Part shown: piece by piece, positions 1 to 34,485 of the stretch | Numbering within the stretch: position 1 is the stretch's first letter | How the letters are laid out: each line of letters begins with the position of its first letter | DNA from: Dimargaris cristalligena | Taxonomy: Eukaryota | Direction: 5' to 3' | DNA length: 34,485 bases | Assembly (NCBI GenBank): GCA_003614675.1 | Contig: ML002390.1 | Span: forward strand, 1-34,485 | The notes under the pieces: model-generated | What the model was told of the DNA's origin: nothing | Seen by the model: the letters and a program-made list of their open reading frames with translations, nothing else | Database searches by the model: none | Position numbers and translations under genes: made by a program

Positions 1-1210
1 ATTACATTTTTATATAAATACCCGTCGGGTATTCTCCTAATAAACAGGCAGTTTTACACCAATTATCAGTTTACCAGTTAGTTATTTCGATCCACCGGTC
101 TTGTTCTATTCCTATCGTCTATTTGGCCCAAGCCCCTTCATTGTGCCTTATCTACCATACATTAGAAGGATCCCTGTGTGATCCCCGGTTGCCCTAGTTG
201 TCCCTATCTGAAGATCAGATAAGAATTGTCCCCGCCGAAGTGCGTGTTTTACTTAGCTAGTTAGTTTTTCCCATTAAACTGAGGCTGCTCCAGTTGGCCC
301 TGATAAGGTTATCGGGCTATATTACCTTGTGGCATTAATTGCAACCACAACAAGGGCCAGGCAATTAGGCATATTGTGGCATCTCCAAGACAACTCACTA
401 TTACATACAAAAGGCCAGCCTCATTTGTGACAATAGTCGCCATCAAGTTTTAATTATTACTTTTCTAATAGCACATCGAATAGCCGAATGTAGAATGTTG
501 TATGAACCAGAGTTGGATTGAAAAATTTGGAATTTTCTTCTAATGAGGTAAAGTGTCTACTGTTAATAAAAGTGAGTCAACTTGGTCAGTCTACGTCAGT
601 AATTTGTACCTTCCCTCCATTAAAACTCTGTGGGGTCTAATAGGGCGAGGTGGCCAGACCGATGTCGGCGTTAATTTGCCGAGCCTGTTGCACCTACTGA
701 AATCTTATTAGCGGCCATTAAATGTATGTAATAACCAGAAAAGTGCGCAATACAGCTGCAAATAGATAAGCGGAAGCGTGCCTGGTTTGGGCTAGCCCAT
801 GTGCCTATCTACCACTTCCACCAGGAATAGAAGTCCAGTGCGTATAGTAGGGACAGTCTAGAAATACCAATATAATATCAAGTGACTCACACAAATTGGA
901 GGAATTCGCTTAGTGGCGTGTAGAGGGGGGGGGGGCGCCTCTTTGCCCGCCCGACTACTATATTTTGGTGGCTAAAGACCTAAAAAATCGGTATCTATTA
1001 CAAAATTGGCTCTGAACCACCCCTTTTAGTACCACACCACACCGCCTTTTACTTCCCTTCCCTTCTCCTAGACCCGGCATTCCTCCCTCCCTTCTTCCAT
1101 TAACCCCGTTTCCACTTACATTGTTCGCTTCCCAACCGGCGTATCCGGTAAACCCGTGCTATCCTCTCACCCCCTTCTCTCACACGCCCATTCACAGCAT
1201 CCCCCCCGTC

Positions 1211-2999
1211 ATGGTCCTCCTAGCACTCCGTCGGCGGCCCCATTTACCGAAAGGGCCGTGCTTCCGCAGGTCCATTCGGGGTGCTACTTGCCTCCCGACC
1301 AGTTCACCAGGACACTACTACAGCACCTCCAAAGCGGCTACTACTAGTCCGACGGGTAAACCCTCCGCCAAATACGCCCTCCTGTTTCCCGGCCAGGGTG
1401 CCCAGTACGTTGGGATGGGTAAGGACCTCCATGCCACGTTCCCGGTGGCCCGGTCGGTCTTTGAAGAAGTGGATGACACCTTGCAATTCAAGCTGTCGAC
1501 CCTCATGTTCGAGGGCAATCAGGTAAGGCCGCGACACACCCTTACTGACTCTCTCTCTCTCTCTCTCTCTCTTGCTTTCTCTCCCAGCTTGCCTTTTCCC
1601 CTCTCGCCTATGTGGCTGGCGCGGTCCCTTGGACATGCGGCTACATCGATGTCCATTCGATCTCCGCGCCCTACGGCTGATATCTCTCACTTATCCAGCT
1701 GGCCCGTGTTCTAACTGATACCATATATCCTTTTTTCCTTTATTACTATATGGGCGTGGGGGCCCCTTTGGGGAATTCGTGGAACATGTGCCTTTTTCCT
1801 TGCCTTTCAATCACATGCCGGCCCACTCCTCCCATATATATATGTATGGGGATATATCCTATAACAGGATGAACTAACTTTGACCCAAAATGCCCAACCG
1901 GCGATTTTGGCCACCTCGATCGCCCTGCTCCGTGTCCTCCAAACTGAATGTGGCTTTAATATAGGCCAGAACGGGGCTTACGCGCTGGGGCATTCTTTGG
2001 GTGAATATACTGCGCTGGTTGCCACGGGGGCTCTGTCACTTTCGGATGCGGTCTCGTTAGTCGTAAGTTTGGGGATACTATTGTATCGAAGGGCTCTAGT
2101 TGGTCGGCCTTTTTTGTTGAATGTGGATTTTCCCAGTATAACTTTAGGGGGTGGCTAGAAACTTAATGCGCTCGTTGATTTCGACGGACCTGGGTATCCA
2201 ACAGCCTAGTATTCGTAAAAAAAATCACCCTGTTTAACACCAACGTATATTTTCTTTCACCTGTAACTTACCCGCCTACCAGCGCCTCCGCGGGTCTGCC
2301 ATGCAAGACATCGTAAACAAACGGGACCAACGGACCGCCATGACCGCCCTCGTGCTCCACGGCACGTCCATCGCCTCTTTGAAAAAACACCTCGATTCGA
2401 TCCAGCCCCAGTTGCCCCCCCATGAAGTAGCCGAACTGGCCAATATCAACTCATCCCGGCAGGTCGTCTTGAGTGGCACACGGCACGGGGTGGGGCTGGC
2501 GGTCCAGGAACTTCAGGCCCGGCGTTTGGCGGCGCGGGCCATTGACTTACCCGTTTCGGCCCCGTTCCACTGTAGTTTGATGCAGCCGGCGGCTACAGTC
2601 ATGGCCCAGGCCTTTGGGCTGGCTCCTAAACCATCACCATCACCACCATCTTCTACGTCTCCATCCTCAACATCGTCGTCGGCACCGTCACCATTACCCG
2701 TATTACCAGTGCCCCCTCTCTTCCATACCCCCATCATTCCTGTCATCAGCAATGTAACGGCCAGACCCGTGGTTGATCCCCAGCAATTTCCCCAACTGCT
2801 AGTCGATCAGGTCACTCGATCGGTACAATGGGCCCCCAGTGTAGAATACTGCCAAACTTCCGGTATCCTCGACTTTATCGCCTTCGGACCCGGCAAAGTA
2901 CTGGCCAATCTGCTCAAACGGGAGCACCCGGAAGATAAAATTAAAAACGTCACCAATGTCACGGATATTCGGGACTTCCGGAACGATATCAACCCATGA
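1211..2999 (+). CDS. MCT1: Malonyl-CoA:acyl carrier protein transacylase (FabD/MCT1, probably mitochondrial FAS II); 3 exons: 1211-1522, 1868-2062, 2283-2999; ~407 aa
   Basis: Spliced translation gives LLFPGQGAQYVGMG, TQNAQPAI, catalytic GHSLGEY, conserved R in (V)RLRGSAMQ, ANINSSRQVVLSG, LPVSAPFH, DQVTRSVQW and FGPGKVL. Both introns are GT-AG and phase 0: 1523-1867 (CAG|GTAAGG...AACAG|GAT) and 2063-2282 (GTC|GTAAGT...ACCAG|CGC). The N-terminus from ATG 1211 is Arg/Ser-rich and lacks acidic residues, resembling a mitochondrial presequence. Confidence 0.95.
1523..1867 (+). other. Spliceosomal intron 1 of MCT1 (345 nt)
   Basis: GTAAGG donor and ACAG acceptor. Removal joins FEGNQ to DELTLTQNAQP in frame. 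Confidence 0.9.
1549..1572. repeat. (CT)12 microsatellite inside MCT1 intron 1
   Basis: Read directly from the sequence. Confidence 0.9.
2063..2282 (+). other. Spliceosomal intron 2 of MCT1 (220 nt)
   Basis: GTAAGT donor, pyrimidine-rich 3' end, CCAG acceptor. Joins AVSLV to RLRGSAMQ in frame. Confidence 0.9.
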
Positions 3000-3609
3000 A
3001 AAAAAAAACAATTGAAATTTTATATCGGAAGCGGAAGGAGAAGGGTAAGGAGAGCCACTTGGCGTAGATATGTATGGTTGGCTGGTTTTGAATTTACTGT
3101 ACAACCCGGTATCTCCCCTTCCCTTAGTTTCCCCCTCGCCTTCTCCATTTCTTAAGCTATGCCTAATTTGATTATCCCCTTAACCCAAAATTTAACCAAC
3201 CCCAACAAGGGTAAAGGCCGACGGTTTGCTCAAAGATGATCTTCTCAGCGTGCCACCATTCAATTGCAGGGATATTCGCGCCCACTTTTTTTTCACTATT
3301 TCCTCACTTTGTAATTTGATCAATTCCAGTATTATAAACAGTGGTTTATAGCCAATGTAATGAAATATACTACCATATCTAACATAATAGGAAAGTAAGT
3401 TTAGTATGAGATCATCCGACATCGACATCACCAAGAAATGTTACTAAGACCAGAGTATAGAAGTTATGATTTTAGAATTGATATCGAGTTTGAATTGAAC
3501 CGAAGGAGTCAGGGACACTCCTCTCCGGCTCTCTCTCTTTTTTTTTTTTTATTATCTGATTATTGTGTATATATTGGTAAACAGCGGATATTTTGCCATC
3601 CCTACTAAA

Positions 3610-5032
3610 CTAGTGGCACGACATGGAACGGAACCCGGCCATCTCATCGGAGGCGAAGAAGAAATGTCCAATAGCCGTACCGACCACAACACTAATCACC
3701 AGGTACCAGTTGTAGGTCATGAAGATCAACATCAAAAAGAAGGAATAGAACACCTGGAGACTATACAGGACGGCTCGAGTGACGCGAACGTTGGTACGGC
3801 GTCTGGGGGAGGGAAGTTGGTTGGAGTGGAGGGGAGGTGTTGCCGTTTGGGCCATTAAGAGAACATACAGATGTAGTCACGGGTTAGTACATACGGCTGT
3901 CAAAAATGGAAACGATTACATTCCATGTAGTGCAGGTCCCAAGCCTCAGGGTAACGACAATGGGGGGGGGGTGTTCCCACACCCAAGATACATAGTCACC
4001 CGTACATCAAGGCCAAATGATGCATCGATGGCGGATAGATGGGGGGGGATGGGGAAACGAGCGGTAAGTTGGCCGTCTGGCCTACACTCCTCTATCTGCG
4101 AATTAGTCCTTCAGCCGACCACTAGCAATCCTAACGTAACTGAGGAAAAAAGGGGTGGCTCCCAATACCCCCCACATACTGGGGAATCCGACTAAAGCTG
4201 ATTGGGTAACTTACTTAGCCGACACCGCATGCCGTTCCGGTCGACCACGCACGGGCACCATGGTATCGGTCTCCTGGGGCTGGCGATCCTGGCCCGTACC
4301 AGTCACCTCATCCTCGGAGTTCTCTCCACGATTCCAGCCCGTCGGAGGCGTAGCACTGCTACTACTCTGGTTAGCCGCCTCCGGGTCGTGGCTGTCACCG
4401 CTGTCTCGGTGGCGACGGTGGTGATGACGGCGGTGGTGACGGCGAATTCCCGGGCCGAAACCGCGTTTCAGGGCGTGCCATTCCCAACGCCGGAACATCT
4501 TCTTACTGAATTCGTAACCGGCGGCCAGAATGACCACTGCCAAACAGGAGAAGATGAGGGACTCGGGCGAGTCGATACGCCAGGATTCGAAGAGGACGCA
4601 CACATTTTTGGTCTCCCAGTTGAAGGCCATCTATTGGAGTAGGCGGTGGAGGGGGGTAAAGAAGTGGGTGATAATACATATCATTATTAGGCAGGGCAAG
4701 GGGGCGGAGTGATAAATCGAATGAATGTGGGCGGGTGCAGGGTGGTGGTGATGGTGTTGTATATAAGGGTATGCGAGGCCACTTCCCAATAGCCAAACAG
4801 CCTATTAAGAGCAAGGCGGGTAGTGGTGGTGTGGGTTGGCTTTAGAATGAAGCTGCCTGGTTGAGGGGCCCTACTCAGGGAGGCTCTATAACGAAGTCAC
4901 GATACGAGAGAGGCATTTAAGAAAGAGTAGAGTAGTGTTGGCAACGGGAGCTGCAAGACTTACGTTCATTGCGCAATGGTGGTCCATTCCAGGCATGTCA
5001 TGACCACCATGACCTTCGTGTCCATGGTCCAT
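3610..5032 (-). CDS. CTR2: Ctr-family copper transporter (Ctr2-like); 3 exons: 5032-4964, 4630-4215, 3802-3610; ~225 aa
   Basis: His/Met-rich N-terminus MDHGHEGHGGHDMPGMDHHCAMN|MAFNW, then TM1 (LIFSCLAVVILAAGYEF), TM2 with MxxxM (MLIFMTYN), TM3 with GxxxG (GTAIG) and C-terminal SCH. Introns 4963-4631 (GTAAGT...ATAG, phase 0) and 4214-3803 (GTAAGT...TACTAAC...CCCAG, phase 2) restore the frame. The Ctr2 subfamily label is inferred from motif style. Confidence 0.92.
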
Positions 5033-5719
5033 ATTGCTGGGTGGAGGTGCTTATAGGGATGTATATATGTATGTTAAAGGAGCTAGTGATTGTCTGGCAA
5101 GGAGCAGATGTAACAAAGAAGTCGAACGGGCAACAGAACTGAAACCGAATAAGAGAGATGAGAAGGACAGAATGGAGAGGCGGGTAAGCCAGCAGCAACA
5201 GAGGATAGGTGAGGGTGAACCGCAGCAGACGGAGAGGAAACAAAGGGGTGTAGTAGAGCGGGAGTGGCTTTTAATATAGCCGTTATATCTGGGCCTAGGC
5301 AAGTGAGCCAAGCATTATCCAGAAGTGATTGATGTTCTCTTCTCTATTATCTCTTTCCGGTGGATTTGAACCGGTGACGAATCCCCCCCCTAGCCGAACC
5401 CTATGAGAGCCCCCTGCCATCATTCAACGAACTGTCGATCCACGGTTACAACTGCGAAGCCATGCAGCGTTTACCCACACTTTAGCCATTAAACCAGTCA
5501 ACCTCTGCGTAAGTTGGCCTAAAAAGCTGCTTTAGAAGAACGGGGAATCTTCCAAGTGTACATCTCCCACGCCCTCCTCTTTAGAATATGCCCAAAAGAA
5601 CACTCGCTTCATTTCCCTAGTTCTCCCTTTAATTAGGCAAGTTTATTCATTTTAATCTATACTATTTACACCTTCTAGAACGTTTTAGGGAACACGGCCT
5701 GGTCTGGGGCGGTCCCAGG

Positions 5720-6274
5720 TTAGTTGTACTGTCTGCAGTTAAAATCATCAGCGATGGAATCGTCGATAACGATAGTGTTGGGTTGAAGGAGCTGCTCACG
5801 TAGGATAAAATGGGGGTCCAAGTTGTAATGACAAAGGAACAGGGTGTCACTTTCCATAAAACCGACGCAGTTGATTTCCTGGGGCCACTCAGCAGGGCTT
5901 AGTTGGTAGTGGCCATTGTAGTCACCATACCCACCAGTAGTAGTAGTTGTTGTAGTAATATCCCTGGGCAATTCCTCCACCATCATCATCATCGGTTGAT
6001 GGGCGTCTACGATAGGGAAGGTGTGTGCGGTTTCTACGGGTACCTCCTCACCGTCAACGATGAGGTGGGCGGCCATCCAGCCCACAGTGCATACGACGTT
6101 TTGGGGGGGGTTAAGACCGGCGGCAAAGGTCGTGGCCGCCCGATCGACTACCGGATTGATAAAATTGAACCAGTTCCGGGAGGCTACCTCGTGGGGCTCG
6201 GCGACGTAGAACGGGGCGGGAATGGCGCCAACTACCCAGGGCAAGATGGCGAAGACTAGATGCCAGGGCTTCAT
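5720..6274 (-). CDS. Hypothetical small secreted protein, ~184 aa, 4 Cys, no recognised domain
   Basis: ATG at 6274 within the long ORF 5720-6478 starts a classic signal peptide (MKPWHLVFAILPWVVGA|IPAP). The region upstream is pyrimidine-rich and UTR-like. The protein contains a Thr run and MMMM. Confidence 0.65.
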   Translation of the reverse strand: MKPWHLVFAILPWVVGAIPAPFYVAEPHEVASRNWFNFINPVVDRAATTFAAGLNPPQNVVCTVGWMAAHLIVDGEEVPVETAHTFPIVDAHQPMMMMVEELPRDITTTTTTTGGYGDYNGHYQLSPAEWPQEINCVGFMESDTLFLCHYNLDPHFILREQLLQPNTIVIDDSIADDFNCRQYN

Positions 6275-8641
6275 GGTAAATGATAGTATGTGTATATATA
6301 ATGAACGAGACGAGGGGATAGAACTGGGTGAAATTCGACGGTGGAGAGAGGGAGGAGGGTTAGGCGTGCTATTCTTAATGACAATCGTGAGGGTGAACAG
6401 TCTGAAACGCAAATGTGGCAAGAAAATGGATATATCAAGGCCGATGAAAATAAAACGGTTAAAAGGCAGGTATGGCATGGTATGGTAGAGTCTAGGTGGG
6501 TACGGCCTGCCCGTTATATATATATCCTCACATACGAAGACTCCGAGGCCAGTACACCAGACTGAGTACAGCTACCGAAGGGCTGACCAAAAACCATCCT
6601 CCAAGGTGTGGCGGGGTGCAATACTTTCATGCGAGGTTGCCTACCTATTCCATCGTCCAACCGCCACCCCCTCCCCGGAATACCTTTAATCTAGGCATAA
6701 AATTACACTGGGCTATAATTACCACTATAGCATACATGTAAGACACACCCATAACACTCCTCCGTCATTTTCACTATGGCAATATCGCAAATACACCACA
6801 GCTAAGGTTACGCCATTTAGGTAACCGATAGATATAGCCAATATGCTACGATTTAGAGCACAAGCTGCAACACATCCAATATATAGGGCACCTTGATTTA
6901 AATCTTATCTACCACACTATTCCCCCTGTCACAACAGCTTTTCTCCTTCACTGTTTAGCAATCCAAAAAACCCCCTTCATCCCCAACCGATCCGTAAATA
7001 GCCGATGAACTCTACCCCAATCTGCAGAATACCCACTTTTCATTATATTTTCCTATGTCGTTTATGGTGATGGTGTTGGAGAGGGTGTCTCCCCTATATA
7101 TTATGTGGTACGTTCCTCGTAACACGACGGTTTGGCTCGGATCCCTTTTATTCATTGACACTCACACTATAGGCCCAACTATAGTCAACATTGGCATCAC
7201 TGTGTCATCCGACCGTTTTGACCGGAACAAGCGACTAAATTTTAATATGTATTATATTACCCGCTTTAAAAAAAGGCCTTGGGCCCAATCACTGGTCCAG
7301 GTTATTTTTAAACTCTCCGGCAATTCGCCAGAGAGGGTGTAGCGGGTTGGATCTCGGGGACAGGGAAGGAAAGGAAATACTAATAAAATTATCAACACCC
7401 TCGTTCTAATGCCCCATCCATCCACGTCCCCGCGCCACATCCGATGGGTTACATGGTTTTTTGAATATGAACCGCAGCTTCCGACTCATTTTCGAAACAT
7501 TCGGATGGTAGGATTGGTAAGGCTTCGTTCTGAGTAACAACGGCTCGCTTTTTGATCATGTACCCAACCTCCGTAACATTTTCACCTCCGAAAGGGAAAC
7601 CCTTATATTTATTTTAAACACGTTGAAAAAAAAATTAGAATAATATGGAAACAATAAGCAATCGTCCCTATATACGGAGTAGCCTCAACCGAAAAAGATT
7701 CAATCATCTGATCTCTCAGAAAGAACGACCGAGTTACACCCCACTCCCATTTTTGGATATACTCGACAGGCCGGGTGATTTTAATATGGGATAAGGCGAT
7801 TTATGTTGTTTAGGTCAGTCTATTCAATTCCTACATGTGACAAGGGCCTCATATTTCACCTATAGGGTTCTGGAAAGAAACTCGCCGATTCGTCGGTAGT
7901 TGCCGGTTTGGATATATATTGCATGCCAAATGCCACCGTCAGCAATATCTAATAATAGGGCAGTCTACCCATAACAGGCCACGTCAAACCACACCCAGAT
8001 TAGTCTTAACAAGCGACACCCACTCACACGGTATCAAGGGCAAGTCCCTAAAATGAGAATTATGTACATTTATACATACGCATGGTGAAAATAGGAAGAA
8101 GGGCTACATAAACACGCTAGAATGTATATAATTTTTATTAGCCAAACAACCACTAAAAATAAAAGAAGGGAAAAGGTTGCCAAAATTATGAATTATTTGG
8201 GACAGAGGGGTGGATAAATGATAAGGTCGAATACATAAAAAAATACAGACCAGGAATAACTACTACGGTCTAAAATAACGAAATACAACTAGCAGGGGTA
8301 CAATAAGAGGAGGAAAGAAAGATATGCATTCAGGACGAAAAATACGAAAGTCGCAAATCAGCTATACAGTGCAATTGAAAAGGAAAATAATAATAATAAA
8401 AAAGATGAAATAACAAACTAGGGATGCTGGAAAGAGTGTGGCACTGCGGAGGAATGTGAATTAGACCAGCCTGGCTAATATAAGCAACGCCCAATTAACG
8501 CAGGCAGGAGGCGGCGGTCTGGGGAGATTACATGAGTAGAAATGGGTGGTGTAATAGAGAGGGGATATATATTACTGTATATGCCAAAAGGCACTACTTT
8601 CCTCCATTACATTTCATCGGGTCTATTTTCCCTCTCACTGT

Positions 8642-9661
8642 TTATTTGGAGCCATTACACGTTTGGTTGGCCACCATATGTTCCTTGATCTTTTTCGAGT
8701 AATCCCCATTCGGCCGCGATTCCGAAATATCGTACAGCATCACACCGCCAAATGACGTGTAGGTTTTTTGCAAAAAATCGGTAATCTGCATCAACCGTTC
8801 AGCGGGCACGTACCCCGAGAGGGCCGAATACGTGGACGCGGGGATACCCACGTAAATCTTGACGTTCTTATTGACCGAGTACACGCGGGCCCAGAAGTCC
8901 CACAGGTGGTAATTGAACGACTGGGTACCGAAATTATCCACCCCACAGGGGGAGTTGTAGAACTGGATGAAGAGCATGTCGAACCAGGCCTCATTATAGG
9001 TCTGGGGCATCACCAGGTCGGGGTAATGGCAGAGGGGGGCCGCCGCAATATAATACGCGTGGTTCTTGTCCGTGTCGTAAAGTTGGCGGAGCGTTTTGAT
9101 GAAATCGGTGTAGCCCGCCGCCGCGTTTTTTTCAATGTCCAAATCGACGCCGTCCAGGACCGCATCGCCAAAGGGGCGGGTGTCCCCGGACCCGCCCAGG
9201 AACATGTTCCAGACGTCCGTGGCTACCGTCTGACCCTGTTCCGCCGACGTTAGTTCGTAGCCGCCCTCCTGGCCGCCCAGCGACAGCAGAATGGTCTTGC
9301 CCGCCGCTTGGCACCGCTTGACTTGTTCGCCGACTTTGGGGCACTTGAGCAGCTTGGAGTTGTTAAAAAAATCGAAACAATGGCTAGAGAGGTTGAGAAT
9401 CATGGGGTTGTAGGTGTTGAGGAAAGAAACCACGATGATATCTTCAGAAGGGCTGTTGGTACAATACCAGTCCAGGTCCTGTTCGCCGTCCGTGACGTTG
9501 TGCTTGGCGGCGTACGAATTCTGGCCCCAGTAACTGACCAGGTTGGAATTGCACGATGTATCCAGCGCACTCACGACTGTGGGGGCCAGCTGCAGGGTGG
9601 TGAGGCCAACGAAGCTCAGGAGTAGGCCCGTGGAATAGGCGAGAAGGGAACGGTTAAACAT
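8642..9661 (-). CDS. Secreted GH18 chitinase, class III / subgroup B (hevamine/Cts1-like catalytic domain only), ~339 aa, intronless
   Basis: Signal peptide, then YWGQNS, CQAAGKTILLSLGG, RPFGDAVLDGVDLDIE (DxxDxDxE intact), FIQFYN and FGGVMLYD. No Ser/Thr linker or chitin-binding module. Confidence 0.95.
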   Translation of the reverse strand: MFNRSLLAYSTGLLLSFVGLTTLQLAPTVVSALDTSCNSNLVSYWGQNSYAAKHNVTDGEQDLDWYCTNSPSEDIIVVSFLNTYNPMILNLSSHCFDFFNNSKLLKCPKVGEQVKRCQAAGKTILLSLGGQEGGYELTSAEQGQTVATDVWNMFLGGSGDTRPFGDAVLDGVDLDIEKNAAAGYTDFIKTLRQLYDTDKNHAYYIAAAPLCHYPDLVMPQTYNEAWFDMLFIQFYNSPCGVDNFGTQSFNYHLWDFWARVYSVNKNVKIYVGIPASTYSALSGYVPAERLMQITDFLQKTYTSFGGVMLYDISESRPNGDYSKKIKEHMVANQTCNGSK

Positions 9662-9798
9662 GGCGAGTATGTGTCTCAGAGCAAGAAAAAAAAACAATAA
9701 ATAAAACTAAACTAAGGGGAGAATATGCGGAAGGAGCAGACAGGGAGAATAAAGAAGTGATAGGGGGTAGCGTAGTGGTCTCTTTTAAGGCGAGGCGA

Positions 9799-9810
9799 TT
9801 ATATATATAT
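9799..9810 (-). promoter_or_regulatory. Possible TATA-like element upstream of the chitinase
   Basis: TATATATAA on the minus strand ~140 nt upstream of ATG 9661. Positional evidence only. Confidence 0.3.
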
Positions 9811-10230
9811 GTGTGTGAATATACCGGGAGAGTGGAGGAGGCAGGCAATACGCAAGGGTTTCTCTAGACCAGTAGGATACAACGTAGAAGGCAAATGTGG
9901 TATTCGTTGAACCGGGATAATAATTGGGCGGATCGCGTACGCGGCGTTCGTGCACAGTGGGAAAGGTACACACTCAATTACACGGTGTTCAAGAATGACA
10001 AGCAACCAATCAAGGAATTGGAAGAGACGGTTGCAACTAGGCAATAAAAGGTAATACACCGGCGATGGTCAGTGATGTACAAATAACTGACCAGGGCCGA
10101 GAAGGCTGGCAATAGGGTAGCGGGGAAAAGGGAGGAGTGAGAAGGGGAGAGGGAAATAGAGAGAGAGAGAGGGAGAGAACAATACACCCGGAAGAATAGG
10201 GGTGTAACCCAAGCTGATAGATAGGCGGGT

Positions 10231-10248
10231 ATATATATATATATATAT
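10231..10248. repeat. (AT)9 microsatellite
   Basis: Read directly from the sequence. Confidence 0.85.
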
Positions 10249-11070
10249 AGGAATCTGGATGTGGGTGGCACTTATATTCACACACGCACAATCACAGCCA
10301 GAACAAATGTCTCCGATGCTACTTGGCAGTGTGAGGTTGAAGGGCAGTTAAAATATAATAGGAATAGTGGAAAGGGAGGCCAATCCGCAATGACGACAAA
10401 CGCTCAAATTGATGAAAGCGACGGTAACAACCGGAACGGCTAAAATTTACACACAGGCGGCGAGACAGCACGGAGACAGTAGTGAAGGAGAGAGGTGAAG
10501 AACAATAGGCAGTGAACAAGTAGAAAAATTAGGGTGGGGGCGGAAAGGGACAGCTTTATATACAGAAACCCATCCCTGGGCGGGGAGAGGGTATTGTGTG
10601 GTGCTGATAAGGCAAGGGCACAGGCAGGAACAGACAGATATTGCATTGGCAAGGGGGGAAGAGGGAGGGGAGGAAAGAGAAAAGGGTTTGTAATGGGGGG
10701 GGGGGCGGGGAGGGGGGGGGCCAGATTGGATTGTCTGCTGTTAGTGGGTACTGTGGACAAAAGACACAGGGCCAAAAAGCAGATCAGGTCCTCTCTTTTA
10801 CATCTTCCTCATCCACTACGCTCGTTTTAGTTTCCCAATGCGATGCCCTTTTGGTCCCCCAACAACAACACCCCCCAAAAGCCGTAAGCAGGGGAATATG
10901 AGGGTTAGAAAAGGGCGAAAAGCAGGCAACCCAAAAATAAATACAAGGACGGCCCAATGGGCCTCGATCCACTGTAAACCAATGTCGGATGGCCCCAACA
11001 CCATGCGCGCCCTACCTCACTCGCCCTACGTTCCTTTCTCTAGGCCCCCCGCCGACCGTTCCTTTCTTGC

Positions 11071-11092
11071 TCTCTCTCTCTCTCTCTCTCTC
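11071..11092. repeat. (TC)11 microsatellite
   Basis: Read directly from the sequence. Confidence 0.85.
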
Positions 11093-14000
11093 AAGGTCTC
11101 TCTCGCGGGGTCCGCACATCTGCAATTCTCCGTCCCCTGCCTGCAGTGCTCGGGTTTTTAGCCAACCTTGACATAAAAATAGTGCACGAAGCAGGCCGGT
11201 CGAGTGCCCATCCGCCAAGGACGTACAAGGCAGCGAGAAAAGAAAGGACAGGATGGATGGAAATAACGAACGAGTAAGATGAGATGAGAGAATAAGAGCA
11301 ATGCCCGGCAGGAGGCCGGGGTGACGAGGCTCAATGGATAGATGGGAGGTCCAGGAGCAAGACTATTGTCTAATCATTAATTGTTGGCCTGGCTGCATTC
11401 GTCAGTTATTAATAACCCTTGGGCTATTGTTGTGCATCCACCGCCTGTCTATCCGACATTTCTATTTTTGCTTGCCAGTTGGAAATGATGGCCAATAAAA
11501 TGGGCCACCCATTCCAAAAACCCAAGCCGCATCATGATGGAAGTAGATGTGCGCACGCCCGGAATGCAGCAAATAAGCACCACCACGAACATGGTCAACC
11601 GACGGAGTGCGAAGTGTAGGAGGAATTGGAGGAGGAGGAGGGGCGGAGGATTGCTCAAAGTTGCTATCATTAATACCCTTCGGATTATACCTGCCACGAA
11701 GGGCTAACAAGCAAGGGAAAAATCAGGTGGCTGCATCTAGGATCCGTATTATAATAGTTTGCGAAGGATGGGCCGTCGAGTACCGAACAATAGTAGTAAA
11801 TCCATGCTGCTGCAGCAACGGCAACATCAGCCGCTGCCGCCGCCGCTGAAGAAGGAGGGAAACGGGAGGGTAAAAATACATACAAACACCCCCGGTGCCT
11901 CACTCATAATTATATCTAAGTCATCGAACCGAAAATATATATTAACGAGTGAGAGACCACAGGGCGGATCGCTTCCATTTCGAAGGGAAAGACTAGACCC
12001 GAAATAGATTGATTGATTTCTGGCGGACGGGAAAAAATAGGTGAGTTCGAGGCCAAAGGAAGGGGATTTGGCGAATCAAACCCATCGTTGGGAAGGCGGT
12101 TTCGGAGAATAAAAATAACCCGAACAATGGTGACGAACAAAAGACCCAAGGTGTGCGGGTCGATCAATAATTATTGGGCGAATGGTGGAATGGCGCTCCT
12201 CCTCGATAGCCAATTACCTGGCCCCGTTGACACTCCGTTTTATTTTTATACATTCCCCCTCCTACATGATGATAGTAGTGGGCGGAGTGAATCTTTTCTT
12301 CCCTCTCCTCTAGTCCAATTAGTAATACTAAACAATTGTCACATAAAAAAATGCTGCTGATTTCAAGTCCAAAATACCTACATATAACTAAGCCAGGTAA
12401 CTGGCTGGGAGGGGAGTGGTCGGATGGATGAGAGTGAGTAGAGTTGGACTATGGCGGAGGATGGACAGTGGGCCAGGTTAGTTGGCTGACTCCCAAATAG
12501 CCGACGAGGAGGTGACGTACTTTATGGGATCAAACGGGTTGACAGGGGGTTGTTATAGGACCCCTATAAATAACCCGACAAAAGGGAAATGCTCCGCGTG
12601 CCTCGAAGGTCAATATTGGGGTGAGACGTCGTCCCCAGCTGTTCCCTCGAACTAACGGAGAAATAAATAAATGAAAATAACAATCGCTTTGGCTGCAGAT
12701 GCGGACGCCATCTTCACCACGTTCCGAATCGTCCTTATAGGTATATTGGTCACTTCGATTTTTTTCTCATCCAGTACTGTGGTTATTATGAAGGAAAAAC
12801 AACAGCGTACCGCCCGCGCCATCGTCCTCAAATTAAGGAATATATTATGTAACGATTATTAATATTTTTCTGGTAGTGGGTAAAAGGAGGATAAATCGCT
12901 ACTGGATATTGGAGGAGTTGCATGTCCAATATTTCAGCATAGTCGATCAAATAAATGAGATATCCTCATGCTAATTCGATATTTCCCCCCTCTTTATACG
13001 GCCCAGTCGAAGTATGAATGGTTCTCGCCCCCCCTGGTAATTATCAGGGATTTCCCCCTGCTGCCCATCTGAAGCAGCAGCTCCATATGAAGAACACCAC
13101 GAGCAGAGTATGGTGAATCGAACCTACACTGTTGTGATCAACCTTCGGTTTATTCATCACGCTAGCAGACTTAAAGAAGCACCCACAGAGAGGAGTGTGC
13201 CCAGGCTATACTGACGAGGGCGAGGTTTTTTTTGTCTCGAGTTTCCATCCAGTTACCGAGACCTGCTTTCGCATCATCCTGCCGGATAATCTTTCGCATG
13301 CCTTCCGATAACTTCCAGTGCTTCATTGCAATTAACTATCATTTACGAAAGCATACAGTAGACAGTTCGTTGGTCACGTAGTGGGAGTTATATATTTATT
13401 ATATATAGAAAACTGATATTAGACATCGCATTGGACAATACCGGCCGAGCACCCCGCCTTAACTTCACCTACTTGGGCATTGCACCGCGCTCCAGGGAAA
13501 ACGGCTCAGCCATCCCCTATTATCTATTCTTCATCCACTTCTAGGTTTCCCAGCGGGGTACAGCTTGTAACTGGCGGCGGTTGCTGGTACACCTCACACA
13601 TTACCGACAGTATGCACTGAGAGGCAGGAGGTACAGCCCTCTGAAAAGTGTCATACATCCACGTTCGCTCATGCACTCTCGTTCGTAGATGTTGTGAAGA
13701 AGAAATTCGCATGGCTCACCGTCGGATCGCCACAGAATGTATGGTCAAAACATAGTGAACACTAAAAAATAAAAAGTAATAATAAAATAAAGGATGCCGG
13801 GGGGGGGGAGAGGGAAGAGATAGATAGAAGCAGGGGGGCTCGGGATAAGATTCGAAGGATTATTAGCGAAACTTTCATTCTATATTTCCCTTATGATTTA
13901 CCTACCCCAACATACACACACACACGCCAAAGGGTTTCATTAAACCCGCCAAGAAAGCAGGCATTGAATTACTTTGCCTCCCTGCAGCAATAAGCTGGTA

Positions 14001-16436
14001 AGGGGGCAGGGCGGGAAGATGGGTGACGAGGCCAGTATTGCATTGCTTACTGTCCCTGAACCTCAGCGGTACTAGATTAGTAAAGTGCAACGGAAAGCCA
14101 TCGGTAGGGCATGGTTTCCCTTCCCTTCCCTTTCGCCTTCCGCTCGTTTTATATCCAGTGGTCGAGAGGAAGCGCTCCTCCGGGATCGAGAGGGGAGACT
14201 ATTCCGGCACACACCAACGGGCTAGATGCTGGGCCATTCTGTAGGGGGTTCGTATCGGGCCAGTGACTATCACGGGTCCTCGCCCCTGGCTATATATTTT
14301 TTTCATCTGTTTTGGTTCCGAGTCGGGTATATTGGGGTTCGGGTAGTCTGGTGAAGGTACCATCGATGGAATAATCTCAATGATAAGAGACTGGGGCCAA
14401 GGTTGGGTATATTCGAAAAATTAACCCTTCGGCAGCAAGTCTCCTTGACTTGGGCCATTAATAGACATGACTAAGCGCTGTCCCCCCTCCATGAGTGGTG
14501 TTGGTTGAAAATTTCTCCCATAGCCGTTCGAACCTTTGGGGTCCTCATTCATTCAGGTGGGCGTCATTTACATTAAAGGGTATACACCCCTCCTCCCTCC
14601 CGACCCATTTCCTTCCGCACTCCCCTTTTTATTTCTCAATTACTGACTTATTCACTCGTTAATACTTAATACTACTTTATATTATCTGCTTACCTGCCTA
14701 GCAGGGGTCAGGGACCTTGCCTTAGCCGGATTTGTTTTTTGTAGTCGACTATCTAACTGAGTGGATTGCTGCACGCTGCTGGTGGGATACTCGCTCTTGG
14801 CGAATATCCATTGATTTAGCCAGGATAGCTCTCCGAAACGTCTCCCCGGCCGACGGAGTGACTGAGTTAGCACAGCCTAGGTCAGGGGGGTTTTTTTTTT
14901 TGGCTGTATTTGTCTGCGCAACCTCATCATTACCTATGTTACCTCTACTGAAAAGGTTGTACAGCAGAGTGTAAAAAAATAAGTATTTCACCGCCAGGCT
15001 GCTTCAAAAATTATGAAATTATGTTTGGTCATGTCTAAAAGGGTTGGATCTTGGTCATATGATGGGACTCTCTAAGCGTTGGTGGGTGACCCTGCCCCAT
15101 TCACCCAAGGGCGAATCACCTGTAGTTGGGTGCAAGGGGGAGCGTAGGGGAGAAGAGTATCATGCAACGTAGGCGGGTGGTGGAAGTGATGAATGCATGT
15201 CCATTGGCATCCAGTATAGTGATGGTGAGTTGGGGAGGAGGAGGAGGAGTATTATCCCATCATGGGTCGGATGGGAAGTGCGTGGTGATTTCAGGGTCCT
15301 CTGACGAAATCAAGTCAGCCGTGGGACGGGCAGTCGGAGTTTGAAAAAAAAGTCTCTGGCTATTTTACTATTGCGGAGGCCTACTTGCCGCCAATAAGAC
15401 CCTGGTGGGCGTTAGGGGGTGAGGGTCGGGGATGAATACAACCACTGTCACTATATACATACACATCCGCCTAGGGGGTATACTGAAGTGTCAAAAGTTT
15501 AATAAGCATACGCAAGTGAATAAAGAGATATCATCCACAGGGGATATACGTGGTCTATTTGATGCCATGTCGAGTATGGGAGACCGTGGTGGTGTAAATA
15601 GTGGGGTATATGAGGGGGGAGGGTATGGCGGGAAGCTGAAAACGCAAATATGGTTGAGTAGTCACGAAGGTTCAATAATATTCCTGACCCTTAAGCCTTT
15701 CAGTGGCCGTAAACGGGCAATAGGGCCCGAGGTGGTCAATTAACCTCCCCGATACAATCAGAGCGGGGTTGTGGCAGTAAAAGAAGTTCGGAAAAGAAAG
15801 TTCCTGCGAAGAATGATGTGGATTATTTAGACGCCCGCTGATTCATGGGATTGACTAGTATCGTCAGTGCCATCCGTGGTCCGCTCTTTGATAAACAAGC
15901 CAGGCCTTAAAGAGTTGGTGGGAGAAATTACTATAGCAGTAGCAGTATCCAATCACCCACACGAACGTCGGTGGCGTAAATGGACACCTGTGTAATGCGA
16001 TCTCCAATTAAAAGGAGACGGGGGCATCGGCCTACTCCTTTAGCCCACAGTGTTCGCCCCGGCGGAACTGAACCCCCCATACGAAAAGAAGTGGATGTCA
16101 TGGAGGGGGGGAGTAAGTCGGCTTAAACAGGGTCGCCTGTCTGACGACGAACCTCTAGTGCAGGTCAGGGTTAATAATAGATTACCTTTGCATTGGAGGA
16201 TGTGTGGCATGCTTTATTAGCGTACAATGTGTGAGAGGGGGGAGGGTATCTGACCAGTCGAAAAGCATACCAGGTACTGGGCCGGTGGGGGAGTGCTTAT
16301 ACGCAGGAATACTGTGAATTAGGAGAGGTGGGTTCAAAAAAGCAGGTTATGGGGTAATTTCCGTCTATTAGTTTCGGTAAGCACGTGTGTGTCTGTGTAT
16401 AGGGTGGGTGGGGGGAGGGGTAATACACCGCACGGC

Positions 16437-17234
16437 CTATCCGGCGAAATACGGACTGTCCATTTGGACTGGAGCAGGCGGTGGGGGCATATAATCGAGG
16501 TACTCGTGGCCCGGTTGACCGCGACACATCATCTCCACGCGGAACTCGGCCTCCGCCCATAGCCCCGCCCCAATGGCGTTAGTGAACATAAACAACACAT
16601 TAAATAATGGAATCATTTCCAGCGCAAACGCCACGCTGCCAAATGATATATAACTGGATCGATTAAGATACACCCAGTGCCGGGTTTGGTGAAACGACAT
16701 GCCGCGGATTTCAACCAAATAGTGAATCATATAGCCCCAGGACAGCATATAGCCGTTAATAGCGAGCACTATAATACTACCCACAATCACAATGGCGTGA
16801 ATCGGAATCGTTAGAATTAAAATGAGCACTTGGCACAGCCCGAACAGGAGTCCTGCGCTTGCGGCCCGCATGATTGTATTCCGCAGGTGTAATTCCGCCG
16901 GTTTCAATAGGGCATGTTCCAAGCCTCGCAACCGAAGTACGTCGTCGAACAGTAAATCTTGCAATAGGGGCATGAGAATGAGTCCCAAAATCACCACCGC
17001 CAGGGCACTTTCAATGAGCATAAGGATCACCGCCACGGTCCAGGCCAAACCCGCGGGACAGTGGGCCCGAATGAGCGCATGGGCCGTGGGACCAATGAGG
17101 AAACTAAACCCTACGAGCGAGGCGATGGCTATGATGAGCATTACTAACAGGCCGTAGAGGCAGCGACACCATAGTGACGGGTGGGTTAGGAAGAAGAGCA
17201 TGCCCTGAAAAGGAAATGTCCACGGTCTGACCAT
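16437..17234 (-). CDS. EI24/CysZ-like multi-pass membrane protein (fungal Lds/Rrt8-like family), ~265 aa, intronless
   Basis: N-terminal W/Y-x-F-P-F-x-G-x-x-F-F-L-x-H-P-x-L-W pattern (WTFPFQGMLFFLTHPSLW), then QDLLFDDVL, HYLVEIRGM and YISFGSVAFALEMIPLFNVLFMFTNAIGAGLWA, with several hydrophobic helices. These patterns are typical of EI24-domain proteins. First in-frame ATG is 17234. Confidence 0.8.
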   Translation of the reverse strand: MVRPWTFPFQGMLFFLTHPSLWCRCLYGLLVMLIIAIASLVGFSFLIGPTAHALIRAHCPAGLAWTVAVILMLIESALAVVILGLILMPLLQDLLFDDVLRLRGLEHALLKPAELHLRNTIMRAASAGLLFGLCQVLILILTIPIHAIVIVGSIIVLAINGYMLSWGYMIHYLVEIRGMSFHQTRHWVYLNRSSYISFGSVAFALEMIPLFNVLFMFTNAIGAGLWAEAEFRVEMMCRGQPGHEYLDYMPPPPAPVQMDSPYFAG

Positions 17235-18629
17235 CTTTAGGCGTAGCAATATAGGGTTTTCACCACTGCACGCACTGTTTTCTACAGAAACGACCAAAGA
17301 GTAGGAAGGCGGGGTGGGGAGAAAGGAAGCAGAAAGGGCAAAAGTAATAGAAATAGACCGAGGGCGTACAGGAAAAAGACTTAAGGGACTACTTGCAGGT
17401 TGAAATATATATATATATACATATATAATTTCAAAGACATTGGCCCAATAATAGTAAAGCGTTGTGGAGTAGGGGCTTATACTCCAGTTATTAAATACAC
17501 CAAATTGGGTGTGTCCTGTTAACGTGGCCGGCTATGAGGGATATACGTAGCCACCAATAAGGGCCAATAATAAATATAAAAATAATTTACACTCAGTAAC
17601 TTAGGGTGACATTGTCCGTGGATCGTTGTATCCTAGCGATCAATGCCAAGTATTCAACTGTATGGTTTGGTCAACGTACTTTACTTGGGGTTGGGGAATA
17701 TACTACGCTGATTAATTCACCAAGCTTAGCCGTATAAAGGAGTCGCAAAGGAACTCTGAGTTGATCAGTGGTGGGTGGACTTTACATTAATGAAGGCAGC
17801 TGTAGAATGGCCCAAATTCACCTCAAATGCACCACCATGTACAGTGTCTGTGGCTTTCATTGCCGGACGATTAGGTGTGTCACCCTCCGACGCCATCCGG
17901 TCGAGTAAGTTGGCTAGAGTAGGACACAAGCCTCCCTCCCTATGGAGGAAAACAAACTAGAGAAGGGTGTATACGAATATCCGACTAAAAGAAAGGGAAG
18001 TATATACTAATATTCAGTGAGACCAGCCGATGGTCCCGATACGATTTCGGAATATTCATGATGGAAACTGATAGGCTAAACGTAGACTTTATCCTCCGCT
18101 GCCCTTATTGTCAAGCCCGTGCCTAATTGTTGTTCCTCTTTCCGGTCGCCGGGTTCATGGGAATGGGCGATTATATTTTTATATTTTTATATACAGAGAG
18201 CTATGTAGCCTTTCCAATGAAGTAAAGCCCAGCGAACGTTCCCGCCAAGCATTCATTCATTGTTAATTGAAAGTCCCCTAGCTTAAATTGGGAGTGCTCT
18301 ACAATGAACAATAAGATGAACCATCATAAATAAAATAATCTGAGAAAGATAGAGAGACGAACGGAAAATTTACATGTGCTCTCTAATCCTGTAGGTATCT
18401 AGAGCTAGCATGCTATACCATAATGCAAACAGCAAGTTAAACCAATATAGAAAAATCCTCATGCGACTGTGGTATGTATAAGGTCACATTGTCGTAAAAA
18501 TAGAGCCATATCGCGGGTCGGCATCCCCAGAACTACTGAAGAAATTTATGTGCTAGCCAGTCATTAAACGCCAAAATAATAATAGTAATAATAATAAAAT
18601 AAAAAACACTGTTCCGTGAAACCGGTAGA

Positions 18630-19739
18630 TTAATTCAAGCGACAGAGGGCCGACACCGGTTTACGAGTTACCGTTTCGCTCCCTATATCTACTCCCCCGA
18701 GCGACCGCTGACTCCCACTAGGGCCAAAAGCGTGCCGGGCCAGCGTATTAGCGGCATCCGCCAACCCCGCGGCGTTATCCATTAGACCATCCCAGGTCCA
18801 TTTAGTGCTCGTTCCGCCTTCGCTAGCCTCCGGGGATGACATTCCCGGGGCCATTGCCGTTGCGGTCGTCGACCGGGACGAAGCCATCGAATGTGAAGTC
18901 GACGCCGATGTACCCCCAGATGTTCCTGAGCCACTAGTATGATTCGACGACTCTACCTCCCCCGCGGTAGTAGTAGTAGTAGTATCCGTCGACTGCCGTT
19001 TCTGCCCCGCCCGGGCCCGTTCGGCATCACTGGGGGGTCTACCAAAGACACACTGCGACACCGGCACAATATCCAGACCCCGGTCCTGGGCCAGGTCAAT
19101 CTGCTTCTGGAGGGTACCGATACTACTATAATACGTATCGTGTTGCAGGACAATAGCGCCCCGGCTTTGGGGGTCAATGGCCTTGATAATATTATCCAAG
19201 TCCTTTTCGACTTCGGCACTGGCCGCGGACCCATCCCCTATATCGACGGCGTAGCGCCAGTCGTTGGAATCGTCGGACCACTGAATGGGTTGTAAGTCCA
19301 ACTCGGCCGCGACCGCGAGGGCGGTATCGCTGTAACTGCCAAAGGGGAATCGCATTAGGCGGGGGGTGGGGCAACCGGCCGCCACAATGGCGTCGGACGT
19401 CCGTTGGAGCTGGTCCCGAATGCCCGCGCTGTCGAGCGTGGCCAGGTCGGGATGATCCCAGGTGTGAATGCCCATATCGTGGCCCGCCTTACAAATGGCC
19501 CGGGTCAGTTCGGGGTATTGGGCAACCTTGTAACCCAGCGCAAAGAAGGTGGCGCGTAGTCCGGCGTCCGCGAGCGCTTGGGACACCTGGGGCGTTACGT
19601 TGGGTTCGGGTCCATCATCGAAAGTCATGGCGTATTGGCCGACCGGGCAGCTATAGTGTAGGGCCCGGGTTAGGCCAAAGTGGGCGAGGACTAGGGGCAG
19701 CACCGCCAAACGAACCATCGTGGGTCGAGTTAGAATCAT
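18630..19739 (-). CDS. Secreted chitin deacetylase / polysaccharide deacetylase (CE4, NodB domain) with Ser/Thr-rich C-terminal tail, ~369 aa (alternative start 19718)
   Basis: Signal peptide (MVRLAVLPLVLAHFGLTRA) and all five CE4 motifs: TFDDGP, HTWDHPDL, RFPFG, DSNDW, IVLQHD. Flanking Cys (YSCP...SQCV) are typical of fungal CDAs. Confidence 0.95.
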   Translation of the reverse strand: MILTRPTMVRLAVLPLVLAHFGLTRALHYSCPVGQYAMTFDDGPEPNVTPQVSQALADAGLRATFFALGYKVAQYPELTRAICKAGHDMGIHTWDHPDLATLDSAGIRDQLQRTSDAIVAAGCPTPRLMRFPFGSYSDTALAVAAELDLQPIQWSDDSNDWRYAVDIGDGSAASAEVEKDLDNIIKAIDPQSRGAIVLQHDTYYSSIGTLQKQIDLAQDRGLDIVPVSQCVFGRPPSDAERARAGQKRQSTDTTTTTTAGEVESSNHTSGSGTSGGTSASTSHSMASSRSTTATAMAPGMSSPEASEGGTSTKWTWDGLMDNAAGLADAANTLARHAFGPSGSQRSLGGVDIGSETVTRKPVSALCRLN

Positions 19740-22594
19740 ATTGAATAGAGTACGTCGGCGAGGTGGCCAAAAAAACAACAAAAAGATGCGAAATTTGTAG
19801 AGAGGGGTTTCGGAGCTGGGCTAGGACAGTTGCATTGAGGAGCTAGCAGTACTTTCAAAAACAAAATCGAAGCCGATATATTGGGTAGTGGATAGCGTAT
19901 GTTAAAGCTGCGAGGGTGGGCAAAGTGGATTTTTGATTAAATGATAGAAGTCGCCACACGTTTAGAGGAACAGACTGGCCAGTGATTTATGGCTATGGAT
20001 AGTAGATAACTAAAAACGAATAGGTTCTGTAGGCTTAAGAGCCAGCGGTCGATAGTCATAGGAATATAAGGTGTCAAGAGATAATGATTGTCAATGTGAA
20101 GAAATATGCTACGCTTATATACCCGTAGGTCAAGCTATATCGACGGGGAAGGAGTAGTAGCGATACACGTTTTTTTTATATATACAGCAGTAGAAGAACG
20201 TGTTTTACAGTATTGTAGCTTATAGGCCTAGTCTAGCTAAATTGACCGAAGTGGCTAAATCAAGGCCCAATGTATACAGATGTAACATTTTCGGGCGGGA
20301 GAAGGCAAGCGGGTGTAAGCGACGTGAGATGTACGAAGGCTGGACGACCGGTGCGCAGTAATAGGGGAACGGAACACACGCGCGTTTAACACTTGCCGCC
20401 TAGCCAGCCGGCCGCGCACCACTCGAACGTACTACCCTTGTCTACCGGTATAGGTGTCACTGGGCGTGGCTAGGTAGGGGTGGTCTCTGGCCACAGCAGT
20501 AGCCGGTGTACTACCCACCGCCCAACTAGGTCTAGCGTGGCCACCCAGTCTGTCAACGGTACCATTTCCCTGCTAAGGCCCTTAGTGGCCGGTTGCACTG
20601 TAGGACCTATTCGGCCGGTGAAGGGAAACATGGGAGAAGGATATGGAGGGGTCAGACGATTACCCACCCGTATAATAGTTTAGGCGGCCGTTGCTGTTCG
20701 CAGTCGTTTTTTTTTTGGAACATGTACTACGTTTAGCCGGACGTTGGGGAGCAGTAGTGTCTGTGGGTATGTATTTAACGTGGCGCCAATCCAAAGGCGA
20801 AAGATATGCAGGCTCTCTGATAGTACGACGTTGGTGTAGCGTTGGAGGGGGTGCTTTTTTATATATAGATAATTCAAAATTATTATACCGCCTGAATAAA
20901 TTGGCCATTTGAATAATGGGAATCCGGCTTGTACTGTAGACCATAATCGATCAGCCCGCGCCGAAAGAATAGTGGTCGTGGCGGACAAGGTCAGGGCAGG
21001 ATAGACAGCACAGGCTGTGTTGTTGTTCTCGTTCTTTCTCCGTTTTCCTTCTAAAGAGCTTTTGGAAGGGTGGTCTTCGATAAGTAACACCAGTATTACG
21101 GCATGGCGAACACAGGTATCACCATGTACCACGACCATGCATTTTTCCCATCGTCGCACAGGTTGGCCTAAAATATACAAAAAATCTCCCACCGGCGTCA
21201 ATGCCCATGTATGCCGTCGGGGACCTCATATATTGGGTGTATTTCCAAGCGCATTATAGGAGGAATTGGTTATGAAGGATTAAACTGAAATAAGCCTGCT
21301 GGAGATTGGGGTATCGAGAAACATATAGTTACCAGCCGTTGATTATAAAACAATCGATAGTTTATAAAGGGCGGTATGGGCTAGATGCGTGAAATGATAT
21401 GAATTATCTTTCGAGTTTAGGCTGTGGGTGGCGGGGGCGCTTTCTCAAGGGATGATAGGTGGGTGAGGTGTCGTTGAAGAAGTAACGAATATCGAGGTAC
21501 CAACTACCACTCGCTTAAAGTATCCCGTCGAAAAGAGTATTACTATACCTCATCATTATTTTAATTACTAATAGTAATCAACCAGTCCAGATTGCTTTAA
21601 GTGAGACTTATTGTGGTCCAATGTTTAACAAACCCTGAGTGATATTGTAAGAGCAAGTCCAAGACAATACCAAAATAGTCGTTGTCCAGAAATAATACAC
21701 TACACCGACGCCCTATGGCAAGTGCGAGGTGTGTCTTATAAAGTAAAACCTGAAATAGGTAGTTGGGTAATATAAATATCGCGGCAGCCAATCGAAATGG
21801 TGCATAAACACTATGCGGAATGATTAGGTTATTCTAAGCTGGACCTCGTATAGCCTCACCGACTAGTACACCCGTCTTCAATATACATACGGGGGCAGAA
21901 ATTCCAATCATATTTAAAATTTTTATGCCTAATATTGGAGATACTTAAAGCCGATGCCTCTTAGGCTGCAGTGCTATATTGTCCGCCTTACTAACAGGTT
22001 GCGGGAAGTCAATGGCTAATTGGGGTCTAATCACTCTCCAACTCCTCGTCTCCCGGCTACCCCATCTATTTAATATATATCCCGGTGTATTCTTCCTTGG
22101 CCTAGGCTATCCTAGCGTTAACTAAGGTGTTGGCCTAAGCCATCAGGGTAATGCTAATCCAATATCTAGTGAAGGAACTGCTATCTTTATGGCCCACCCA
22201 ATAGTTACTTTACTCTCTTTACATCCCAGCCGTCCGAAATGCAGTAGCGTATATCAACGTATCCCGGTGCTGTCCCCTCCACGCACTAGCTTAATAGACA
22301 TAATAACACCCCCAATTATTACTCAGGTCCCCCCTGCTCTAACAAATAGTGTCCCGTATCCTGTATCTGACGAATTGAAGTGTCTTAAATTTTATGGTGG
22401 ATAATTTATACGGCTATTAAGTAATGATTGTTGATATTGGTCGAAGTAAAAGACATCTCAATCACCTGTATTTATAGTACGATAACCTAACCTCGAGAAG
22501 TATAGGGTATTAATGGCCGGATTCCTAGCTCCAACAGGTAACCTTCGGTATGGTTTGTGTATTCGGCGATGAATGCTCTTGTTCCAGGAGAGTC

Positions 22595-24349
22595 CTACAC
22601 ACTGCACGGCTTGGCCAACGATGGCTTAGGTGGTGCCTCCGCATAGATTCGGTGATTGATCCGAGGGTGCCAAGTGTAGGTGACCAGGAAGGTAACAAAC
22701 GCGAACAATGATATGACGAAGAAGACGAAATGGAAATCAAACGGGAAACCATGGCCGCTAGCGAGGGACCAGCTCCAGACGGCGCCGGCCAATAAAGGTC
22801 CAATCGAGCGCCCTAGTGAACCGGCCGTCTGGCCTACGCCATTGACGGTGCCCAGCGCCTCTCGTTTAGGTACCGAATTATTCACGAGAATGTTGGAGCT
22901 CGTGAATGATAGGGTGTTACTAATGACTCGGAGAATGAGGGCCAAGATAAGTATCACCCACGTGATACCTCGAATGGACTCGGAAGTCGGTGGAGTATCG
23001 GCAGGGGGCATCAGGAAAGTTTCGTGGTTGGAAAAGGTGGGGCATAAAGATAGCGAGGGATGGGTTCGGCGGCCCGACTCGAGGGCTGCAATAAAGGGGA
23101 ATGCGAGTGCGAGCACGGTGTAGAGGAGCATTCCGTAGCGAAAGCAGAGCAAGCTGCCCAAATAGCGCTGGATCTTAGGATACACGGTAATTTGGACGTA
23201 AAGGACAGCAATGCCCGCGGCCGACAGGGTAAACCCGATGGTTTGGCTGTTAAGCCCAATGCCACCCAGGTCGGGGTGGGTGGCTGACCAGACCGGGTAC
23301 AGTTCGTCGAACATAATAGCTACCAAGGAGAGACCGAAATAACCCGCAATGCACAAGAGAGAGTCCCGGTTAAAGGCAATCGCAAGGGCTGCCCAGGCTC
23401 CGAGCTGTTTGGTTGGTGGCTCCGCAATATCTTTGGACAGCGCTGGTGATATGGCCGCCGTACGCTCCGTATTACGGGTGGCTCCCTCAGTGGGTGGTTG
23501 AGTATCAGTAGCCAGTACCAACTTCTGAGGCATGGGCCCTGATATGGTGCTATAATAGATGGATCCCGTCGACTGGGAGGAAGCACCTGGGATTCCACTG
23601 GGTAAGAGACTTGACCGCTCGTTCGAATTATCCGTCAACGACGGCGATTGTAGATTCTCGACGGAGGCGGTGCGGGATGAAGTGAAAGACGGTGCCGCAG
23701 GCAGTGTCCGATGGAGGGTTTCTTCGAGGAAGAAAAAGCACATGGTCCAGCTGCAGGCACTGAGGGCGGCGCAGAAGAGACAGGGGAGGAGGTAGGGGTA
23801 TTGGGCCAACAATACACTGTCACCGAACAGACTGGGGTAGTTGGCCACCGGATTGGCCAATAACCCGCCAATCATGGGGCCAATGATACTGCCCAGGTTC
23901 CAGCACAGTGGTAACAAACTAAACCCCTGGGCCTGGTTGGTTTCGTCGGTGATTTCGGCCATGATGGTTTTGGCGGTGCACGAGTTTCCGTTGAGGGCCC
24001 CCCATAACACCCGGGCCACCACGGCCCACGCCAGGGACTGGCTCAAACCAAACATCAGGGAGCTCACAATGGTGCCCATGACCCCCAGGAGCAGGATCGG
24101 CCGGCGGCCAATTCGGTCGGATAGGAAACCCCACAGCATACCTGTGGCTAGTTGGGCCACCGAAAAGGCCGAGGCCACGATGCCCACGTAGAACCCAATG
24201 GCTTTGGGGTCATCGGTGATGTGGAAGTCGCGCACCATGAAATAGACAAAGGGGAATAGGACGGTACAGTTGATGGGTTCGCTGAGTTGGATGAGCAGCA
24301 GTACAGTGACTTGCCACCACGGTAGCGGTGTTATGCGGGTGGTCGACAT
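22595..24349 (-). CDS. Major facilitator superfamily transporter, ZIFL/YCR023C-like (drug:H+ antiporter-related), ~584 aa, intronless
   Basis: TPLPWWQV N-terminus, EPINCTVLFPFVYFMVRDF, MFS motif A (GFLSDRIGRRP), GALNGN, EITDETNQAQGFS, GSIIGPMIGGLLANP, YPYLLPC, LGTVNG and RSIGP. About 12 TM segments with a long low-complexity central loop. Confidence 0.93.
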   Translation of the reverse strand: MSTTRITPLPWWQVTVLLLIQLSEPINCTVLFPFVYFMVRDFHITDDPKAIGFYVGIVASAFSVAQLATGMLWGFLSDRIGRRPILLLGVMGTIVSSLMFGLSQSLAWAVVARVLWGALNGNSCTAKTIMAEITDETNQAQGFSLLPLCWNLGSIIGPMIGGLLANPVANYPSLFGDSVLLAQYPYLLPCLFCAALSACSWTMCFFFLEETLHRTLPAAPSFTSSRTASVENLQSPSLTDNSNERSSLLPSGIPGASSQSTGSIYYSTISGPMPQKLVLATDTQPPTEGATRNTERTAAISPALSKDIAEPPTKQLGAWAALAIAFNRDSLLCIAGYFGLSLVAIMFDELYPVWSATHPDLGGIGLNSQTIGFTLSAAGIAVLYVQITVYPKIQRYLGSLLCFRYGMLLYTVLALAFPFIAALESGRRTHPSLSLCPTFSNHETFLMPPADTPPTSESIRGITWVILILALILRVISNTLSFTSSNILVNNSVPKREALGTVNGVGQTAGSLGRSIGPLLAGAVWSWSLASGHGFPFDFHFVFFVISLFAFVTFLVTYTWHPRINHRIYAEAPPKPSLAKPCSV

Positions 24350-27300
24350 GTTGAAGGGGGATGTGAATAGAATACAATGAATAGGGGGTAGTCGGTTTCG
24401 GTAATACAGAACGCAGAAGTGCGGCCACGATGGGTTGTCGCGGGGGACTTGGCCAGATATGCGTCGGGGGTAAAGTGAACTCAAACGTAGTAAAAAGAAA
24501 TGCGATTATGGAACGAAAAAGAAAAATAGAGACCGGTCGCGGGCTTAAAACGGGTCAGAAACTATACAGAACGAGATGTTTTAAATCCAACACTCCGATA
24601 ATCAATCTAGCGGGAGACTGGCCCTGCGAAACTCCTAGTAAATAAACGTAGATTTTTAAAATATATTAGGTGGGCACCGGCGAGCCTTATATACGACTAT
24701 AGATAGTCGCTATCGCAGACAGCCCTGGGAAAGTATAGTAGGGGCTACGAAAACGCTCGACAAAGGCCTGGCCCAGAGGATTAGCTTTAGCCGCATGACA
24801 ATGACCAGAAAGAAATAGAACCAGATTCATAGTGACTCCTCTCTAGTGGCCATCCCTTGCCTCAACCCCTATGACCGATGGCGACCATTATCCGCCGATT
24901 GGCTAGTTCTCTCAACAAGTATACCTCCCAGTTTTATTATCGCCGCAGCCTTTGGATATCTATCCTTCTACCTTTAGCATAAGCATGCACATGTATGTGG
25001 CACAGGAGTAGACCCGACCTGCTTGGTGAAATCTGGCTGAGTCATAGAGGAGGGTCTGGCTTGGATACGCCAGGAGACAAAAACTCCGCCCTCCTCTACT
25101 TCAGTGCCGACCACCACAGCCACCCATTCAGACTGAATCCCGGTAGAATTTGAGCTAATTATGGGTTCAGGCCATAATATTTGGTTCATATTTTACCTTA
25201 CGGGCGTTTTGCCTGGCTGTTCCTTTTTTTTTCTATAAGAAATATTCAAATCAGATTATTCGGCAAAGCCCAATTGTTTTTATTTTCTCGTTGCAGTGTA
25301 ATAAACAAACATGGCAATGTGTTAATTCATCGCCTGGGAGATTCCCGATTAAATAGGTAAACCGTCGGAATAAAATATGAGGGGCAACTCACTCAATGGA
25401 ACCATCCCCCGTGGTCACCATAGCCTCCTTTCGATACGGATATTATTTTAGCCTCAGTGGGTCCCACTGCACAGGACCAGCCAAGCCAGGCGGTTAAAAA
25501 TACCCTTTCTCGCGTCCTCGCCGGCCTACTGGGCTATTGTCACCACCACGAATACTGCAGCATACTCAGTCACACCACCGCCACGGAATGATTAATTAGC
25601 TCAAATTGTGGAGGGAGGAGGGTGGGCCCGGCTCCCATTGTTGGCTTAGCCCGAATACGTCGGTGGAAATTACTGGCTGTCTATACGGTGGTTTATAGAC
25701 ATGTCTCTCGGCACATCCATTTCCTGAAATGTTTCAGGGTGTGGGAGAGGATTTTATTTAAATGGGTGGTCTGTTGCACTATAATAGGCGACTCTTTATT
25801 CATTTTTAGAATAGGGAATGATTTCTTCCATCATATAATTTACATTTTTCTCTAACAGAAGATGTGTATTTATACTAGGCAGTCGAAATCTGCAGTATGT
25901 TGCTCGGCCACCAAAAGTCCTCACTAATTCATTTATATAAAAGTGACTATAGTAATAAGCCTCAATTGGTCCCTACTGTATTCTATTGCGAAAAAAAATA
26001 TCTTTAAAATGGCAGTTAGTTGCTTTAGGTTTATGGCCATTACTCTTATGCAATCTAAGGTCAATCCCCTTATTTCACCTTTCTGGGCTAAAATTAAGGA
26101 CCGGGCCAAAGCATAATACTGTCCCGGATCCCTGTGTTATTGTCGCCGTTTCCCACCCGCCGCCGTGTTTCGCATTCCCCTCGGCATTGGTCCTGTGTCC
26201 CCAGTCAGTCCTGCACATGCCCCCACCCCAACAACGCGCGGCCCTAAATCCACGTACTGAATTGAAAGTCACAATATACAGTCATCATCGTTTGGCTAAC
26301 ACGTATACTCGCTTAAATGGGGCAAGAAACAGTCTTGTTGGTAACTGCATATTCTGTTGCGAATGTCGCTATTCATTGGTGAGTCAAGTTCACAGATATT
26401 AAAGAGTGACAATAGTATATTATTGCCCAATCGTCTGGCCACCTGACCAAGACCGACTTGTTCGGCCAATACAGGCGCTGGGCCCTTGAGGAGGGTATGT
26501 CGATACCCGATATGTTTTTTTACTGTGCTATCACTGGCCGGCCTATTTTCTCGGCTATGAGAATACCCCTTGACTACTCTGCATATTTCGCTATACCTAT
26601 ATTGCATGTGGTGATTAGTAATCAATGGGGTCCGGGTATCTAGCAGCCTCGCCTTTCATAACCACGTGCAACCTATGCTGCTTTTTAAAATAACAATATT
26701 TGACCCCAAAATTTTGAATTCTCCGAATCTATTAGGTCTGGGTAACAACTCTAGTACACTTATACCGATAGCTCACCTAAAGTTGGCTATTCTATAGAGC
26801 TGGGATTGTCTTTTACGTTACAATAGACAAGACCATGGGATGCTCTAAAGATATTTTATGCTGGGGGGGGCAGGGGTAAAATATAATAGAAATAAGAGTG
26901 GTTGGCCAAAGTCGAAATTCACGTTATTAAAGGCCAGGTGGTTATTGGGGGTTTTGGAACCCCTGGCCATTAATTGTTATTGCATTGGGCTCCGCGGCTC
27001 AGTTGTTTAACTGACTTGCTTAGAACTCTCATGAGCCACTCGGATGGTCGCGTATGTCGTTAACCTTGACCTCGACAGGGGGATCCTCCTTAAAAAAATA
27101 TGTACTATTATTGCTCATTTAGGATATGCTCGTATTTAGAATGGGTCAGCGGATCCCCTCTTAATTAGTATAGTGGGGCCGATACTAAATTTGACCTAAA
27201 CTCTACATTTTGAACACCCTATATGAGGGAGTTGGATTAAGAACCAACAAAAAATAAATAAATTGGTAGAACAGAGCCATACAACTATATATTGCCTTGA

Positions 27301-30300
27301 ATTAGGTACATAAATATATACTGCATCCTTAAATACATATCAATCGAGGGATATTAAGTAATGATATAATTCAACTGCGATTGTCAGTATTTATCTACAT
27401 AAATAAGAGCTTTGTTTGATCTGGGACTGCATTGGCAGATGGATTCCTACTCCCAATACACTAGAATACAGTGATTGAAGCTCAATTGGACACTGACTGT
27501 GGCTACTATGGCGCCCAGTAAATGACGAGGCATAGGTCGAGAGATCCGTATTCTACTGAGATATAGATACACCAGTTCTGTATAACATCCTCACCTTATC
27601 AGAATACCAATTTGTAGTTGGGTATTCATCACACAAATATCCCCTTTACGAACTATATTCAGAGGCTGTTTCCTCGGTCCGGCAGTGGTTTGCCCCTCGA
27701 GCCCATTGCTTAGCAAATGATCAGCCTTGATAACTGAAATAAGTCGGACTTTGTGTGTTAATGTCTATTGTAGACATACCCGGTAGTGGCCGACTGGCCC
27801 TACTTTACCGTTGCCCTTATTAACCTGGTCAGTTGGTTAGTTGGATGTACAAAAACAGGCTGCATCACGTCCATTTATCTTCTGTGCATTGGCGTCAGCC
27901 GGCTAAGGCTAATTATAGCCCTTTCGTCGAAAAGAAACTTGCACGCCCAGCAGCTATAGAGAGCTATTGGGCGGCTAGGTTTAGTCAGTCAAACACGGGG
28001 TCGTTAGTATTCTAGTTGGGGTCTATGGGATTGGTGGTGGGGTAGAATGACCTGTGAACGAAGGGATGGGGCAGTTGTTTCACACTATACGATCTTTTTT
28101 TTAAAAAAAACGTAAAAAAGACCAGCGGCACTTGGTTAAATTGAATGGGGGCCTGTACTGAATATGAGCTATTCCCGAGATATCGAGAAAAGCGGAAGAG
28201 CGAAAAGCCCTTTCACCACGAGGATTTAAACGGGTCAACCCCTAGGGGGTATAAAGCATATCCCAATACAAGTGAGTAAAGTAGGGGATGGGTGCAAAGC
28301 TATTAAGGGGTTTTTAACCAATGAAATGAAGGAATTATGTAATATTTTTCTCCGACGGGGTTTACCTTAGGCCCGGCGCTATAGTGACCCGGTATATATA
28401 GATTCTTGGGGGCTTGCAAATGTCTAGCGGTGAGGGGGGTATTTTCTTAGCTATCGACTCTTTTACACATCTCGTTAAAGTTACATCCGGCCCCAATGGC
28501 TAAGTTGGAGCCCTTGTAATAGGGGCATAGTAAAGTTACCACTTGTCCACTCAGTAGAAGCAGTAATTGGTGGATTTGTGTAGAATAGAAATTGGTATTG
28601 TAGATGCCAAATACATTACCTCAAGTACTTTATAGTGGTATGTTCTAATATTAACTGCGCCCCTTGTAACATGATGCCCCTTGATTATTTTCCCATATAC
28701 AGGACTCCATCCCTTCCACGTATTGGTGCGTTTTCCCCGTGTAATTGTTATATAGAAAAAAGGGGCCAATCTTATTAAAGCTGGCTAAGTATTTTGGGCG
28801 TGTAAGAGTAGATGCATTGTGGTACATTGGTTGAAGCAAACCTCATAGTCAGCCACCGGTTTCGTGAAAACTTAAAGGGGTCTGTGTTTTTTTTGTATAT
28901 TGCATCTAATGGCCTGATATCCAGGGCCGAGTGCTCCTGTCTCTCTGCTCAGAGTGATACGTGGTTTAGGGTGGTGCGAGTTTTAACTTACCTTGTAGAA
29001 ATGCAGGGCATTTACAAGTTTAAAGTATCGCGATGCACCCGTCTCATGAATCCCCAGGAGTTGAGTACCCCTTCTCGTCCATAGTCGACGCCCTGGGGAA
29101 GATTTAATGGTTGAATGCTGTGGTGCAATCTACACATGTGTATTTCTAGTGCCTCGCGTTGCTACACTGCGTGATCCCGGTTCTGCCATATTCAAGAACT
29201 GGCCTTGTCACCGTTACATTCGACAGTCTCTGGCTAGGGCTGACCTCTTCATTTTTCCAGTGCCTCCATACCCAGGCCGCAATTCAATTATTTAATGCAT
29301 CCTCCAGTCAATATTACATGCGATGGTGTGCTGGAAGTTTACCATCTACTATAGATGATTTTACATTCCCCCCATAATTACGCTTAGCGACTAGTCTACT
29401 CCCCTGCGCATTTGTATAATCTACATTGGGTAGATGCTGGGCTGAATACTGGGACAGATCCGGCACGCTCCACTTGATTTGGGCATAGTGATGATACTGA
29501 CCTAATTCTAGGCCGGGGCTATAGGATATATCATTCAACTGCCAACCGCAATTGCTCGGTGGGGTTCCTTTGGATTATTTTTTTTGGCCCGCGATCTCTA
29601 AATATCACTATTGTTGACCCATACACCCCCCTCCCCCGTATTATTCCATGCCTACCTCTATTGGGAAATGTCAAATGTCATTCAGTAATTTGCTCGTCCG
29701 ATTGCTAAGGGAGGGGTGAGAAGCAGCCACCTACTTAGCCAACCCCTTACTCGTAGTTAAAGTTGTAGGTCATGGACCCAGGGGTTTTATAGGCCAACTA
29801 AAATAATCGTCATAGATTAATTATGACCTATTTTAGTAAGACTTCCGAACAATAGAAGTGTCCAAGGCGAGCACGGGAAGGGGGGTTCCGACCGAAACCC
29901 CAATAATCGCTCTGGCAACCAATCAATACAGGGCTTCACCGATTTGGTCGATAGCAGAGGTGAATTTCAAAGAACCTTAGGTTCATGTGGAGGGGTACTG
30001 CAGGCTAGTAGAAAAAGCAGGCCAGCTGACAGCGTAACCCAGCTCAACCCTTCCCGGCGATCGTGTTAGGGAGGTGAGGAATCCAATGGAAGTTACAGTG
30101 GTATTGAAGTATTGCTTCAGTATCAGCACGGCTGCGAGTTGTTCGGCCCCCCTGACAATCCAGTTTTGCCCCCGGCCTATTATCTCAGCTTCGATTCCTA
30201 CTCCGTGGCTAGGGACCCCGAGCCTCTCCAACATAGCATAAAATAACGAGGTGCCGCTCTTGCCGGGTTGGATTTGCTCTCCTTGTCTGACAGCCGACTA

Positions 30301-30547
30301 CCGAGTTACACGCATTATTTTGTTGTCATCATTTTTTTGTATATCCCATTCCTCTCCCGCAGAAAAAATATTCTTTAATCAAATAGTGCATTTGATGACC
30401 TGATTTAATATCGATATATTCGTATACCCGCTATCTTCAAACGGATTGCCCTCGAAATACTTGTATTCGTAGTGCTAATAAGTGCAATTTAGGTCAGCTG
30501 GTAGTAATCATCTAGTCTAGGCATTATCCTATTAATTTTAGTTTAGC

Positions 30548-33046
30548 ATGGCTCAAGACCACCCTGGCTCCATCAGCTTTAGTCCAGAGGGCGGAAAGGA
30601 TGTTCAGCCAGTGCCCGACATTTCTCTTCCCCCACCTACTTTACCACCGCCACCCATGGGTGCAGGGGAAGCCTCCAAAATCCCATCACCTAGAGTGCTG
30701 CCCCCCAGCGGGTCCCGATGTTCCAGCGGCCCTTTATCCAAAGTTTCTGAAAAACCACCGCCCTCCCCCGGGCCCACCCCAAGCCCTGATGCTCCGCGGC
30801 CCAGATATTCAGCGTTTTTTCGCCGAAGTCGAAGTCGAAGCCAGGCCCGGCCCTCCTTCTCTCCGGAGAAACTACCCATTGAAAAAGCCCCCCCGGTATC
30901 CTTCCTATCCCTCTTTCGCTTTGCCACCGTCTTCGACTGGCTGTTAATGATGATTGGTACCATATGTGCCATGGCCGTGGGAGCCTCCCAGCCGCTCATG
31001 GCCATCATCTTTGGGAGTATCCTACAGAATTTGGGGTCGTATACCTACAACTACCAAACCGACCCCGATTTGGCGAACGCCCAGTTGGAACAGACCATCC
31101 ACGACATGTTAAAGTGGGTTGGTATCCTGGCAGGGGCCACCTTTACCGCCGCTTTTGTCCAGATCTTCATGTGGTCCTACGCCGCCGAACGCCAGTGCCG
31201 GAATATCCGTGAACTTTACTACGCCTCTATTCTACGCCAGGAGATTGCCTGGTTTGACACGGTATCCACCGGCGACTTGACGTCGCGCATATCAGGGGAC
31301 GTGAATATGCTTCAGGAGGGCATAGGTTCCAAATTAAGCATCATCGTCCAGGATTGTACCTGCTTTGTCACCGGATTCATCGTGGCCTTCGTCAAGGGCT
31401 GGCGCCTAGCTCTTGTTCTCATGTCGTCCCTGCCCCTCCTCATTCTGTGCGGGACAATCATGTCCAAGTTAGTGGCAGCACGCTCCACCCAGGGCCAGGA
31501 TAGTTACGCCGGGGCCGGTGCCGTGGCCGAGGAAGTCATTTCGGGGATCCGTACCGTGATGGCGTTTGGCGGTCAGGAGAGGGAGGCCGAACGCTACGAG
31601 GGTAAAGTGCGGGGAGCCTTGCGCCAGGGGATCCGCAACGCTTATATTTCCGGTCTGGGGGTCGGCTGCATGATGCTACTAGTGTTCCTCACTTACGCCC
31701 TGGGCTTCTGGTACGCCATCAAACTGACAGCGGAGGGTACCCTCCAGGGCGACCAAGCCATTGCAGTGTTTTTCGCTCTGGTGCTCGGAGCCACAGCCCT
31801 CGGTCGATCAACCCCCTCGTTTTCCGCCCTTGCCAATGCCCGGGGGGCCGCAGGTCAAGTATTTCAATTAATCGCGCGGGAACGTCTGATCGACCCGCTA
31901 GCCAATACCGGGCTGACCTTGGATCGGGTCGAGGGACGCTGCGAATTCCGGGCTGTCCAGTTCAACTACCCGTCCCGCCCTGACGTGCCTATTCTTAAGG
32001 GTCTGACGCTCGATGTGGACCCCGGTCAGACGGTGGCCCTCGTGGGGCCCTCAGGGTCCGGAAAGAGTACCATTGTGGCGCTATTGGAGCGGTTCTACGA
32101 CCCCTCCGCGGGCGCGATTTTCCTCGACAGAGTCGATATCAAGGATATCAACGTGCGCTCCCTACGGAGCCACATCGGAGTGGTCAGCCAGGAGCCCGTA
32201 CTGTTTGGTGAGACTATTCGGCAGAATGTGCTCTGGGGGACCCTGGATGACCCCACTGGACCACCCGTGACGGATTCCCAGATTGAGAAGGCCTGTCGGG
32301 ACGCCAACGCCTGGGATTTTATTCAGAATCTGCCCCAGGGCCTGGACTCGCCCGTCGGCGAGCGGGGCACCTTTCTATCCGGCGGTCAAAAGCAACGTAT
32401 CGCGATCGCCCGGGCCATCATCCGAAACCCGCGCATCCTCCTCCTCGACGAGGCCACAAGTGCTCTCGACTCCAAGGCCGAGCGCCTGGTGCAGGACGCG
32501 TTGGATCGGGTTGCCCAGAACCGTACGACCATTGTGGTGGCCCACCGGTTATCCACTATTCGCAATGTCGATAAGATTGTCGTTATGCAGCAAGGCGAGG
32601 TCGTAGAAGTGGGCACTCATAACGCCCTGCTGGCCCGGGACGGTACCTACGCTCAACTGGTACGTAGCCAGGCCATCAAAAAGCGTGAAGATGGGGTAGA
32701 CGATACTTTTTTGGAACCGGACGATGATATCGACGAGGAAGATGACCCCTACGACACCCAGAGGACCGCCTTAGCCGTGGTGGGTGCAGCTCTCAAAAAC
32801 AACACCTCTTTCGCCGGCTCGGACGATGTCGTGACAGTGCAAAATTTATCAGTAGCTGAGAAAGTCCTGCGTAAACCACTGAGCCATAACTGTATCTCCA
32901 AGCCCCGACCTGGCCGAAAGAGTTGGAGGTGGGGCCGTAAACGCGACAGAAATGGGGAAGCGAAGATTGAAGAACAGTTGGCGCAGGCCAAGCGAGCTCG
33001 GCTGGCCAAGAAGCCCATGCCCCAAGGCAGTCCCAAAAACATTTAA
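30548..33046 (+). CDS. MDR1: ABCB/MDR1-type P-glycoprotein, N-terminal half (TMD1-NBD1-linker); the frame ends at TAA 33044-33046 inside an anomalous segment
   Basis: VSFLSLFRFA, ILRQEIAWFD, GWRLALV, Walker A GPSGSGKS, Q-loop VSQEP, signature LSGGQKQRIAIARA, Walker B ILLLDEATSALD, H-loop AHRLST, followed by an acidic/basic linker. Confidence 0.93.
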   Translation: MAQDHPGSISFSPEGGKDVQPVPDISLPPPTLPPPPMGAGEASKIPSPRVLPPSGSRCSSGPLSKVSEKPPPSPGPTPSPDAPRPRYSAFFRRSRSRSQARPSFSPEKLPIEKAPPVSFLSLFRFATVFDWLLMMIGTICAMAVGASQPLMAIIFGSILQNLGSYTYNYQTDPDLANAQLEQTIHDMLKWVGILAGATFTAAFVQIFMWSYAAERQCRNIRELYYASILRQEIAWFDTVSTGDLTSRISGDVNMLQEGIGSKLSIIVQDCTCFVTGFIVAFVKGWRLALVLMSSLPLLILCGTIMSKLVAARSTQGQDSYAGAGAVAEEVISGIRTVMAFGGQEREAERYEGKVRGALRQGIRNAYISGLGVGCMMLLVFLTYALGFWYAIKLTAEGTLQGDQAIAVFFALVLGATALGRSTPSFSALANARGAAGQVFQLIARERLIDPLANTGLTLDRVEGRCEFRAVQFNYPSRPDVPILKGLTLDVDPGQTVALVGPSGSGKSTIVALLERFYDPSAGAIFLDRVDIKDINVRSLRSHIGVVSQEPVLFGETIRQNVLWGTLDDPTGPPVTDSQIEKACRDANAWDFIQNLPQGLDSPVGERGTFLSGGQKQRIAIARAIIRNPRILLLDEATSALDSKAERLVQDALDRVAQNRTTIVVAHRLSTIRNVDKIVVMQQGEVVEVGTHNALLARDGTYAQLVRSQAIKKREDGVDDTFLEPDDDIDEEDDPYDTQRTALAVVGAALKNNTSFAGSDDVVTVQNLSVAEKVLRKPLSHNCISKPRPGRKSWRWGRKRDRNGEAKIEEQLAQAKRARLAKKPMPQGSPKNI

Positions 33047-33107
33047 TCAGATAGTATAATGTCATTTAGTATTAATGAACATTTTAGATTAAAAATGATC
33101 AGGGCCT
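33023..33107. other. AT-rich, imperfectly palindromic ~85-nt segment interrupting the ABCB gene where the elbow helix and TM7 are expected
   Basis: About 25 of 85 nt are G/C by hand count, against clearly GC-richer flanking codons. It contains an in-frame stop, the frame changes across it, and the conserved TM7 sequence is missing. Confidence 0.8.
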
Positions 33108-34485
33108 GCACTATTATCCCGTATCATGGCCGTATTCAGCAATGTGGCCAACCCCGTCCAAATGCGCACGGACGGCGATTTTTATTCGCTGATGTTCGTC
33201 GTTCTCGCCATTGTAGCCTTTATAGCGGCCACCGGCCGCGTCGGCCTATTTGCCATGAGCGGTGAACGGCTCACCTACCGCTTACGCCTGGCTAGTTTCC
33301 GCGCCATTATCTACCAGGATGCGGCCTTTTTTGACGATCGGGCTAACGGCACGGGCACGCTATGTTCAAAATTAGCCACTGAGTCCGAACGAGTAAAAAC
33401 ATTATGCGGCCGAGTGATCGGTACGCTACTGCAGAATTCGAGTACGTTTCTGGTGGGCGTTACTTTGGCCTTTGTCAACGGCTGGCAGCTGGCACTGGTG
33501 GTTATGGCATGCACGCCCATCCCCGCCCTCGGTAGTATTATGCAGATGAAGCGCCTGGAGGGCTTCGACGGCAAGACCAAAAAGGCCTACGACCGGGCCG
33601 CCCAAACCGCCTCCGAAACGGTCGCCAATCTGCGAACGGTGGCCACACTCGGCAGGGAACAGATGTTTATCGACATGTTTAAACGCTCGAATGACCAACC
33701 CCATTACGACTCCCTGCGGGGGTTCCTCTTCGATTCCTTCGGGAGTGCCCTGGCCCAGTCCCAAATCTTCATCATGGTGATCATCTCCTTTTACTATGGC
33801 TCGCGGTTGGTCCTGTGGGGCATCTATGACTTGGCGGATGTACTCCAGGTCATTTACGCCATCATCTTCGCTGCACAGAGTATTGCCCAGGCCGGCCAGC
33901 AGGTCAGCGATTTGCCCAAGGCTAAAGTAGCTGCGTTGAGCATCTTTGAGATTATGGACCGGGTGCCAGCGATTGATGCCCGTCAAGACGACGGCCAGGC
34001 CCGGCCACATATTGAGGGCTTCGTCGATGCCCACGAGGTAAATTTCAGCTATCCCTCAAGTCCGGACACGCCGATCCTGCAGCACATTAACCTCACGGCT
34101 CACCCCGGACAAACAATCGCCTTGGTGGGTAATTCCGGGTCGGGTAAGAGCACGCTGATTGCCCTGGCCCAGCGTCTATACGATGTCACCGCGGGCGCGG
34201 TGAGTATCGAACACGTGGACACTCGAGAATGGCACCTTGCGAACCTGCGCTCCCACATGGCCCTCGTGGGCCAGGAACCCGTCCTGTTCGACCTGTCCAT
34301 CCGAGACAATATCCGTTACGGCAGACCCCAGGCTACCGACGCAGAAATCGAACAGGCCGCCCGGTCCGCTAATATCCACGAGTTCATTGAATCCCTGCCC
34401 GACGGGTACCTCACCACCGTGGGGGAGCGTGGGGGACAGCTATCGGGGGGCCAGAAGCAAAGATTGGCCATTGCTCGGGCTCTCA
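33108..34485 (+). CDS. MDR1: ABCB/MDR1-type P-glycoprotein, C-terminal half (TM8-TM12 and NBD2, partial, runs off the window), in a different frame from the first half
   Basis: Hand translation from 33108 gives ALLSRIMAVFSN...SGERLTYRLRLASFRAIIYQDAAFFDD...GWQLALV...ANLRTVA..., Walker A GNSGSGKS, VGQEPVLF, and ERGGQLSGGQKQRLAIARAL at the window end. It is absent from the ORF track because it has no stop within the window. Confidence 0.92.

Follow-up and report, generated by a model that had tools for sequence, protein, structure and literature searches.

A break in a full-size ABCB transporter gene of Dimargaris cristalligena, where an inverted copy of the gene's own 3' flank replaces the TM7 coding sequence, is very probably an amplification or assembly artefact

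The break that splits a full-size ABCB (P-glycoprotein/MDR1-type) transporter gene in this contig is very probably an artefact of amplification or assembly, the best candidate being a chimera with two junctions, formed in amplification or library preparation and then fixed in the assembly. We consider it highly likely that the contig holds a chimeric molecule and that the gene itself, from a fungus of the Dimargaritales, codes an unremarkable full-size ABCB transporter and is intact. An assembly or amplification chimera had been one of three unranked readings in the original prediction, and it is now the best supported. The window, that is, the whole stretch of DNA analyzed here, is the entire contig C183 (34,485 nt) of assembly G000 (30.65 Mb, 2220 contigs). 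The features of the locus, in window positions, are as follows.

30548..33022, forward strand: 5' part of the full-size ABCB transporter gene, with N-terminal extension, TMD1, NBD1 and linker (Pfam ABC_membrane and ABC_tran)
33017..33022, forward strand: left overlap, 6 nt common to the gene and the inverted donor; gene-side contigs match to 33022, donor-side contigs from 33017
33023..33116, reverse strand: the patch, a 94-nt inverted copy of the gene's own 3' non-coding flank, replacing 108 nt that code the elbow helix and TM7
33044..33046, forward strand: TAA ending the first frame, within the patch (open-frame translation)
33117..33123, forward strand: right overlap, about 7 nt common to donor and gene; donor pieces stop at 33123, gene pieces restart at 33117
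33117..34485, forward strand: 3' part of the same ABCB gene, TM8-12 and most of NBD2, equal to residues 721-1176 of the intact protein P0001

Open-frame translation bears out the prediction that the TAA breaks the first frame and that a second frame continues. The first frame begins at ATG 30548 and ends after 832 aa at 33044-33046; the second spans 33099-34484, has an in-frame ATG at 33126 and runs off the contig end. According to Pfam, the second frame contains both ABC_membrane and ABC_tran, without the first 18 profile positions: its ABC_membrane match begins at profile position 19 of 274, compared with position 1 for the first half, in agreement with the claim that TM7 is missing. The contig ends inside NBD2, about 90 codons short of the stop (91 and 90 residues lie beyond that point in the homologues P0003 and P0004, respectively), and contigs of three sequencing runs (X2-X4) carry the gene onward past 34485. 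At the other end of the gene, positions 30548-30900 code an N-terminal extension that is long (about 115 residues) and rich in proline; the extensions of P0003 and P0004 are of similar length and other sequence.

The low GC content described for 33023-33107 (~29%) was measured at 29.4%, or 29.8% over 33023-33116, compared with 54-58% in the surrounding coding DNA. This AT-richness is normal for non-coding DNA of the window. Stretches of 94 nt that are as AT-rich as the patch or more make up 56 of the 3440 taken from the window (step 10), and the upstream flank of the transporter gene has 34% GC.

P0001, a protein of 1250 aa encoded on another contig of 21,335 nt, represents the intact form of the gene. 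No second 100% match to P0001 was found in G000 among the 37 of 58 candidates scored, suggesting that it comes from another assembly. The window translation equals P0001 at 100% over residues 1-684 (30971-33022) and 721-1176, a comparison that leaves out the first 141 window codons, which lie upstream of the P0001 start. Within the compared part, this identity upholds the earlier statement that the gene carries no other lesion. Between the two blocks, P0001 has 36 extra residues (685-720), the elbow helix and TM7, with a hydropathy peak of 1.86. PF00664 and PF00005 each match P0001 in two stretches, giving the full-size ABCB architecture, and its best matches are fungal and animal ABCB1/MDR proteins.

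A protein search in which 8000 candidates were scored listed 120 homologues, 115 of which align with the TM7 core in their second half. Those failing the TM7 test are P0002, P0044, P0048, P0068 and P0077. The closest named relatives among the matches listed come from Dimargaris (P0003 and P0004, labelled Dimargaris cristalligena), Tieghemiomyces and Dispira. P0002 is this contig's own gene model (1128 aa), plausible-looking but mismatched to intact P0001: its intron bridges the patch and deletes about 50 linker residues together with TM7. Because it removes linker residues that P0001 keeps, the intron is probably a gene finder's repair. Separately, P0007 (a Dispira simplex relative) is without about 22 residues over TM8, probably through a gap in its own gene model or assembly.

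Five DNA runs with this stretch are listed, of which four were compared (X1-X4, covering two samples and two studies) and X5, a third sample, was left out. In each of the four runs, a contig runs on from 33022 to 33117 with 108 different letters (36 codons) in between, and these match the 36 P0001 residues of the elbow helix and TM7. This is the continuous TM7-coding sequence that had been named beforehand as evidence against a real break; its contig word depth in X2 is 240.5. Neither of the window's two junctions was seen in the contigs of X1-X4. The material compared was contigs rather than reads, and since contigs drop rare variants, the comparison establishes the presence of the intact form and not the absence of the other.

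The original prediction was right that coding DNA had been replaced and not merely interrupted, and its sizes need revision. The replacing segment is 94 nt (33023-33116) instead of 85 nt, and the loss, put at ~33 aa or ~100 nt, is exactly 36 codons or 108 nt, leaving a net loss of 14 nt and a shifted frame. The residues 'ALL' at 33108-33116, previously taken as resumed ABCB sequence, belong to the patch and resemble the true residues by chance.

The patch had been thought foreign-looking; it is the locus's own 3' flank. It also occurs in X1-X4, on a different contig from the intact gene junction, and matches over 33017-33123 with one differing letter in X1, X2 and X3 and over 33053-33123 in X4. 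This single mismatch between patch and donor lies somewhere in 33053-33123, as bracketed by X4 record 16, and may fall in the right overlap. In X3 record 12, window positions 33017-33123 are found on the plus strand at 346-452 and positions 33773-34485 on the minus strand at 863-1575. Similarly, X1 record 2 carries patch and gene on opposite strands, and in both records the NBD2 motif is offset from the patch by 357 nt. In window coordinates, the projected position of the inverted donor is 34896-35002, with the 94-nt copied part at about 34903-34996. This places it about 410-520 nt past the window end, about 135-245 nt behind the stop codon (from the C-terminal length of P0003 and P0004) and 1.8-2.0 kb from the junctions (about 1.98 kb from the left and about 1.78 kb from the right). 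The donor pieces continue into other flanks at both ends, and the flank letters are the same in both studies.

The overlaps at the junctions exceed chance. For the 6-nt left overlap (33017-33022), the chance of at least 6 shared letters is 0.00028, as estimated from 400,000 random point pairs; for the 7-nt right overlap (33117-33123), it is 0.000075 if the overlap is exact and 0.0014 with one mismatch (400,000 draws). Overlaps beyond chance suggest that both junctions were primed on short matches. In the course of events that we propose, which takes the observed intact form, donor, orientation, distance and overlaps as given, the growing strand would have left the gene template at 33022 and primed, through the 6 shared nt, on the opposite strand about 1.98 kb further downstream. 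It would then have run backwards through 94 nt of the gene's 3' flank. A second priming, through the overlap of about 7 nt, would have brought it back to the gene at 33117, about 1.78 kb further on in its new direction. We infer that the switches occurred in the tube, either while the DNA was amplified by strand displacement or while the library was prepared. Assemblers collapse parallel paths when these are of similar length, and the chimeric path may have been kept here because it was near the true length (94 versus 108 nt).

An artefact is favored over an event in the cell on several grounds. All four runs compared, from two studies, contain the intact form, as does P0001. A copy-in within a cell should not have removed the donor, yet no match to the donor in its context turned up in G000. 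No further change has accumulated in either gene half, and the geometry is of the shape published for chimeras of multiple displacement amplification (MDA). Other observations count against an artefact. Two-junction chimeras are rare, and 1.8-2.0 kb is far from the 250-300 nt at which their distances peak (PMC4595205). The return falls within 14 nt of the length-keeping point, which is natural for a replication fork in a cell, and there is one mismatch between patch and donor. The switch geometry alone cannot separate tube from cell.

Comparison of the patch with the same assembly, as the original prediction had proposed, returned one match in G000, the patch itself; the window gave just 10-14-nt chance matches, and the other loci compared gave none. 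G000, a fragmented assembly of 2220 contigs in which this contig stops before the donor, yielded no match to the donor in its own context and 0 matches to a 20-nt donor flank; given the fragmentation, neither result proves absence. The TM7 peptide and the gene's C-terminus had no 100% match outside C183 among the 37 of 58 candidates scored. Such a match would have been expected from trans-splicing or a reciprocal swap, with TM7 or the C-terminus on another G000 contig; the lack of one among those 37 candidates does not show absence. The assembly looks damaged at this place, as the contig stops about 410 nt before the donor. The contig break before the donor, together with the donor and C-terminus not being found in G000, would be expected if the assembler had led the gene through the donor and dropped the true pieces. 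Other marks of chimerism were not seen among the 25 longest of 35 inverted pairs and the 20 largest of 28 direct families in the window, all of them simple repeats or short chance pairs.

It is possible but unlikely that the junctions are real and record a very recent FoSTeS/MMBIR-type switch-and-return in the sequenced cell, nucleus or isolate, with TM7 replaced and a null allele as the outcome. The geometry is the same as in the four-point model (PMC5453318), the return lies near the departure point, and both junctions have overlaps. Against this, the four-point paper treats short-range events only, the gene is intact in the four runs and in P0001, and the donor, which a real mutation should have left in its context, is the very piece before which the contig breaks. 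The paralogue on contig C702 of G000 (L022, minus strand) also bears on the matter. It is 99.9% identical over 1204 residues to P0004, labelled Dimargaris cristalligena, in keeping with this species as the source, and has a frame change near residue 205, where a T run near C702:14412 is one base short. This is either a sequencing error or a second real lesion, and it may reflect an assembly prone to errors or a relaxation of selection. A real mutation would suit selection being relaxed on these pumps in the isolate, but a one-base shortfall in a T run is also a common sequencing error. If the junctions and the C702 frameshift were both genuine, this mycoparasitic fungus would include an isolate or nucleus that had lost both close MDR1-type pumps, kept by others of the species; we regard this combination as quite improbable.

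A pure assembler mis-join, through a wrong gap path or bad scaffolding and with no chimeric molecule behind it, is very improbable. The contig end is close, the donor and the C-terminus were not found in G000 (37 of 58 candidates scored for the C-terminus), and word depth over this gene is low and patchy in the runs of sample S1, all of which a mis-join would accommodate. However, the 6-7-nt overlaps are too long for chance and the window contains no N. The words on which assemblers join are far longer than 6-7 nt.

A functional arrangement, whether a GC-AG intron at 33027-33102, a fission giving an 832-aa half transporter plus a second chain with 5 TMs, or an insertion of MITE or organellar DNA, is scarcely credible: the GC and AG ends are present, the P0002 model splices past the patch and ATG 33126 is in frame, but TM7 is coded unbroken in the genomic DNA of all four runs compared and kept in 115 of the 120 listed homologues, and the patch is single-copy in G000, with an insignificant stem and a nuclear donor beside the gene. 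The original prediction had doubted the intron, and indeed its removal leaves out the TM7 that P0001 and nearly all homologues have. Fission, which had been offered as a further reading, conflicts with the continuous TM7 coding in the runs. The suggested MITE or transposon footprint would not be expected to occur in one copy, with a chance-level stem and with 108 nt lost rather than a target duplicated, and organellar filler is at odds with a donor in the same contig as the nuclear gene's 3' end (X3 record 12). Further, the nested hairpin described in the patch, as a DNA fold or as structured RNA, is at chance level. Folding gives z = -0.83 as RNA, with 40 of 200 shuffles as good, and z = -1.14 as DNA (23 of 200), and the longest exact stem, of 7 nt, is equalled in 99 of 300 shuffles. 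No RNA datasets with this stretch are listed, and literature on this genus and ABC transporters consists, among the matches listed, of general MDR papers only.

Pfam matches identify the following further genes in the window.

22595-24505, reverse strand: MFS transporter
18630-19820, reverse strand: polysaccharide (chitin) deacetylase
16437-17531, reverse strand: EI24/CysZ-family protein
1016-1714, forward strand: weak acyltransferase match

Frames of 147-354 aa at 8642-9706, 5720-6571 and 20680-21225 (reverse strand) and at 2238-2999 and 25959-26402 (forward strand) have no Pfam match; they may be exons of intron-bearing genes or lineage-specific proteins. Elsewhere in G000, at C1039:7826-9437 (L006, L011), an ABC half-transporter-like gene lies in two open frames of 581 and 275 aa, with its membrane and nucleotide-binding parts apart, through an intron or another frameshift.

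The locus is a warning that a two-junction chimera of almost unchanged length can hide in a contig without an N or a repeat. Such a chimera mimics a foreign insertion or a gene fission, and a gene model can mask the lesion, as P0002 does in leaving out TM7 and some of the linker. Genes that look broken in this assembly, and any counts of lost genes drawn from it, need comparison with other runs. True junctions would make a clean example, resolved to the base pair, of a template switch over kilobases that disabled a fungal efflux pump; mutations of this kind are already known.

The gene resembles the fungal full-size ABCB transporters P0003-P0010 (P0005-P0010 being from Tieghemiomyces and Dispira) in its TMD-NBD-linker-TMD-NBD order, with 56-69% identity over the searched part. 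The intact form, P0001, has TM7 and shows no difference from them; only this contig's copy is without TM7.

In the four-point template switch, a fragment is replaced by the reverse complement of another, which is modelled for short-range events only (Loytynoja and Goldman 2017, PMC5453318). The break shares with this model, and with FoSTeS/MMBIR, the switch-and-return by which 108 nt are replaced by a 94-nt reverse complement (PMC5453318). Unlike in the short-range events of that model, the donor here is 1.8-2.0 kb away, and the contigs compared include no second carrier.

Chimeras from MDA are the other published counterpart. They are described as >85% inverted, with a deletion between the segments, mostly <10 kb apart and primed on 2-21 nt (Lasken and Stockwell 2007, PMC1855051). 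Their overlaps are reported to peak at 6 nt and to be mostly 5-8 nt, and their distances to span 0-5 kb, most often 250-300 nt (Tu et al. 2015, PMC4595205). In the latter study, single chimeras outnumber two-level ones by about two orders of magnitude (PMC4595205). The present case differs from these descriptions in having two consecutive switches, a length that is nearly kept and a distance of 1.8-2.0 kb, well above the 250-300 nt peak; an MDA origin would presuppose that the source DNA had been amplified. As in the inverted MDA chimeras of both studies, the segments are inverted, <10 kb apart and joined at overlaps of 6 and about 7 nt (PMC1855051, PMC4595205), and each switch likewise reaches the other strand at a point in front of the growing end.
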